Shown here one piece after another: positions 1-64,000 of a stretch of 64,000 nt of DNA. Positions within the stretch are counted from its first letter, which is position 1. The number at the start of each line of letters is the position of its first letter. Under the pieces are notes generated by a model that saw only the letters and a program-made list of their open reading frames with translations, was not told the DNA's origin and ran no database searches. The stretch lies in the NCBI GenBank assembly GCA_017644425.1, contig JAEPLN010000002.1, positions 41,268 through 105,267 of the forward strand, written 5' to 3'. This DNA is from Prochlorococcus marinus CUG1433 (GTDB lineage: Bacteria; Cyanobacteriota; Cyanobacteriia; PCC-6307; Cyanobiaceae). Position numbers and translations under genes: made by a program.

Positions 1-175
1 AGTCAGTTGGTGTGAGAGGTAAAAATTGCCAGTATTTGACCCCATGCTTATGAAGCTTTTTTATCCACTCTTTAGCTCCTCTACCAAAAGTTCCACATAC
101 TCTTCCTCCTGGTATACATGAAGGATGCATAAGTACGCCTAATGATTTATTTGGAAGAACTTTTTGAATTGACAT
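1..175 (-). CDS. malQ: 4-alpha-glucanotransferase (GH77 amylomaltase), N-terminal fragment running off the window edge
   Basis: Not in the ORF track (short in window). The reverse strand from ATG (175-173) reads MSIQKVLPNKSLGVLMHPSCIPGGRVCGTFGRGAKEWIKKLHKHGVKYWQFLPLTPTD. G-x-L-x-HPS-x-PG ... WQ-x-LPL is the amylomaltase N-terminus as I remember it. Confidence 0.7.
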   Translation of the reverse strand, partial: MSIQKVLPNKSLGVLMHPSCIPGGRVCGTFGRGAKEWIKKLHKHGVKYWQFLPLTPTD

Positions 176-426
176 TTTTTAATAATATTTTGATTCTTTA
201 CAATTAAATTGTTATTAATTCTCCAGATCTAAACATATACATATTTTTATTAATTGACAAATAATTATCCGAGTGTTTTGTGAAAATTAAAGATAAATCC
301 GATTTTTTCCAATTTATTTTTAATTTTGCTTAAGAGATGTCACTTTTGAGAAGATCTAGTTATTATCTTTTGCGAAATTCACATAAACGACTACGATAAG
401 GATATAGTTTTTATAGTGCTAATTTC

Positions 427-1422
427 GTGACAAGTTTCATCACGGCAGTGCAGAATAAAGAATCAAATTTTAATCTAACTAACAGTAGATTAAGGCTGGT
501 AAGTGGAACATCAAATCCTAAATTAGCTGATGAAATTGCTGCTTACTTAGGGATTAAGAATGTACCACTGATATCCAAAAGATTTGCGGATGGAGAGCTT
601 TATGTTCAGATTCAGCAATCCATTAGAGGTTGTGATGTATTTCTCATACAACCCACATGCGCTCCTGTGAATGATAGTTTGATGGAACTTATGATTATGG
701 TTGATGCTTGTAAGAGGGCCTCTGCCAGACAAATAACAGCCGTAATCCCTTATTTTGGATATGCAAGGGCAGATAGAAAGACTTCTGGAAGAGAATCTAT
801 AACTGCAAAACTTACTGCTAATCTACTAGAGAAATCAGGAGTGGATAGAGTCCTTGCTATGGATTTACATTCAGCTCAAATACAAGGTTATTTTGATATT
901 CCCTGCGATCATATTTATGGCTCTCCTGTATTGATTGATTACTTAGAAACTTTAAATTTAAAGGAAGTTGTAGTTGTCTCTCCAGACGTAGGTGGAGTAG
1001 CTAGAGCGAGAGCATTTGCAAAATTAATGAAAGATGCTCCATTGGCTATAATTGATAAAAGGAGATCAGCTCATAATACAGCCGAAAGCTTAACAGTCAT
1101 AGGAGAAGTTAAAGGAAAAACCGCTATTCTCATAGATGACATGATAGACACAGGTGGAACAATTTGTTCTGGAGCTAATTTATTAAAGAAAGAGGGTGCT
1201 AAAAGTATATTTGCATGTGCCTCACACGCTGTATTCTCCCCTCCTTCCTATGAAAGATTAAGTGCAAAAGATTTATTCGAACAGGTTATTGTAACTAACA
1301 GTATTCCGGTTCTTGTTAAAGATAATTTCCCACAATTAAAAGTCCTTTCTGTAGCAAATATGCTAGGTGAAGCTATCTGGAGAATTCATGAAGAGAGCTC
1401 CGTCAGTTCAATGTTCAGATAA
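427..1422 (+). CDS. prs: ribose-phosphate pyrophosphokinase (PRPP synthetase)
   Basis: 331-aa ORF with GTG start. Prs-like throughout, including VVVSPDVGG and the PRPP-binding loop ILIDDMIDTGGT. Confidence 0.95.
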   Translation: MTSFITAVQNKESNFNLTNSRLRLVSGTSNPKLADEIAAYLGIKNVPLISKRFADGELYVQIQQSIRGCDVFLIQPTCAPVNDSLMELMIMVDACKRASARQITAVIPYFGYARADRKTSGRESITAKLTANLLEKSGVDRVLAMDLHSAQIQGYFDIPCDHIYGSPVLIDYLETLNLKEVVVVSPDVGGVARARAFAKLMKDAPLAIIDKRRSAHNTAESLTVIGEVKGKTAILIDDMIDTGGTICSGANLLKKEGAKSIFACASHAVFSPPSYERLSAKDLFEQVIVTNSIPVLVKDNFPQLKVLSVANMLGEAIWRIHEESSVSSMFR

Positions 1423-1431
1423 ATATAAAGG

Positions 1432-1872
1432 TTATTTTTTAGTTTTATTAATTAGTTCCTTCAATCTTTTTTCATAATCATTTTTTATTTTCTTTGGAAT
1501 GCTCTCAGGACAAATATTTAGAGCACTCCCAACTATCTGAAATGTTCCTGAATTATATAATCTTTTTTCGTTAATTTTTTCTTTTCCTAATTCCTTAATA
1601 ACGCCGCCATGCTTGCCAATTATTACATTCGCAAAAGTAGCGCTCGCGATACCAAGGCCTTTATTAAAATCTACTTCAGCTTTAGAGGCTATACAAAGAT
1701 ATGATGCCCCCATTTGTCGATATAAGAAAAGATCTTTTTCAGTAGCTGCTACTAAATTTTTTTCAGCTTTAATTGGTTGAGTAATTAAATTAATCTCAAA
1801 AAGTGTAAAGGGTATTAAAATGCTGGTTCCTATAAAAAGAAGAAATCTTTTTGAATAAAAATTAATACCCAT
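1432..1872 (-). CDS. hypothetical protein with N-terminal signal/anchor helix
   Basis: 146-aa ORF with a hydrophobic N-terminus (FLLFIGTSILIPFTLF). Fills the gap between flanking genes. No family recognised. Confidence 0.55.
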   Translation of the reverse strand: MGINFYSKRFLLFIGTSILIPFTLFEINLITQPIKAEKNLVAATEKDLFLYRQMGASYLCIASKAEVDFNKGLGIASATFANVIIGKHGGVIKELGKEKINEKRLYNSGTFQIVGSALNICPESIPKKIKNDYEKRLKELINKTKK

Positions 1873-1934
1873 TAAATAACAATATTTACCTTAAGATAAC
1901 ATTTCTGATTTTAATATTTATTAATGAATTGAAC

Positions 1935-2477
1935 TTATTTAATAATTTTTATTTCGTGATGATTCTCTACTATTCTTAAATTGTTTTTATTCCATGAATA
2001 TATAACCCTAAATCTGTAATTGTCGGAATCTACCAGTCTTGTATGTTCAATAATATACCAATCTTCATAAGTAGATTCAAAAATCATTTCGTGTTCATCG
2101 ACTTGTTTAATATTTGATATTCCTTCAACATTACTTAAATAAAAATTTTCCCTAACAAGTTGATGTCCTCTTAAGACTGCTTGCATTTCCCCTTGTTCTT
2201 TGTATTGCGGATTTTCGTCAAAGAAATTATATTTTTTTTCTGGATACCAAGAAAATTTATAGTTAGATTCCCACTCTGATTTATTCTCGAGAGCTTGAAT
2301 TTCAATATTCATACATAAATTATAAGTTTTTTTCCCTTCATCAAGAAAATACGTTCTATTAGATTTCCAAAGTCCAATATTTCTAGAAAACCACCTTTTT
2401 AAATTACTATTTAAATTAATTTCTGGAGAATTATTTTCACCAAAATTTAGGTTTTTCTTTTGATTAATAACTACCAT
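1935..2477 (-). CDS. CpcS/CpeS-like (phycobiliprotein-lyase-type lipocalin fold) protein, tentative
   Basis: 180-aa ORF. FSRNIGLWKSNRTYF resembles the G-x-W-x-S-x-R signature near the N-terminus of CpcS/CpeS proteins (from memory). The rest looks beta-rich. Confidence 0.4.
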   Translation of the reverse strand: MVVINQKKNLNFGENNSPEINLNSNLKRWFSRNIGLWKSNRTYFLDEGKKTYNLCMNIEIQALENKSEWESNYKFSWYPEKKYNFFDENPQYKEQGEMQAVLRGHQLVRENFYLSNVEGISNIKQVDEHEMIFESTYEDWYIIEHTRLVDSDNYRFRVIYSWNKNNLRIVENHHEIKIIK

Positions 2478-2574
2478 TTATAAATATGTCCTCTTTATTT
2501 CATAGCTTATCTGTAGAATAAATATAAATATCTTAATGTGTTCATAAGGATTAACAGCTTTTCAACACTTCAGG

Positions 2575-3702
2575 GTGAATCATTTGAATGATAAAAAAGA
2601 GCTAAAGTTAATACTCATAGCAGCTAGAAATCAACTTTCTAGCGCTGATATAAAGTCTTTACTAGCTTATTTAGAATCAGATGATTGTAAATTTGAAATA
2701 TCTCTTCAGATTTCAGAACCTACAGAGCAGCCTGAATTACTTGAATTGCATAGATTAGTAGCAATTCCGGCTCTTATAAAAGTTTCTCCAGCTCCAAAGC
2801 AAATATTTGCTGGAAGTAATATTTTTTCTCAACTACAGAAATGGTTGCCGAGGTGGACACAAGAGGGCTTAACAAAAAATCTAGGAATTAATTTACAACC
2901 ATCTAAAATTGATTCAACAAGAACTCAAAAAGAATTTCTTCTTGAAGACGAACTTCTTGTTTTAAGACAAGAAAATGAGACCTTAACGAAAAGAATAGAA
3001 TCGCAAGAGAGATTATTAAGAATGGTCGCGCACGAATTAAGAACCCCCTTAACAGCCGCCACTTTGGCAGTTCAGAGTCAAAAACTTGGACAAATAAATA
3101 TTGCAAAATTGCAAGAGGTCATTAAAAGACGGTTAGAAGAGATTGAACTCTTATCTCAAGACCTTTTAGAGGTTGGAACAACCAAATGGGAAGCGTTATT
3201 TAATCCTCAGAAAATTGATTTGGGTAGTATTAGTGCTGAAGTAATACTTGAATTAGAGAAATTTTGGAGAATAAGGAATATTGAAATTGATACTGATATT
3301 CCATCAGACCTGCCAGATGTATTCGCAGATCAAAGAAGAATGAGGCAAGTATTTTTAAATTTAATTGAAAATGCAATTAAATTTTCTGAAGACGCAGGGT
3401 CTATAAAAATTACAATGATTCACAAAACGAATCAATGGGTAGAAATAACAATTTGTGACAAAGGTGCAGGTATTCCTTTGAGCGAACAAAAAAGAATTTT
3501 TCTTGATAGAGTCAGGCTTCCACAGACTTCTGAAGGTACTTCAGGATTTGGGATTGGGTTATCTGTATGTAGGAGAATAGTGCAAGTACATGGGGGAAGA
3601 ATATGGGTGGTATCTGAAATTGGTGTAGGCTCATGCTTCCATTTTACTGTTCCTGTGTGGCAAGGACAAAACAAAGAGCAACAATACTTGACGAAAGGCT
3701 AG
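2575..3702 (+). CDS. sasA: adaptive-response sensor histidine kinase SasA (KaiB-like N-domain plus HisKA/HATPase)
   Basis: 375 aa. The N-terminus is KaiB/thioredoxin-like ([11 protein letters not shown] ... [13 protein letters not shown]). H-box AHELRTPL, N-box [10 protein letters not shown]-boxes DKGAGIP and GFGIGLS. Confidence 0.9.
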
Positions 3703-3744
3703 GCTTACTCTTAATTTTTAATAAGCTGTTATGCTGATTCCTGT

Positions 3745-3817
3745 GGCCCCATCGTCTAGAGGCCTAGGACACCTCCCTTTCACGGAGGCGACAGGGGTTC
3801 GAATCCCCTTGGGGCTA
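3745..3817 (+). tRNA. trnE: tRNA-Glu (anticodon UUC)
   Basis: 73 nt. Acceptor stem GGCCCCA/TGGGGCT (one G-U pair), anticodon stem CCTCC/GGAGG with loop CTTTCAC, T-arm GGGGTTCGAATCCCC. Very close to the cyanobacterial/plastid tRNA-Glu I remember. Confidence 0.9.
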
Positions 3818-3834
3818 TTATTAAAATTTTTAAA

Positions 3835-4371
3835 CTAATTTTTTGAGGATTTAGCTTGTCTATCTACGGCAATTAAATTTTCAGAAAGATCCTTTTTCAG
3901 CCTTTTCTCTATCATTCCTATAGGCATCCACTGACACCCTTGAACAGTTAGATCGTAAATTAATGAATTTTTTGAAGTATCCTTAATTTTTTGAATTTTC
4001 CAACTTCCTTCAAATTTTCTGAAATCTCCTTTAATTAAATCAAATTTTAAAAGGCCAAGCTCCTTATCTTCAAATAAATCGATAGTTACTTCAGCTGAAA
4101 ATTTCATTCCAAGAAAATCCTGAGCCCCAACTTGTTTTAAATGTACATTATTGTTTTTTTGATATATTTTTTTACTCGACAATAGATTGGGTATGTAAAG
4201 ATTTAGCCGATCATAGTCTGTTAAAACATTCCACAATGAATCAAAACTTGCAGAAGTTGTAAGTTGAGCTGCAAGTCTTCTTGTTCCGCCAGAAAGCTTT
4301 TCCATCGTTTGCTCAATTGTCCTGTAATCAATAGTTTTAGAATGATGTACTGATTCTTGAGGATTATTCAT
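3835..4371 (-). CDS. SRPBCC (START / polyketide cyclase-dehydrase-like) family protein
   Basis: 178-aa ORF. Size and pattern (WNVLTDYDRLNLYIPNL ... GDFRKFEGSW) fit cyclase/dehydrase-type SRPBCC proteins. Confidence 0.6.
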   Translation of the reverse strand: MNNPQESVHHSKTIDYRTIEQTMEKLSGGTRRLAAQLTTSASFDSLWNVLTDYDRLNLYIPNLLSSKKIYQKNNNVHLKQVGAQDFLGMKFSAEVTIDLFEDKELGLLKFDLIKGDFRKFEGSWKIQKIKDTSKNSLIYDLTVQGCQWMPIGMIEKRLKKDLSENLIAVDRQAKSSKN

Positions 4372-4550
4372 AAACGAATTTTTTAATTAGATAAAAAATT
4401 ATTTCTGTGTAACTATACTGATAAAAACAATAAATACTGAAAAATAAAAATAATTCTATTAAATTATTCCGATCTCAAAACGTAACCATTTTTGTAAAAT
4501 AACAACAAATTAAACTACAAATTGATAATCTTTTATATATAGAAAACTAA

Positions 4551-5663
<1,113 letters not shown>

Positions 5664-5773
5664 TATTTTTTTATTTAGATTCAGGTTTAACTTACTAAAT
5701 ACTTTTTGGTTTAGACACAATATGTAGCTAATTTTAGAAAAAAATAGGATTTTAAAATAAGAATACTAAAAAG

Positions 5774-7297
5774 ATGCACTCAACTTTAAGTAATCCTCTA
5801 AGATTAGGTTTACGACAGGAAAGAGTAATTTTTCCTCAATGCTTAGTAATATTTGGTGCTAGTGGAGACCTTACTCATAGAAAATTAATACCAGCCTTAT
5901 TTGAACTCTATTTGCAAAGAAGAATTCCTAGTGAATTTGGAATCATTGGTTGTGCGAGAAGACCTTGGACTGATAATGAGTTTAGAGAAAAGATGAAAGT
6001 AAAGCTATCTAATCAAATAGCTGGAAAAGAAAGGGAGTGGGAACAATTTTCTAATTATCTTTTCTATGAACCAGTTGATTTACAACAAAGTGATCATGTC
6101 GTACGGCTTTCTAAAAGATTAAATGAAATTGATAAAACACAAGCTACTCATGGGAATAGAACATTTTATTTATCAGTTTCTCCTAATTTCTATGCAAGTG
6201 GATGTAAAGCTCTTAAAGCAGCTGGCCTCTTAGATGACCCTAAGAAAAGTCGTTTAGTGATTGAAAAACCTTTTGGAAGAGATTATTCAAGTGCAAAAAA
6301 ATTAAATAAGATAGTTCAAAGTTGTGCTGAAGAAAGTCAGATTTATAGGATTGATCATTATTTAGGTAAAGAGACGGTTCAAAATATTCTTGTTTTAAGG
6401 TTTGCGAACACTATTTTTGAACCAATATGGAACAGAAATTATATATCAAGTATTCAAATTACTTCATCTGAAACAGTAGGTGTTGAAGATCGAGCAGGTT
6501 ATTACGAAAGCTCTGGTGCTTTAAGAGATATGCTTCAAAATCATATGACTCAAATGCTTGCTGTTACTGCTATGGAACCTCCTGGGAAATTTGAACCAGA
6601 AGCAATAAGAAATGAAAAAGCTAAGGTTCTTCAAGCTTCAAAACTTGCTGACGAAAATGAACCTTGGAATTGTTGCATAAGAGGTCAATATGGAGAAGGA
6701 GGAAACATCTCAAATCGACTCAAAGGTTATAGGCAGGAAGATGGGGTTAATTGTAATAGCACAACAGAAACTTATATCGCGACAAAAGTTTTCGTTGATA
6801 ACTGGCGTTGGCAAGGGGTTCCTTTTTACTTGAGAACAGGAAAAAGATTACCTAAAAGGCTTGGAGAAATAGTCCTAACTTTTAAGGATGTTCCTGTCCA
6901 TTTATTTGAATCGACAATAATTAATCCTGCCCCAAATCAACTTATCCTTAGAATTCAGCCAAATGAAGGTGCTACTTTCAAGTTTGAAGTAAAATCTCCT
7001 GGCTCTGGAATGAAATCCAGACCTGTTGAGATGGAGTTTTCTTACGATGAATCATTTGGTGAACCCTCAGATGAAGGCTATGTAAGATTATTAGCTGATG
7101 CAATGCTTTCTGACCCAACCTTATTTACTAGAAGTGATGAAGTCGAGGCTGCCTGGAAACTTTATACGCCATTAATAGAATTGATGGATAATTCCCCTTG
7201 GAAGTTACCTATTTATAATTATGAATCTATGACTTGGGGACCTCCTGAGTCGGATCAATTACTTTCAAAAGATAATATTTTCTGGCGCAGACCTTAA
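5774..7297 (+). CDS. zwf: glucose-6-phosphate 1-dehydrogenase
   Basis: 507 aa. NADP site FGASGDLTHRKL and active-site peptide RIDHYLGKE. Confidence 0.95.
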   Translation: MHSTLSNPLRLGLRQERVIFPQCLVIFGASGDLTHRKLIPALFELYLQRRIPSEFGIIGCARRPWTDNEFREKMKVKLSNQIAGKEREWEQFSNYLFYEPVDLQQSDHVVRLSKRLNEIDKTQATHGNRTFYLSVSPNFYASGCKALKAAGLLDDPKKSRLVIEKPFGRDYSSAKKLNKIVQSCAEESQIYRIDHYLGKETVQNILVLRFANTIFEPIWNRNYISSIQITSSETVGVEDRAGYYESSGALRDMLQNHMTQMLAVTAMEPPGKFEPEAIRNEKAKVLQASKLADENEPWNCCIRGQYGEGGNISNRLKGYRQEDGVNCNSTTETYIATKVFVDNWRWQGVPFYLRTGKRLPKRLGEIVLTFKDVPVHLFESTIINPAPNQLILRIQPNEGATFKFEVKSPGSGMKSRPVEMEFSYDESFGEPSDEGYVRLLADAMLSDPTLFTRSDEVEAAWKLYTPLIELMDNSPWKLPIYNYESMTWGPPESDQLLSKDNIFWRRP

Positions 7298-7299
7298 AA

Positions 7300-8601
7300 A
7301 TGAGACCTCAATTAACACTTCAAACCCCATTAGAGCTGCCTTATCAGGAAATTTCTAATTATCTTAACAAATTATGGATTTCAGAAGATAAAGATAATAC
7401 TGGAGCTAATACTTTTACATTAATGGTCTGGCAGCCTTCTTGGTTAGAACAATGTTTGGTTCAAAAAGGATTAGTAAATGGGCCAATTACTGGAAATTTA
7501 AGTCCAGAGATAATTGAAATTGCTAAAAAATTTATATTAGATCAAGGACTTCCTATCAGTACTGCCCTCAACAGTGAAGAATTATTGAATTTATTGAAGG
7601 AAAATTTTTCCAATAAAGACGTTGAAGACTTTAGAGGACAATTTTTTGAATCATCAATAAGTACATTGAATCCAAGAAGATTAATAACTCTAGCTCCAAC
7701 GTTAAATAAGAATCCAGATATCAAAACTTTTGTGTCAGCTTACTGTCCATTAAGTGATACTCCAGATACACAATCTATATGTGGTGATTTAGTTGTAATT
7801 AGAGGGGACTCAGCCTCAATATCCAATAAAGGATTAAAAATAATTGATGAATTATCTATTGATAAATTACCTTCTTGGTTGTGGTGGAATGGAAGCTTGG
7901 ATGAATCCCCTGAAATTTTCGAATATTTTACTGATTATGGTCTAAGGTTAATAATTGATAGTGCTTTTGGATCACCTAATAGATGTCTAAAAGTTTTAGA
8001 TCAATTAAATAATTCAAATAAGGCTATTAATGATTTAAATTGGGTTAGGTTGAAAAATTGGAGGGAGTCATTAGCAATGATTTTTGATCCGCCTTCGAGG
8101 AGACCAATTTTAGATCATATTACTGATATTGATATTGATATTGCAGGAGATCATGTTATTCAAGCTTTGTTTTTGATCTCATGGATTTGCGATAAACTTG
8201 GTTGGTCTTTTCTAAGAGTTGAAAGGCATACAGAATCAACAAAAATAGAGTTTGAAAGGATTAATGGCGAAATAATTTCTGCATCAATTAAACCCCTATC
8301 TTTGGGAAATCCAAGTATTCATTCAGGACAAGTTGTTGGATTGAGGTTGATTTCAAAAATTAGCGAGGTTCAAAAAAATAATACTTGTGTAATTCTTGGT
8401 TGTGAATCAGTGGAATGTATGAGACTTGAAGCAGGGGGAATGGCTAATATGGAATTGATAGAACAAGTTGTTCCAAATTCTTTTTCCACATCAGAGCATG
8501 ATGTTAGTAAATTATTGGGAAGTAGTAGAGGTCATACAAGTCCTCTTTTTGAAAACTCTATTAAAATAGCTCTTCAAATATTTAATGGTTTTAAAAACTA
8601 A
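7300..8601 (+). CDS. opcA: OpcA, G6PDH assembly/allosteric effector protein
   Basis: 433-aa ORF starting 3 nt after the zwf stop. zwf-opcA adjacency is the conserved cyanobacterial arrangement, and the sequence looks OpcA-like from memory. Confidence 0.85.
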   Translation: MRPQLTLQTPLELPYQEISNYLNKLWISEDKDNTGANTFTLMVWQPSWLEQCLVQKGLVNGPITGNLSPEIIEIAKKFILDQGLPISTALNSEELLNLLKENFSNKDVEDFRGQFFESSISTLNPRRLITLAPTLNKNPDIKTFVSAYCPLSDTPDTQSICGDLVVIRGDSASISNKGLKIIDELSIDKLPSWLWWNGSLDESPEIFEYFTDYGLRLIIDSAFGSPNRCLKVLDQLNNSNKAINDLNWVRLKNWRESLAMIFDPPSRRPILDHITDIDIDIAGDHVIQALFLISWICDKLGWSFLRVERHTESTKIEFERINGEIISASIKPLSLGNPSIHSGQVVGLRLISKISEVQKNNTCVILGCESVECMRLEAGGMANMELIEQVVPNSFSTSEHDVSKLLGSSRGHTSPLFENSIKIALQIFNGFKN

Positions 8602-8604
8602 TAA

Positions 8605-9996
8605 ATGCCTTGTGTAATATCTTCTCCTTCAACTGATAGTGGGAAAACTACATTATCGCTTTTGATATCTTGCTGGGCGTTCTCTAAAGGGATAAAGATA
8701 CAAACTTTTAAGGTAGGCCCAGATTATCTTGATCAACAACAGCTTAGTTCTATTGGCCAACCTATTTGTAGGAATTTAGATATTTTTTTAAGTGGTGAGG
8801 AATGGGTCCAAGAAAGTTTTTTAAAACATTCTTTGCAATATGAATTCTCATTAATTGAAGGAGCAATGGGTCTATTTGATGGGTTAGGGTCAACGACCTA
8901 TTCCAGCACAGCAAATATCTCTAAACTTCTCAATGTTCCAGTAATCTTTATTGTTAATGCAAGAGGTCAAGTTGCTTCTCTTTTAGCGACTGTTCGAGGT
9001 TTTAGAGAATTCGATAGTGAGTTGTCAATAGTAGGAATTATATTTAACAACGTTAATTCAGATAGACATAAAAAATTAATCGAAGAAGTTTTTAAAAATG
9101 AAGATATAGAAATTCTTGGTTTTTTACCATCAGATTCAAAAATAACTTTAGACAAAGCTAATTTAGGATTGATTTCTCCATTGGATAATGGTAAAGAAAT
9201 TGATGTTGAATATTTTGCGGATTTCGCTGAAAGAAATCTTGATGTATTTTCTCTAATTAAATTCCTAAAATCTCCTCAACAAAAAATACTTAATTCTGTC
9301 AGTTTTGAAGATTTAAAAATTGATAAAAGTAAACCTATTGCAATTGCAGAAGATAAAATCTTTCATTTTCAATACCCCGAAACTAAGGAGTTTTTGAGTG
9401 AAATAGGAATTCCATTGATTTCATGGAGTATTTTTGATAATGAAGAAATACCTAGTGAGGCTTCTTCTTTAATTATTCCAGGGGGATTCCCTGAAAAATA
9501 CGCTTATCACATTAGTAACTCAATAAAAAGCTTAAATTCGTTAAGGAAATTCCGCAAAAATGGATTTATATATGCAGAGTGTGGAGGGATGATGATTTTA
9601 GGAGACTTTATAAAAGATGAAAATGGTAATAATCATAAAATGAGTGGTATCCTGCCTTTTAGATCAAAAAAAAGTAAACTTTCAGTAGGTTATAGATATA
9701 TTGAGGGTTTAAAAGATACTCCGATCATTAAACAAAATCAATTAATTAGAGGACATGAATTTCATTATTGGGAAATTGAAAATTATTTATCTGAACATGA
9801 TTTAAGAAAAGCTGAACATCAGAAGAAAATTTCTTCCCCATGGAAAATTAAATCTTGGAAAACTGAATACAAAAATGAAGGCTTTTTTGATGATAAATTA
9901 CATGCAAGTTGGATTCATTTACATTTGCCAAGTTCTCCAGAAGTTGCAAAAAACTTTTTAGATGCCACCCAAATTAGTTTTTCAAAAGATTCTTAA
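8605..9996 (+). CDS. cobB: cobyrinic acid a,c-diamide synthase
   Basis: 463 aa. N-terminal CobB/CobQ-type ATPase (SSPSTDSGKTT) and C-terminal glutamine amidotransferase with nucleophile context YAECGGMM. Confidence 0.9.
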   Translation: MPCVISSPSTDSGKTTLSLLISCWAFSKGIKIQTFKVGPDYLDQQQLSSIGQPICRNLDIFLSGEEWVQESFLKHSLQYEFSLIEGAMGLFDGLGSTTYSSTANISKLLNVPVIFIVNARGQVASLLATVRGFREFDSELSIVGIIFNNVNSDRHKKLIEEVFKNEDIEILGFLPSDSKITLDKANLGLISPLDNGKEIDVEYFADFAERNLDVFSLIKFLKSPQQKILNSVSFEDLKIDKSKPIAIAEDKIFHFQYPETKEFLSEIGIPLISWSIFDNEEIPSEASSLIIPGGFPEKYAYHISNSIKSLNSLRKFRKNGFIYAECGGMMILGDFIKDENGNNHKMSGILPFRSKKSKLSVGYRYIEGLKDTPIIKQNQLIRGHEFHYWEIENYLSEHDLRKAEHQKKISSPWKIKSWKTEYKNEGFFDDKLHASWIHLHLPSSPEVAKNFLDATQISFSKDS

Positions 9997-10472
9997 TTCA
10001 TTATCAAATCAAATATTTTGAGAGGGGAACCTAAAAAAAACATTCCAGGCAAAGTAATTAATGGTCCTAAAAAACTCCCCACTATGACTTCAACTTTTGT
10101 ATGCCCAAGGGTTTCTTTTAAAAATAATTCAGATTGAGGGTCTAGTTTTTTTGATATTTTATTGATTTCTGCAGCTTGTATTCCAGCTGATTTTCGAACG
10201 CCACTAGCGTCATACATAACTATTAGTGCTACAGCAACCGATAATGCGAATAATGAGCTATCAAATCCCAACTCATAACCTATACCAGATGCAGCACCAG
10301 TTATTAAGGCGGAATGACTTGAAGGCATACCACCTGTTTCAAACATAATTCCGAATCTTAACGTTCCTGTAGAAAAGAAATTAAATATGATCTTAAAAAA
10401 TTGAGCTAATAAACAAGCTAATAAACTCCAGAAAAGAACAGAATTATTAAAAAAGGAAATAAACTCAGACAT
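9993..10472 (-). CDS. divergent PAP2 / DUF212 (acid phosphatase, vanadium-haloperoxidase-related) membrane protein
   Basis: 159 aa with several TM helices. GGMPSSHSA motif typical of DUF212. Overlaps the cobB stop by 4 nt (convergent). Confidence 0.75.
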   Translation of the reverse strand: MSEFISFFNNSVLFWSLLACLLAQFFKIIFNFFSTGTLRFGIMFETGGMPSSHSALITGAASGIGYELGFDSSLFALSVAVALIVMYDASGVRKSAGIQAAEINKISKKLDPQSELFLKETLGHTKVEVIVGSFLGPLITLPGMFFLGSPLKIFDLIMN

Positions 10473-10484
10473 AAATTTAATTTT

Positions 10485-11387
10485 TTATCTATCTCTATTC
10501 GTAATAAAGTCAGCTAGGGATATTAAATACTTTGCATCTGGACCCCAAGGTTCAATTGCCTTTTTTGCTTTTTCTACTAAATCAATAGCTCTTTTCTTTG
10601 ACTCTTCCATTCCAAGTAATTTTGGATATGTAGTTTTGTCAGCTAAAAGATCTTTACCTGCGGTTTTCCCAAGTGTTTCACTGCTTGAAGTCAAATCGAG
10701 GATATCATCTATGATTTGAAATGCTAACCCTATCCCCTCTGCATATATTGTTAGAGCTTGTAATAATTTTTCATTAGCTCCTGCTATCATCGCACCTGTT
10801 CTTACGCAGGCTTTTAATAAAGCTCCAGTTTTATGAAGATGTATATATTCGAGTGTTTCAAGGTCAACTTCTTTGCCTTCACACTCTAAATCAACAACTT
10901 GCCCCCCTACGAGGCCGGGTGCACCAGCAACTAAGGATAGTTCACCAACTACATTTAATAATCTAGTGGGATCGACTCCAGGGCTTCTTAAAGAAACCAT
11001 TTCAAAAGCCCTGGTTAATAATGCATCGCCAGCAAGAATAGCTATCGCATCTCCATAAACTTTATGATTTGTTGGCCGTCCTCTTCTCAAGTCATCATTG
11101 TCCATCGCTGGTAAATCATCATGAATCAAGGACATGGTATGAATCATCTCTATCGCTACTGCAGTAGGAACAGCTAGCGATGGTTCTCCTCCAGCTAGTG
11201 AACAAGATGCTAAACATAAAATTGGACGTATTCTTTTCCCTCCAGCTAAAAGTGAATATCTCATTGATTCTCTTAGTATTTCTGGATTCTCAGGGCCTAG
11301 GGAGAAATCAAGTGCTTCTTCTACGACCTTTTTTGTGTCTTGGAGATATTTTTCGAAATCAGGAATATTTTTTATAACTTCATTCAT
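10485..11387 (-). CDS. crtE: geranylgeranyl diphosphate synthase (polyprenyl synthetase family)
   Basis: 300 aa. First and second Asp-rich motifs [17 protein letters not shown] and QIIDDILD. Confidence 0.9.
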
Positions 11388-11423
11388 TTTATATCTTTAG
11401 TAATAATTTTTTCATCTTTGGAT

Positions 11424-12320
11424 TTATGGCAATAGGTCATTAAGAGTTGATGATAAACCAAATTGTTTTTGCCAGCTGGAAATAGTATTTACCAGTAACA
11501 TTGTTACAGTCATTGGTCCAACACCTCCAGGCACAGGTGTGTAAGCAAATACTTTAGGAATAACATCTTCTAATAATACATCTCCACATAATCGGGTTTT
11601 ATTTTTGTCGGAACTTTTTAATCTATGTATTCCAACATCAATAATTACTGCTCCCTCCTTCACAAAACTAGAGTCAATGAGATTAGGTTTTCCTGCAGCA
11701 GCGATTAGTATGTCAGCTTCTTTACAGACTTTATTTAAATTTAATGTTTTTGAATGAGTCATTGTTACAGTGCCATTTAGATTTAATAACATCAGTGATA
11801 AAGGCTTCCCAACTAGTAAACTTCTTCCAATAACAACAATTTTCTTACCTTCAATTGAAATATTTTGGGATCTTAGTAAATTAATAATTCCTGCAGGTGT
11901 ACAAGATCTCATTGCTGGCTCATTTTTAACTAATTTACCAATGTTTTTTTCATTTAATCCATCAACATCTTTGCTTGGATTGATAAAACTAATTAATCTT
12001 TGCTCATCAAACTTTTTTGCGATGGGCAGTTGTAGCAACATTCCATCAATCGTATTGTCAAAGTTAAGTTTGTTTATTAATTCTTCAACTTCTTTTTGTT
12101 CTACATTTTCTTTTAGGTGAAAGATAAAGCTTTTAATTCCAACTCTTGAACATGCTTTTTCCTTATTCTTAACATAAACACCACTTGCTGGGTCCTCCCC
12201 TATTCTTATTACGGCTAAACCGGGAGCTCTTTTTGCAATTTTTTGATTACTAGAAATATAGTTAATTAATTTTTCCTCAATTTCAAGAGATAATTTTTTA
12301 CCATCTAATTTTAATGACAT
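11424..12320 (-). CDS. folD: bifunctional methylenetetrahydrofolate dehydrogenase / methenyl-THF cyclohydrolase
   Basis: 298 aa. FolD-like throughout ([30 protein letters not shown]). Confidence 0.95.
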
Positions 12321-12394
12321 TTAGAAAAACATCTCCCTTTTACACCTAGCATGCCTATAATCTTAAATTAATCAAATAGATTTATTCATATTCT

Positions 12395-13867
12395 GTGCAA
12401 AACATTACAACTTCCTTAAAAAAATTGTTTTATCTATGGAGGAGAAGTCAAGTTCCAATAAAACGATTAATTGCAATTTCAAAAATTGACAATCTTATAA
12501 TTTTTCTAATATGCATTTTAATTTCAATAATTTCTTCTTACAAATTACTTTTAACATCACCTTTAGACCTTTCAGCCTTCTATTCTTGGTTATTGACTTT
12601 TACTGAAGTACTAATAAGTTCTGGAATTTTAATATTAGTTTCCAAAAAGGAGAATCCTAAAATTACTTCAAGACAAATTATCTTGATCATAACTCTTCTT
12701 TTAACTGTGCAGGCTACGAAATTAGTTTTTGCCTCAAACATAAGTACACTATCAATCCTTATTCCACCTGCTTTAGTAATATCTCAAGGGATGGGGAGTA
12801 TCACGGCTTTGGCTTGGGTATCAATAGCCAGCATTAGTTGGCCTGACCCATCAATAACTATAAACAATAATTTATTCTTTATTTCTTTAATTTGTGCCTC
12901 AGTAGTATCTGTACTTGGAGGAAGAATTAGAAGTAGAGCACAGTTGCTCCAATTATCTATTTTTGTCCCCACAGGAGCTTTTTTAAGTCAATGGATATTG
13001 ATAGGTAAAGATAAAATATTTCTCATTGAAAACCAAGAATTTGTTTTTGCTAATAGTAATATTTTTTCAGATTCCTTTTTATTAGCAATAGTAATGCTTT
13101 TCACAATATTATTCATACCTATTTTTGAATCATTATTTGGACTTTTAACTAAAGCAAGATTATTGGAATTAGCTGATAAAGAGAAACCTCTTATAAGAAG
13201 ATTGTCTCTTGAGGCTCCTGGTACTTTTGAGCATACCTTACTAATCTGTGGATTAGCAGAGGAAGCTACAAGGATGATTGGGGGTGACATTGACCTTATT
13301 AAGACAGGAGCGCTATATCATGATGTTGGTAAATTGCATGCACCTAATTGGTTTATTGAAAATCAGGATGGCTCAAAGAATCCACATGACGAATTAGATG
13401 ATCCCATCAAAAGTGCGGAGGTATTACAGGCTCATGTTGATGAAGGATTAAAATATGCTAGAAAAAACAGATTACCTCAATCCATTGCTAATTTCATTCC
13501 AGAACATCAAGGCACTCTGAAAATGGGATATTTTTTTCAAAAAGCCAAAGAAAAAAATCTCGCTATTAATGAAAATAATTTTAGATACAAAGGGCCTATT
13601 CCTCAGTCAAAAGAAACAGCTATTTTAATGCTTGCAGATGGATGTGAAGCAGCATTAAGAGCTATGAATATTTATGCTTCAGATATTGAAGCTTTAGAAA
13701 CGATATCAAAAATTATTCATTCACGACAAGAAGATGGACAATTAGATGACAGTAATTTATCCAAGGGAGAAATTTTTCTAATCAAAAGGGCGTTTTTGAG
13801 TGTATGGAAAAGAATTAGACATAGAAGAATCCAGTATCCAACTAGTAAGAATAATACTTTTTCATAA
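12395..13867 (+). CDS. 7TM-HD membrane phosphohydrolase (PgpH/YqfF-like HD-domain protein)
   Basis: 490 aa with GTG start. Multi-helix hydrophobic N-terminal half, then an HD domain (GALYHDVGK ... ADGCEAA). Confidence 0.85.
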   Translation: MQNITTSLKKLFYLWRRSQVPIKRLIAISKIDNLIIFLICILISIISSYKLLLTSPLDLSAFYSWLLTFTEVLISSGILILVSKKENPKITSRQIILIITLLLTVQATKLVFASNISTLSILIPPALVISQGMGSITALAWVSIASISWPDPSITINNNLFFISLICASVVSVLGGRIRSRAQLLQLSIFVPTGAFLSQWILIGKDKIFLIENQEFVFANSNIFSDSFLLAIVMLFTILFIPIFESLFGLLTKARLLELADKEKPLIRRLSLEAPGTFEHTLLICGLAEEATRMIGGDIDLIKTGALYHDVGKLHAPNWFIENQDGSKNPHDELDDPIKSAEVLQAHVDEGLKYARKNRLPQSIANFIPEHQGTLKMGYFFQKAKEKNLAINENNFRYKGPIPQSKETAILMLADGCEAALRAMNIYASDIEALETISKIIHSRQEDGQLDDSNLSKGEIFLIKRAFLSVWKRIRHRRIQYPTSKNNTFS

Positions 13868-13882
13868 AACTCTCCAAATAAT

Positions 13883-14275
13883 TTATAGCCTTATACTTCT
13901 TCTATGTTTTGGATTACACCAATACAAAAGAGCTAACGTGCTTAATAATGTTGTTAAAAGAGTAATACCACCAATTCCAAAAATATCTTGAAGAGTTATT
14001 AGCCTTACAACTGAATAAGGGCCCATTCCAGAAATAACCATTGACAAGGATACAAGAGTTAAAGTTACTCCCCATTTTCTCTCCGCTAAAAGAGCAGCCG
14101 AAGAAACTATTCCAACTATTGCAGCAGGCCAGCCAAGGCTTATGGCGAGTGTTATATTCGCAACTCTTAATGGCGGTCCAAAACTTATTATCAATGCGAT
14201 TATTGGAAGTGCGATTATATTGCTGATTAATCCAAGCCATGAAAGTGCCCAATATCCAATTAATCTTTCTCTCAT
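13883..14275 (-). CDS. hypothetical integral membrane protein
   Basis: 130-aa ORF with about 4 hydrophobic helices. Preferred over the overlapping alternative-frame ORFs, which look like low-complexity noise. Confidence 0.5.
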   Translation of the reverse strand: MRERLIGYWALSWLGLISNIIALPIIALIISFGPPLRVANITLAISLGWPAAIVGIVSSAALLAERKWGVTLTLVSLSMVISGMGPYSVVRLITLQDIFGIGGITLLTTLLSTLALLYWCNPKHRRSIRL

Positions 14276-14355
14276 TATTTACATCTTTATACTTAAATTA
14301 ATCTACATTATTCTGTGTATATTTTTAAGGCTGCTTAATAATCCTGAGAAATGAT

Positions 14356-15996
14356 TTAATTTGCAGGATTAGATAGAAATGATTTATTGGGATTTTCTAA
14401 GTTATCAAATTGTGGGTGAATTGAATTTTTCTTCTGGGAAAATACCAACCTATTTAAAGCATTAACGTAAGCGTTCGCAGCTGCAACAACTACATCAGTG
14501 TCAGCCGAATGGCCAGAATATATCTTATTATCCCTTCTTATTCTTATTGTTACTTCGCCCAAAGCATCAATACCCTCTGTTACCGACTTTACAGAGAATT
14601 CAATTAATTCATTGGGAACTTTAGCTAATTTATTTAAAGCTTCGCATACAGCATCAACAGGTCCAGTCCCTAATGCTACTGCAGTAGCCTCAGTATTATC
14701 TTCAGTGTTAAGAAGAGTTATGGTAGCAGTAGGTTTAGATGCATTACCACAACTTACTTGTACAAGACTTAATTGGAATTTAGCTTCTGGAAGCTGTACT
14801 TGTTCACTCACAATTGCTTCTAAATCTCTGTCAGTAATTTCTCTTTTTCTATCAGCTAAATCTTTAAAACGAGCAAAAGCATCATTTAAGTCTTCCCTAC
14901 TCAAGTCATACCCCATCTCCTCTAATCTTGCCCTTACGGCACTTCTTCCACTAAGTTTTCCCAAAGATATTTTGTTATCGCTTAAGCCAACAGTTTTTGC
15001 ATCGATAATTTCGTAAGTTAATCTATTTTTTAAAACACCATCTTGATGAATGCCAGACTCGTGGGCAAAGGCGTTGGCTCCTACAATTGCTTTATTGGGT
15101 TGAACTGTCATTCCAGTTAAGTTGGAAACGAGCCTAGAAGTTTTTGTTATCTCTTCTGTCCTTATAGCTGTAAGTGGAGTAGGTGAATCTTGATCCCTTT
15201 TGAAAAAATTATTAAAAAAACTTTTCCTAACATGTAAGGCCATTACTAATTCTTCAAGAGAAGCATTTCCGGCTCTTTCTCCAATCCCATTTATCGTACA
15301 CTCTAATTGCCTTGCCCCATTTTTTACTGCTTCAAGAAAATTGGCAACCGCTAAACCTAAATCATTATGACCGTGAACCGAGATTACCGCTTCATCAATA
15401 TTTGGAACATTTTTATTTATTTCGGCAACCAACTTCCCAAATTCACTAGGGGTTGTGAATCCAACAGTATCAGGGATATTTATTGTTGTAGCTCCTGCTG
15501 AAATTGCTAGTTGAATGACTTCGTATAAAAATTCAGGATCACTCCTTGAAGCATCTTCACAAGAGAACTCAATATCATCGACAAATGATTTTGCATAATT
15601 CACCATCTCTGGAACTATGTTAAGAACATCTTTTCTGGATTTTTTTAATTTATGTTTAAGGTGAATATCGCTTGTTGCAATGAAGGTATGTATTCTTTTC
15701 TTGGGGGCTGGACTTATTGCTTCATAACATGCCTTTATATCGCCTTTAGACGCCCTAGCTAAACCGCATATTGTAGGACCATTTTCTTTTCCTACAGCAT
15801 TGGCAATTTTATTAACAGCTTTAAAATCTCCAGGACTTGCAAAAGGGAATCCTGCCTCAATAATATCTACTCCTAATCTTGCTAATTGATGAGCGATAGC
15901 AAGCTTTTCCTCAAGATTTAGGCTCGCACCAGGAGATTGCTCTCCATCTCGAAGAGTTGTATCAAAGATCAAAATTCTTCCAGGATCTTTGGACAT
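14356..15996 (-). CDS. leuA: 2-isopropylmalate synthase
   Basis: 546 aa. HMGL-like barrel ([24 protein letters not shown]) plus a C-terminal LeuA regulatory domain. Confidence 0.95.
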
Positions 15997-16225
15997 GAGA
16001 AGTAACGACTTAAACTTATATTAAGCTAATTAAAAAAAATTGACTAGATGTTTAATCAATATAAAAAAATGCTATTGGGTATTGACTTAACAATATTGGT
16101 TAAAATTTGAGAAAAAAATATAAAAAATTTTATTAATTAAAGTATTGTTTTAAGATTCAAGCTTCTATTTTTATAAAAGGTTAATTTTCATTTTTATAGA
16201 ATTTTAGGCATAAATAATTAAAAAT

Positions 16226-17809
16226 ATGGTTGGGCAATACCCAAAAAAAAATGTTTTAGGCCAATTAGCGATAGTTTTACATGCTCATCTTCCTTATGTT
16301 AGAAAAAATGAAAAAAATTCTTTAGAGGAGGATTGGTTATTTCAGGCAATCTTGGAATGCTACATTCCACTACTTCAAGCAATAGAATCTTCAAAAAAAG
16401 AAAATCCCAAAAATACAAAACTTACTATTAGTTTATCTCCAACATTATTATCACTTTTAAATAATGAGCAAATTAAGGAAACCTTCCCATATTGGATTAA
16501 AACAAGAAATGATTTCTTAAGCGAGCTTCCACAAAAAGAAAAAAATGCCTCTGCATTTTTGTTGAAGAACCTTAATGAAAAATACTTATATTGGCAGGAA
16601 TGTTCTGGAAATTTAACTCAGCAGTTTAAAGTTTTAAATCAATCTGGGAATTTAGATATTCTTACTTGTGCCGCCACACACGGATATTTACCTATTCTAA
16701 GAGAGAATCCTGAAACGGTTAAAGGGCAAATTAATACAGCAATTAGAAGTCATGAAGATATTTTTGGAACAAAGCCCTTAGGTATCTGGTTACCTGAATG
16801 TGCATATTATGAGAATCTAGATGAAATACTATTTAACTCTGGAATTAGATATGCAATTTTAGATGGTCATGGCATTTTAAATGCTACTCCAAGGCCTAGA
16901 TATGGAGTTTATGCTCCAATTTGCTCCAATAAGGGAGTTGCTTTCTTCGGTAGAGATAGTGAGTCAACCCTTCCCGTGTGGTCTGCAAAGGATGGATTTC
17001 CTGGAGATGGGGTCTATAGAGAATTTCATAAAGATTTGGGATGGGAATTACCTATCTCTAAGCTCCAAAAGAAAGGTATTTCAAGTAAAAGACCTTTGGG
17101 ATTAAAATATCATAGGATAACGGATGCAAAAACATCACTAGATAAAAAAGAGTTTTACCTTGAAAATGAAGCTATTAAAAAGGCTGCGGATCATGCTAAT
17201 GACTACCTACTAGAGAGATCTAAACAATTAGAAAAATTAACTTTATCTTCCCCTTTTTTGCCTTTGTTGGTAGCTCCATTTGATGCAGAGTTATTTGGAC
17301 ATTGGTGGTATGAAGGCCCTTTGTTTATTAAGAATATTTTGATGAACTCTCCTAAATTTTCAATTGAGTTAACAAATTTAAAAGAATTTTTAATTCAAAA
17401 GCCAAATATTCAGATATGTGATCCATCACCTTCAAGCTGGGGGCAAGGTGGTTACCATAACTATTGGATTAATGACTCAAATGCATGGATTGTTCCTGAA
17501 ATTACAAAAGCAGGTTCAGCTTTTGTTGATTTATGTTCGAAAAAACTTAATGATGATTTATCTGTAAGACTTTTCAAGCAAGCAGCTAGAGAGTTGCTTC
17601 TTTCTGAGTCCTCTGATTGGAGTTTTATCCTTAGAGCTGGAACTACAACTAATCTCGCTAAAGAAAGGATAGAAAGGCATTTATTTAGGTTCTGGAAATT
17701 AGTTGGAATGATAAAAGATAGTTCCACCATTAATATAAATTTTCTTGAGGATATTGAGGAAGAGGATAAGGTTTTCTCAAATATTAATATTGATGACTGG
17801 CGAAAATAA
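16226..17809 (+). CDS. glycoside hydrolase family 57 protein (alpha-glucan branching/processing enzyme type)
   Basis: 527 aa. Cyanobacterial GH57-like pattern (LHAHLPYVR, GIWLPECAY, PFDAELFGHWWYEG). Confidence 0.85.
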   Translation: MVGQYPKKNVLGQLAIVLHAHLPYVRKNEKNSLEEDWLFQAILECYIPLLQAIESSKKENPKNTKLTISLSPTLLSLLNNEQIKETFPYWIKTRNDFLSELPQKEKNASAFLLKNLNEKYLYWQECSGNLTQQFKVLNQSGNLDILTCAATHGYLPILRENPETVKGQINTAIRSHEDIFGTKPLGIWLPECAYYENLDEILFNSGIRYAILDGHGILNATPRPRYGVYAPICSNKGVAFFGRDSESTLPVWSAKDGFPGDGVYREFHKDLGWELPISKLQKKGISSKRPLGLKYHRITDAKTSLDKKEFYLENEAIKKAADHANDYLLERSKQLEKLTLSSPFLPLLVAPFDAELFGHWWYEGPLFIKNILMNSPKFSIELTNLKEFLIQKPNIQICDPSPSSWGQGGYHNYWINDSNAWIVPEITKAGSAFVDLCSKKLNDDLSVRLFKQAARELLLSESSDWSFILRAGTTTNLAKERIERHLFRFWKLVGMIKDSSTININFLEDIEEEDKVFSNINIDDWRK

Positions 17810-17814
17810 AAAAA

Positions 17815-19026
17815 TCAATTTAAGTTAAGCATTCCAAGTTTTACTTTTAATGGTGAATTTATAAACATCTTACTCATTACGTAAATTAATTTTGGAAGTG
17901 GAAGTGTATTAGTTAAAAACCCAACCCATTCCTTGGTTGATAATCTAAAGAAATTTGAGAAAAAGCTTCTTAGTCTACTTTCGTCAAAACTCATTAATCG
18001 TCGTAGACCATATTGATAAAGCTTGTGCCTTTGTCTTAATTCGTACGGCCATAGGATATCCCAACCTTGAGTTGCCAGCTCAAAAGAACTTAGATCAGGT
18101 TCTTTTAAAAAGATTGCCAATTTTTCTGCAAGGAGTGGAGCCCTTCTTAATAAAGATCCGATCATATATCCTGATGCAGGGTGCACCATACTTGCTGCTC
18201 CTCCAAAACCTAATACAAATTGTTTTTTAAATGGAAGAGGTAAATTCATTGGAAAAAGACAATTTTCTTCATGAATAATTTCTCTTACTTTAATACCCTT
18301 ATTATTCAGTCTTTGTAAAAGTCTTTTTTTTAGGTTTTCTTGGGATATTGCAGGATAACTGGCTAATGAAGTTTCTTCAACAAAGAAAGTTTCATTCCCT
18401 AGATCCATTGCATAAAGAAAGGAGGGAGAGGAAAGTTTTTCTTCTTTATTTAAGTGATTTGGACGAAAATCCATTAATACAAACTGTTCCTTATTAACTG
18501 GCGGTGAAGAGAATTTTCCGACTATTCCATATGCAGCTTGCTGAGCGATTTTATTCTCAACTGGTCTTTTTATAAAATTACTTTTATGCCCACTTGCATC
18601 AATAACCAATCTTGCTTTTATTTTAAGACCAGAAAAACAAATCACTTCGGATAATTTATTGTTCTCTCTAATATCTTTTGCTGTATCATTAAGCCATTCA
18701 ATTCCTTTGCATTGTCTTAATAATTCACTTTGGAAGGCTTCTTGATTTATTAAACCATAATCATAATTATGTTTTGTTGGAATATTCCCCTTTTTATTTT
18801 CCCCATTTCCAAAAAAACTAACTGTTTTGCACCATCGATGGGATAACAAAGATTCTAGTCCTAATTCTTCCAATTCAGATGCCCAGATCCCATATGTATT
18901 CTCCCATCTTTCATTTGGAGATTTTGTTGATATCCCCTTTATTTTTAGATTCTGCTTGGCTAATTCAGAAGCTAAGCATAATGCTGCAGGACCTGAACCT
19001 AAAATTAAAATATCAAGAGTTTCCAT
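17815..19026 (-). CDS. crtL: CrtL-type lycopene cyclase (beta versus epsilon specificity not decidable from sequence alone)
   Basis: 403 aa. N-terminal dinucleotide fold DILILGSGPAALCLA and CrtL-family length and pattern. Confidence 0.85.
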   Translation of the reverse strand: METLDILILGSGPAALCLASELAKQNLKIKGISTKSPNERWENTYGIWASELEELGLESLLSHRWCKTVSFFGNGENKKGNIPTKHNYDYGLINQEAFQSELLRQCKGIEWLNDTAKDIRENNKLSEVICFSGLKIKARLVIDASGHKSNFIKRPVENKIAQQAAYGIVGKFSSPPVNKEQFVLMDFRPNHLNKEEKLSSPSFLYAMDLGNETFFVEETSLASYPAISQENLKKRLLQRLNNKGIKVREIIHEENCLFPMNLPLPFKKQFVLGFGGAASMVHPASGYMIGSLLRRAPLLAEKLAIFLKEPDLSSFELATQGWDILWPYELRQRHKLYQYGLRRLMSFDESRLRSFFSNFFRLSTKEWVGFLTNTLPLPKLIYVMSKMFINSPLKVKLGMLNLN

Positions 19027-19046
19027 ATAATCTAATTAACTATTTT

Positions 19047-21644
19047 TTAATTATTTTCCCCTGAGCTTATTTCATCTATTCCCTCTATTTGTTCACGAGG
19101 AACTAGTACTACTTCTGATAAGTGATCCCCCTCGTCTAGTTTTTGTAATTTAACTCCAGTAGCAGCTCTAGATTGCTGAGAAATTTTATCTGCATTTGTT
19201 CTTACGATTACACCTCTTTCAGTAATAAAAAGTAATTCTTCTCCCGCACCCAGGACTTTCAAACAAACTAGTACATCATCTGTAATCCTAAATTTTATCG
19301 CTCTTAAACCCATCCCTGCTCTCTTTTGTAATCTAAACTGGGTTACTGGTACTCTCTTCCCTAATCCAAATGCACTGGCTATCAATACCCATGGTCCTTC
19401 TGAAGAGTTAACCTCAAGATTTTCATCAATTTCTTTATTAACTTCGTCAATTTTTGCCAATTGATCCACTAAATCGGATGTTAAGACATCCATGGATACA
19501 AGATTGTCTCCTTCTCTAAGATTCATTGATTTAACCCCTCTTGCTGTCCTTCCAAGTGGTCTTAATTCGTTTAGATCCAATCTGAAATGAATAGCCATTC
19601 CAGTTCTTGATCCAATTAAAACACTATCGCCTTCTTTTGATAATCTGACCCATGTTAAGGCGTCTCCCTCCTCAAGATTGATAGCTATTAGGCCATTTGA
19701 GCGAATTTTAGAGAAAGCGGAAAGTGAAGTTCTTTTGATATATCCAGCCTTGGTTAGCATTAATAAATAACAATCGTTATCAAAAGACTCTACTGCAACT
19801 AGTGAAGTTATTTTTTCTTCCCTTGGTATTGGGAGAAGTTGAACAGATGGAGTCCCTTTTGCTGTTCTGCTACTCATAGGAACTCTATATGCTGGCAAAG
19901 CATAAGCTACCCCTCTATCACTGAAAAGCAGAAGAGTATCATGATCATTACAGCTTATAGATAATTTCACCTCATCATCATCTTTACTCTTTGTGCCAGC
20001 TTTCCCCCTTGATCCACGACTGGTAGGTTCAAAATCATTAACAGGCATTCTTTTCAAATATCCTGCTTCAGTTATTAAAACTACTGATCTGTCATTAGCT
20101 ATAAGATCAATATCATCTAAGCCGCCACCTAAATCAAGTATCTCTGTTTTTCTTGGAGAAGAAAATTTCTCATCAATTTTATTAAGTTCTTCAAGAATAA
20201 TCTCAAAAATTCTTTGTTTACTATCCAATATTTGTTTATATTGGTTGATTTTTTTTGTTAATTCATCATGTTCTGATTTGATTTTATCGGCTTCTAAGGC
20301 TGTTAATCTTCTTAACTGCATTTGCAAGATTGCTTCTGCTTGAATAGAAGTTAACTCATGATCAGTTTGTAATTTTTCTCGCGCTGAAATTGTATCTTTT
20401 GCTGATCTTATAAGATTAATAATTTCATCCATAGCAGCCAAAGCTAATAAAAGGCCCTCTATTATGTGATCTCTTTCTTCTGCCTTTTTTAATAAAAATC
20501 CAGTTCTTCGCCTTATTGTGGCTACTCTAAAATCAAGAAATACATCTAACATTTTTCGAAGTGAAAGTGTAGTAGGTTCTCCTTTAACTAAAGCCAAAAT
20601 ATTTGCACTGAAATTATTTTGCAGGGGAGTCAACTTAAATAAATTATTTAAAACTACTTGGGGGTAGGCGTCTCTTTTTAGCTCGATAACAATTCTCATA
20701 CCATCTCGATCACTTTCATCTCTAATATCAGAAATCCCTTCTAATTTTTTCTCATTAACCAAGTCCGCAATTCTCTCGATCAAGGCTGCTTTATTTGTTT
20801 GAAAAGGTAGTTCAGTAATTATTACTGCATCTTTTTCTGCCCTCCCAACTGATTTAATTTGCTCAATATTTGCTACACCTCTCATAGTTATTGAACCTTT
20901 TCCTGTTTTGAAGGTTTCTCTAATACCATCTTTTCCTAAGATTTGTCCGCCAGTAGGGAAATCAGGACCCTTAATAAGTTCAAAAAGATCTCTATCTTCA
21001 ATTGAAGGGTTTTGGATTATTGATTTAAGACCAACGATTAATTCTCCTAAGTTATGAGGTGGAATATTAGTAGCCATTCCCACTGCTATTCCGGATGATC
21101 CATTTAAGAGGAGTTGAGGTATTCTCGCAGGTAATACTGTTGGCTCTTGTTGGGAGCCGTCAAAGTTATCAGCGAAATCTACAGTTTCAGACTCAATATC
21201 TTCTAATAAACTTTCATCTGTAAGAGACTGTAAACGAGATTCTGTATATCTCATTGCTGCTGGAGGATCATTATCTACAGAACCAAAGTTTCCATGACCA
21301 TCTATAAGTGGCATCCTCATAGAGAAATCTTGAGCCATCCTCACTAAAGCATCATAGACTGCAGTATCACCATGGGGGTGGTATTTACCTAGTACCTCTC
21401 CGACAACTCTTGCACATTTTCTGTAAGGTCTTCCACTAGTTAAACCAAGTTCATACATTGCATAAAGAATTCTTCTATGAACAGGCTTTAATCCATCTCT
21501 CGCATCTGGAAGTGCACGACCAACAATAACGCTCATTGCGTACTCAAGATAAGAGCGAGACATCTCATTTCTTAAGTCGGTTTGAATTATTCGATCGTTA
21601 TCTTCACTTAATCCAGAATTTCCGGAATCTACAATATCAGACAT
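19047..21644 (-). CDS. gyrA: DNA gyrase subunit A
   Basis: 865 aa. GKYHPHGD, catalytic Tyr context AAMRYTE, and a beta-pinwheel C-terminal domain with a GyrA-box-like SRGSRGKAG. Confidence 0.9.
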
Positions 21645-21812
21645 ACAAAAAACCTTTCTTTAATAATAATCGTTGTTTGTCATAATGAAAAAAAAAAAAA
21701 TATAAATTTAATTCCCAAATACTCACATTTACACATAAATTAAAAAAAAATCTATTGTTTTTGAATAAACCTTGGCTTATTACCCCTTTAGTTGTTAATT
21801 TAATCAGAATAA

Positions 21813-22988
21813 ATGAAAAATTCCGTGAATATTGAACTTGGTTTAAACAAAAAAGTCAGAAGGGCTTATGGCATTGATGAAATAGCACTAGTCCCTGGGA
21901 AAAGAACCCTTGATTACGATTTAACTGATCCTTCTTGGTTAATAGGTGATTTAAAGAGAGAAGTCCCAATCATAGCAAGTGCTATGGACAGCGTTGTTGA
22001 TGTCGACACGGCTGTAGAACTTACCAAATTAGGTGCTCTAGGTGTCATTAATATGGAAGGCATACAAACACGATATGAAAATCCCGATGAAATACTAATT
22101 CAAATAGCATCAGTTGGGAAGAATGATTTTGTTCCTTTAATGCAAAAGATTTATAGTGAACCCATCAAGGATGAATTGATACTACGTAGAATAAATGAAG
22201 TTAAAGATAGAGGAGGTATTGCCGCGTTTAGTGGAACCCCTCAAGCTGCTATTAAATTTAGAGAAACACTTAATAATTCAAAAATAGATTTATTTTTCCT
22301 TCAGGGAACAGTTGTTTCAACTGAACATCTTGGTATGGAAGGCAAGGAATCCTTAAATATTAAAGATCTCTGCAAATCCATGAGAGTTCCTGTAGTTGCT
22401 GGTAATTGTGTTACTTACGAAGTGGCTAAACTTCTTATGCAGGCAGGTGTAGCGGGATTAATGGTAGGCATAGGCCCTGGAGCTGCATGTACTTCGAGAG
22501 GAGTACTAGGTATTGGAATACCTCAAGCAACCGCAATCGCTGATTGTAGTTCGGCGAGAGATGATTTTTTTAGAGAAAGCGGTCGTTATATTCCAATAAT
22601 CGGGGATGGAGGAATTGTGACTGGCGGGGATATTTGTAAATGTTTAGCATGCGGTGCAGATGCTGTAATGATTGGTTCGCCGATAGCTAAATCCTCAAAC
22701 GCTCCTGGCAAAGGATTTCATTGGGGCATGGCTACTCCAAGTCCTATATTACCAAGGGGTACAAGAATTGAAGTTGGGAGTACAGGATCCTTAGAGAGGA
22801 TAATTAAAGGTCCTGCATTGCTCGACGATGGGACTCATAATTTATTAGGTGCAATTAGAACATCAATGAGTACTCTTGGGGCAAGAAATATCAAAGAAAT
22901 GCAAGAGGTTGAAATAGTTATTGCACCATCTCTCCTAACAGAGGGTAAGGTTTATCAAAAAGCTCAACAACTTGGGATGGGTAAATAG
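21813..22988 (+). CDS. guaB: IMP dehydrogenase family protein (short form without CBS pair)
   Basis: 391 aa. IMPDH/GMPR barrel with catalytic loop GIGPGAACTSR and GDGGI phosphate-binding motif. Confidence 0.85.
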   Translation: MKNSVNIELGLNKKVRRAYGIDEIALVPGKRTLDYDLTDPSWLIGDLKREVPIIASAMDSVVDVDTAVELTKLGALGVINMEGIQTRYENPDEILIQIASVGKNDFVPLMQKIYSEPIKDELILRRINEVKDRGGIAAFSGTPQAAIKFRETLNNSKIDLFFLQGTVVSTEHLGMEGKESLNIKDLCKSMRVPVVAGNCVTYEVAKLLMQAGVAGLMVGIGPGAACTSRGVLGIGIPQATAIADCSSARDDFFRESGRYIPIIGDGGIVTGGDICKCLACGADAVMIGSPIAKSSNAPGKGFHWGMATPSPILPRGTRIEVGSTGSLERIIKGPALLDDGTHNLLGAIRTSMSTLGARNIKEMQEVEIVIAPSLLTEGKVYQKAQQLGMGK

Positions 22989-23072
22989 TTCTTTATATGG
23001 AGAAAATCTTAAAAACTTAGTGAATTAAGTATTAAAGTGAACAAATTTCGCTTTAGGAGTTATTATTAATTA

Positions 23073-23129
23073 ATGGGGGAAACCCCATACTCCTCACACA
23101 CTAAATCGCCCGATTAATCGGGCTTTTTT
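23073..23129 (+). ncRNA. yfr1: Yfr1 small regulatory RNA
   Basis: ATGGGG-GAAA-CCCCAT hairpin (23073-23088), the unpaired 11-nt core ACTCCTCACAC (23089-23099), then terminator GCCCG-ATTAAT-CGGGC plus T6 (23108-23129). TATTAT -10 candidate at 23061-23066. It lies in the guaB-trxA spacer, the location I remember for Yfr1 in marine picocyanobacteria. Confidence 0.8.
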
Positions 23130-23220
23130 AGATATTTTGTTACTTATATTATTTTATCTGTAATGAAAGCATCACTTAAAAGAATTGCCTGCTAAATTTT
23201 CTTAAAGGAATACTTAAATT

Positions 23221-23544
23221 ATGTCATCAGCTCCAGCCGTAACTGATTCTTCATTTGACAAGGATGTACTGCAAAGTGATCTGCCAGTATTGGTTGATTT
23301 TTGGGCACCATGGTGCGGTCCATGTAGGATGGTTGCACCAGTTGTAGAAGAAATCTCAAAAGACTTTGAAGGTAAAATTAAAGTTTTTAAATTAAATACA
23401 GATGAGAACCCAAATGTTGCAAGTCAATATGGAATTAGAAGTATTCCAACATTAATGATTTTCAAAGGTGGTCAAAAGGTTGATACTGTTGTTGGAGCCG
23501 TACCAAAAGCAACTCTTTCGAGCACATTAACTAAGCATTTATAA
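23221..23544 (+). CDS. trxA: thioredoxin
   Basis: 107 aa with WCGPC active site. Confidence 0.95.
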
Positions 23545-23554
23545 ACAAAAAGCT

Positions 23555-24172
23555 TTGCATAAAATTGGACTTATAGACTATGGGATGGGTAACATTCATT
23601 CTGTTACAAAATCTTTAGAAAGTCTTGGAGAAGAAATAATTTTAATTAAAAACTTTAATGAAACCAAGGCTTGTAAGGCGATAATACTTCCTGGAGTTGG
23701 ATCTTTTGATCCTGCAATGAGTAATCTTGCAAATACAAATTTGATAACTGATCTGAAAAATTGGATTAATAGTGGGAAGTCTTTTTTAGGAATTTGTTTA
23801 GGGCTTCAACTCCTTTTTGAATCTAGTGATGAAGGAAAAGCTCCAGGACTAGGCATTTTTAAGGGGAAAATAAAAAAAATACCTTACATGGTTAACCAAA
23901 GAATTCCGCACATGGGTTGGTGCCAATTAATACCTACAAAGCCAAATACTTTACTAGAGCTAAAGGAATTAAATAATTGGGTTTATTTTGTACATTCTTA
24001 CCATGCAATACCAGATAAGACTAATATTATCTCAGCTCAGGTTAATTATGGTTCTGAAAAATTAACAGCGATTATTGAAAATGATAATTTGTTGGCCTGT
24101 CAATTTCATCCTGAAAAATCTGGTAAAACTGGAGAAAAACTTTTAAGAAGATGGATTTCTAATATTCAATAA
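23555..24172 (+). CDS. hisH: imidazole glycerol phosphate synthase, glutamine amidotransferase subunit
   Basis: 205 aa with TTG start. Class-I GATase (GICLGLQ nucleophile, HPEKS). Confidence 0.93.
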   Translation: MHKIGLIDYGMGNIHSVTKSLESLGEEIILIKNFNETKACKAIILPGVGSFDPAMSNLANTNLITDLKNWINSGKSFLGICLGLQLLFESSDEGKAPGLGIFKGKIKKIPYMVNQRIPHMGWCQLIPTKPNTLLELKELNNWVYFVHSYHAIPDKTNIISAQVNYGSEKLTAIIENDNLLACQFHPEKSGKTGEKLLRRWISNIQ

Positions 24173-24186
24173 CTAAAAATTTTCGG

Positions 24187-24786
24187 ATGAAGACAAACTT
24201 AAGATTAATAGGTGGTAAAAAACTCCAAGGTCCAAATAACAGGTATACGAGGCCTACCACTTTAAGAGTTAGAGAGGCAATATTTAATATATTGAGAAAT
24301 AAGGTTGAAAATAGCAACTGGTTAGATTTATTTAGTGGTACAGGGGCCATATCTTGTGAAGCTTATAATCATGGGGCACGAAAAATAATTGCAATTGAAA
24401 AAGATAAAAACAACTCAAAAATTTGTTTAAAAAATCTTCTTTCCTTAAAAGATGTAGAAGATAGAAAAAATGATATTGATGTTATTTGTAAAGACGTATT
24501 GAACTGGACAAAACCAAACTACGAGAGAAACCTATCATCTAAAATTATGGAATTAAACAAAATAAAATTTGATTTTATTTATTTAGACCCTCCATATGAT
24601 TTCAATTTCCATGAATTAGTTTTAAATCAGATATTTAATTGTAATTTCTTAAAAAAAACTTCAATAGTTATTTGTGAACATTCTCCAAATTTATTTATAA
24701 AGAAAAGTACTTTATGGGAAACTATTGATGAAAGAGACTATGGACAGTCAAGATTAACATTTTTAATCAATATCCAACATCCCTGA
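24187..24786 (+). CDS. rsmD: 16S rRNA (guanine966-N2)-methyltransferase RsmD family
   Basis: 199 aa. SAM fold ([10 protein letters not shown]) and DPPY motif. Confidence 0.8.
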
Positions 24787-24882
24787 GCCTCTTCTATATT
24801 GATTCCATGCACTCACGAATAATCCAAGAAGAGTTATGGGTACTAAACCCAAAACAATTCCACATAGAAGAGGCTCAATCAT
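24763..24882 (-). CDS. petG: cytochrome b6-f complex subunit 5 (PetG)
   Basis: Not in the ORF track (39 aa). Reverse-strand translation is [39 protein letters not shown], a textbook PetG. Its 3' end overlaps the rsmD 3' end by 24 nt. Confidence 0.9.
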
Positions 24883-24938
24883 TTTTTTTGCTTTTTTTGA
24901 ATTTATTATTCACAATTGTTACATAGAGACTATTTTTT

Positions 24939-25325
24939 GTGTCAACATCTTCATCATCTGCAGTAGAAAAAGACTTTAAAACAGAATTTTTGAAAAAGTT
25001 TTTTATTGTTTTTGTAGTTTCATTAATAGGTTTTTTGATATTTTTTTTAAATCATCATGAAAAAAACAAATATATTACTGAAACTCTTGAGCTTAATGGA
25101 TCTGCTAATGATGGAGATGCTCTTTTTAAGATGAATTGTGTAGGGTGTCATGGAATTACAGCAAGAGGATTAGTTGGCCCAGACTTGCATTCAATAACTA
25201 AACGTTTAAATGATAAAGAGATAATAAAACAAGTTACGGGTGGCCTCACTCCTCCAATGCCAAGTTTTGAAATTGACCCTGTAAATATGTCTAATTTATT
25301 AAAATATTTACATAGTCTAGAGTGA
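24939..25325 (+). CDS. cytM: membrane-anchored c-type cytochrome (cytochrome cM-like)
   Basis: 128 aa with GTG start. One N-terminal TM helix, heme motif CVGCH and a distal Met region (PPMPSF). Confidence 0.8.
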   Translation: MSTSSSSAVEKDFKTEFLKKFFIVFVVSLIGFLIFFLNHHEKNKYITETLELNGSANDGDALFKMNCVGCHGITARGLVGPDLHSITKRLNDKEIIKQVTGGLTPPMPSFEIDPVNMSNLLKYLHSLE

Positions 25326-26071
25326 TTTTGGAGAAAAGTTTTTCTAATTTAAAGGTCATATTAGTTGAACCAAATGGCCCTTTAAATGTAGGGAGCGTTG
25401 CTAGATTATGCAGTAATTTTGAAGTTGATGAATTAAGAATTGTTTCTCCGAGATGCGATATATTTTCCCTAGAAGCAAAAAAAATGGCCCTTAAAGGTCA
25501 AAAATTTCTTGAACATTGTAAGATTTTTGATGATCTTCAAAAAGCTATTTCTGATTGTGATTTAGTTCTAGCATCTTGTGGAAGGATTGATTTAAATAAA
25601 GGTTCATTTTTTGGATCCTCTGAAGATATATTTGATTGGACTTTATCCTTTAAAAAAATAAATAATTTAGCAATTATATTTGGAAGAGAAGATAGAGGTT
25701 TAACCAACAGTGAATTGCTTCTGGCAAATAAAACTTTTAGTATCCCAACTTCTCAGAATAATCCTTCATTAAATCTTTCTCACGCTGTTTCAATAGCTTT
25801 GTATGAATTAAATAAGTCTTCTAAAAAGAATTCAAAAATTGAATTAAAAGTTTTTAACTTAGCATCATCCAAAGAAGTACATGATACATTTGTGGAGATT
25901 GAGGAAATGCTTTTGAGAATTGGATATCTCTTAAAACATACTTCTAAGGCAAAAATTAGTAAATTTAAAAATTTTATTTTAAGGGCAAATACATCAATGC
26001 ACGAAATAAATGTTTTAAGAGGAATTGTCCATCAAATGAACTGGTTTCTGAACAATTCAAAAAAAAAATAA
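25322..26071 (+). CDS. SpoU/TrmH-family RNA 2'-O-methyltransferase
   Basis: 249 aa. SPOUT pattern (LVEPNGPLNVGSVARL, IFGREDRGL, IPT...SLNLSHAV). Confidence 0.8.
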   Translation: MILEKSFSNLKVILVEPNGPLNVGSVARLCSNFEVDELRIVSPRCDIFSLEAKKMALKGQKFLEHCKIFDDLQKAISDCDLVLASCGRIDLNKGSFFGSSEDIFDWTLSFKKINNLAIIFGREDRGLTNSELLLANKTFSIPTSQNNPSLNLSHAVSIALYELNKSSKKNSKIELKVFNLASSKEVHDTFVEIEEMLLRIGYLLKHTSKAKISKFKNFILRANTSMHEINVLRGIVHQMNWFLNNSKKK

Positions 26072-26190
26072 GTAAGTATAAAGTTGATTAGTTACTACTT
26101 ACTTGATATATATTTGATAGGGATATTTACTAAAAACATTTTCTGAAGTAGCATCTATTGATTATTTGAATATTTAAGAAAACTAAAACT

Positions 26191-27279
26191 GTGCCTACAA
26201 CAAAGAAAAGAAGAGTTTTTCCTTTTACAGCAGTAATTGGTCAAGAAGAAATGAAATTGGCCCTCTTGTTAAATGTTATTGATCCAAGAATTGGAGGAGT
26301 GATGATAATGGGTGATAGAGGGACTGGAAAGTCCACTACAATCAGAGCCTTAGCTGATTTGTTGCCTGCTATCGATGTTGTTAAAGATGATCCATATAAT
26401 AGTTCTCTAGTCGATCCTGATTTACAAAGTAAAGAAGTTTTGGAAAAAATTACTCAAGGAGAAAATCTAGAGAGTATTCAAAAACAAGTACCTATGGTTG
26501 ACTTGCCTTTAGGAGCTACTGAAGACAGGCTTTGTGGAACTATTGATATTGAGAAGGCCTTGAGTGAAGGTGTTAAGGCATTCGAACCTGGATTGTTGGC
26601 CAAAGCTAATAGGGGTTTACTATACGTTGATGAAGTGAATTTGCTTGATGATCATTTAGTTGATGTACTTTTAGATTCGGCTGCTTCCGGATGGAATACA
26701 GTTGAAAGGGAGGGGGTTTCAGTTCGACACCCTGCGAGGTTTGTCCTTATTGGTTCAGGCAATCCAGAAGAAGGTGAATTAAGGCCTCAACTATTGGATA
26801 GATTCGGAATGAGCGTTGAGGTTAAGACAGTTAGAGATGCTGAATTAAGAGTTCAAGTAGTTGATCAAAGAACTTCTTTTGACGATAACCCTGATGAGTT
26901 TTCTTTGAGTGTTGAAAAACAACAGGATGAACTTCAACAAAAGGTTATTAAAGCACAAGAAATTTTAAATTCTGTCCAAATGGACGATGACCTAAGATTG
27001 AATATCTCTGCAATCTGCGGAGAACTAGATGTTGATGGTTTACGTGGTGATATTGTTACAAATCGATCTGCAAGGGCAATTGCAGCATTTGAGGGCAGAA
27101 CTGAAGTTCAAGAAGATGATATAGCAAGGGTTATTTCTTGTTCTTTGAGACATAGGCTAAGAAAAGATCCTTTAGAACAAGTAGATTCAGGTGAAAGAGT
27201 TATTCAAGCTTTTTGTAAAGTTTTTGATTTAGATGAAAAAGAAAATCTTTCAAAGTTTCAATTGTCTGCAGAAGCTTAA
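26191..27279 (+). CDS. chlI: magnesium chelatase ATPase subunit I
   Basis: 362 aa with GTG start. [13 protein letters not shown], Walker [10 protein letters not shown], Walker [11 protein letters not shown]. Confidence 0.95.
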
Positions 27280-27284
27280 TTACA

Positions 27285-27758
27285 GTGAGAATAATTGGAA
27301 TTGATCCTGGATTAGCAAGAGTTGGTTATGGAGTTATTGAAATAGAAAATGAAAAAAAAACATTATTAGATTGTGGCGTTATTGAGACAGCTAAAGAAAA
27401 TAAAGAAGAAGATAGACTCTATGAGATATTCAAAGATCTTAATGAATTAATTAATCATTGGAATCCCAATTTAGCTGCTGTAGAAAAATTTTTCTTTTAT
27501 AGATCAAGTACTACTATTAGTGTGGTGCAAGCTAGGGGCGTGATTATGATGGTCTTGGCTTCAAAAAAAATTAGTATTAGTGAATATTCCCCTGCTCAGA
27601 TAAAGTTAACAATTGCCGGGTCTGGAAAGGCATCTAAAGGAGAAGTTTTAGATGGTGTGATGAATGCCTTAGAACTTAAAAAAGCCCCAAAACCTGATGA
27701 TTCTGCAGATGCATTGGCCATAGCACTCACAAAACTAAATGAAGAAGGCTTTAACTGA
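27285..27758 (+). CDS. ruvC: Holliday junction resolvase RuvC
   Basis: 157 aa with GTG start. [14 protein letters not shown] and C-terminal [10 protein letters not shown] catalytic acidic residues. Confidence 0.9.
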
Positions 27759-27767
27759 AAATTCAAT

Positions 27768-28325
27768 ATGACTATTTCTGAGAAAAAGAAATTAGAGAGG
27801 GATTTATTTAGAAAACTTAGAGATAAGAGTTCCATTAATCAAAGGGAAAATGTAGAAAAGAATGTAAAAAAATATGTTGATTCAATTGTGAAGGAAGATA
27901 AAAATATTGGTTACTTGGCAATATATTGGCCTTTAAAAAAGGAAGTAGATATAAGAAGTCTCAAAGAAAATTTTACTCTAGCTTTGCCTAGATGTAAGGA
28001 TAAAAAAGAGTTATTATTTTACCCATGGGATGAAAATCCTCTTACCAAAGATTCTGAGGGGATACTAAGTCCAAATAACTCTTCCCCATTAAGTCATTTG
28101 CAGATAAGCATGATACTAGTACCATGCCTTTCCGTTGATAAAAATTTAACAAGATTAGGTTATGGGGGAGGTTATTTTGATAAATTAAGGAGAGATAATG
28201 ATTGGAGAAGTGTTCCATGCATTGGAGTATTAACTTCTAATTGTGTAAGCACGATTTCATTAACCAAAGCTGAGTGGGATGTTCCTTTATCGGGCTTTAT
28301 CACAGAAAAAGAAATATTTGTATAA
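27768..28325 (+). CDS. 5-formyltetrahydrofolate cyclo-ligase family protein
   Basis: 185 aa. MTHFS-like pattern (ILVPCLSVDKNLTRLGYGGGYFD). Confidence 0.8.
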   Translation: MTISEKKKLERDLFRKLRDKSSINQRENVEKNVKKYVDSIVKEDKNIGYLAIYWPLKKEVDIRSLKENFTLALPRCKDKKELLFYPWDENPLTKDSEGILSPNNSSPLSHLQISMILVPCLSVDKNLTRLGYGGGYFDKLRRDNDWRSVPCIGVLTSNCVSTISLTKAEWDVPLSGFITEKEIFV

Positions 28326-28364
28326 TAGAAGACCCATAAGGCGATTAATTCATAGTTATAAAAA

Positions 28365-28784
28365 ATGGAAAATCAGAGAAAATACAATAATTTATCAAAA
28401 TTAGTCGAGAAGTTGCAGAAATCAGAAGATCCAAAAAGAAAATATGAATACATTTTGTGGTTAGGCAAAAAATTGAAAGAGCCAGGTAGTGAAATCCTTA
28501 TTGAAGAAAATAAAGTTAAGGGATGTGTTTCAGAAGTTTTTGTTAAGGCAAATATTAAAAGCGGTAGATTATTTTGGGAAGGATATTCTGATGCCTTAAT
28601 AACCAAGGGTTTGTTAGCATTTTTAATTACTGGGTTAAATGAATTAACACCAAATGAGGTTGTTAAAATAGATAAGAAATTTATTGAAGAAACTGGTTTG
28701 AAAGCAAGCTTAACACCTTCACGTTCAAATGGTTTTTTAAACATATTATTGAAAATGCAGTCGCAAGCAAATGATTTTTTGTAG
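28365..28784 (+). CDS. sufE: SufE-like cysteine desulfuration protein
   Basis: 139 aa. Active-site context VKGCVSEVF. Confidence 0.85.
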   Translation: MENQRKYNNLSKLVEKLQKSEDPKRKYEYILWLGKKLKEPGSEILIEENKVKGCVSEVFVKANIKSGRLFWEGYSDALITKGLLAFLITGLNELTPNEVVKIDKKFIEETGLKASLTPSRSNGFLNILLKMQSQANDFL

Positions 28785-28828
28785 GTCTAATAATATAAAA
28801 TTAAACTCAAAGTTAAAAGAAATAAAAA

Positions 28829-30127
28829 ATGAGAAAATGCAAAATTGGGATTGTGGGTTTTGGAACTGTAGGTTCAGGGATTTATAAAATATTAAGTTCT
28901 GAATTTGACTCACATCCAATTCTAAAAGAAATAGAAATTGCAAAAATAGCAGTTAAAGATCTTAATAAAAAAAGGGATATAGTACTAGATGATAATTTAT
29001 TAACTGATGACCCATTTAAATTAATTGATGACCCCTCTATAGATGTAATTGTTGAAGTAATGGGTGGGGTTGATTTAGCGAAAGATATTATTCTGAAATC
29101 ATTAAAATTAGGTAAATCTGTTGTTACAGCAAATAAAGCAGTCATTGCAAGATATGGAGAAGAAATATACAAAACTGCATCTAAAGAAGGAGTTTATATA
29201 TTGTCAGAGGCGGCAGTTTGCGGAGGAATTCCCATAATTGAACCTTTAAAAAGATCATTAAAAAGTAACAGCATAAAAAAAATGGTTGGGATAATAAATG
29301 GCACAACTAATTTTATTCTTTCAAAGATGACAAATGAAAAGGCTGATTATAAGGAGACCTTAAAATTGGCCCAAAGCCTTGGTTTTGCAGAATTTGATCC
29401 AACTGCAGATGTTGAGGGTCATGATGCTGCTGATAAGATTTCAATTCTTAGTGAACTTGCATTTGGAGGGAAAATCAAAAGAGAAGAGATACATTCTGAG
29501 GGCATTAGTAAAATTAATCTCAAGGATATCGAATATGCCAACAAATTAGGATTTGAAATAAAACTTTTAGCGCTCTCCGAAAGGAGACAAATAAATAGTA
29601 ATGATTCACTTGCTTTGAATATTTGGGTAGGCCCTTCCTTGATTCCAAAATCCCATCCATTGGCAACAGTTAAGGGAGTTAACAATGCTTTATTGATAGA
29701 GGCTGATCCACTTGGAGAGATCATGTTGTATGGTCCAGGTGCAGGGAGTGGCCCAACTGCTGCATCAGTAGTTTCAGATATATTAAATCTGCATGCTGCT
29801 TCAGTAAAAAATAATTTAATTGATCCACTACTATCTTTTGATTTCTGGAGAGACTGTCATATCATAGAATCTTCACAAATAAATAAAAAAAATTACCTTA
29901 GGATTATTTGTCTTGATAGTCCTGGTGTAATAGGAAAGATTGGAGATATTTTTGGAAAGAATAATGTATCTATCGAATCAATCGTGCAACTAGATGCAAC
30001 TGAGGACAAAGCTGAAATTGTCGTTATTACTCATGAGGTAAATAATGGAGATTTTGAGAAATCGAAAGATGAAATAAATTCGCTAAATGAAGTTAAAATT
30101 ATTGCAAGTCAATTAAGTTGTATTTAA
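28829..30127 (+). CDS. hom: homoserine dehydrogenase
   Basis: 432 aa. NAD fold GIVGFGTVGSG, catalytic domain, and a C-terminal ACT domain. Confidence 0.95.
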   Translation: MRKCKIGIVGFGTVGSGIYKILSSEFDSHPILKEIEIAKIAVKDLNKKRDIVLDDNLLTDDPFKLIDDPSIDVIVEVMGGVDLAKDIILKSLKLGKSVVTANKAVIARYGEEIYKTASKEGVYILSEAAVCGGIPIIEPLKRSLKSNSIKKMVGIINGTTNFILSKMTNEKADYKETLKLAQSLGFAEFDPTADVEGHDAADKISILSELAFGGKIKREEIHSEGISKINLKDIEYANKLGFEIKLLALSERRQINSNDSLALNIWVGPSLIPKSHPLATVKGVNNALLIEADPLGEIMLYGPGAGSGPTAASVVSDILNLHAASVKNNLIDPLLSFDFWRDCHIIESSQINKKNYLRIICLDSPGVIGKIGDIFGKNNVSIESIVQLDATEDKAEIVVITHEVNNGDFEKSKDEINSLNEVKIIASQLSCI

Positions 30128-30176
30128 AAAAATAGTTTGCAAATTTCTTTATAGCTTGTTAAACCGAAGAAAGTAA

Positions 30177-30449
30177 GTGTTTGGTTTTAGCACCTTCATG
30201 ATTCATTCAAAACTATTAGACAACAAAAATGAAAAAAATAATTTAATTTGTTTTGAAAACCTTTACAAAGGTGCTTGTGTAAAAATTAAAAATAGTAATA
30301 AGACTTTTCAAGTAATTGGTATAAATATAGGTAAAAAAGTTTGTTGGGTGAGAGAGTGGCCTTTTGCCTGTAATTCTAAAAAAACATTTGCTTTAGATAT
30401 AAGTCAAATAACCTTACAAATTTTTTGTTCAAATAATTTTTCAGAATAA
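30177..30449 (+). CDS. hypothetical protein
   Basis: 90-aa ORF with GTG start and an alternative ATG at 30198. No family recognised; fills the intergenic space. Confidence 0.35.
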   Translation: MFGFSTFMIHSKLLDNKNEKNNLICFENLYKGACVKIKNSNKTFQVIGINIGKKVCWVREWPFACNSKKTFALDISQITLQIFCSNNFSE

Positions 30450-30466
30450 TTAAGTTATAAAGAAAT

Positions 30467-32038
30467 ATGAAAAAAAAATTTGTTTTGTCAATATTTATTA
30501 TTTTAATTTCTTTTTTACAGACTTCTTGCGGCTCAAAAAGAATTCCAAAAAAAATCATAGTAGCAAGTTCCGGAAAAATTGAATCTTTAGACCCAGCTAG
30601 AGCTAATACTCTTAAAGCAATTCAATTAATCAGTTCTCTGGGAGACACATTATATGAATTAAACTCTAATGGTGAATTAATACCTGAATTGGCATCAGGG
30701 ATGCCAATTATTTCAAAGGATAAACTTCAAATAATTATCAATTTAAGAAAAAATGTTTTTTTTCATGATGGAACTTCATTTAACTCAAATGCAATGAAGT
30801 TTACTTTTGATAGATTCAAAAGAATTGGAACAATGAATTATATCTTAGGAAATAAGATTAAATCAATAGAAACTCCAAGTGAATATTCACTCATAATAAA
30901 TTTGAATAAACCATCAAGTTCTTTAAATGGTTTACTTACATCAGTAAATTTAACTCCAATATCTCCTTCTTTTTATAAAGAATATTCTGATAAATTTCTA
31001 AATGAAAAATTCGTTGGTACTGGCAAGTATGTACTGACTAGTTTTTCCAATGAAGTACAAGCAATTGATCCAAATCTGAATTATTGGGGTAACAAGCCAT
31101 TAAATAAGGGCATTAAATTTGTGGGATACTCAAATTCATCTTCTCTTTTTGGGGCTTTAAAAAGTAAACAAATTGACGTGCTCTTATCAAATTCAATTGA
31201 TGATAGTCAGAGAAAAAGTCTTAATACTTTAAGTAAAAATAAACAGTTTAAAGAAGGGAATAGTCCTTTCACTGAATTAAGTTTTATAAGCCTCAAAACC
31301 AGTTCTTTTCCCTTAAGCAATCTTAATTTAAGACTGGCTTTGGCAAAAAGTCTTAATAGAAAATTAATTAGTGAGAAAGTAAGTTATGGATTAAGGCAGC
31401 CATCTAGATCAATTATTCCTCCGATATTGAAAAAAGATAATCAAGAAGTGTGGCCTAAATATGATTATTTAGAAGCGAGAAGGTTATTGCAAAAAGAAAA
31501 TTACTGTAATGGAAATATTCTGAAAATACCTCTTACTTATAGATCGAATGTACCAGCTGACAAGCTTATTGCCCTGACATGGCAGGAAGAAATTAAAAGT
31601 TCTTTGGAAGATTGTATTGATATAGAACTCAATGGGGTAGAATCTACAACAATTTACAAGAATCTAAGTTTAGGAATTTATACGGCAGTTATTCTCGATT
31701 GGACTGGTGCTTATTCAGATCCTGAGGCCTATCTAACACCTCTTTTAAGTTGTAATGAAATAGTTGATAGCATATGTAAAAAAGGTGAATCAGTTTACAG
31801 CGGCAGTTTTTGGGGATCTAAAAAAGTGGAAAGTTTATTTCTTGAGAGTGAAAAAATAAGTGGAATTGAAAGATTAGATAAACTTGTTGAAATTGAAAAA
31901 ATAGCAGCAAATTCGATCCCTTATATTCCCATTTGGATTTCCTCTCAAAAAGCATGGTCACGAAACAAAATTTCAAAACCTATTTTTAATGGGGCAGGAA
32001 TAATTTCATTGAGTGATCTTAAGATAATAGATGAGTAG
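30467..32038 (+). CDS. ABC transporter substrate-binding protein, family 5 (peptide/nickel type), lipoprotein-like
   Basis: 523 aa. Signal peptide with a Cys (FLQTSCGS). SBP_bac_5-like length and pattern. Confidence 0.8.
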   Translation: MKKKFVLSIFIILISFLQTSCGSKRIPKKIIVASSGKIESLDPARANTLKAIQLISSLGDTLYELNSNGELIPELASGMPIISKDKLQIIINLRKNVFFHDGTSFNSNAMKFTFDRFKRIGTMNYILGNKIKSIETPSEYSLIINLNKPSSSLNGLLTSVNLTPISPSFYKEYSDKFLNEKFVGTGKYVLTSFSNEVQAIDPNLNYWGNKPLNKGIKFVGYSNSSSLFGALKSKQIDVLLSNSIDDSQRKSLNTLSKNKQFKEGNSPFTELSFISLKTSSFPLSNLNLRLALAKSLNRKLISEKVSYGLRQPSRSIIPPILKKDNQEVWPKYDYLEARRLLQKENYCNGNILKIPLTYRSNVPADKLIALTWQEEIKSSLEDCIDIELNGVESTTIYKNLSLGIYTAVILDWTGAYSDPEAYLTPLLSCNEIVDSICKKGESVYSGSFWGSKKVESLFLESEKISGIERLDKLVEIEKIAANSIPYIPIWISSQKAWSRNKISKPIFNGAGIISLSDLKIIDE

Positions 32039-33053
32039 AAATTTAAATAAACTACTAAATTATTCCTTATTAAAAATTTCATTAATACCAATAATGTTAT
32101 GGATAATTTCTTCATTAGTATTTATTTTGTTGAGAGTTGCCCCTGGCGATCCTGTCGATGCAATTCTTGGATCTGGTGCCGATGAGGTTTCAAGGGAATT
32201 TCTAAGAAATAAATTAGGGCTAAATGAACCTTTAATAAGTCAATATTTTTCATATATTAAAAATATATTGCACTTTGATTTTGGCCAATCTCTCAGTACC
32301 CAAGAGCCAGTCCTAAATATTATTCTTAAGTCATTGCCTGCAAGCCTTGAGCTTGGATTCTTTTCATTATTAAGTGCCACATTAATAGGATTCCCATTGG
32401 GATTAATTGGCTTGAGAAATAGAGGTAAAAAGACTGATTATATTGCCAGAATTTTAGGAATTGCCACATATGCGATCCCTCCTTTTTGGGGTGCAATGTT
32501 AGCGCAATTATTATTTTCTGTATTTTTTAATATTTCCCCAATTGGAGGTAGATTTCCAATATTTCAGCAACAACCACAAATTACAGGTTTTCTGGTTTTA
32601 GATAGTATTCTTTCAAATAATATTAATGCTTTGAAAGGTACTCTTCATCATCTCGCACTTCCCTCTATTACACTTGGTTTTCTTTTAAGTGGAATATTCA
32701 GCCGCTCATTAAGAGTAAATTTGGATAAGACATTAAAAAGTGATTATGTAAATGCAGCTATAACAAGAGGAATATCTAGGAAAAAAATCTTTTTTAACCA
32801 TGCATTGCCTAATGCGCTTTTGCCAATTGTCACTATTTCTGGCTTAACTATGGCTTCATTAGCAGGAGGTGCTCTATTGTTTGAAGTAACTTTTTCGTGG
32901 CCAGGTATTGCTTTAAGATTACACGAAGCAATTTCTCAGAGAGACTATACTTTGGTTCAAGGCATTATAATTTTTACCTCTTTGTTGATAGTTTCTTTAA
33001 ATCTCTTTGTGGATATTTTAATCGCATACTTAGATCCAAGAATAGATTACTAA
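32031..33053 (+). CDS. ABC transporter permease (DppB/OppB-like)
   Basis: 340 aa with 6 TM segments. Overlaps the upstream SBP gene by 8 nt. BPD_transp_1 features (ITRGISRKKIFFNHALPNALLP). Confidence 0.88.
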   Translation: MSRNLNKLLNYSLLKISLIPIMLWIISSLVFILLRVAPGDPVDAILGSGADEVSREFLRNKLGLNEPLISQYFSYIKNILHFDFGQSLSTQEPVLNIILKSLPASLELGFFSLLSATLIGFPLGLIGLRNRGKKTDYIARILGIATYAIPPFWGAMLAQLLFSVFFNISPIGGRFPIFQQQPQITGFLVLDSILSNNINALKGTLHHLALPSITLGFLLSGIFSRSLRVNLDKTLKSDYVNAAITRGISRKKIFFNHALPNALLPIVTISGLTMASLAGGALLFEVTFSWPGIALRLHEAISQRDYTLVQGIIIFTSLLIVSLNLFVDILIAYLDPRIDY

Positions 33054-34600
33054 TTTTTTGAAAATTCTTTTATGGTATCAGGATCTAAAATATGGAAATC
33101 AAGTCCCAAATCTCTCTGATTTTTAATTACTATAGGGATCTTTTGGTCTTTAATATTTTTTAAAAATTCAACTATAAATTTCGTAGATAAATCTTGTACT
33201 AATATTGGCTCTGAGCCAATAAAAGATTTATTTATTTTGAAGACGTCATTATTTTCTTCATAGCTTTTATTAATTCTAATTGGAGAGAAATGACTTGCTC
33301 CTTCAATAATTAGAAATCTATTTGATGGATTATTTAAAGCAGAAAAAACTTTAAATTGTTCATTCATTAATGGTGTAATAAGGTCATACGTACCACCTAT
33401 TAGAAGAGTTGGTGTTTTAATTCCTGTACTATTTTCTTTTGGCCATACTAAACTACCAAATGAATTAAAACCTATAATAGCACTGGCTTTATTAGAGGTA
33501 TTTTTCTTAGGGAATGGTATTTCGCTCAACTGACATTGAAGTAATTTAGATAAATTAGTTACTGCAAAGTCTTTTAATGCCGAATCACATTTGTCATTTA
33601 ATTCATCAGTGGGTTTATTGCCTTCATATAAAAGTGCAATTAAAGCACCAAGAGAATGCCCCATTAAAATATAAGAATCATTAGGTAAACCAAATTCTCC
33701 ATTTTCATGAGCTTTTAATACGGCATCTAAATCTTTAATTCTATATAAGAAAAAGTCTGCACTTCCTGGTATTGTTTCCTTACCTTCGAGTACTTCTATA
33801 AATGACTCCAAATTACTTCCTCTATGATCTATGAATAATATTGGCCAACCTCTTTTAGCTAATTCGTTTCCTATCCATTTGAAATTACTAATTTCGCCTC
33901 CAAGTCCTGGCATAAAAATTACCAGTTCTTTATCTTCATTTGTTTTATTGCTTTTCCATATTTCAATTTCAAAAGGTTTCACTCGGTGAGAAGCATAAAT
34001 TTTTTTTTCAATTTTTATAAGATCTTGAGTTGATTTTTTTTCAGTATTTTTGAAGACATTTTGGTTCGTTCTTTCAAGTTTATTTAATTTGGATAAAAGT
34101 TCTTGTTGCATTGATAATTCATTTTTCCAAGATGAAATTATTAAAATTAAATTATCAATATCAAGTGAAATTTCTTCTGATGGTAATGCCTTTATGATTT
34201 CTAAAGTTGAAACTTCTTTTTTTTGATCTAATAAATTTTCTATAGTGTTATATATTTCTGTTCCATTATTATCATTAGGAACTTTTATGCTTTTGCTTAA
34301 TTCTGTAAGAATTTTACGTCCTATCCAACTCCTTAATATTTCTCTATTTAATCCCTCTTCTTTGAAAACTGGATATTCTAAAAATTTTGATAATTCAAAA
34401 ATTCTTATAAATCCATTTTTTTTTAACCAATCTAGTAATTCTGTTGAATCATCTTTGTATTTTTCTAATTTTGATAATTGTTCTATAGTAAGAGGGATTT
34501 CCATCTCTTCAAACTTAATATTTATCTTTTCAGCAGCCTTTAAACCATTATTAAAAAATAAACCACAAAAACTAAAAAAAATTATAAAAATGTATTTCAC
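33050..34600 (-). CDS. secreted alpha/beta-hydrolase with N-terminal DUF1400-like region
   Basis: 516 aa. Signal peptide, nucleophile elbow GHSLG and C-terminal GASHFS. Confidence 0.65.
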   Translation of the reverse strand: MKYIFIIFFSFCGLFFNNGLKAAEKINIKFEEMEIPLTIEQLSKLEKYKDDSTELLDWLKKNGFIRIFELSKFLEYPVFKEEGLNREILRSWIGRKILTELSKSIKVPNDNNGTEIYNTIENLLDQKKEVSTLEIIKALPSEEISLDIDNLILIISSWKNELSMQQELLSKLNKLERTNQNVFKNTEKKSTQDLIKIEKKIYASHRVKPFEIEIWKSNKTNEDKELVIFMPGLGGEISNFKWIGNELAKRGWPILFIDHRGSNLESFIEVLEGKETIPGSADFFLYRIKDLDAVLKAHENGEFGLPNDSYILMGHSLGALIALLYEGNKPTDELNDKCDSALKDFAVTNLSKLLQCQLSEIPFPKKNTSNKASAIIGFNSFGSLVWPKENSTGIKTPTLLIGGTYDLITPLMNEQFKVFSALNNPSNRFLIIEGASHFSPIRINKSYEENNDVFKINKSFIGSEPILVQDLSTKFIVEFLKNIKDQKIPIVIKNQRDLGLDFHILDPDTIKEFSKN

Positions 34601-34602
34601 TA

Positions 34603-35832
34603 GTGATTAGTCCAAATAGTTTACAAATTAGCAAAAATTGGTGGATTCAATTTCCATATCATTTGAGGTTAATAACTAAGATAAGATTTTTCGCTGCATT
34701 TGGAGCAGGAGGTGTTATTTATTTAACATCACTTATTTTTAATAACCTAGGATTATCGGCAACAGATATTGGCTTAGGGTTTACCATTTCAGCAATAATT
34801 GGAACTGTAACAAGACTCTTTACAGGTAATTATCTTAATAAAACAGAGAAAATACAATTTCCAATAATTACATCTTCAATACTAAGTATTGCCGCTAGCT
34901 TATGCCTCATTTTTTCAAGAGATACTTTTTTGTACATAATTGGTCAATCACTTGTTGGAGCTGCTGCAGGAATATATTGGCCTGCTGCCGAGTTTGGGGT
35001 ACCCTATTTTTGTCATCCTATCGAAACACGCAAAGCTTACGCTCTTGTGAGAAGTTCGGAGGCTTTAGGAATATTTCTAGGGGTATTATTAGGGGGTTAT
35101 ATGACAAATTTTTTGTATTCTAAATCAATTTTTATTAATGATATATTTTGCATGTTAGCTATCACATATTTAATATCTAAAAATAGTTCTTCTATTAAAA
35201 GAAACTTAGAAAATTCCCAAAAAAAATTAGTAGATCCAATTAATCAGGAACAATTGAAATGGAATAAAAATTCAACAATAATAATTTTATCTATTTTATT
35301 GATTACTACCTCTTTAGCTCTGATCCAAGTAACTTTGCCTCTGGATCTTGTTAAGGGTGGAGTATATCGTAATGCATTAAGCAAAGAAATTATTAGTCTT
35401 ATAATTTCTATACAGTTAATTTTATTGTTGTTTTTACAATGGCCTATTGGATCTTGGATATCAAAAAAAGGGAGATTATTTGGGCTAAAATTTAGTTTGA
35501 TAAATTTCTCTTTCGCTTCATTTTTATTATTTATTTCTAGTTATTTAAATATCCCAGCTTTTTATTTAATTTCTTTTTCATTGATATTAGTAAGTTTAGG
35601 AACTGCTTCATTTCTTCCAACATCAACAGATATCGTCTTCAGAATAGCTCCTTCAAACAAAAAAGGTTTTGCACTTGCTCTATTATCACAATGTTTCGCT
35701 ATGGGTTATTTTTTTGGACCATTTATCTCGGGACGTATATTAGATCTATTTGGTTATGCTTCAGTAATCTGGCTATCCATTTCATTTGCTTGCTTTATAA
35801 TTTTTGTAATCCTATTTAAGAGATTATTTTAA
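34603..35832 (+). CDS. major facilitator superfamily transporter
   Basis: 409 aa with about 12 hydrophobic helices in a 6+6 layout around a central hydrophilic loop. Confidence 0.8.
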   Translation: MISPNSLQISKNWWIQFPYHLRLITKIRFFAAFGAGGVIYLTSLIFNNLGLSATDIGLGFTISAIIGTVTRLFTGNYLNKTEKIQFPIITSSILSIAASLCLIFSRDTFLYIIGQSLVGAAAGIYWPAAEFGVPYFCHPIETRKAYALVRSSEALGIFLGVLLGGYMTNFLYSKSIFINDIFCMLAITYLISKNSSSIKRNLENSQKKLVDPINQEQLKWNKNSTIIILSILLITTSLALIQVTLPLDLVKGGVYRNALSKEIISLIISIQLILLLFLQWPIGSWISKKGRLFGLKFSLINFSFASFLLFISSYLNIPAFYLISFSLILVSLGTASFLPTSTDIVFRIAPSNKKGFALALLSQCFAMGYFFGPFISGRILDLFGYASVIWLSISFACFIIFVILFKRLF

Positions 35833-36200
35833 TTAATCTTTTCTAATTCAATAATTCTTCTCTCTCTTAAAAATAAGAAAAAAGGTGCAGAGAATGCGAA
35901 TGCTATAAGAAAAGTTCCAATGTATACAACCCACATATTCTTCATGTTTAGTTTTTTTGATTCATTTACTATCCATATAAAAATAGCGCTTGCACCTACT
36001 AATAAGTCTCTAGAAATTGACTGAGCTGCGGGGTTTGCATTCGCTAAAGAAATGAAGTTATTTATATCAAAGCTGTTTCCATATTCCCTAGCAAATTCGA
36101 AATTTGCCATCATTGGAAGGACAGCACCCAAAATTGATAGAAAAAGGTAAAGATAAGATAGTATCTGTTTATTATCTTTTAAAATGTTAAATGAATTCAC
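35829..36200 (-). CDS. small integral membrane protein (DUF2834-like)
   Basis: 123 aa with 4 TM helices. Family assignment from memory only. Confidence 0.5.
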   Translation of the reverse strand: MNSFNILKDNKQILSYLYLFLSILGAVLPMMANFEFAREYGNSFDINNFISLANANPAAQSISRDLLVGASAIFIWIVNESKKLNMKNMWVVYIGTFLIAFAFSAPFFLFLRERRIIELEKIN

Positions 36201-36241
36201 TTGTCAGAAATATTTCTTTTAATAATAGTATTTAAAATCTT

Positions 36242-37111
36242 ATGTTTGTTGAAAAGAATAATAAAGTTGAAGACTATAAATTCAAAAAAGGAAATTTAAA
36301 TTTTGCTGTTGTTGGTCATGTTGAGTGGATAAATTTCTTAAAGGTCGATCAATTACCAAAACCAGGCGTTATTTCTCATTCTGAAAAATCTCTTGAGTAT
36401 CCAGCTGGTGGTGGCTCCATTATCGCAAAAATACTTTCTGATTTAACTTTAAACCAAATTCATTTTTTTACGTCATTAGGTAATGATGATTATGGAGAAA
36501 ACTGTTTCAAGATTCTTTCAAATATGGGAATAAATTTGCATGTCGCTTGGCGTGACAAGCCAACTAGAAGAGGTTTTAGTTTGATTGATTCTCAAGGTGA
36601 AAGAGCAATAACAGTTATTGGAGAAAGGTTAGCACCAACTCATAAAGACAATTTAGAATGGAACATTTTAAAAAAAATGGACGGAATTTTTATTACCGCA
36701 TCTGATTCAGAGATTTTTAAAATAGCTAGATCAGCTTCAATACTGTGTACAACACCAAGGGTGGGTTTAAATACAATTAATAAATCAAATATCCTTTTAG
36801 ATGGATTAATAGGCAGTAATCTTGATCCAGGGGAAGCTTTTTCTTTTTCTGATTTATCTTTAAAACCCAAATATACTTTTAAAACCGAGGGAGAGAAGGG
36901 AGGCATAATATTTCCAGGAGGAAGATATGAGGCTCTTAAAAATAAAAAATTAAAGGTTGATTCTTATGGATGTGGCGATTCTTTTGCTGCTGGTATTCTT
37001 TATGGGATGGCATCTAAATGGGATATAGATAAAAGTTTAAATCTTGCTAAAGTAATGGGAAGAGACGCTAGTGAATTTTTCGGCCCATATGCAAATAATG
37101 ATGAAAGATAA
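36242..37111 (+). CDS. PfkB-family carbohydrate kinase
   Basis: 289 aa. GGGS anion-hole region (YPAGGGSII) and C-terminal ATP/catalytic motif GCGDSFAAG. Confidence 0.8.
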   Translation: MFVEKNNKVEDYKFKKGNLNFAVVGHVEWINFLKVDQLPKPGVISHSEKSLEYPAGGGSIIAKILSDLTLNQIHFFTSLGNDDYGENCFKILSNMGINLHVAWRDKPTRRGFSLIDSQGERAITVIGERLAPTHKDNLEWNILKKMDGIFITASDSEIFKIARSASILCTTPRVGLNTINKSNILLDGLIGSNLDPGEAFSFSDLSLKPKYTFKTEGEKGGIIFPGGRYEALKNKKLKVDSYGCGDSFAAGILYGMASKWDIDKSLNLAKVMGRDASEFFGPYANNDER

Positions 37112-37127
37112 TTGAACTAATACTTTT

Positions 37128-37325
37128 ATGAGCAACTTAGAAAATAAAAATAAAAATAAAAATATTCTTGTAGAGAACCTTATTCTTTTCTTCTTATTTA
37201 CTGTCTTTTTAGTTTTTAAATCTTTAAAAACTTTATCTAGAATCTTTACTTATGGAATCTTAAAAAAAGAAATATTAACTACTAAAAGTAACTTAGGCGT
37301 AGATATTAAAATAAAAATTAAATAG
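37128..37325 (+). CDS. hypothetical small membrane protein
   Basis: 65-aa ORF with one hydrophobic helix and a low-complexity NKNKNKN N-terminus. Confidence 0.3.
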   Translation: MSNLENKNKNKNILVENLILFFLFTVFLVFKSLKTLSRIFTYGILKKEILTTKSNLGVDIKIKIK

Positions 37326-37328
37326 GTA

Positions 37329-37682
37329 ATGAATATATTTTTAGTTTTTCTAATTTTTGGAGTTATTTTTTTGGTCTACAAAAAAATAAAATCCAAACAT
37401 CCAAAGAACTTAAAATTAGACAAATTTAAAAATAAACTGCAGAGCACGCAAACAAATATTGAGAGAATTTTTTTAAGAGAGGAAGAAAAAACCTTTTCAA
37501 ATCCTAATATAAATATTTATATTGGAATTTATGATAACGAAGAAAATATAAATAGAAAATCCAATATACACAGAGCAAGACTTTCAAAATATAAGAAATC
37601 CAAATTAAATGGTGAGATGATATTTCAAGATGAAGAACAAAGGATTTATAAATTTAATAATGGTAAGAAAGTTTACTTATAA
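37329..37682 (+). CDS. hypothetical protein with N-terminal TM helix
   Basis: 117-aa ORF. No family recognised. Confidence 0.4.
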   Translation: MNIFLVFLIFGVIFLVYKKIKSKHPKNLKLDKFKNKLQSTQTNIERIFLREEEKTFSNPNINIYIGIYDNEENINRKSNIHRARLSKYKKSKLNGEMIFQDEEQRIYKFNNGKKVYL

Positions 37683-37690
37683 TTTTAGTG

Positions 37691-38224
37691 CTAACTACAC
37701 TCAAGACTTTCTCTAGTTGAAACGCCTGTTGTTGGATTTATACCATCCGCAATTTCACAAAGATTTCTTTGGTCTTCGCTGTCAAGAATAGCGTAAGAAA
37801 AATCTGCTCCTTCTATTTGAGCTCCTGCAAAACTGCTGCCTGATGCGATCATATTTATTAAAACAGCATTTCTAAGATCTGTTTTTTGGAAATTAACTCG
37901 ATCAGAAAGAGTATCGGTCAGGTCGATTCCATTTAAATTAGAACCTTTTAAATCCGAAAGGGTTAGGGTAGTTCCATGTAAATCAACATCACTAAAATCT
38001 GCGTCTCGTGCAACAGCTCCAGCTATAGAAGACAAATGAAGATCCTCTCCATGAAAATCAAATCCTGTAATATTAGCTCTAACATAACTTGGAACTTCAT
38101 CTCCCTCGCCCTTAACAGCTACATTTGCCCCAGCAAAAACTGGAGAGGATAAAACTAAGAAAGAAAAAGTTATACATAAAAAATATTTTAAAAAACTAAA
38201 AAATTTCATACCCAAAAATTTCAA
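37691..38224 (-). CDS. pentapeptide-repeat protein with signal peptide (lumenal/periplasmic type)
   Basis: 177 aa. Contiguous A(D/N)LxX-type repeats ([30 protein letters not shown]...). Confidence 0.85.
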
Positions 38225-38292
38225 TATTATTATTTTATAACAATTAGATAATTTTTTAAATTGATGTGTAAATTTGGGACTCCTTTTTAAGA

Positions 38293-38814
38293 TTATTTAA
38301 CACTGTAAATTTTAAATCTAGGTTCTAGATTGGTTATACAATCAAGAAGTTTTTTGTTATCTTTGCTATTCGTAACTTTGAATTCAGATTCAACTGTACC
38401 GCCCTCATCTCTAATGGCTTGATTTAAAACTATGGAACCGTTTCCGTCAGATACTGATCTATGAAAAGTTCCTCTAGGTATTCTTAAAATATATCCACAA
38501 GACTCTAATCTAACTTTATAAAAAGGATAATCCCAACCAAAATTAACAAGGAAAAATGTTCTACCCCCAGAGATAGCTAATAGATTATCTTCTTGATTGT
38601 GATGTATGTAAAATTGCCAATTATTAAATTCTTCTTCATTTGGAGGGCTAACCGCAGGACCACTGTGAATAACTAGATCTCTGTAATTTGATTCATTAAC
38701 ACTAATATCAAAAAATCTGACATCTTTTGTATCGCGAAATTTTTCATAACTTATCAATTCAAACATTTTTGATTTGTTTGATTTGATAACTGGGATTTCT
38801 AAACTTGAGTTCAA
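38293..38814 (-). CDS. hypothetical protein, possibly cupin-like beta-barrel
   Basis: 173-aa ORF, co-directional and 124 nt downstream of the transglutaminase gene. FYIHHNQED ... [10 protein letters not shown] is reminiscent of cupin motifs (weak, by eye). Confidence 0.5.
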
Positions 38815-38938
38815 TTTTCTTCAAAGATTAAACAAATGAAAACAGATATATTTCTCTAAGAACGTATCAATTAACACTAAAAAAGAAAAAATATTTTCAT
38901 TTATTTTTTTTGGTTTTAAAAGATTAAAGATTTAACTT

Positions 38939-39796
38939 TTATTTAATCTCAATAGGTTTGATTTCCCAGGATAAAGTATTTTCTAAATTATTTTTTCCTA
39001 TAAAGTTCCCAGTAATTACAGAGGTCAAATTAGATTTGGAAGATGATACCAATGTTAAATATCTTTCGTCTATTAATCCTTTTCCGCTTGGATCAAAACC
39101 TCTCCAACCAGCACCTGGAATATATAATTCGGCCCAAGCATGTAAATCTAACTCGGCGGGCAACGGATCTTCAAAATGATAACCACTTACAAACCTACTT
39201 GGGATACCAATAGACCTACAAGCTTCAACCATCAGCATCGCTAAATCTCTACATGAACCTATGCGCTCTCTTAGTGTTCTGCTAGCAGGCCATGCTGGAC
39301 CCGTGTGTCTTTTAGTATATTTAACCCGATCTTGAATGATCTCTATTAGCTGGTAGGTAAATGATAATGCGTTATTAATGCTTCCTGCTAAAGCTTCTTG
39401 AGCAAGTTCCACTGCAGAGGGATCGTGTTGTCCATTTGGCATCCACCCCTCTAGTGCGCCTTGTAAATCTCTGTTAATAATACTTCTACAAAAAGGTAAT
39501 GTTAAATCTCTATTTTTAACCCCGTCAATAATGTTTGGATTTTTAATAGTTTCAACTTCGCTAATTGATTCAATAATTAAATTATCTGTTAATCCATTAA
39601 ATCTGATTCTATTAATCTCTTCTCCGCTAGCTGCAAGAAGGGGATAAATAATTTCTGGTTCTGGGGTTATTTTTAATTCAAAATTCTTTAGCTTTTGAAA
39701 TCCATTTGACCTTGGCTTTATACATAATCTGTGTTCTCCCAATTGAACAGGTTCTGCGTATTTATATTCAAGTTTGTGAATGTATTTAATTCTCAT
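38939..39796 (-). CDS. transglutaminase-like cysteine protease/ligase (Bact_transglu_N plus transglutaminase core)
   Basis: 285 aa. Cys-His-Asp triad contexts GSCRDLA, DLHAWAE, RGFDPS. Confidence 0.85.
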   Translation of the reverse strand: MRIKYIHKLEYKYAEPVQLGEHRLCIKPRSNGFQKLKNFELKITPEPEIIYPLLAASGEEINRIRFNGLTDNLIIESISEVETIKNPNIIDGVKNRDLTLPFCRSIINRDLQGALEGWMPNGQHDPSAVELAQEALAGSINNALSFTYQLIEIIQDRVKYTKRHTGPAWPASRTLRERIGSCRDLAMLMVEACRSIGIPSRFVSGYHFEDPLPAELDLHAWAELYIPGAGWRGFDPSGKGLIDERYLTLVSSSKSNLTSVITGNFIGKNNLENTLSWEIKPIEIK

Positions 39797-39807
39797 TAAT
39801 AAACCAT

Positions 39808-40749
39808 TTAATTAATAAAATATTTTTCTTGAATGAGAACATTTAGTTTATTCAAATCCATTTGCAATGAATCGATTGCTTCATGTAAACCATGATTGAT
39901 TATATCTTCAATTCTGATATAACTCCACTTTGCTTGAAGCAAACCTCTCATGCACTCTAATTCTGAAGGATTTTCAGTAGATGGAGAGGTATCTATCGTT
40001 TTAAGTGTATTACTTATCCCATCAAGACAGTATCTTACTGATCTGGGAAAAATTGGATCAAGTAAAAGAAATTTTGCAACTGAATTAGGCTTTATAGAAT
40101 TTTGTACAGCTTTCCTAAACATTTGATAGGCACCAGCTGAACGTAAAAGAGCAATCCATTGCAGCTCATCAAGAACTCCGCCAAGTTCATCTAAGCTGGG
40201 TAAGAGTAAATAATATTTAACATCTAAAATTCTCGATGTTTTGTCAGCTCTTTCGATTAATCTTCCAAGAATGCTGAATCTCCATGCAAGATCTTTGCTT
40301 AGAGTTGCATCTGTAATTCCATAAAAAAGCTGACATTCCCTTCTTATTTCACTTAATTGTTCTTGTCTTGGTTTATTCCATATTGCCTCTCCTTCTTGCA
40401 TATTCCAATATAAAATATTAATCTGTTCCCACATTTCGGTGGTCATGACATCTCTGATTTGTCGTGCATTTTCTCTTGCCATTTGAATGCAAGAAATTAT
40501 ACTGTTTGGGTTTAAACGATCTCTTATTAAAAAATTAATAACGTCATCAGGTTTTTTCTCTGGGAATCTTTTATCAAAAGATTCTCTATCACTTGAAGCA
40601 TCAATTAATGGGAGCCAAGGTTCTGCACTCCCTGGTGGACAATCTAATGACATTGCTTCACTAACTTCCACGAAACGAGATATGTTCTCTGCACGTTCTA
40701 AATAACGATTGATCCAATAAAGGGATTCTGCTACACGACTCAAAAGCAT
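39808..40749 (-). CDS. alpha-E domain protein (DUF403)
   Basis: 313 aa, all-helical. N-terminus MLLSRVAESLYWINRYLERAEN is the characteristic alpha-E start. Confidence 0.85.
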   Translation of the reverse strand: MLLSRVAESLYWINRYLERAENISRFVEVSEAMSLDCPPGSAEPWLPLIDASSDRESFDKRFPEKKPDDVINFLIRDRLNPNSIISCIQMARENARQIRDVMTTEMWEQINILYWNMQEGEAIWNKPRQEQLSEIRRECQLFYGITDATLSKDLAWRFSILGRLIERADKTSRILDVKYYLLLPSLDELGGVLDELQWIALLRSAGAYQMFRKAVQNSIKPNSVAKFLLLDPIFPRSVRYCLDGISNTLKTIDTSPSTENPSELECMRGLLQAKWSYIRIEDIINHGLHEAIDSLQMDLNKLNVLIQEKYFIN

Positions 40750-40750
40750 A

Positions 40751-42184
40751 TTATTTACCTACGACCCATGTATCTTTGCATCCTCCCCCTTGAGAAGAAT
40801 TGACGACTAATGAGCCTTTTTTTAATGCTACCCTCGTAAGCCCACCAGGGCTAACCCATGAATCTTTTCCTCTCAAGATATACGGTCTTAAATCAACATG
40901 ACATGGATATAATTCCCCATCGCATAACGATGGCACAGTAGATAATTCTAATGTTGGTTGTGCTATGAAATTTCTAGGATTATTTTTAATTTTATTAGCG
41001 AATTCTTCTATTTCAGATGTTGTTGAGTGAGGGCCAATTAACATTCCATAACCACCAGCTTCTGCGACAGACTTAACAACAAGTTTTGATAAATTTTCTA
41101 GAACATATTCTCGATCCTTTTGGTAATGACAAATATACGTTTCTACATTTTTAATAATAATTTCTTCATCAAGATAATATTTAATCATTTTTGGAACAAA
41201 AGAATAAATCATTTTGTCATCTGCTATTCCAGTCCCAGGTGCATTTGCTAAAGCTACATGACCTGCTTTAAAAACATCAAGTAATCCGCTAACACCAAGG
41301 CAGGAATCTTTTCTGAAATTAAGAGGATCTAAGAAATCATCATCAATTCTTCTATAAATGACATCTACTCTTTTTAATCCAGAGGTGGTTTTTAAATATA
41401 CATAATCATCATTACAAACTAAGTCATGACCCTGGACTAGTTGGATACCCATTTCTTGAGCTAAATAACTATGTTCAAAATAAGCACTATTAAAAATTCC
41501 AGGAGTAAGTAGAACTATCTTGGGTGTATCTGTCCAAACTGCAAGTTCTTGCAGCGTTTTTAAAAGATATGATGGATATTCATCAATTGGTTTTACTATT
41601 CTTCCTGAGAAAAGATTAGGAAAAATATTTTTCATAACTAATCTATTTTCTAAAAAATAGGCAACCCCAGAAGGGCACCTTAAATTATCTTCTAAAATAT
41701 GCCAATCTCCTTCCCTATCCCTTATTAAGTCAAGTCCTGAAATTTGACACCATTTATTTAAAGGAGGTTTGAAACCTATCATCTGAGGTCTCCAACCTTC
41801 TGAACTCTCTATTAATTCTCTTGGAATTATTCCATCATTAATTATTTTTTGAGAATTATAAATATCATCTAGGAATAAATCAATTGCCTCAAGCCTTTGT
41901 TCTAGTCCTTTTTCTAACGTTACCCAATCATCTTTACTAATTATTCTAGGAAGTGGATCAAAAGGTAATATTCTCTCAGTACCTTTTAACCCTGTATCAT
42001 TTAATCTGAAAGTTGCACCATGTCTTAGTAATAATTTTTTTGCGGCAGAATGATTCCTGTTTAATTCTTCAAGACCCATATTATCTAATGAGGAAAGAAG
42101 TGGAATCAATATTTCTCTAGCAGAGTTAACATTATCCTTAAAGTATTCATCAAAACTATTTTTAGGTTGATAACTTGAAAACAT
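40751..42184 (-). CDS. circularly permuted type-2 ATP-grasp protein (DUF404/DUF407)
   Basis: 477 aa, ending 1 nt before the alpha-E gene start. Typical family size and pattern (from memory), as in the three-gene operon. Confidence 0.85.
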   Translation of the reverse strand: MFSSYQPKNSFDEYFKDNVNSAREILIPLLSSLDNMGLEELNRNHSAAKKLLLRHGATFRLNDTGLKGTERILPFDPLPRIISKDDWVTLEKGLEQRLEAIDLFLDDIYNSQKIINDGIIPRELIESSEGWRPQMIGFKPPLNKWCQISGLDLIRDREGDWHILEDNLRCPSGVAYFLENRLVMKNIFPNLFSGRIVKPIDEYPSYLLKTLQELAVWTDTPKIVLLTPGIFNSAYFEHSYLAQEMGIQLVQGHDLVCNDDYVYLKTTSGLKRVDVIYRRIDDDFLDPLNFRKDSCLGVSGLLDVFKAGHVALANAPGTGIADDKMIYSFVPKMIKYYLDEEIIIKNVETYICHYQKDREYVLENLSKLVVKSVAEAGGYGMLIGPHSTTSEIEEFANKIKNNPRNFIAQPTLELSTVPSLCDGELYPCHVDLRPYILRGKDSWVSPGGLTRVALKKGSLVVNSSQGGGCKDTWVVGK

Positions 42185-42321
42185 ATTTTTTATCGTTTAA
42201 TAATTTTTACTTTAGCTTTTTATCTTTATTCGTATTTATGGCTACCAAAAATAATATCTCTTGACTCGATCTATATCATTATTTTGATCATTGAAGTATA
42301 TTTCTTAAAAATCTAAAAGGT

Positions 42322-42558
42322 ATGAGTTCTAGTAATTGGCAATTTGTTTTTTTTAGATATTTCGCAAGCTTTCTTTTTATTCTCTCTCATAGTTTGCTGG
42401 TTCTTGATCATTTACCTGTAGGGGCAGCACTTCACGGACTTGGTGAAGTTTTTATTGCGCCTTGGGCTTTTAGGGAAAGAGCATGGGATCTTGTTGTTAT
42501 CGCAGTTTTATTTTTCTTCTTTGATATCTGGGGACTGATAAACACTCCATGGAATTAA
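42322..42558 (+). CDS. hypothetical small membrane protein
   Basis: 78-aa ORF with 2 hydrophobic helices. Confidence 0.4.
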   Translation: MSSSNWQFVFFRYFASFLFILSHSLLVLDHLPVGAALHGLGEVFIAPWAFRERAWDLVVIAVLFFFFDIWGLINTPWN

Positions 42559-42579
42559 CTGGTATTATTTATTTACTTA

Positions 42580-42822
42580 TTGTGGGAAATGATATTAATT
42601 ATGAAATCTTATTTTCGTCAAATTTATAAAATAATTTTTCTTTTACTAATTTCAAATATTTCTAATTTATATGCACATAATTTAATTAATGGCGGTTGCA
42701 AAAACCATTGTGGGCAAAAAGTTGAAGTAATAATTAATAAAAACAAATTAAAAAATATTGATGATCAAATAAATATTGAGAGTAAAAATTCTTGTTTAAA
42801 TAAATCACTTTGTAGAGGTTGA
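42580..42822 (+). CDS. hypothetical secreted Cys-containing small protein
   Basis: ORF-track start is TTG. The ATG at 42601 (MKSYFRQIYKIIFLLLISNISNLYA...) gives a clean signal peptide. 4 Cys in the mature part. Confidence 0.4.
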   Translation: MWEMILIMKSYFRQIYKIIFLLLISNISNLYAHNLINGGCKNHCGQKVEVIINKNKLKNIDDQINIESKNSCLNKSLCRG

Positions 42823-42836
42823 CCTCTCGATATTTT

Positions 42837-43121
42837 TTAAATTTTTTTTGAAAATGTCTCTTTGATAATTATCATTAAAGTAACATTTGCTTGATAATTT
42901 TTATTAGGAGGATTTATTTGATTTTTAATTAAAAAAATAAAAGTATATATCAACGGTAAAAGTAATGATGACGCTGCAACTAAAGCAATTATCTGGTTCA
43001 ACCTAATAAATGGTTTTTTTACAAGATCCTCTCCGCACAAGCCACAAATTAAATTTCCTTTTGAGGATTGTCTTTGAAATTGATATTTAGGATTGCAATA
43101 TGGGCAATAATATCGAACCAT
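42837..43121 (-). CDS. zinc-ribbon protein with C-terminal TM helix
   Basis: 94 aa. CPYC-x17-CGLC followed by one hydrophobic helix. Confidence 0.5.
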   Translation of the reverse strand: MVRYYCPYCNPKYQFQRQSSKGNLICGLCGEDLVKKPFIRLNQIIALVAASSLLLPLIYTFIFLIKNQINPPNKNYQANVTLMIIIKETFSKKI

Positions 43122-43181
43122 TTTTAAATTTTATTTCTTTAATCATTATCTATAAAACTAGAATAAAGTCATCTTAAAAAA

Positions 43182-43207
43182 AAGAGGGCTTATTTAAGCC
43201 CTCTTTT
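43182..43207. terminator. bidirectional rho-independent terminator hairpin
   Basis: AAGAGGGCTTA/TAAGCCCTCTT inverted repeat. It is flanked by A8 (43176-43183, read as U8 on the minus strand) and T4 on the plus strand, so it is stronger for minus-strand transcripts. Confidence 0.7.
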
Positions 43208-43677
43208 ATCTCTTACTTATATTTTTTACTGAAGTTAATAACGCACCTAAATCATGGATCCTTGTTGCTAACTTCTATTAAGCTAATGCTCACCAAAATT
43301 AACTAATTGTCTTTAACTGGGGCAAAAACTCTAGAATTAAGCTTGTTTCTTAAAGGGCACCTAAACGATGCAGAAGAAGGAAGCTTAGACATTAATAAAA
43401 AATAATTGGAGCAGTTAATTAAATTAGTTCGGTTTATTCCGAAATTTCAGGCAGGCTATCGATCATTTTGAAAGACCCCCTAGAACTCAACAATATAAAA
43501 TTAGGAAAATATTTCTCTAATGACAATCCGTTTTTATACGCATTGCTTTTTAATTAAAAATGTCCGAGAGTAGTAATCAATCGTGCTAATTTTTTGAGAT
43601 ATTTTTAGTAAGTTTTGCTTATTTCTTTTGATATTTAATTCGTCTATCTTAATTTTAAATAATCGAGGAACTCTTTT

Positions 43678-43833
43678 ATGAATCATTCGAAAGAAGTTAT
43701 TAAAGCTGATCAATCTAATCCTATAGACGAATATTTTCAATGTCTCTCATATTGCGATATTCACCCAAAAGGTATAGATAATGACTGTGAAGTCATCTGT
43801 ATGGAAAGACATTTAAAAGCTAACTATTGGTAG
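43678..43833 (+). CDS. unannotated 51-aa Cys-rich mini-protein
   Basis: Below the ORF-track cutoff. GAGGAA precedes the ATG by about 7 nt. Translation MNHSKEVIKADQSNPIDEYFQCLSYCDIHPKGIDNDCEVICMERHLKANYW has 4 Cys in C-x3-C ... C-x3-C spacing and a normal amino-acid composition. Confidence 0.5.
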   Translation: MNHSKEVIKADQSNPIDEYFQCLSYCDIHPKGIDNDCEVICMERHLKANYW

Positions 43834-43866
43834 TTTGAATTATTTTATTTTCCTGCTTAAATTCCT

Positions 43867-44925
43867 TCAAAAAGAATTAGTACGAACTTTAAATTTCCAA
43901 ACATTTACTACACCTTTTGCGTTAACTGCAGCTAGTGCACAATCATCAGGTCTCCACGAAAGTGCACCCACTAAATCGCCTGCGAATGCAGCCCCAACTG
44001 GGTCACCATTACCGTCTTTTTTTAGAAAACTTGCGACAACAGAACCATCTCTAGATCCGGAAGCTACAAGCATGCCTTTATTTGAAAAGGCTAGGCTAGA
44101 AATAGGTTCGGTATGGTGCCATAGCTCTCCCGGCATAGTCCCCTCGGGACCGTCACCTATAAAGCTCCACACTGTAATTCTTTCACTGCCACTAGTTGCC
44201 AGTAATTTTCCACTATCGTCAAAAGAAAGGTGACTGGGTTTTCCTGGGTATCCTGTCATTTCAGCATCCATTCCGGTTGATCTTCTCCAAAAATGAACTG
44301 AATTGTCTTGACTCCCGCAAGCGACTATATCACCATCAGGACTTAATTCCATTGAGACTAATGATCCTTGCCACTCGAGCTTTTGATTCGTTTTATTATT
44401 TACTATGTCAAAGAATGTTACTCTCCCGTAGCAGGCTGTAGCTAGCTCATTATTATTTGACCATTTTATTGCACTCACTGTGCTTGGATGATCATCTGAT
44501 ACCCATTTTTCTTCCCCAATTTCATTAAAAACATATACTTTTTTTGAAGAAGCTGCTGCAAGAAATAAGCCATCATTTGACCACTTAAGATGCTCTACCC
44601 AAGCCTTGCCAAGATCGAGAGTTTTAATTACTTTACCTTCGTGACAATTATATATTTGAATATTTCCATCTTGACCGGAAGTTGCAAAAATCTCTCCTTC
44701 TGGATGAATGGACATTGCTAATAGACCAGCAGAGTGTGTATTTTCTTTTTTCCAAATAATTTTCCCAGTATCTCCTTCAAAGGCAAAAATACCTCCTGCT
44801 ACATCCCCAACAATGAATAACTTTCCTTTATTAGCCCAACCACAAACTATGGCATAATCATTAACTTCAGCTGTCCATCCCTCGTGGAACATGCCTCTTG
44901 GGCTAAATGATTCTATATCAGGCAT
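43867..44925 (-). CDS. WD40 beta-propeller protein
   Basis: 352 aa with about 7 WD-like blades (e.g. SGQDGNIQIYN, GSQDNSVHFW, GSRDGSVVAS). The start overlaps the upstream COG0523 stop by 13 nt. Confidence 0.85.
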   Translation of the reverse strand: MPDIESFSPRGMFHEGWTAEVNDYAIVCGWANKGKLFIVGDVAGGIFAFEGDTGKIIWKKENTHSAGLLAMSIHPEGEIFATSGQDGNIQIYNCHEGKVIKTLDLGKAWVEHLKWSNDGLFLAAASSKKVYVFNEIGEEKWVSDDHPSTVSAIKWSNNNELATACYGRVTFFDIVNNKTNQKLEWQGSLVSMELSPDGDIVACGSQDNSVHFWRRSTGMDAEMTGYPGKPSHLSFDDSGKLLATSGSERITVWSFIGDGPEGTMPGELWHHTEPISSLAFSNKGMLVASGSRDGSVVASFLKKDGNGDPVGAAFAGDLVGALSWRPDDCALAAVNAKGVVNVWKFKVRTNSF

Positions 44926-46268
44926 TTTTCAAAACCTTCTTTCATCTCTTTCTCGTCCAAATTTCTACCTATAAAAACAAGTTGGTTTCTACGAGGTTCG
45001 TTACCCCATTCCTTATCAGGTTGCGCTGTAAATAACATATGTACCCCTTGGAAAACTATTCTCTGTGGGTTGCCTGAGTAGCTAATGAAGCCTTTAGTTC
45101 TAAATATATCCACCCCTTTTTCAGAAAGAAGTCTGCCCAACCAAGTATTAAGTTTTTCCGGATCAACATCTCCAAATCGTTCAATTGCAATGGACGTTAC
45201 TTCATCATCATGCTCGTGCTCGGCTTGCCAGAATCTTTCAATATTAAATGGGATCTCTTTTGAATTATTGTCTTCACTTTTAATGATTTTCATATTGAAT
45301 TCTTCAGCAGTGTGCTGTGTATATAAACCTATCTTTGATCCCTTTTCGATATCTAATATGAATGATTTATTTCCTTTATCCTCCAATTTAAGGTTTATAT
45401 GTTCTCCAAATGGAATGATATTACCAGGTTCTAAGCTTTTAGCTTTTTCTGCATAAAGTCTTACGCAGGATTCAGCACCATCTTTAAGTTCTTCTTCACT
45501 CTCACTTTGATTAGCGAAAGCTACTAATGACATTTCTGGATCGGGACCTTCTTCTAGCATTAATTCATATTTACCTGCAGCAAGGTCGTAAACACCTGTC
45601 CATTCAAAAGGATATTCTGGTTCAAGAAATGTTGGTCTGCGTTTAAGGATTTGATCTAGATCAAATGCACTTAGATTTAGGACTGTTTCGATTGGTACTT
45701 GGGCATTCTCGGCTCTAATGATTCGAGTCATTCGGTTCATATCTCTCAATCTAGATTCAAGAGTATCTAGTGCATCATCAGAGACTAAATCAGTTTTATT
45801 AAGGACAAGAACATCTGCAAACGCAACTTGTTCTGAACTTTCATCACTTCTTCCTAGCTGCTGATCAATATGAGCAGCATCAACTAAAGTTACAATTCCA
45901 TCAAGAGTAAATTCAGAACTAATTTCTTCATCCATGAAAAATGTCTGCGCGACTGGCCCAGGATCTGCTAATCCGGTCGTTTCTACTAAAACATAGTCAA
46001 ACTTATCTCTTCTTTTCATAAGGTTGCCAAGGACTCTTATCAAATCACCGCGAACAGTACAACAAATGCACCCGTTTGACATCTCAAAAACTTCTTCATC
46101 GGCATTAATTACGAGCCCTTGATCTATCCCTACTTCACCGTATTCATTCTCAATTACGGCTATTCTTTTCCCGTGCTCTTCACTTAGTATTCTATTAAGT
46201 AAAGTAGTTTTCCCTGAACCTAGAAATCCAGTGAGAATAGTAACTGGAACTTTATCTTTGATGCTCAT
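44913..46268 (-). CDS. COG0523 (CobW/G3E) metallochaperone GTPase with an inserted domain
   Basis: 451 aa. P-loop GFLGSGKTT, metal motif GCICC, NKTD, His/acidic linker AEHEHDDE, CobW_C-like C-terminus. A ~125-aa insert lies at aa ~220-348. Confidence 0.9.
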   Translation of the reverse strand: MSIKDKVPVTILTGFLGSGKTTLLNRILSEEHGKRIAVIENEYGEVGIDQGLVINADEEVFEMSNGCICCTVRGDLIRVLGNLMKRRDKFDYVLVETTGLADPGPVAQTFFMDEEISSEFTLDGIVTLVDAAHIDQQLGRSDESSEQVAFADVLVLNKTDLVSDDALDTLESRLRDMNRMTRIIRAENAQVPIETVLNLSAFDLDQILKRRPTFLEPEYPFEWTGVYDLAAGKYELMLEEGPDPEMSLVAFANQSESEEELKDGAESCVRLYAEKAKSLEPGNIIPFGEHINLKLEDKGNKSFILDIEKGSKIGLYTQHTAEEFNMKIIKSEDNNSKEIPFNIERFWQAEHEHDDEVTSIAIERFGDVDPEKLNTWLGRLLSEKGVDIFRTKGFISYSGNPQRIVFQGVHMLFTAQPDKEWGNEPRRNQLVFIGRNLDEKEMKEGFEKCLI

Positions 46269-46318
46269 TTAATGATTTTTACCAAATAAACAATAGTTTA
46301 ATAATAGTAATAATAAGA

Positions 46319-46337
46319 AATGAAAACCGTTTTTATT
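46319..46337. promoter_or_regulatory. candidate Zur/Fur-family operator upstream of the COG0523-WD40 genes
   Basis: AATGAAAACCGTTTTTATT is an imperfect palindrome with 15/19 identity to the box at 47909-47927. It lies in the 76-nt spacer between the znuA stop and the COG0523 start. Confidence 0.4.
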
Positions 46338-46344
46338 AGAAAAA

Positions 46345-47886
46345 TTAATCTGAAAGTTTGTACCATTCAGACTCAAGATTGGATCCAGATTCTTTATCAC
46401 AGCTTCCACCTAATGAATCAACAATTGTGCAAGTGTTGTGAACGGCTACTGAAACCGTATTACCATCCATCATCAATCCATCAACGAATATTTGATTAGA
46501 AGCTAAAGGAACTGAACTTTGTCTACTTAAGTTCCTTAATAACTTAGATGCTGGAATTTGTTCAGGAAATATCGCCTGAACTTTCTCTTCATCTAACATT
46601 TTTAAAGTAGAACTTATGTTGTCTGGCCTTAAGCTTGAGGAGTCTCCAAGAAAGTCAAGTAAACTAATGGTTTCAAAACCAAATGCATCCCCGTAGTATT
46701 CCATTGCTTTGTGTTTAGAGACAATTACTCTGTTTTCCTCAGGAATAGTGCTTACTTGTTCGACGATCCAACTATCTAAGCCTTCTAAGAGAGAATCAGT
46801 TTTTTCGAATCTTTCATTAATTAGTTTTCTGTCACCTCTATTAAAAACTGAAATATCTTTCTTTAAACTTTTGCTTATAAGATCTCCCATTTTTATGATG
46901 TTATGTGGATCATGCCATACATGTGGATCTAGACCTCCATGGTCATGATGGTGATGCCCCTCTCCTTCGTCTGGAACTTGTGCTATTGGTTCTACATCAC
47001 TATTTGAAACGTCTTTAAAAAAGTGTTGAGTTGCTTCAAACTCAAAAGGCATGTGTTCAGTAAAAAATATATATTCACCATCTTCTTTGATATCCACGTT
47101 AAAAACAGTACTTTCTTTTCTTTGATCAAAGTTAAGAACAAAAGCTTTATTACTTGCTATCAAAGTTCCATCATTTTTTCTGCTTATTGAGTCTTTAGAT
47201 CCTAATAATTCTTTGGCTAAATCTTCAGACCTTTCTATGTCATTAGATTTGAGAATCACCATCTTCATTGCAGGATCTGCATATTCGCCATCGACTTTTT
47301 CAAATGACCATTTGTATGAACCCTTAGAAAGCTGGAATTTACCTGCCCATTCGAAAGCACCCTCAGCATGATCATCATGTCCACCATGGTCTGAATGATC
47401 ATCATGACCTCCATGATCAGAATGATCATCTACCTTAGCTGAATGTTCAGCATGATCGTCATGTCCGCCATGGTCTGAGTGGTCATCGTGACCTTCATGA
47501 TCAGAATGATCATCTACGTCTATTGCACTAACACCTACAACAATAGTATTCTTTTTACTTTCCCAATTTCTCATACTTGGAGTCATTTCTTTGCCAAGAG
47601 TGAATACTTTGTCTGCGCTATTTAGTAATTGAGCTTGTCTTGGATTGATCTTTAAGTCATGAACATCCTGTTTTCTATCTACTAAGCATGTAACTTCGTC
47701 AGATGGTAACGCAATAGATTTAACTAAATCACAAACTAGTGGTTCTACTGCTACGTATGACTTCCCTTTAGCCATTACATCCTGCCCAAAACCAGAAAAT
47801 ATAATCGTTCCAGCGATTACGGAATTTTTAATAATTGACTTACTTGAACATGTTTTATTTGATAAAAGTCTTTTAAAAGTTGACAT
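46345..47886 (-). CDS. znuA: ZnuA-type (cluster A-I) periplasmic zinc-binding protein with a greatly expanded His-rich loop
   Basis: 513 aa. Signal peptide, metal-ligand contexts QDVHDL and GLDPHVWHDP, a ZnuA-like C-terminal lobe, and a ~195-aa insertion at the loop position. Confidence 0.85.
   Translation of the reverse strand: MSTFKRLLSNKTCSSKSIIKNSVIAGTIIFSGFGQDVMAKGKSYVAVEPLVCDLVKSIALPSDEVTCLVDRKQDVHDLKINPRQAQLLNSADKVFTLGKEMTPSMRNWESKKNTIVVGVSAIDVDDHSDHEGHDDHSDHGGHDDHAEHSAKVDDHSDHGGHDDHSDHGGHDDHAEGAFEWAGKFQLSKGSYKWSFEKVDGEYADPAMKMVILKSNDIERSEDLAKELLGSKDSISRKNDGTLIASNKAFVLNFDQRKESTVFNVDIKEDGEYIFFTEHMPFEFEATQHFFKDVSNSDVEPIAQVPDEGEGHHHHDHGGLDPHVWHDPHNIIKMGDLISKSLKKDISVFNRGDRKLINERFEKTDSLLEGLDSWIVEQVSTIPEENRVIVSKHKAMEYYGDAFGFETISLLDFLGDSSSLRPDNISSTLKMLDEEKVQAIFPEQIPASKLLRNLSRQSSVPLASNQIFVDGLMMDGNTVSVAVHNTCTIVDSLGGSCDKESGSNLESEWYKLSD
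47362..47517 (-). repeat. in-frame tandem duplication (84-nt period) encoding the DH-rich stretch of ZnuA
   Basis: Units 47363-47433 and 47447-47517 differ at 6 of 71 positions. They encode VDDHSDH(E/G)GHDDHSDHGGHDDHAE twice. Confidence 0.9.
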
Positions 47887-47908
47887 AAAAAATTATTAAA
47901 TACTTAAA

Positions 47909-47927
47909 AATGATAATCATTTTCATT
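47909..47927. promoter_or_regulatory. candidate Zur box in the divergent znuA / znuC promoter region
   Basis: AATGATAATCATTTTCATT is a Fur-family-type AT-rich inverted repeat, 22 nt upstream of the znuA start and 97 nt upstream of the znuC start. An extra ATGAAAAT half-site lies at 47957-47964. Confidence 0.6.
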
Positions 47928-48023
47928 ACACCTGACAAGAAAAGGTATCAAATGTTATGAAAATAATACGCAGCTTGTATTATTGGTAAGCTTGTAAAGT
48001 GACTTTTTCATGAAGATTAATTA

Positions 48024-48794
48024 ATGGCTACTTTAGTCGCTGAAAATTTAACATTTGCATACACAGAAAAAAGTAAGCCAGCTTTAAATAAGGTATCGGT
48101 TGAGATTAAACCTGGAACTCTAACAGCGCTAGTAGGCCCAAATGGTGCCGGTAAATCCACTCTTTTGAGGATATTGCAAGGACAAAATACTCCAGATAAA
48201 GGCGAAATAAAAATTGATGGTGAAAATTTATATAGATCTAGAGCTCTAGTGGCACTTATGCCTCAAAGAAGTTCTATGAATTGGAAGTTTCCCATTACAG
48301 TTGAAAAATTGGTATCTCTTGGTCAAATAAAGTATTCAAAATCAAGAAGTAATAACCCCTTTCAAATAAAGGCTCTTCTAGAATATCCTAATTCTTGGAT
48401 TAATAAATGTTGTGAATTAGAAGCGACAATGCAAAGAGTAGGAATTGCTAATTTGGCTAATAGAAGACTTGATTCTCTTTCAGGAGGACAGCAACAAAGA
48501 GCTCTATTAGCAAAAACTCTTATGTCCCCTGCAAAAATATTTCTTCTGGATGAACCTTGTGCGGCATTGGATCCCCCCGCAAAAGAGGACTTCCTGAAAA
48601 TTGTTCGTCAACTCGCAGATGCGGGACTTTCTTTGCTAGTAAGTAGCCATGATTGGGGCGAGTCTCTAAATAACTACGATCAAGTAATCGTTCTTGATAA
48701 AAGTGTTTTAGCAGTTGGTAGTCCTGATCAAATAAAAGATAAATTAGATGCGATAAACATAAGCTCTATAAAGGAAAATAATTTCTGTGATTAG
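48024..48794 (+). CDS. znuC: zinc/manganese-type ABC transporter ATP-binding protein
   Basis: 256 aa. Walker A GPNGAGKST, signature LSGGQQQR, Walker B IFLLDEP. Confidence 0.85.
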   Translation: MATLVAENLTFAYTEKSKPALNKVSVEIKPGTLTALVGPNGAGKSTLLRILQGQNTPDKGEIKIDGENLYRSRALVALMPQRSSMNWKFPITVEKLVSLGQIKYSKSRSNNPFQIKALLEYPNSWINKCCELEATMQRVGIANLANRRLDSLSGGQQQRALLAKTLMSPAKIFLLDEPCAALDPPAKEDFLKIVRQLADAGLSLLVSSHDWGESLNNYDQVIVLDKSVLAVGSPDQIKDKLDAINISSIKENNFCD

Positions 48795-48807
48795 AAAATG
48801 TTCCTTA

Positions 48808-49242
48808 TTAATTTTGAGCTTGATAACAGTTTTGGCAAAGGCCGAAATATTCGAGTGTATGAAACAAAAGTTGAAACTTTCTTGGATTTTTTTTAGGGGC
48901 ATGAATATCTTTAACAGGACAACCTTCCATTTTCGACGTCTCTCCGCATTGAACGCAGGTCAAATGATGAATGTCTCTATCTACGGGAGTGTAAAGAACC
49001 TCTCCTGTTGGGAGATGTCTAGAACGAATTAAACCATGCTTTATAAGAACTTGAAGATTCCTGTAAACAGTGGTCAGTCCCATAGCTTTTCCGCTTTCAA
49101 TCAATTGTCTATGCAACTCTTGACCGCTCAGTTCATCCTCGCATTTATTAAGTTCTTCAAGAAGTTGCTCTTGTCTTTTGGTAATGTCAGACTTAGTTAC
49201 CATTGTTTCCAAAATCTTTTTTTGCCTCGTATTTTTGATCAT
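48808..49242 (-). CDS. zur: Fur-family metalloregulator, Zur by context
   Basis: 144 aa. Winged helix (TTVYRNLQVL), HHLTCVQCG and CQNC Cys pairs. The start may instead be Met14 (49203). Confidence 0.85.
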   Translation of the reverse strand: MIKNTRQKKILETMVTKSDITKRQEQLLEELNKCEDELSGQELHRQLIESGKAMGLTTVYRNLQVLIKHGLIRSRHLPTGEVLYTPVDRDIHHLTCVQCGETSKMEGCPVKDIHAPKKNPRKFQLLFHTLEYFGLCQNCYQAQN

Positions 49243-49259
49243 ACCGAATCTTTCGAATA

Positions 49260-50045
49260 ATGTCTTTTATTAATAACAACTGGTGGTTGGTTCCATTAAT
49301 AATAACTATATTTTCTGGGATCTTATGCCCAGCGATGGGAACTGTATTAATCACCCATAAGAGATTATTACAAGTTAATTTAATCTCTCATTGCGTGTTG
49401 CCTGGACTTGCTCTCGCATTAGCGCTTGGAATTCACCCTTCAATTGGTGGTGTTATAAGTGGTCTTTTAGGCTCGGTAATTGCGGAAAGTTTAACCAATA
49501 GAAAAAGTGAAAATTATGAAGCAGTTATGAATACTATTCTTGCTGGAATGCTTGGGTTTGGAGTCCTTATTATCCCTCTACTCGGAATAAGGATTGATTT
49601 GGAGGCAGTATTATTTGGCGATTTATTGACAGCAAATTTTGGAGATTTACTTAGAACAATAATTGCTTTTTTAGTATTTATACTTTTAATGACTTTTGGA
49701 TATGAAAAGGTTGTTTATGTGGGATTGGATCCGGAAGGTGCATCCGCGAGTGGTATAAACGTTTCTTTATTAAATCTTGCTTTGAGTTTTACAACTGCAT
49801 TAGTAATTGTTAGTTCAATGTCAGCAGTGGGAGTAATTCTTGTAATTGCTCTTCTTTCTACGCCAACTTTGTTAGGGCTAAATAAGGCTCATAGTTTAAG
49901 AATTGCAATGATGAGGTCTTCATTTTTTGGATTATGTATCTCACTTCTTGGATTCATTCTCTCTATTGTCTTTAATCTTTCGCCTGGACCTGCAATTAGC
50001 GTTATTTGTGTTGCGTCCCTTTTAATTCCTAAGCTTCGCAAATAA
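49260..50045 (+). CDS. znuB: zinc/manganese-type ABC transporter permease
   Basis: 261 aa with about 8 TM helices. ABC-3 family pattern. Confidence 0.85.
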   Translation: MSFINNNWWLVPLIITIFSGILCPAMGTVLITHKRLLQVNLISHCVLPGLALALALGIHPSIGGVISGLLGSVIAESLTNRKSENYEAVMNTILAGMLGFGVLIIPLLGIRIDLEAVLFGDLLTANFGDLLRTIIAFLVFILLMTFGYEKVVYVGLDPEGASASGINVSLLNLALSFTTALVIVSSMSAVGVILVIALLSTPTLLGLNKAHSLRIAMMRSSFFGLCISLLGFILSIVFNLSPGPAISVICVASLLIPKLRK

Positions 50046-50192
50046 TTAAATCTTAAATGTCCAATCAGAATTTAATGCTTGAGCTTCTGGATTGTTTTTT
50101 AAAGCTACTTCCATAGCTTCTTTTTTATTATTAGCTATAACAACTTCATCAAATTCCTTTCCATTTTTTTTGAGACTTACTTTGAAACGCAT
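50046..50192 (-). CDS. hypothetical 48-aa protein
   Basis: Below the ORF-track cutoff. Translation MRFKVSLKKNGKEFDEVVIANNKKEAMEVALKNNPEAQALNSDWTFKI has balanced composition and a plausible small alpha/beta fold. Confidence 0.4.
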   Translation of the reverse strand: MRFKVSLKKNGKEFDEVVIANNKKEAMEVALKNNPEAQALNSDWTFKI

Positions 50193-50275
50193 AAAAATTA
50201 TTTAATTAATTAAAAGTTAACCACTAAGCAACTAGATTTAAATACTTTTAAAAGTTAATTGATGAAATAGAAACT

Positions 50276-50533
50276 TTAGTTATTCTGAAGTTTTTCTACT
50301 ACAGATTCTTTTTCAATTTTAGCTACATCCTGTAATCCATTAGCATCAAACCAAGGAGCGTTTTCCCAATTAAATCCTTCCCCAAAAGTATTATCGGGAG
50401 CAGCTACGTACCAATGACATGATGAATCGGGAACATCTACAGCACATTTTGACCAGTCAGCTTCCCACTGAGGAACTTGTACCCACATCACAGATGCTAA
50501 TAAAAAAGAAAAAATAAAATTCATAATTATCAT
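50276..50533 (-). CDS. hypothetical secreted Trp-rich small protein
   Basis: 85 aa. Signal peptide, 2 Cys and many Trp/acidic residues. Confidence 0.5.
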   Translation of the reverse strand: MIIMNFIFSFLLASVMWVQVPQWEADWSKCAVDVPDSSCHWYVAAPDNTFGEGFNWENAPWFDANGLQDVAKIEKESVVEKLQNN

Positions 50534-50677
50534 TTAGCAAAATTTTGAAAGATTTTTTTCACATTCTTTCTTTCTTTTCTTCCAGTAATTCTCAAGTATT
50601 TGATATTTATGCTTATTTTTGAATTTACTTAAATGAATATTCTTCTGATTAAGAACTGAAGTATTTTTGATTTGCAT
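50534..50677 (-). CDS. hypothetical 47-aa basic protein
   Basis: Hand-translated as MQIKNTSVLNQKNIHLSKFKNKHKYQILENYWKKRKKECEKNLSKFC. Its stop abuts the start of the 50276..50533 ORF. Confidence 0.25.
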   Translation of the reverse strand: MQIKNTSVLNQKNIHLSKFKNKHKYQILENYWKKRKKECEKNLSKFC

Positions 50678-50755
50678 GACTTAAGACTGTCTATGTAAGA
50701 CATATTTAAGACACTTTATAGATTTTTTGAAGTGAATTTATACTTAATTTTTGTC

Positions 50756-50890
50756 TTACTTTTGTGTAGGTAAGTATTTTTCTGGATTATTTTCAATATA
50801 AGTAAGCGAATAATTGACAACACCTACTATTACTGAAAAAAGAGCAATTGCCGAAATAATAAAAATGATTTTTTTATAAATGCTTTTCAT
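50756..50890 (-). CDS. hypothetical 44-aa single-TM protein
   Basis: Hand-translated as MKSIYKKIIFIISAIALFSVIVGVVNYSLTYIENNPEKYLPTQK. Confidence 0.3.
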   Translation of the reverse strand: MKSIYKKIIFIISAIALFSVIVGVVNYSLTYIENNPEKYLPTQK

Positions 50891-50977
50891 CAATTTTTTA
50901 TGTTTTTGATTATTTTTTTCATCAACGCGCAATTTTTCTGAAAGATTTAAATAATTAGTAATTTATACTGTAGCCTT

Positions 50978-51087
50978 TTAAATTACCTTCAGAGTAGATT
51001 AAATACATCAGAAACTCCTCACACACTTTTTTCTGATAACTTTAAAAGTACTCCGACCTCGATGTTTGAGTACTTTTTATATTTTTT
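50978..51087 (+). ncRNA. candidate sRNA carrying the exact Yfr1 core motif (Yfr1-like paralogue); 5' end uncertain
   Basis: TATACT -10 candidate at 50965-50970. Hairpin ATCAGAAA/TTTCTGAT (51007-51014 with 51030-51037) presents CTCCTCACACAC in its loop; ACTCCTCACAC spans 51014-51024. Terminator AAAAGTACTC/GAGTACTTTT (51044-51077) is followed by a T-rich tail. No ORF. Confidence 0.5.
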
Positions 51088-51157
51088 GCCATGTGACAGT
51101 TAAGATAGAGGTCTATTAATCATTACATATTTTGAATTTAGGTGTGATATTAGTATT

Positions 51158-51253
51158 GTGTGTAGGAGGAATTGATTTATTTCAGTGGAAACAAGGAAAC
51201 ACTTGATATAAATCAATTTTAAAAGATCTCTCTCTGAGAGGTCTTTTTTTTTT
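51158..51253 (+). ncRNA. candidate Yfr2-family sRNA
   Basis: 5' GTGTGTAGGAGGA (51158-51170) is nearly complementary to the Yfr1 core. Long hairpin AATTGATTTAT/ATAAATCAATT (51170-51180 with 51208-51218) has its tip showing GGAAACAAGGAAACA (two GGAAACA-type motifs, which I recall as the Yfr2-family hallmark). Terminator GATCTCTC/GAGAGGTC plus T10 (51225-51253). Confidence 0.6.
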
Positions 51254-51382
51254 GGGATTATTAGAAATATATATTAAATTCTGACTATAAAAACATATAT
51301 GCTTTCTTCCAAAATAATTAGCTCGTCATTACAAATTAGTAATTTAATTCGTTAGATTACGAGTTGTTAAATTCTTCTTTTA

Positions 51383-51766
51383 ATGCAAATACTTTTTTTA
51401 GCAATTTTAATTTGTTCAAGCTTTTTATTCCCCTCTTCATCATTTGCCTCACATATAGAACTAAAACCTTGTGTAGAGATTGCTCATTGTGTACGAGAAG
51501 AATGGGAGGTAAACAATATTGAGAAACCTTTTGAAGAGATTAAAGCATTTATCGAAAACACTCCAAGAACTGAGATTGTTGAAATTGATGGCGATTATCT
51601 TCATGCTGAGGCAACCAGTAAATGGATGAAGTACGTAGACGACTTAGAAGTATCCTTTCTACCTGAATCAAACATCTTATCAATAAGATCAGAATCAAGA
51701 GTTGGAGAAAGTGATTTGGGCGTGAATCAAAAAAGAGTTGATTTACTAAAATCGAAAATGTTTTAA
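51383..51766 (+). CDS. DUF1499 family protein with signal peptide
   Basis: 127 aa. The tail pattern ...DDLEVSF...SIRSESRVGESDLGVNQKRV is DUF1499-like (from memory). Confidence 0.65.
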   Translation: MQILFLAILICSSFLFPSSSFASHIELKPCVEIAHCVREEWEVNNIEKPFEEIKAFIENTPRTEIVEIDGDYLHAEATSKWMKYVDDLEVSFLPESNILSIRSESRVGESDLGVNQKRVDLLKSKMF

Positions 51767-51848
51767 AATAAAGAGTAAAAAAAAATAATTTTTTTATTGT
51801 TTTTTGTATAACTTTTCCATTTAAAAAAAAAATTAGCAGATAAAAAAG

Positions 51849-51875
51849 TGATAATTGTCATCATGCCTTGATAAT
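51849..51875. promoter_or_regulatory. possible Fur-family operator (two TGATAAT half-sites)
   Basis: TGATAATTGTCATCA (51849-51863) has TGAT/ATCA palindromic ends, and a second TGATAAT lies at 51869-51875. Both are 30-55 nt upstream of the 51905 ORF. Confidence 0.3.
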
Positions 51876-51904
51876 GGCAAATTTATTAGATTTTCTCTAA
51901 AAAG

Positions 51905-52189
51905 ATGATCATAAATTTTATATATTTATTGTTATTTAGTTTTGTTTTTTTCTGGTTTTATATAAACATAAAAAAAAATGGACTTAAATGGATAATCAAA
52001 GGTCTTTTTCAAATTGGAATATTGGTATTATTCATTGGAGGGTTTTTCAAAATATTTTTCACCTTACCCCCTAATTTATTTATAAAAATATTTTTTCTTA
52101 TTATTTATACATGGTGCACTATTGGAATAAATGTTAATTTCATGATCCCTTTGATTAGTTTGATTGACCAAAAAATAATGAAAAAATAA
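51905..52189 (+). CDS. hypothetical membrane protein
   Basis: 94 aa with 3 hydrophobic helices. Confidence 0.45.
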   Translation: MIINFIYLLLFSFVFFWFYINIKKNGLKWIIKGLFQIGILVLFIGGFFKIFFTLPPNLFIKIFFLIIYTWCTIGINVNFMIPLISLIDQKIMKK

Positions 52190-52264
52190 AACTAAAATTT
52201 GCCTTAATTCTTAGTACAAAAATAAATCTATTTAGTTAATCTGCAATATTAAAATTTATAAGAT

Positions 52265-52375
52265 TTATTTTTTTCCTTTTGAAAGTCTTTTTCTTGTATA
52301 CCTAGTCTTTAATGCCAAGTCTGTCATTACATATATTCCAAATAAAAGAATGAATATTCCAATAAAGTATTTCAT
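52265..52375 (-). CDS. hypothetical 36-aa single-TM peptide
   Basis: Hand-translated as MKYFIGIFILLFGIYVMTDLALKTRYTRKRLSKGKK. Confidence 0.25.
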   Translation of the reverse strand: MKYFIGIFILLFGIYVMTDLALKTRYTRKRLSKGKK

Positions 52376-52405
52376 TATTTTTTATGTAATTACTATGTTT
52401 GAGAT

Positions 52406-52813
52406 TTATTCATTATGCCAACTAATTTTAATATCTATTTCTTGAGATAAATTTCTTGTAACTGGACATTCTTTGGATGCTTTTTTCAAAAAATCAATAG
52501 TTTCATTAGAAGTGCTCACTGGTATAAAAATATCTATTATTAGTTCTTTTATCTTCCTCTCGCTATTTTGTGTCATTACTTTTTCAATATTTAAGTATAT
52601 ACCTTTCAAATCAAATCCTTTTGATTTAGCTTTGATTGCCATAATGGTTAGCAGGCAAGTACCTAGAGATGTTGCTAATAAATCAGTTGGGGAAAAACTT
52701 TCACCTTTACCGCAGTGATCTAAAGGTGCATCAGTTCTAATAAGACATCCAGATTGTAGATGAATAGCCTCACAGTTTAAATTTCCTAAATAAGAACATT
52801 TAACTTTGGTCAT
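52406..52813 (-). CDS. OsmC/Ohr-family peroxiredoxin-like protein
   Basis: 135 aa. OsmC pattern (FSPTDLLATSLGTCLL ... KECPVT) with the two conserved Cys. Confidence 0.8.
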   Translation of the reverse strand: MTKVKCSYLGNLNCEAIHLQSGCLIRTDAPLDHCGKGESFSPTDLLATSLGTCLLTIMAIKAKSKGFDLKGIYLNIEKVMTQNSERKIKELIIDIFIPVSTSNETIDFLKKASKECPVTRNLSQEIDIKISWHNE

Positions 52814-52940
52814 TTTAAAAAATTAAATTAGGAAAATATTATTAATAAAAAATTGTGGAACATAACAAGATTATTGATGAGAAATTTTTTATTTGCATAT
52901 TAGTGGAGTATTAAGGAAATTCATCATTCAAGTTTTGAAA

Positions 52941-53183
52941 TCAGTTTTTATATCCATATTCCTCTAAGCAATACTTAATTAATTCAATTGATTTATTAAG
53001 AGTTCTTTTATTTTTATTTTCTAGATCGAAGCATTCATTTAGAACACGTATAGATTCATTTAAAAATGATTCTTCTTTATTTTTTAAATCTTTAACTTGA
53101 TTTATATAAATTAATTTTTTAATCCCAATAAGGGAAAATATGATTATTAATATTGCAAAAATTGCTATTTTGAATTTATTCAT
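52941..53183 (-). CDS. hypothetical protein with N-terminal TM helix
   Basis: 80-aa ORF. Confidence 0.4.
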   Translation of the reverse strand: MNKFKIAIFAILIIIFSLIGIKKLIYINQVKDLKNKEESFLNESIRVLNECFDLENKNKRTLNKSIELIKYCLEEYGYKN

Positions 53184-53247
53184 ACAATTAGTTATTACAA
53201 ATATTTTAATTTATTTAATATCTAAAGACTTTACATAGCTTATAGAA

Positions 53248-53349
53248 CTAAGTAATTACATATGTAGCTGCTGTTATTGCTATAGCAGTAATTGAAATGA
53301 AGATGTACGGAACAACCTTTAAAGGTATATATAGATTATTTTTAGACAT
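53248..53349 (-). CDS. hypothetical 33-aa single-TM peptide
   Basis: Hand-translated as MSKNNLYIPLKVVPYIFISITAIAITAATYVIT. Confidence 0.2.
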   Translation of the reverse strand: MSKNNLYIPLKVVPYIFISITAIAITAATYVIT

Positions 53350-53465
53350 AACAAGAATCTTTATAAAAATTCTTACATTCTCTTTAAACTTTATTAGTCT
53401 TCAAATATACAAATTAATTTACTTTGCAAAAATTCAATTCTTTTAAAAGATTAAAAAATTTATAT

Positions 53466-53672
53466 TCATTGAATTTTCATTAAATAAAGTATTTCTAAAT
53501 CCTGTCTTGAGTCAGATATTTTTCTTTTTAAAAAGATTAATTCTTCTTGGCTCATTTTTGATTCTTTTATCATCATTTCTGCTTGTTCAATAGCATGTTC
53601 TATATTTCTAATTTTAATTTCTCTTATTGAGGGATCATCTTTACATGCTTTTTTAGTATTCGCATCTAACAT
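53466..53672 (-). CDS. hypothetical helical protein
   Basis: 68-aa ORF, charged and probably coiled-coil-like. Confidence 0.4.
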   Translation of the reverse strand: MLDANTKKACKDDPSIREIKIRNIEHAIEQAEMMIKESKMSQEELIFLKRKISDSRQDLEILYLMKIQ

Positions 53673-53786
53673 ATGTACTAAAAAAAATTACCTTGAATTT
53701 AATCTAATTTAAAACTTCATTATCCTACAACCGCAAACTTAATCAAAATAAATTATTATATTCAAATAAGAACTTTAACCTTAGCT

Positions 53787-53821
53787 AACCCTCTCTTCAA
53801 TCGATCGAGTGGGTTTTTTTT
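53787..53821 (+). terminator. orphan plus-strand rho-independent terminator (possible 3' end of a ~55-nt sRNA)
   Basis: AACCCTCTC/GAGTGGGTT stem with one mismatch, followed by T8. No plus-strand ORF lies upstream, and the nearest upstream gene is on the minus strand. Confidence 0.5.
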
Positions 53822-53855
53822 ATGGTGTAATATACTCCTAGCATTTAATACTAAT

Positions 53856-54230
53856 TTGGAAGATTCAAAACTTAATCCTGAGGAAAATAATTCAATCGAA
53901 TCGTCCCCCAATTTGAATGAAGAAAATAAAGATCTTAATGAGGGGATTAAAAAAGAAGAAAATGTTAAAGCATTTACAGAATTTCTAGAGAAAGCAAGTA
54001 GTCAAGATTCTTCAGAAGAAAAAGTAAGACTTGATTCTGAGCAACAAAATCCAAAAATTGACAAATCACTTTTTAAAAGATTTCTTAATAATGGATTTGA
54101 TGGAATTTCAACAAATCCAAACTATAAAATGTTGGCATTATTAATAATCCTTTTAATTAATTTGTCTCTATTTTTTGTAATTGGCAATATGGGTAAAGCG
54201 TTTTTAAGAAATGCTGGAATTATGGGTTAG
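53856..54230 (+). CDS. hypothetical acidic protein with C-terminal TM helix
   Basis: 124-aa ORF with TTG start. Confidence 0.4.
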   Translation: MEDSKLNPEENNSIESSPNLNEENKDLNEGIKKEENVKAFTEFLEKASSQDSSEEKVRLDSEQQNPKIDKSLFKRFLNNGFDGISTNPNYKMLALLIILLINLSLFFVIGNMGKAFLRNAGIMG

Positions 54231-54506
54231 AAATTATTTATTTCTTTTTGGATAATCATCTTTACAATTTTGATTCTTCAAATGAAACTGTGATATTTTC
54301 TTGTCAAATTAATATTTAAATAAAATTTGGATAATAAAGAGCCAGAAAATCCAGTCGTTTATCTTTCTAATTTAGTCAAGAAATTAGATGTAAAAAACAG
54401 AAATGGTTTAGTAGCATTAGCAATAGTAAACCTTTTAGTAATACTTTTATTTAAATTTTATTTGAAAGGATCTGGATTATTATCTTGAATTTGCCTGCTG
54501 GTATTA

Positions 54507-54821
54507 TTATTCAGCATTCTCAAATTGCTTTGCTAATCTAAATGCCTTCTTAATTATTAGAAAGCCACCATATGCTCCTGCCAGTAAAGGTAATACTATT
54601 AGAGGGTTAGGGGAATAATCTGAATAATTTTTCACACCCTCAACATATTCATAACCTGAACATTTAAGAATGATAAAGCTAAAAAATGTGATACTCCAAC
54701 CAATGATTGATAAAAATCCACCTTTTTTATCTCCTTCATAAAATCTGTCTAGACCTAAGCCCCAACCTCCTATTAGGAATATTCCTCTAACAACTGAATT
54801 TTTTTCTTGATTTCTAAGCAT
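54507..54821 (-). CDS. TM2-domain-like membrane protein
   Basis: 104 aa. GLDRFYEGDKKGG resembles the G-x-(D/H)-R-F-Y-x-G TM2 signature between two helices. Confidence 0.55.
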   Translation of the reverse strand: MLRNQEKNSVVRGIFLIGGWGLGLDRFYEGDKKGGFLSIIGWSITFFSFIILKCSGYEYVEGVKNYSDYSPNPLIVLPLLAGAYGGFLIIKKAFRLAKQFENAE

Positions 54822-54952
54822 AATAAAAAAATGTTCATTATGTACGTAACCTATTTGTATTTAAGATGTGAGATGTTTTTATTAATTAATCTTTAAAATA
54901 AATTTTTAATGGTTTTTTCTATAAATTACAAAATTATTATTCAGTGTTTTAA

Positions 54953-55723
54953 TTAATCATTAGAGATTGTATTTGAATTCAACAAGGAAATTGAAGGCCT
55001 AATATAAATAAAAATAGACCCATACATATCCTGCATAATTCTCATTTCATCGTCTAGATATACAATTGAGACTTGGCAATTTGGCGATTCTTTATTCCAA
55101 GGTAACTTATTCCATACCTCTTTAACTGGATACCATCTATCCATAAGTAATTCACTAAATAATGGAATCTTATTAAGTCCATCAACTTTGGAAACTTTTG
55201 TCTTTTGTAAATTCATATCAAGTAAATTATTTCTTAAAACTAAATCACTTGCTAGGGTTATTACTCTTCCACCAAAAGTAGGCAATAGTTTGAACCAACC
55301 TAAGATAGGAATAGTTGTAAGCCCAAATATTGTAGTGTCAAAAGTAGATATAAATTCTTTTTTTTCAAAATCAATCTTTTGAGCAATTCTCCCAATAGTT
55401 GAAATGCCAAAGGATCCTACTTGCAATTGATGTAATTTAAAAAAAAGATTACTTTTAGATTCATCATTTAATGCCTTTTCAATAGCAAGGAAGAAAGGGG
55501 AACTTCGAAATAATTCAACATTAGAAAAAATCAATTCCCACTCTCCAGACAATAATTTTTCTGATATTTCAAAACTAAAGTCTTTAAGAGCATCAATCAA
55601 TTCATTCATTTCATTAGCTTTTTCCTCATACATAGGAGAAATTAATTTATTTAATCTTTGCCCCCTATCTGTAACAGCAGATATTTTATAAATATTTGAC
55701 TTTATCTCTCCAATTTCTTTCAT
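54953..55723 (-). CDS. PAP/fibrillin family protein
   Basis: 256 aa. LLSGEWELIFSN and C-terminal VYLDDEMRIMQDMYGSIFIY match fibrillin landmarks. Confidence 0.65.
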   Translation of the reverse strand: MKEIGEIKSNIYKISAVTDRGQRLNKLISPMYEEKANEMNELIDALKDFSFEISEKLLSGEWELIFSNVELFRSSPFFLAIEKALNDESKSNLFFKLHQLQVGSFGISTIGRIAQKIDFEKKEFISTFDTTIFGLTTIPILGWFKLLPTFGGRVITLASDLVLRNNLLDMNLQKTKVSKVDGLNKIPLFSELLMDRWYPVKEVWNKLPWNKESPNCQVSIVYLDDEMRIMQDMYGSIFIYIRPSISLLNSNTISND

Positions 55724-55808
55724 AACTCCAACACAAGAAATACTAATTAATCTTAGGAATTTAATTTGATGTTGATGGCAATTTTAATAATGCTGGTAAT
55801 AAAATCAA

Positions 55809-55991
55809 TTAATATTCTCCCCACCTTTTACCAATATCAAAACCCCATTCAGTGGTTAATTTAATTACTTCATCATGATTCTTGCATTTTGAAAGGGATA
55901 ACTTTTTACTAGGATTATTTTTTATTAGCTCAGCAATTTGATTAAGTTGCTCTATTTTTTTTAGAAAATTACTTAGATCTTTATCTGACAT
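55809..55991 (-). CDS. Nif11-domain small protein
   Basis: 60 aa. MSDKDLSNFLKKIEQL...HDEVIKLTTEWGFDI follows the Nif11 N-terminal domain pattern. Confidence 0.65.
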   Translation of the reverse strand: MSDKDLSNFLKKIEQLNQIAELIKNNPSKKLSLSKCKNHDEVIKLTTEWGFDIGKRWGEY

Positions 55992-55995
55992 TTAT

Positions 55996-56103
55996 CTAGG
56001 AAGTAAATTTTTGATCATAAGTAAATATGTAATAAAGAACCCAGGCAACACCAATAATAAGAATTGCAATCATTATATTTACTGACCAAACTACTTCTAT
56101 CAT
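55996..56103 (-). CDS. hypothetical 35-aa single-TM peptide
   Basis: Hand-translated as MIEVVWSVNIMIAILIIGVAWVLYYIFTYDQKFTS. Ends 4 nt before the Nif11 gene start. Confidence 0.25.
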   Translation of the reverse strand: MIEVVWSVNIMIAILIIGVAWVLYYIFTYDQKFTS

Positions 56104-56228
56104 GTAATTTTTATATATATTTTTAATATATCCAAAATTTAAATTAATTTAACCGTTAATAATTTAAATCTAGAACAATACACTACTACTACTAGGTATA
56201 TAGAATAGTCATAAATAGTTTAAAAATT

Positions 56229-56408
56229 ATGGGAGAAGCTAAGAGAAGGGAAGAGTTAGGCTTACCACCTAGAGAAAAGAAAAAGGAAAAACAAACATCA
56301 AAAAATCAACTAAACAAAATTTTAAATAAATATCCTTATTTACCCTTCATTTTAGGTTTTTCATTATTAGCAATATTAATTATCGATTTAGTTAATTACT
56401 ACAAATAG
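56229..56408 (+). CDS. hypothetical 59-aa protein, basic N-terminus plus C-terminal TM helix
   Basis: Hand-translated as MGEAKRREELGLPPREKKKEKQTSKNQLNKILNKYPYLPFILGFSLLAILIIDLVNYYK. Confidence 0.4.
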   Translation: MGEAKRREELGLPPREKKKEKQTSKNQLNKILNKYPYLPFILGFSLLAILIIDLVNYYK

Positions 56409-56493
56409 ATATATAAAAAAGGGGATACTTTAGAAGAAGAGAAGATTATCTTCGCAATTGCGAAATTATTTTTCCATAATAAAAATAAAACTC

Positions 56494-56679
56494 ATGAAAC
56501 CGATTAACACTTCATGCGCCTTAATTTTAGGGGTACTAACTTTGTTTTCAATATCTAATGCAAATGCAGGTGGCTGCAGTTCTCATACTGAGAAGAAGGC
56601 AGAAATTGAATGCTTGTCTGATGATAAAAAATGTATAGAAGCGAAAGAAAGAGAATCACTATACAAAGTTGAGGCCTAA
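56494..56679 (+). CDS. hypothetical secreted small protein
   Basis: The ATG at 56494 gives MKPINTSCALILGVLTLFSISNANA|GGCSS..., a signal peptide; the ORF-track start at 56458 is TTG. 3 Cys in the mature part. Confidence 0.4.
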   Translation: MKPINTSCALILGVLTLFSISNANAGGCSSHTEKKAEIECLSDDKKCIEAKERESLYKVEA

Positions 56680-56982
56680 ATGTTTGATAATCTTGGAACT
56701 GCTCTAGTACAGGCATTAGGCTTCTTTGCTGTGTTTGGTTTTTTTGTATATCAAACTTTATTTGCAGATAGCAAACCCAAAAATTCAAAATCAAATCCTA
56801 AAAAAACAAAGATTTCCGACAAAAAAGAATCAATTAAGAAAGAACCTAAAAAAGGTTTATTTAACAGAAAATCTAAACCTGTTGAAGAGAATTTGACAGT
56901 CCAAAAAAAGGGATTATTTGGTAGAAAAAAAGAAGTTATTAAAGAAGAGATTAAACCAAAGAAAAAAGGTTGGTTTAAATAG
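56680..56982 (+). CDS. hypothetical protein: one TM helix plus Lys-rich tail with KKG(L/W)F repeats
   Basis: 100 aa. The start overlaps the upstream stop (TAAATG). Three KKGLF/KKGWF repeats. Confidence 0.45.
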   Translation: MFDNLGTALVQALGFFAVFGFFVYQTLFADSKPKNSKSNPKKTKISDKKESIKKEPKKGLFNRKSKPVEENLTVQKKGLFGRKKEVIKEEIKPKKKGWFK

Positions 56983-57068
56983 GTAAAGGTACTTAAACTC
57001 TTTTTTGATATCTTTTATACAAAAAATATTTTTAGTAACTTTATAATTTATAGAAGGTAATATTGAAA

Positions 57069-57203
57069 ATGAATCATAGAGAAATCACAAAAAAATATAG
57101 CGAGTTACTTAATAAGGCTGAGTTTGCTACTGGACGTAAGGAAGTTGTAGGTCTTTTAAAAAAAGCTGCCAAATTGAAATCTCAGATTGAAATCAATTAT
57201 TAG
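57069..57203 (+). CDS. hypothetical 44-aa helical protein
   Basis: Hand-translated as MNHREITKKYSELLNKAEFATGRKEVVGLLKKAAKLKSQIEINY. Confidence 0.3.
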   Translation: MNHREITKKYSELLNKAEFATGRKEVVGLLKKAAKLKSQIEINY

Positions 57204-57288
57204 ATCTTAAGATTAGTTTAATTCTAAATGTAAAAAATTTTTTTAAATAAGTTTTTACATGAGATAATCTGCATAGATTATTTTTCTT

Positions 57289-57468
57289 ATGAATAAAAAA
57301 GGTTATACAACCGAAAGCGGTGGTAGACAAAATGGTTTTGCAATTGAACCAGAAATTAACCCCATATCAGAAGGCGAATCAAAGAAATCCATATTTTTAT
57401 TTATTGGAATATTATTACCTTTTCTAATAGGCGGTTTTTATTATTTAAGGACTCTGAATATATTCTGA
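57289..57468 (+). CDS. 59-aa single-TM protein with HliA/B- or Psb34-like N-terminal motif
   Basis: Hand-translated as MNKKGYTTESGGRQNGFAIEPEINPISEGESKKSIFLFIGILLPFLIGGFYYLRTLNIF. GGR-x-N-x-FAIEP resembles the N-terminal motif of HliA/B-type HLIPs and Psb34 (from memory). It lacks the chlorophyll-binding E-x2-N-G-R helix. Confidence 0.4.
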   Translation: MNKKGYTTESGGRQNGFAIEPEINPISEGESKKSIFLFIGILLPFLIGGFYYLRTLNIF

Positions 57469-57472
57469 TATT

Positions 57473-57652
57473 TTATAAGCCATTTTTAGCAATATATTCT
57501 TCTGAGCTAACTATATCTTGCATTAAGCTCTCTGATGAAGGATTAAATCCATTTTGCTCTAAAAAAGATTTAACCTTTTCAAATTTTTGTTGAATTTTTT
57601 TTGTGTATGGAGTTGTCATCAAATAATCGTCCTTTTCTGTTGAATAGTTCAT
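57473..57652 (-). CDS. hypothetical 59-aa protein
   Basis: Hand-translated as MNYSTEKDDYLMTTPYTKKIQQKFEKVKSFLEQNGFNPSSESLMQDIVSSEEYIAKNGL. Confidence 0.3.
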   Translation of the reverse strand: MNYSTEKDDYLMTTPYTKKIQQKFEKVKSFLEQNGFNPSSESLMQDIVSSEEYIAKNGL

Positions 57653-57788
57653 TTCATTAACGGATTACTTTTACAATTAAATTTTGCAAAATATGCTATT
57701 GCCAGTGAAGTTATAAATATTACATAAATAATTTAATAGTAATAAATACTTATAAAATGTTTGTGTTAAATCGTTATTGGTTGATTTT

Positions 57789-58076
57789 TTAAAGAGTACT
57801 TATAGTAACTAGTTCCATTAAATCTCTGGACTGCAGATATTTTTGAAATACTTCAGAATAAAATGCCTTTTTAGCAGCAAATTTTGATTCGAATTCAATT
57901 ACTAATCCAAGCTGCCCTCCATCCCATTCATTTGAAGTTGATTCTTGTATTAAATCTCTTTTTACTATTACTCCTCCCACAGATTTAATCCAAGGCAATA
58001 CTGTCCTTATATATTCCAGAAATAAATCAGCATTAGGAATTGAAATTTTCTTTAACCAATAGCTTTTTGTCATCAA
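57789..58076 (-). CDS. DUF1330-like (dimeric alpha/beta-barrel) protein
   Basis: 95 aa. ...VIEFESKFAAKKAFYSEVFQKY... matches the DUF1330 pattern as I remember it. Confidence 0.6.
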   Translation of the reverse strand: MMTKSYWLKKISIPNADLFLEYIRTVLPWIKSVGGVIVKRDLIQESTSNEWDGGQLGLVIEFESKFAAKKAFYSEVFQKYLQSRDLMELVTISTL

Positions 58077-58152
58077 ATCAACATATTCTGGGTAGAATAT
58101 AGCACATGGAGGTAAGTATTTATCCTTAGCTATATATTCCAGCGTTTTTTAA

Positions 58153-58695
58153 ATGGAAACAGAAAATGATTTATTAAATTTACTTCTTAAATCACCAAAT
58201 TCAGATAAGATTCAATCTATTGCCGAACAACTTGAAATTGATCATAATTTTTCCTTTAGTAAAGATAGAAATGATTTACAGGGTGTTTGGGAGCTTAGGT
58301 GGAGTAGTTCTAACAGTCCTTTTTTAAAATATTCTCCTTTTATTGATAACCTTCAAATTCTTGATCCCTTTAATTTAAATGGTCTTAATTTACTTAAACC
58401 TAAAGGAATAAAATCAATTATTGGTACTGGTATTTTAATAAGACTTAATTACATAAATGAAAAAAAAATTGGGGTCAAATTTACACATGCTGGTGTTATA
58501 GGCCCTAAATTTGGAAGAAAAAATATAAATGCTATGAAAGAAATAAATAATGAACAATTAGGGTGGTTAGAGATAACTTATTTAAGTAATAAACTTAGAA
58601 TCTGTAGAGGTGATAAAGGAACTTTATTTGTTTTAAGAAAAATAAATTCACCGACTTTATTCAAGAATTTCAAGGAATTTATTAAAATCTATTAA
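58153..58695 (+). CDS. PAP/fibrillin family protein (short form)
   Basis: 180 aa. LQGVWELRWSSS and C-terminal ITYLSNKLRICRGDKGTLFVL are fibrillin landmarks. Confidence 0.7.
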   Translation: METENDLLNLLLKSPNSDKIQSIAEQLEIDHNFSFSKDRNDLQGVWELRWSSSNSPFLKYSPFIDNLQILDPFNLNGLNLLKPKGIKSIIGTGILIRLNYINEKKIGVKFTHAGVIGPKFGRKNINAMKEINNEQLGWLEITYLSNKLRICRGDKGTLFVLRKINSPTLFKNFKEFIKIY

Positions 58696-58703
58696 AATAA
58701 AAA

Positions 58704-58997
58704 TTAATTCTTTATCCAAATAGACTTTAATACGAAATAAATTGGTAAATATTTAAATGATTCTTTGGGTATTTCATAACTAAAAAATTTTAATGCTTCT
58801 TCTAACCAGTAACCAATATCAAATCCTAAAAGAATTTTTTCTACAACAAACCAAAATTCTTTATCAAATATAATTCTGAAGTTTAAGTAAATATATTCCC
58901 AATGAAAGGTATTCCAATATTGGGTTAAAAATGAGGATAAAATAAGCCAAAGTGATATAAATAGAAAACTTTTAAGAAATTTATAAAATTTTTTCAT
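58704..58997 (-). CDS. hypothetical membrane protein
   Basis: 97-aa ORF rich in aromatic residues, with 2-3 helices. Confidence 0.4.
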   Translation of the reverse strand: MKKFYKFLKSFLFISLWLILSSFLTQYWNTFHWEYIYLNFRIIFDKEFWFVVEKILLGFDIGYWLEEALKFFSYEIPKESFKYLPIYFVLKSIWIKN

Positions 58998-59128
58998 ATA
59001 CCAGCAACGGTCTTATTTAATTTCAAATATCCCTTATTATTATTTAAATAAAATTTTATTTCCATTAAATATATTCAAAAAAATATAAAAATATTGAGAA
59101 AGTAGTAAATTTTCGTGGCATTAATAAT

Positions 59129-59254
59129 CTATTCTTCTTTTTTTAGATTCTGTGCCTTTAGATTTTTATTCTTAAGAAAAAATCCTAAAAACAGAAAAGC
59201 AAAATATATTAGTAAACTTATGCCAAAAATTAAAACTAACCTTGAAATATCCAT
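59129..59254 (-). CDS. hypothetical 41-aa single-TM peptide
   Basis: Hand-translated as MDISRLVLIFGISLLIYFAFLFLGFFLKNKNLKAQNLKKEE. Confidence 0.25.
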   Translation of the reverse strand: MDISRLVLIFGISLLIYFAFLFLGFFLKNKNLKAQNLKKEE

Positions 59255-59372
59255 AAATGATTTTTTTTTATAAATTACAGCATTTTTTACAAAGTTTTAT
59301 CTATGGTAATGATTTTTCATTTATCACGATAACGAGCTTCAATTATTAAGCTAATAATATTATTTAAATCAT

Positions 59373-59777
59373 ATGCAAGTAGCTTTTGCCTGGAGCCTTT
59401 GTCTATCAGTTGGTGTTGTTTTATTTTCAATTATTCCATTAACTATAGGGAGAGTTAAAGCGGGATATTCTGTTGAAAATATGTCTGCTCCAAGGGCTTT
59501 ATTTGATGAATTACCGTCTTTTGGAAAAAGAGCAGTTTGGTGTCATCAAAATTGTTGGGAAAGTATTTCCCTACATGCGCCCGCATGTCTTCTTTGTTTG
59601 ATTACTTTAACTGACTCTAATATTGCAATAATTGCAGCATTGATTCATCCTATTTTTCGTTTTTTATATATTGGTGCATATGTATTTAATATCCCTACAG
59701 CTAGAGGTTTAATGTGGGCCTCAGGAATTTTTACAACACTTTTGCTTTACAAAGAGAGCTTAACTCAATTTATATAA
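59373..59777 (+). CDS. MAPEG-family membrane protein
   Basis: 134 aa with 4 helices. Pattern (R...N..E......H ... RFLYIGAY) is consistent with MAPEG. Confidence 0.65.
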   Translation: MQVAFAWSLCLSVGVVLFSIIPLTIGRVKAGYSVENMSAPRALFDELPSFGKRAVWCHQNCWESISLHAPACLLCLITLTDSNIAIIAALIHPIFRFLYIGAYVFNIPTARGLMWASGIFTTLLLYKESLTQFI

Positions 59778-59782
59778 ACTAT

Positions 59783-60652
59783 TTAAACAATAAACTTTTC
59801 TAAATCTTTTAATTGATATTCATTGATTAGTTCCACTTTATTTGATTTTGCTAGTTGATGAGCAGACTTCGTAAAGCCAGATTTTGACACTATTATTGCA
59901 TGTGTACCTTTCCAAAATAATTTACCAGCTGAAATTTCCTGAACTGCTTTATTTCCAATGGCTTTTTCATGATCTTTGCATTGTATACATATTCTCAAAT
60001 CATTTATTGACGCAATTAAGTCAACCCCTTGATCTCCTGTATTAGGTGTTTCTTTTACTTCCCAACCATTTTGTTTGAGAATTTCCATACAATGATTTTC
60101 AAATCTAATACCTTTTTTGTAGTTTCCCTTGTTTTTACTTGAGTAGTTTTTTTCTATTAAGTTTAAGCATGATTTCTCTATTTGACTTGCTATGAAAACA
60201 AACCAATCTTCAGTCTCGAGCTTTCTAATAGATCCAACTATCTCATCATCAATAGTAGGATTTTCGTTACAATAAGATCTCCACTTTTCGAAAAATAATT
60301 CCATACTTCCAAATTTTTTTAAAATTACTTTTTCCCAGAAGTATGGTATACCCTCTTTAAATCGCTTAGATCCATTAAATATATTTTTCTCAATGGCTTT
60401 TTCATCAAGAGGTGGATTGCCAATCCATTTTTTAAAATCTTCGTTACCGTAAGCATCTATTTCTCTTAATCTGATCCTTTCCTCTAACAAATTGTATTTG
60501 TTCTCGTCTATTAAATTATTAATTGTTTGAATAAAGAAATTGGAATTTAAGGCATTATTTAATTTTAATTTTTTCTTTTTAATTTGATAATCTCTTACAA
60601 TTATAAAAATTAAAAAAATGATAAAAATAATTAAAATAAAAAAAATTTTCAT
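59783..60652 (-). CDS. membrane-anchored Mrr-cat (PD-(D/E)xK restriction-endonuclease-fold) protein
   Basis: 289 aa. N-terminal TM helix (IFFILIIFIIFLIFIIV), a ~150-aa unknown middle region, and a C-terminal FENHCMEILKQNGWEV...GDQGVDLIA...ICIQCKDH...IIVSKSGFTKSA matching the Mrr_cat D...D-x-QCK core. Confidence 0.75.
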   Translation of the reverse strand: MKIFFILIIFIIFLIFIIVRDYQIKKKKLKLNNALNSNFFIQTINNLIDENKYNLLEERIRLREIDAYGNEDFKKWIGNPPLDEKAIEKNIFNGSKRFKEGIPYFWEKVILKKFGSMELFFEKWRSYCNENPTIDDEIVGSIRKLETEDWFVFIASQIEKSCLNLIEKNYSSKNKGNYKKGIRFENHCMEILKQNGWEVKETPNTGDQGVDLIASINDLRICIQCKDHEKAIGNKAVQEISAGKLFWKGTHAIIVSKSGFTKSAHQLAKSNKVELINEYQLKDLEKFIV

Positions 60653-60665
60653 TAAAGATTTTTAT

Positions 60666-60917
60666 CTAAAAAGTCTTTGTTTTTCTAATAACAAAATTAT
60701 TTTTTGTTATTACTGAAGATTCATTTACTTCAAACCCATTAATTGCTGATATTTCTCCTTTTATGCCTTCTAATGTTAATTGTTCGATAATCCCTTTTAT
60801 TACTTCATCCTCGACCAATTTTCTATCAATTCTTTCAGGCGTAATATCTGTAAGCCATTTTGAGGTCTTTTTTTTAACAACCTCTGTAGAGTTAGTTATT
60901 TTTAAGTAGATAGCCAT
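60666..60917 (-). CDS. hypothetical 83-aa protein, 13 nt upstream of the nuclease gene
   Basis: 83-aa ORF of normal composition. No family recognised. Confidence 0.45.
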   Translation of the reverse strand: MAIYLKITNSTEVVKKKTSKWLTDITPERIDRKLVEDEVIKGIIEQLTLEGIKGEISAINGFEVNESSVITKNNFVIRKTKTF

Positions 60918-60957
60918 TTTTTAAGTCTTTCACTTGAATTATAATCATTAAATCTTC

Positions 60958-61155
60958 TTAACTTTTATTATTGTCATTACTTTCCCACTCAAGAAATTGA
61001 AAAACAAAAATTGCAAAGATAGAGAAAAATACTATAAACAACCCTAACCATCCTATAAATTTGTGCTCTGTAAAAAGATTTGTGAGCATTGATTTTTCTT
61101 GATATCTTGATTCCATTTCATATTGATAAGAATCAATAACTTGAAATATATTCAT
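60958..61155 (-). CDS. hypothetical small single-TM protein
   Basis: 65-aa ORF with one helix (FIGWLGLFIVFFSIFAIFVF). Confidence 0.4.
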   Translation of the reverse strand: MNIFQVIDSYQYEMESRYQEKSMLTNLFTEHKFIGWLGLFIVFFSIFAIFVFQFLEWESNDNNKS

Positions 61156-61197
61156 AATTAATGAATTAATAAATCGTTCATTTGGCGAAAAATAATT

Positions 61198-61617
61198 TCA
61201 ACCGTTTAATTTGCTAAAGGCTTCCGATAGGAAATCTGGCCTTTTTCTTATTATAGAAAAATTCAGTTTATTTATTAAGACTAAATTTACTACAGCAATA
61301 GTTAAGATTTCATTTTTCTTGTTATAAAATTTTGAAATTACATTAATCCTAGGACTTTTATCAATATTGAATTCGCTCTCGATTGTTATTTTTTCACCAA
61401 GAAATAAAGGAGATTTATATTTTATTGAAGTATTGATTAAAGGTAAATCTAAGCCATTTTTAGTTAGTTCGAAATAACTTATACCTACTTCTGAAAGTGC
61501 ATTTATTCGGCTTTCTTCAAGCCAATTAAAATATTTACCGTGCCACATTACGCCTGCATGATCAGCATGTTGAGGTAAAACAATTTTTTCTATTTTCCAA
61601 ACTGGTTTTGAGTTCAT
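61198..61617 (-). CDS. hotdog-fold acyl-CoA thioesterase (4HBT/YbgC-like; possibly DHNA-CoA thioesterase)
   Basis: 139 aa. N-terminal pattern ...VLPQHADHAGVMWHGKYFNWLEESR is typical of 4HBT thioesterases. Confidence 0.75.
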   Translation of the reverse strand: MNSKPVWKIEKIVLPQHADHAGVMWHGKYFNWLEESRINALSEVGISYFELTKNGLDLPLINTSIKYKSPLFLGEKITIESEFNIDKSPRINVISKFYNKKNEILTIAVVNLVLINKLNFSIIRKRPDFLSEAFSKLNG

Positions 61618-61721
61618 CTTTTATTTAAAAAATATTTTTTTTAATGAAAAAACTTATTTTGATATTGTAGATTAATTTTGTTTATTAACATAAGAATCAT
61701 CAAAACTATATTTATAAAGTT

Positions 61722-61958
61722 ATGTTTAATCGTAAAAATAGAAGTAGAAAAATGAAGAAGATTTTTCAATGGGAAGAATATTTAAATTGGAAAAATATGT
61801 CAAAGGAACAGAAATTAAATTTTAAGAGGGCGTGCTTATTTCCCTTTCTCGTCTATATGGTTTATGTTTTTCTTAATCAATACTCCTTAGCAATTCTTTT
61901 GTTACTAGGGGTTTATTTTTTAATTAGATTTAAAAATAGAAATAAGTTGGGAAGATAA
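61722..61958 (+). CDS. hypothetical small membrane protein
   Basis: 78-aa ORF with a basic N-terminus and 2 helices. Confidence 0.4.
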   Translation: MFNRKNRSRKMKKIFQWEEYLNWKNMSKEQKLNFKRACLFPFLVYMVYVFLNQYSLAILLLLGVYFLIRFKNRNKLGR

Positions 61959-62049
61959 ATATTTTTGATTTTGATTTATATATATTTGTTTTAAAATTTT
62001 CTAGTTTTTTTAAATAACTCTATTTGCATATAACAATGGTATTAGATAA

Positions 62050-62295
62050 ATGTTTTTTATGAAAAGAATTGTTTTGTTTTTATTTGTATTAGTTTTTTCA
62101 ATATTTTCTAATACGAATAATTTATTAGCAAAAGAAATTGAAAATAACATTAAAGATAATATTTCTAATGAAATTGAAGAGATTAATCCTGATAATAAAA
62201 AAACTAATATTTCTAATTCTTCGTTAGAAGATATATTTGGTGATGAACAAACTTTTCCATTCGTTGCTGGTTTAGGGAAAAATGCAGCCCATTGA
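62050..62295 (+). CDS. hypothetical secreted acidic protein
   Basis: 81-aa ORF with a signal peptide. Confidence 0.4.
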   Translation: MFFMKRIVLFLFVLVFSIFSNTNNLLAKEIENNIKDNISNEIEEINPDNKKTNISNSSLEDIFGDEQTFPFVAGLGKNAAH

Positions 62296-62337
62296 TTTTA
62301 AGGTTCTTGATAATATAGAAAAGATTTTTTAATACTA

Positions 62338-62502
62338 ATGAAAGGTCTAAGAGTCCTAGAACTTTCTGAAGCACTTAATGTTGATAGCCCTGATTTATTA
62401 GCTGTTTGTGCAATTCTAAAAATAAAAGCCACATCTAGATTAAGCATGCTTTCATTTGAAGAATGTAAAAAGATAACTGATTACTATGAAAATAATAATT
62501 AG
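62338..62502 (+). CDS. 54-aa protein resembling an IF2 N-terminal (IF2_N) domain
   Basis: Hand-translated as MKGLRVLELSEALNVDSPDLLAVCAILKIKATSRLSMLSFEECKKITDYYENNN. The pattern (R)V-x-ELA-x2-L-x(4)-LL-x2-C...K-x(3)-S-x-LS-x-EE resembles IF2_N (by eye). Confidence 0.4.
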   Translation: MKGLRVLELSEALNVDSPDLLAVCAILKIKATSRLSMLSFEECKKITDYYENNN

Positions 62503-62520
62503 ATTTTTTTATAAATTATT

Positions 62521-62778
62521 TTATTTTTTAATGTCTTTAATCATTGATACTAAAGTTGAATGAATTTCTTCTTCAGATATTTCATTTTTAAAATTGATAA
62601 TTGCTGATTGTCCATCGTAATTGATTTTTATATAACTATTATTAATTTCTTCCATATAAGCATTCTCAAATCTTGAAATTTTCCCATAATGAATAAGATA
62701 TTTGTGCACTGAATCTATGTGATCATTATTCATGTGATCACAAACTCTTTTACTTGTTTCTTTACTAATAATTTTCAT
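62521..62778 (-). CDS. DUF2470-like protein
   Basis: 85 aa. CDHMNNDHIDS matches the (I/V)-x2-HMN-x-DH signature of DUF2470 (from memory). Confidence 0.6.
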   Translation of the reverse strand: MKIISKETSKRVCDHMNNDHIDSVHKYLIHYGKISRFENAYMEEINNSYIKINYDGQSAIINFKNEISEEEIHSTLVSMIKDIKK

Positions 62779-62795
62779 TTAAATATAGATTTCTT

Positions 62796-63803
62796 TTAAG
62801 CTAATCTATTTTTTTCATTATTCAAAGTTTTAATCATTTTAATTATTAAATTTTTAACTTCATTTTTATCAACAGCTCTTACTAAGTTATTTCTCAAATT
62901 TGATGCTCCTTTAAAGTCTTTGCATGTCCATGAGATATGTTTCCTTGCAATTAGCAATCCGTGATCTCCTTTTTCTTTTATTAATTCATCAAGATGCTCA
63001 ATAATTAAATATAGTTTTTCTTCTGTGTTTGGTTCTTTAAAATTTTTATTTTCTCTAATGGCATAATCTATTTCTCCTATTTTCCATGGGGATCCTAAAA
63101 TTCCTCGTCCAATCATTACACCATCAGCATTTGTTTTTTTTAGACAATTAAGAGCGTCATCTGGATTTTTGATATCTCCATTAGCAATTACTGGAATTTC
63201 CAAAAACTTTTTAAGTCTCCCGATCATTTCCCAATCTGACTTACCTGAAAAACCCTGTTTTCTTGTTCTTCCGTGAAGTGTGATCATAGTTGCGCCCGCA
63301 TCTTGAAGTTTAAATAAGAAATCCTCTATATTTTCTTCTTTACTATCCCATCCGAGTCGTGTTTTTACTGTTACTGGAACCCTAACAGCTTTTACAACAT
63401 TCTTGACTAATTCTATAGCAAGTTTTCGATCTTTAATTAAAGCACTGCCTCCACCTTTCTTTGCAATTTTTTTTACTGGACATCCCATATTTATATCAAT
63501 TAAGAAAGCCCCATAGTCCTCAGCTTGTTTCGCGGCTTCAGAAACAGCGTATGGCCTATTATCAAATATTTGTACTCCAACTGGACCCTCTTCTAAATCT
63601 ATTTGATTGATTTTTTGTGTTCCAAACCCTTTTTTAAGACTTGTGGCATTTATCATTTCTGTAAAAAGTAAAGAGTTTGGAGCCCATTTACGTACAAGTC
63701 GCCTAAAAATGTTATCTGTAACTCCTGCTAATGGGGATAGCATGACCTTACTCGTAATTATCCTGTTAACGCCTCTTCCTTTTAGCTTTATATTTGAAGA
63801 CAT
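62796..63803 (-). CDS. dus: tRNA-dihydrouridine synthase
   Basis: 335 aa. MLSPLAGVTD, DINMGCPVKK (catalytic Cys) and TLHGRTRKQ are Dus family landmarks. Confidence 0.9.
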   Translation of the reverse strand: MSSNIKLKGRGVNRIITSKVMLSPLAGVTDNIFRRLVRKWAPNSLLFTEMINATSLKKGFGTQKINQIDLEEGPVGVQIFDNRPYAVSEAAKQAEDYGAFLIDINMGCPVKKIAKKGGGSALIKDRKLAIELVKNVVKAVRVPVTVKTRLGWDSKEENIEDFLFKLQDAGATMITLHGRTRKQGFSGKSDWEMIGRLKKFLEIPVIANGDIKNPDDALNCLKKTNADGVMIGRGILGSPWKIGEIDYAIRENKNFKEPNTEEKLYLIIEHLDELIKEKGDHGLLIARKHISWTCKDFKGASNLRNNLVRAVDKNEVKNLIIKMIKTLNNEKNRLA

Positions 63804-64000
63804 ATGATATTAAACTTATTTAACTTCTTTATTGTAAACCTAGTATGGAGTTTATTTTATGTTTTCTATTTTATTTAATCTTTAATTAGTAATTTTATTT
63901 AAATAGGCCTAATTCAATACTTTTTTTGCTAGTTTATATTAAATTGAAATTATAAAAGGAAATTTTTCTTGTATATATTTTATTCTATTTTTCTTCCAAT

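Follow-up and report, generated by a model that had tools for sequence, protein, structure and literature searches.

A domain common to inserts in ZnuA and a COG0523 GTPase of Prochlorococcus is probably an undescribed metal-handling module

Introduction

Zinc is scarce in the surface ocean, and the locus described here bears on the question of how it is acquired and allocated in picocyanobacteria and eukaryotic phytoplankton (PMC9337993, PMC9010474). The closest described feature is the His-rich loop of ZnuA, which has been proposed either to concentrate zinc locally or to act in regulation of the site (PMC8786288). Accessory zinc binders offer a second precedent, and in the passages of PMC12663993 that concern them ZinT/YodA fused to AdcA, free ZinT, Zcp/DUF4198, ZrgA/DUF2796, PA4063, and AztD are Zur-regulated and act beside a cluster A-I protein. 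In LIV-1 type transporters, the N-terminal ectodomain of ZIP4 is described in part of PMC4915132 as needed for optimal zinc transport. Lastly, the relevant passages of Barnett et al. 2012 (PMC3323870) describe, in the ‘branch 1a’ COG0523 proteins of marine picocyanobacteria, an insert of about 150 aa that is not His-rich, has 4–6 predicted strands and 1–2 helices, is possibly a domain of its own, and has no InterPro match; the genes adjoin znuABC/zur and a WD40 gene.

The ZnuA insert of the present locus occupies the same site as the His-rich loop of the Synechocystis and E. coli proteins and has the same richness in His, Asp, and Glu, but where the canonical loop is short and disordered, here there is a predicted beta-sandwich of about 125 aa (pLDDT 96) between two low-complexity arms. 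As a putative add-on zinc module beside a cluster A-I binding protein it is reminiscent of the ZinT/YodA-type accessory binders, although it has no sequence or fold match to ZinT/YodA, DUF4198, DUF2796, or PA4063-like proteins in Pfam, NCBIfam, and the copy of the PDB searched, its ligand set is likely a mixture of O and N ligands rather than three His, and it is also used in cytoplasmic and eukaryotic settings. Algal ZIPs carry the new domain at the same place as the ZIP4 ectodomain, which is of an unrelated fold and family, there being no significant PDB match by fold or by profile. The insert in the COG0523 protein is the one noted by Barnett et al. 2012 and is already known, whereas the ZnuA copy, the homology between the inserts, and the wider family appear to be new: the passages of Barnett et al. 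2012 mention none of the three, and full-text searching of the literature found no description of them.

Results

The two insert-bearing genes lie within a 64,000-nt stretch of DNA (the window) in a cluster of the Zur type, znuA-COG0523-WD40 / znuC-zur-znuB, in Prochlorococcus of high-light clade II (HLII). On the minus strand are znuA (46345..47886), the COG0523 gene (44913..46268), and a gene for a WD40 beta-propeller protein identified by Pfam (43867..44925), the start of which overlaps the COG0523 stop by 13 nt and which is probably co-transcribed with it. The pairing of COG0523 and WD40 genes has been described previously (Barnett et al. 2012, PMC3323870, in part) and is also seen in L087. 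On the other side of the divergent intergenic region are znuC, encoding the ABC ATPase (48024..48794, plus strand; Pfam ABC_tran), a Fur-family regulator that is a putative Zur (48808..49242, minus strand; Pfam FUR, E=4.3e-19), and znuB, encoding the ABC-3 permease (49260..50045, plus strand; Pfam ABC-3, E=1.3e-42). Between znuA and znuC, 25 nt upstream of znuA, is a Zur-box-like palindrome, TGATAATCATTTTCA (47911..47925, with no strand assigned), which is the sole match in the window with a single mismatch to the cyanobacterial 7-1-7 consensus TGATAATNATTATCA; at up to three mismatches, matches to the consensus show no overall enrichment in the window. A Zur box is reported at this place in Prochlorococcus in a passage of PMC3323870, and in Synechococcus WH8102 the system is Zur-repressed, the equivalent znuA showing the strongest induction of any gene, both under low Zn and on mutation of zur (PMC9337993). 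We infer that the locus is under Zur control in this strain as well. The survey of orthologs that the first-pass annotation had proposed covered HLII Prochlorococcus only, in that the 80 loci kept from a scan of a genome collection are all near-identical members of that clade; both domain copies are present in 75 of them.

Both open reading frames are as first annotated, and Pfam confirms their families. ZnuA, the cluster A-I metal-binding protein of the ABC importer, is 513 aa long with a 193-aa insertion, and its match to PF01297 (E=1.5e-41; 143 bits, with the cut-off at 29) is split in two by the insert. The excess (aa 125–317) was thought to sit at the site of the His-rich loop between VGVSAIDV (aa 117–124) and GLDPHVWHDP (aa 318–327), and alignment with PsaA bears this out, placing it between H75 and H322, the first two histidines of the primary site, which is the canonical position of that loop. 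The four ligand positions in this alignment are H75 (DVHD), H322 (DPHVW), the His of VSKHKAMEYY, and the Asp of FVDGL, such that the third ligand would, as aligned, be a zinc-type His (SKHKAMEYY) where PsaA has a Mn-type Glu (SEGAFKYF). The insertion begins with Asp/His-rich repeats (aa ~125–175; 47363..47517, minus strand) encoded by a tandem repeat with a period of 84 nt (TRF; 1.8 copies, 91% matches). These are followed by the first domain copy (aa 176–300; 46987..47361, minus strand; identified by homology and AF2), in which the conserved residues are E179, W180, G182, D204, M207, H278, P280, E282, F283, and H288, followed by DVEP, and then by the His cluster GHHHHDHGG (46933..46959, minus strand), which leads into the DPH of the second primary-site ligand. 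An NCBIfam ZrgA match to aa 86–179 falls far below threshold (27.9 bits against a cut-off of 185), ends where the domain starts, and is attributed to the DH repeats.

The COG0523 protein, a 451-aa G3E GTPase of the metallochaperone family, matches cobW (PF02492, E=2.2e-61) and CobW_C (PF07683, E=4.1e-25) and has its GCxCC motif as GCICC at aa 66–70. Its excess lies between the end of cobW (aa 184) and the start of CobW_C (aa 358) and includes the second domain copy (aa 219–329; 45282..45614, minus strand; again from homology and AF2), with conserved residues E222, W223, G225, D243, M246, H319, E323, and F324. The insert had been placed at aa ~220–348, between the GTPase domain and the acidic/His cluster AEHEHDDE; its location holds, although the core ends near aa 329 and residues 330–348 are a linker toward the conserved AEHEHDDE. 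This cluster (45201..45224, minus strand) lies past the second copy at the entry to CobW_C and aligns with the His clusters that follow the domain in other architectures. Of the His/Asp/Glu-rich stretches that had been described as bracketing both copies, the DH repeats and GHHHHDHGG flank that of ZnuA and AEHEHDDE follows that of COG0523.

Several comparisons bear on the proposal that one domain of about 125 aa is present in both proteins, and all support it. The two inserts match by BLASTP with E=2e-6 and 25% identity across 113 columns, and when the whole of ZnuA is compared with the whole of COG0523 the best local alignment consists of these two segments. The Smith-Waterman score of insert against insert is 78, relative to 30.2–30.4 ± 5.2–5.7 for shuffled sequences (z=8.3–9.2), and none of 2000 shuffles reached it (Gumbel p ~1e-5). 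Aligned by HHalign, the two ortholog profiles match with a probability of 97.9% and E=5.3e-13 over 103 columns, and the landmark motifs first noted in both segments are the most conserved columns of the domain family. The low pairwise identity of 25% might suggest a chance or compositional resemblance, or else a recent duplication within this genome, but these origins are refuted and we regard either as extremely improbable. The shuffle statistics (z=8–9) and the profile–profile E-value (5e-13) argue against chance, and recent duplication is at odds with the greater similarity of the ZnuA copy to ZnuA inserts of unrelated-looking bacteria (54–56% identity) than to its COG0523 neighbor (24%), and with the assignment of the two copies to separate subtypes, each of which is shared with other phyla. 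From these alignments, the ZnuA and COG0523 inserts are homologous and represent a single ancient, unnamed domain of about 115–125 residues. They are not a locus-specific pair but members of two old subfamilies within a family that extends across the three domains of life.

AF2 models of the ZnuA copy (pLDDT 96.1, pTM 0.90) and the COG0523 copy (pLDDT 85.5, pTM 0.77) have an identical order of strands and helices, and 81% of aligned positions share the same secondary-structure state, compared with 38% in shifted controls, as expected of a common fold. The domain is predicted to be a beta-sandwich with the order b1-b2-b3-helix-b4-b5-b6-b7-short helix. It had not been recognized as a named family, and the database searches agree: no Pfam-A or NCBIfam profile matches either insert or the stand-alone protein P0043 at E≤1, in 138 representative proteins the domain itself is not covered by any Pfam model, PDB sequences searched with phmmer and with profiles yielded no match below E=0.1, and Foldseek searches of the PDB with both models gave none below E=0.01. 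The copper-binding CorA of Methylomicrobium was considered as a relative, but its Foldseek match is not significant (E=0.11, TM 0.36).

Word-indexed homolog searches with the single inserts recovered just fragments of less than about 260 aa, and we instead used an exhaustive profile search of 1.84 billion representative proteins. The domain was found in 663 representative clusters at E≤1e-3, and in 270 at E≤1e-10; a tblastn search of phage records with the ZnuA insert gave no match. Carriers include Prochlorococcus, haloarchaea, eukaryotic phytoplankton, and, judged by the look of the sequences, marine heterotrophic bacteria. The host proteins belong to zinc, cobalt, and nickel transport families of bacteria, archaea, and marine algae, and the domain is situated in ZnuA loops, at the N-termini of ZIP transporters, and in COG0523 linkers. 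Pfam partners in the best 138 of the 663 clusters are ZnuA (26), Zip (22), CobW_C (17), and cobW (13), with rarer instances of HlyD_D23 (CusB-type, 2), Cation_efflux+ZT_dimer (CDF, 1), CbtA (1), and CbiM (1). Each protein has one or two copies by domain HMM, and some proteins have up to three matched stretches in the library search; algal ZIPs have one or two on the N-terminal ectodomain.

Conservation was computed over 158 domain copies (numbered by alignment column) and is highest at E4 (96%), W5 (96%), G7 (94%), D25 (88%), M28 (88%), H101 (98%), E105 (96%), and F106 (96%), such that 88–98% of copies retain a Glu, an Asp, and an H-x3-E motif. A second histidine, H111, is present in 84–92% of the ZnuA and ZIP copies and absent from the COG0523 type, and the window holds one copy of each family subtype, ‘YADP / second-His’ in ZnuA and ‘GPDP’ in COG0523. 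The proteins that carry the domain are 10% His upstream of it and 8.5% downstream, relative to 3.4% elsewhere, and in most architectures a His cluster lies behind it.

Discussion

A metal-handling role for this domain is strongly backed by guilt by association, because all fusion partners with good scores (E well below 1e-5, among the best 138 clusters) are metal transport or trafficking families, and the domain is probably an undescribed module of this kind. The suggestion that it is a dedicated metal-handling module stands as regards association. Metal binding through the conserved E/D/H-x3-E residues, together with metal hand-off, is something that we infer from the conservation of these residues, the His-rich flanks, and the restriction of fusion partners to metal-handling families. 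The explanation that we favor, with somewhat better than even confidence, is that it is a mobile accessory module for metal binding and hand-off in proteins that transport or traffic transition metals. The domain would bind a divalent metal ion, here Zn2+, with likely ligands in the near-invariant Glu that opens strand 1, the Asp ahead of strand 3, and the H-x3-E pair, which spans the end of strand 7 and the short helix after it, and with one additional His ligand in the extracytoplasmic subtype. Weighing against this, a Glu/Asp/His/Glu site would be a harder one, probably with lower affinity, than the classic three-His zinc sites, and the additional His is missing from the COG0523 subtype. 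The floppy His/Asp arms flanking the domain would collect ions, one of which would be held at the folded site and then delivered to the neighboring primary site. In ZnuA, the ‘YADP / second-His’ copy would act in the periplasm at the mouth of the primary zinc site, in the flexible-loop position, with the H75/H322/His/Asp pocket as recipient; in COG0523, the ‘GPDP’ copy would act in the cytoplasm from the linker in which such chaperones often carry His-rich metal-binding stretches, with either the GCxCC/CTD site or a client protein as recipient. Because both genes are in one znuA-COG0523-WD40 operon behind the Zur-box-like site, scarcity of zinc would be expected to lead to synthesis of both copies.

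The range of fusion partners, which spans importers, exporters, and chaperones of different compartments, is consistent with metal binding but also with a generic role in regulation or oligomerization, and two other functions have to be considered. The domain could be a structural scaffold or interaction module without a metal site of its own, spacing and presenting the flanking His/Asp arms or serving in oligomerization or docking (between ZnuA and ZnuB, for example, or between COG0523 and the WD40 protein or a client). The conserved Glu and Asp may have a structural role, the His clusters beside most copies might account for metal binding alone, the weak Foldseek neighbors are jelly-roll proteins (including TNF/C1q, virus capsids, and the haemagglutinin head), many of which oligomerize, and a domain-bearing COG0523 gene is repeatedly followed by a WD40 gene. 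However, a partner-specific interface is unlikely to be so constant that Glu, Asp, His, and Glu are retained in 88–98% of copies across periplasmic, extracellular, and cytoplasmic contexts, the Foldseek matches are not significant (E>0.01, TM≤0.47), and the WD40 association extends to AM1_3031, a COG0523 relative that lacks the insert (Barnett et al. 2012, PMC3323870, in part). We consider a scaffold rather unlikely. A metal-sensing regulatory module, which would switch its host off or on, for example by blocking the ZnuA site or by gating ZIP and CDF transporters when zinc is sufficient, seems less probable again. The His-rich loop of ZnuA, in which the domain lies, has been suggested to act in regulation (Wei et al. 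2007, as cited in a passage of PMC8786288), and the presence of the domain on both importers and exporters suits a sensor as well as a feeder, but the tandem copies in algal ZIP ectodomains and ZnuA loops and the free-standing lipoproteins look more like capacity for capture and buffering.

If the accessory hand-off module that we favor is correct, it would give a role to the long-noted insert of ‘branch 1a’ COG0523 proteins, explain why picocyanobacterial ZnuA is some 200 residues longer than textbook ZnuA, and place the N-terminal ectodomains of many algal ZIPs in a family. Its occurrence on ZnuA, ZIP, COG0523, CDF, CbtA/CbiM, and CusB-type proteins provides one testable piece common to these systems, and because the domain is small, confidently predicted, and soluble, it should be readily expressed for studies of structure and metal binding. 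Adding its profile to domain databases could improve the annotation of several hundred clusters that are now ‘hypothetical’ or have only the label of the host family. More tentatively, and with rather less than even confidence, we suggest that this is an undescribed zinc (or Zn/Co/Ni) capture domain distributed across the domains of life, a common add-on metal station for transporters and chaperones, many but not all carriers of which live in metal-poor seawater. The two copies in the operon would then form a periplasm-to-cytoplasm relay of like sites, and in ocean meta-omics the domain would mark, at the level of sequence, the high-affinity acquisition of trace metals.

Among candidate free-standing forms, three on long contigs (P0238, P0245, and P0243) were set aside as they adjoin cobW fragments, with CobW_C as well in P0238, and look like split or frameshifted COG0523 genes. 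Those retained, P0043, P0118, and the haloarchaeal lipoproteins, are labeled ‘hypothetical protein’ in RefSeq, and the neighbors of the P0043 gene, which is near a contig end, show no metal link. The haloarchaeal Tat-lipoproteins are minimal stand-alone units with the arrangement [HEHEHE]-domain-[HxHGH...], and the gene for one of them is situated directly behind ureC-G-D-E-F.

Results

The folded segments inserted in ZnuA and in the COG0523 GTPase of the window align significantly by BLASTP, Smith-Waterman and HHalign, which bears out the proposal of the first-pass annotation that both proteins carry the same domain. BLASTP aligns the two segments over 113 columns (E=2e-6, 25% identity), and they also form the best local alignment when full-length ZnuA is compared with full-length COG0523. 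The Smith-Waterman score of the inserts is 78 against 30 ± 5.5 for shuffled sequences (z=8.3-9.2; Gumbel p ~1e-5), a value reached by 0 of 2000 shuffles, and HHalign with two separate profiles, one per insert and each built from orthologs, gives 97.9% probability (E=5.3e-13, 103 columns). Chance similarity of the two inserts is refuted. Recent duplication within the locus is refuted also, because the two copies belong to different subtypes and are only 24% identical, whereas ZnuA inserts of unrelated-looking bacteria match the ZnuA copy at 54-56% identity.

The coordinates, lengths and peptides previously assigned to both proteins proved correct when re-checked on the sequence. In an alignment to PsaA, the extra residues of ZnuA (aa 125-317) fall between primary-site histidines 1 (H75, DVHD) and 2 (H322, DPHVW), and by sequence occupy the place of the His-rich loop in ZnuA proteins. 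They consist of Asp/His repeats (aa 125-175), whose coding sequence is a tandem repeat with an 84-nt period (1.8 copies, 91% matches; 47363-47517, minus strand), the folded segment (aa 176-300), and GHHHHDHGG (aa 310-318). The extra COG0523 residues are bounded by the Pfam matches to cobW (up to aa 184) and CobW_C (from aa 358); the insert exists as had been described, but its core domain ends near aa 329 and not at aa 348.

AlphaFold2 models of the ZnuA insert (40-sequence alignment; pLDDT 96.1, pTM 0.90) and the COG0523 insert (15-sequence alignment; pLDDT 85.5, pTM 0.77) show their elements in one order: first three strands, then a helix of 13-15 residues, then four or five strands, and last a helix of a single turn immediately after the conserved His. 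Secondary structure agrees at 81% of aligned positions, compared with 38% (maximum 57%) in shifted controls. Neither model has a Foldseek match in the PDB below E=0.01, the top, non-significant matches being generic jelly-roll/beta-sandwich proteins with TM-scores of ≤0.47, and searching the PDB with sequences and a profile of the domain gave no match. The first-pass annotation recognised no named family in the inserts, and neither Pfam-A (2025 copy) nor NCBIfam has a match at E≤1.

Among 158 full-length copies of the domain, four polar positions are highly conserved: E4 (96%; ZnuA E179, COG0523 E222), D25 (88%; D204, D243), H101 (98%; H278, H319) and E105 (96%; E282, E323). The remaining highly conserved positions (W5, G7, M28, L75, F85, and F106), all of them hydrophobic or glycine, resemble core residues. 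In both models the short helix begins between H101 and E105, whose i/i+4 spacing leads us to infer that their side chains may lie on one face. Most ZnuA and ZIP copies (84-92%) have a second histidine, H111 (ZnuA H288), which COG0523 copies lack. The family divides into a 'YADP + H111' subtype (ZnuA, ZIP, CbiM, and secreted repeats) and a 'GPDP' subtype (COG0523, the CDF C-terminus, CbtA, some stand-alone proteins, and haloarchaeal lipoproteins). Histidine makes up 10% of the 25 residues upstream of the domain and 8.5% of the 45 residues downstream, compared with 3.4% elsewhere in the same proteins, and in most architectures a His cluster follows the domain, as in the conserved AEHEHDDE of COG0523.

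A HMMER search of 1.84 billion representative proteins with a profile built from both insert types matched 663 clusters at E≤1e-3, of which 270 reach E≤1e-10; most of the matches are metagenomic sequences. A Pfam scan of 138 of the best 150 of these clusters found no Pfam family over the domain itself; its partners are ZnuA (26 of 138 representatives), Zip (22), CobW_C (17), cobW (13), HlyD_D23 (two CusB-type membrane-fusion proteins, with the domain N-terminal), and, in one representative each, CbtA, CbiM, and Cation_efflux with ZT_dimer. The last, from Paenibacillus solisilvae (WP_379192094.1), carries a GPDP-type domain (aa 336-447) after the cytoplasmic C-terminal dimerisation domain of a CDF exporter. 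With an exporter of a soil Firmicute among its hosts, the family is neither strictly marine nor importer-only. There are one or two copies in the ZnuA loop and one or two at the ZIP N-terminus, and the library search marks as many as three stretches in some proteins. Transcript-length contigs from metatranscriptomes are the source of the ZIP-type proteins and of several secreted ones with tandem repeats, and some members of one ZIP cluster (P0091) are from a source labelled 'merc', presumably a catalogue of marine eukaryotes; eukaryotic plankton are therefore their most likely origin. Some MAGs of Gammaproteobacteria, Sericytochromatia, and Chloroflexi also encode COG0523 proteins with the domain, which are annotated simply as 'GTP-binding protein' or 'hypothetical'. 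A tblastn search with the ZnuA insert found no match in phage records. One metagenomic contig (L087, 2860-7551) has the gene order CbiM, ABC ATPase, cobW, domain, WD40, such that the COG0523(+domain)-WD40 pair also occurs beside a Co/Ni-type ECF transporter. At another locus (L086, 4647-6852) a gene call with Zip and cobW matches lies immediately upstream of the domain and CobW_C, and these calls look frameshifted.

In the window the two genes are part of a divergent zinc-uptake cluster. On the minus strand are znuA (46345-47886, 513 aa), the COG0523 gene (44913-46268, 451 aa), a WD40 beta-propeller gene (43867-44925, 352 aa) whose product has no obvious signal peptide, and a Fur-family regulator gene (48808-49242); znuC (48024-48794) and znuB (49260-50045) are on the plus strand. 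The WD40 start and the COG0523 stop overlap by 13 nt (44913-44925), which suggests translational coupling. A candidate Zur box, TGATAATCATTTTCA (47911-47925), lies between znuA and znuC, 25 nt upstream of znuA, and is the sole match to the cyanobacterial Zur-box consensus with one mismatch in the whole window; a Prochlorococcus Zur box at this place is reported in excerpts of Barnett et al. 2012 (PMC3323870). No gene of Synechococcus WH8102 is more strongly induced under low zinc or in a zur mutant than the equivalent znuA, and the genes downstream are co-induced (PMC9337993). A 94-aa ORF (42837-43121, minus strand) that follows the WD40 gene at a distance of about 750 nt combines a hydrophobic segment with a zinc-ribbon-like CxxC...CxxC motif at its N-terminus. 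Its 3' part contains two Zur-box-like matches with two mismatches (42863-42877 and 42892-42906); the region is AT-rich, and chance alone is expected to give matches of this kind.

The closest genomes are all Prochlorococcus of high-light clade II (HLII), including MIT 9107, SS51, MIT 9314, and many single-cell genomes (97-99% protein identity in the ZnuA insert), and the three gene lengths in MIT 9107 (513/451/352 aa) are identical to those in the window. A genome scan with the domain alignment returned HLII loci only, and the distribution in low-light Prochlorococcus and Synechococcus thus rests on branch 1a of Barnett et al. and on high-GC COG0523 fragments. In the HLII single-cell genome AG-355-N18 (L049, 5506-10500) znuA has the insert, and different ORFs replace the COG0523-WD40 pair downstream; of the 80 loci returned, the four others that lack the COG0523 copy are truncated contigs. 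ZnuA is 513 aa long in both the window and MIT 9107, 504 aa in AG-355-N18, and 503 aa in a representative from the profile search (P0079), and we suspect repeat expansion or contraction in the Asp/His arm.

Discussion

These domains almost certainly constitute a homologous family dedicated to metal-handling proteins. The hosts are diverse: in the periplasm a binding protein and an efflux-pump adaptor, outside the cell the ectodomain of ZIP, in the cytoplasm a GTPase chaperone and the tail of a CDF exporter, and in addition components for Co/Ni uptake. A metal ion is their sole common denominator. We favor a model in which the domain is a putative metal-binding module for capture and hand-off (or buffering), both because metal links these hosts and because the domain combines an invariant Glu/Asp/His-x3-Glu set with His-rich arms, and sits where its hosts normally carry metal-binding low-complexity loops. 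Judged from these sequence features, the domain probably binds metal directly and hands it on. A scaffold or interaction domain is an unlikely alternative, and a metal-sensing regulatory domain seems to us somewhat less plausible again.

Excerpts of Barnett et al. 2012 (PMC3323870) describe an insert of ~150 aa in COG0523 'branch 1a' that is not His-rich, has 4-6 strands and 1-2 helices, is possibly a domain, and lacks an InterPro match, in a gene adjoining a WD40 gene; these excerpts mention neither a ZnuA insert nor a relationship between ZnuA and COG0523 inserts. Full-text literature searches found no description of the domain. The His-rich loop of ZnuA, the ZinT domain of AdcA, and the ZIP4 ectodomain are the closest functional analogues, as are the free accessory zinc binders ZinT, Zcp/DUF4198, ZrgA, PA4063, and AztD, although all are unrelated to it by sequence or fold. 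An accessory metal module is therefore of a known type, but the domain family itself is new and of wide reach.

Haloarchaea (Natrinema, Haloarcula, Halorubrum, and others) also carry the domain, as found by tblastn against plasmids, in metal ABC binding proteins and in stand-alone Tat-lipoproteins in which it lies between HEHEHE and HxHGH... segments. In Natrinema versiforme plasmid pNVE414 (L084, 4893-5444) the downstream segment is HSTHGHSDDGH, and the gene directly follows ureC-ureG-ureD-ureE-ureF, which hints that some members of the family serve nickel rather than zinc.

Follow-up and report, generated by a model that had tools for sequence, protein, structure and literature searches.

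In bacteria, sRNA sponges and anti-sRNAs such as the GlmY/GlmZ system provide a mode of regulation in which one small RNA governs the availability of another. Among the post-transcriptional circuits of Prochlorococcus, the most abundant marine phototroph, the Yfr1/Yfr10-Yfr2 network is a major one and touches both carbon and nitrogen metabolism. In strain MED4, the Yfr10, Yfr12 and Yfr18 RNAs each adjoin an RNA of the Yfr2 type, namely Yfr2, Yfr4 and Yfr5, respectively. The Yfr10 motif ACUCCUCACAC(AC) is common to Yfr1 and Yfr18 and occurs in a mutated version in Yfr12, and pairing was proposed between the sequences aCUCCUcACACAC and GUGUGUAGGAG (Steglich 2008, PMC2518516). In later experiments, Yfr1 and Yfr10 were pulled down by Yfr2, which blocked the binding of both RNAs to the ppa mRNA and was itself shielded from RNase E by the pairing (Lambrecht 2019, PMC6778093). 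These pairing experiments used the MED4 RNAs Yfr10 and Yfr2, not Yfr18 and Yfr5. The same study described the motif as located in a loop in Yfr10 and between two hairpins in Yfr1, and reported that homologues of Yfr10 in high-light strains are encoded upstream of those of Yfr2 (PMC6778093).

Members of the Yfr2 family are recognized by a 5' hairpin whose loop carries a GGAAACA repeat, a single-stranded 5' end of the form GUGUG(U)AGGAG and a terminator, and comprise about 89-95 nt in all (PMC1242208); the family is characterized by the Cyano-1 motif (PMC8400943).

In this work, we analyzed two adjacent sRNA genes, referred to as unit 1 and unit 2, in a 64-kb stretch of Prochlorococcus DNA (the window). 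With high confidence, we interpret them as a conserved core-genome tandem of a Yfr10-family and a Yfr2-family RNA of high-light-adapted Prochlorococcus, whose positional orthologue in MED4 is most likely Yfr18-Yfr5. Such tandems are already known from a description in 2008 and experimental tests in 2019, and the window pair is one more copy of the published pair rather than a new kind of element. The modest additions made here include the distinction of two tandem types, an island type with a full CGRE1 operator and a core type with half of it, and evidence for a fixed site of the core type, between znuB and a DUF1499 gene, across HL genomes.

Two predicted sRNA genes of the Yfr10 and Yfr2 families

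Scanned against the full Rfam collection with curated cut-offs, the window gave four matches: Yfr10, Cyano-1, Yfr1 and one tRNA. The Yfr10 match (RF02362, 57.9 bits against a cut-off of 43) covers the full length of the model and defines unit 1 at 51007-51089 on the forward strand. Its sequence ACUCCUCACACAC, the Yfr1/Yfr10 seed motif, is an exact match at 51014-51026 (+). In the minimum free energy structure computed by RNAfold, an 8-bp stem (51007-51037) closes a 15-nt loop that holds this motif, and a terminator hairpin at 51044-51077 and a U-tract come next. In the structural ensemble, the mean unpaired probability of the motif is 0.94. Across 103 sequences, 97.3% of the cells in the unit-1 stems form pairs, with few compensatory changes, because these sequences come from close relatives. 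The terminator has a modest stem and an interrupted U-tract, and was missed by the terminator scan because it holds too few G-C pairs for the scan rule.

The DNA form of the motif, ACTCCTCACACAC, occurs in two exact copies in the 64-kb window, one in unit 1 and the other at 23089-23101 inside canonical Yfr1; when up to two mismatches are allowed, there are three matches versus 0.35 expected. Canonical Yfr1 itself (RF01116, 58 bits) occupies 23073-23126 on the forward strand, between ORFs of 391 and 107 aa whose sizes fit guaB and trxA, the neighbours of yfr1 in the literature. Unit 1 shares with Yfr1 the identical 13-nt motif and the predicted pairing with the same Yfr2-family 5' end. Unlike Yfr1, which presents the motif between two hairpins and is encoded between guaB and trxA, unit 1 carries it in a hairpin loop and is flanked by znuB and the DUF1499 gene, and the Yfr1 model gave no match in the interval 49500-52500, unit 1 included, at E values up to 10. 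Unit 1 is a Yfr1-motif paralogue that displays the motif in a hairpin loop. Like other Yfr10-family members, it exposes ACUCCUCACAC(AC) in a 5' hairpin loop with a terminator hairpin after it, and is positioned directly upstream of a Yfr2 homologue on the same strand, approximately 70 nt before the Cyano-1 match.

Unit 2 (51158-51253, forward strand) starts with GUGUGUAGGAG and measures 96 nt up to the end of its U-run. It is assigned to the Yfr2 family by a full-length match to Cyano-1 at 51156-51223 (RF01701, 80.5 bits against a cut-off of 41), and the secondary structure supports this assignment. RNAfold leaves the 5' end unpaired and predicts a long hairpin at 51168-51220, whose loop displays GGAAACAAGGAAACA with the GGAAACA repeat at 51187-51201; the terminator follows at 51221-51247, with a run of ten T residues (U10 in the RNA) at 51244-51253 that was also found by the terminator scan. 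Compensatory changes were observed in 13 of the 20 predicted pairs of the hairpin and terminator, around a loop that is invariant in all sequences compared (25/25). The 5' sequence GTGTGTAGGAG has one exact copy in the window, at 51158-51168. A near-match, GTATGTAGGAG, at position 3565 was considered as a second Yfr2 and rejected as a chance occurrence inside a coding sequence.

Taken together, these data support the prediction of two separate sRNA genes. Much of the original prediction was borne out by this part of the analysis: motif search and RNAfold agree on the exact Yfr1 core motif in the loop of an 8-bp hairpin with its own terminator; no forward-strand ORF of at least 30 aa was detected in unit 1, as had been claimed, or in unit 2; the RNA approximately 70 nt downstream is Yfr2-like and ends in a U10 terminator; and the Rfam covariance scan proposed at that time placed both units above the curated cut-offs, with unit 1 identified as Yfr10 and not as Yfr1.

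Predicted base pairing and proposed mode of action

The 5' end of unit 2 is nearly complementary to the Yfr1 motif, and duplex formation was calculated for both potential partners. Using ViennaRNA cofold, we obtained a duplex of 11 bp with one bulged C between unit 1 and unit 2. The original prediction had placed a 2-nt bulge between 6 and 5 bp; the extent of the pairing was confirmed, and this register, while not the one selected by cofold, is also valid and contains just as many pairs. The predicted ddG of the duplex between unit 1 and unit 2 is -10.7 kcal/mol and that of the duplex between Yfr1 and unit 2 is -16.1 kcal/mol; these values were matched in only 1/300, 1/300 and 6/300 trials after shuffling of the unit-1 loop, the Yfr1 linker and the unit-2 5' end, respectively. 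Cofold ddG values with region-specific shuffles were used instead of duplexfold on the full-length RNAs, which was uninformative (shuffled sequences scored equally). The pairing motifs are 92-100% unpaired in the ensembles. An 11-bp helix within a 15-nt loop is strained, and cofold opened the stem of unit 1 to form the duplex.

By extension from MED4, unit 1 would act like Yfr1, with an exposed anti-Shine-Dalgarno-like sequence, CUCCUCACAC, pairing with mRNAs. The single-stranded SD-like GUGUGUAGGAG of unit 2 would pair with the motif of Yfr1 and of Yfr10-family RNAs and so keep these RNAs from their targets by titration; while paired, unit 2 itself may be guarded from RNase E. The side-by-side position of the genes may favour the encounter of both RNAs or allow their co-transcription by read-through. 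Unlike sRNA sponges such as GlmY/GlmZ, the window pair is encoded by adjacent genes and is predicted to act through direct pairing between conserved, complementary seeds. The proposal that the locus encodes an sRNA together with its anti-sRNA agrees with the published experiments on MED4 (PMC2518516, PMC6778093).

A fixed site in the core genome

A scan of a genome collection for both motifs at the spacing of the window yielded at least 120 loci, all from Prochlorococcus, including strains MIT 9302, 9322, 9107, 9201, 9314, SB and SS51; the survey of other strains for this tandem, suggested at the outset, thus recovered the same layout many times. Since the loci were chosen for carrying both motifs, conservation of the motifs themselves among them is circular. 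Of the 120 matches listed, 104 align colinearly with positions 50900-51300 of the window (83-97% identity). Among the loci selected for the pair, ZnuB is encoded upstream in 95/96 informative cases, a 58-aa ORF is found upstream in 112/117, and the DUF1499 gene is found downstream in 105/106, including genomes that are only ~77-79% identical in DNA, so that the order znuB-sRNA pair-DUF1499 recurs in approximately 105 of the 106 informative Prochlorococcus loci selected in this way.

The original prediction had located the pair in a variable islet, as a cassette of an sRNA and its anti-sRNA that could retune the Yfr1 regulon in a strain-specific way. Many small ORFs around the pair, as well as the presence of the MED4 Yfr10-Yfr2 pair in the genomic island ISL1, would fit the acquisition of such a cassette; they are outweighed by the colinearity across the pair and by the conservation of all three flanking genes, including in genomes that are only ~77-79% identical, which make it extremely improbable. 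Because of this colinearity and these conserved flanks across the Prochlorococcus loci selected for the pair, which occupies the same syntenic position in more than 100 genomes, we conclude that the pair is at a fixed core site and is neither in a variable islet nor strain-specific.

Several observations concern the neighbourhood of this site. A zinc-uptake cluster adjoins the pair at 46345-50045 of the window and comprises znuA (-), a znuC-like ABC ATPase gene (+), a gene for a Fur-family regulator (-) and znuB (+); the ZnuA protein of the window has a long His/Asp-rich repeat, DDHSDHGGHDDH.... In five loci from genomes that are ~77-79% identical to the window (L045, L071, L027, L068 and L014), the DUF1499 gene is separated from the sRNA pair by approximately 300-350 bases more than in the window type. 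Further downstream, fewer related loci align with 54500-54900 (about 54-56, versus about 76-79 just before), and there may be a small variable spot around a 104-aa ORF at 54507-54821. Two loci on the same contig (L002 and L038, both QCEN01000015.1) were not accepted as two pairs on one contig, as their identical flanks in inverted orientation probably reflect a chimeric single-cell assembly.

Relation to the MED4 tandems

In MED4, yfr1 is located at complement(1000744..1000797) and yfr5 at complement(972088..972176) (PMC1242208). Yfr18, at complement(972284..972388), lies outside any island and has homologues in all listed HL strains (PMC2518516). Unit 1 lies 27.9 kb from Yfr1, as compared with 28.4 kb between yfr1 and Yfr18 in MED4, and in both genomes the genes share one strand and follow the same order. 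The window pair is most likely of the Yfr18-Yfr5 type, since it is found approximately 28 kb downstream of yfr1, outside an island, with half of the CGRE1 operator cut off by the upstream terminator; the orthology is deduced from position and promoter anatomy. In both tandems, a motif RNA immediately precedes a Yfr2-family RNA encoded on the same strand. They differ in their start-to-start spacing (212 nt published for MED4 versus ~180 nt in the window) and in the drawn orientation of PMM1027 relative to the DUF1499 ORF of the window. In addition, the window DNA is not from MED4, and over this region its genome shows 92-97% identity to loci of HLII strains such as MIT 9302 and MIT 9201.

Orthology with the island pair Yfr10-Yfr2 of MED4 was considered as well. 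The two tandems represent the same families (RF02362 and RF01701) and are alike in their motifs, the presentation of the motif in a loop, the tandem order and the proposed pairing, which was tested experimentally on this MED4 pair. Moreover, the sole Rfam model available for unit 1 is named Yfr10, and both MED4 pairs show the same succession of a divergent small ORF, a motif RNA and a Yfr2-type RNA. The details that tell the two pairs apart favour Yfr18-Yfr5: seed-type Yfr10 copies in the loci examined score ~99 bits on RF02362 versus 57.9 bits for unit 1, have a different terminator (AAACACCC...GGGUGUUUUUU in MED4) and a spacer approximately 25 nt longer, and precede a complete CGRE1 palindrome; the MED4 pair resides in ISL1, whereas the window locus is not in an island and, like Yfr18, is about 28 kb from yfr1. 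Orthology with the island pair is therefore improbable, and unit 1 and unit 2 are referred to below as being of the Yfr18 and Yfr5 types, respectively.

Transcription starts and promoter elements

A simple promoter scan flagged neither sRNA promoter, and the elements described here were read from the sequence and its conservation. Upstream of unit 1, a block at ~50955-50990 is at least 90-98% conserved in 119 distinct loci and contains a candidate -10 box, TATACT, at 50964-50969 (+), which would place the start site near 50976-50978. In MED4, the annotated 105-nt region of Yfr18 gives rise to species of 29 and 76 nt (PMC2518516). These sizes fit a 29-nt leader at 50978-51006 (+) plus an RNA from the hairpin start at 51007 to approximately 51084, and a unit-1 start at 50978 is plausible from this comparison. 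With TAGATT at 50995-51000 as an alternative -10 box, the start would shift to 51007, which coincides with the start of the Rfam model.

In locus L192, a seed-type Yfr10 copy has a similar block, ATAGTAATTAATACTGTAG, in front of it. The common form of the block, TAGTAATT(T/A)ATACTGTAG, found at 50955-50990 in the window and at ~870-940 on the reverse strand in L192, is thus located upstream of Yfr18-type copies and of one seed-type Yfr10, and could be a shared promoter or a regulator site.

The promoter of unit 2 was compared with those of other Yfr2 copies, which are preceded by the full CGRE1 palindrome, AACTGnCACATGTGACAGTT, in the promoter alignment; this consensus was derived from the promoters of these other copies and not from the published figure. 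A first guess at the consensus, GTTAnnnGTGTACACnnnTAAC, was wrong and had zero matches in the window. CGRE1 is the operator bound by the GntR regulator PMM1637 (PMC6191309); it is present in some Yfr2 members and is not strictly defining for the family. Unit 2 has its right half only, ATGTGACAGTTAAG at 51091-51104 (+), and TGTGACAG is at least 98% conserved; the U-tail of the unit-1 terminator takes the place of the left half. The same was described for MED4, where the yfr5 promoter keeps half of CGRE1, the yfr18 terminator disrupts the other half, and PMM1637 did not shift the yfr5 promoter (Lambrecht 2018, PMC6191309). Because only half of CGRE1 is retained in its promoter, unit 2 of the window probably escapes the strong control that PMM1637 exerts on Yfr2 and Yfr4.

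Truncation of the operator, together with the modest stem and interrupted U-tract of the unit-1 terminator, could also mean that transcription from the unit-1 promoter mostly reads through both units, with later processing of the joint RNA, and that unit 2 is not an independent gene. A 270-nt precursor containing Yfr10 and Yfr2 was indeed seen in MED4 (Steglich 2008, PMC2518516). This scenario is nevertheless unlikely, given a candidate extended -10 box, TGTGATATT, that is conserved at 51143-51151 (+), 6-7 nt before G51158, and given that in MED4 the 5' ends of all four copies yfr2-5 were mapped by RACE, with -10 elements deduced (PMC1242208). We retain unit 2 as a separate gene with a putative promoter of its own.

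Directly after the half CGRE1, a dyad, ATAGA-GG-TCTAT, was observed at 51105-51116 (+). It is mostly at least 90% conserved, is kept across syntenic loci and is absent from the full-CGRE1 promoters.

The core pair of the Yfr18/Yfr5 type may conceivably be subject to a regulation other than that of the Yfr2 and Yfr4 copies under CGRE1 control, a tentative proposal to which we assign a low probability. It is suggested by the conservation of ATGTGACAGTTAAG and the adjacent dyad ATAGAGGTCTAT in >100 genomes despite the lack of a PMM1637 shift at MED4 yfr5, and by the occurrence of the block TAGTAATTnATACTGTAG upstream of Yfr18-type copies and one seed-type Yfr10. The three elements ATGTGACAGTTAAG, ATAGAGGTCTAT and TAGTAATTnATACTGTAG could be sites of another regulator, for example in the light/dark control of Yfr10, whose regulator is reported as unknown.

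Other tandem arrangements

Outside the znuB-DUF1499 site, a scaffold of Prochlorococcus HNLC1 (GL947594, locus L034) carries two Yfr10 plus Cyano-1 pairs in series at 537-1615. One pair comprises 687-766 with 537-604 and the other 1536-1615 with 1385-1452; both are located ~3.7 kb from the tmRNA gene and have neither znuB nor DUF1499 flanks.

As an unbiased sample, a scan of metagenomes was anchored on the Yfr2 loop alone and yielded 102 loci with enough upstream sequence, in 37 of which ACTCCTCACAC occurs within 300 nt upstream. Three viral-contig matches to the loop were discarded, as they lack the 5' motif of Yfr2 and do not represent Yfr2 genes.

Among these loci, a second type of tandem was observed in metagenome contigs (L126, L134, L180, L175, L189, L197 and L208), with a different, more G+C-rich Yfr2 stem and an RNA carrying CAACUCCUCACACAA(U) approximately 120-185 nt upstream of the Cyano-1/Yfr2 loop. 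Yfr10 gave no match at the Rfam gathering score in the four contigs of this type that were scanned (L126, L134, L180 and L175). The 5' end of the Yfr2 RNA in the second type, UUGUGAGGAG, is a perfect 10-bp complement of CAACUCCUCACACAA with no bulge. These are signs, and a further modest addition to the published picture, that tandems of a motif RNA and a Yfr2 RNA also occur with a G+C-richer Yfr2 stem and perfect 10-bp pairing.
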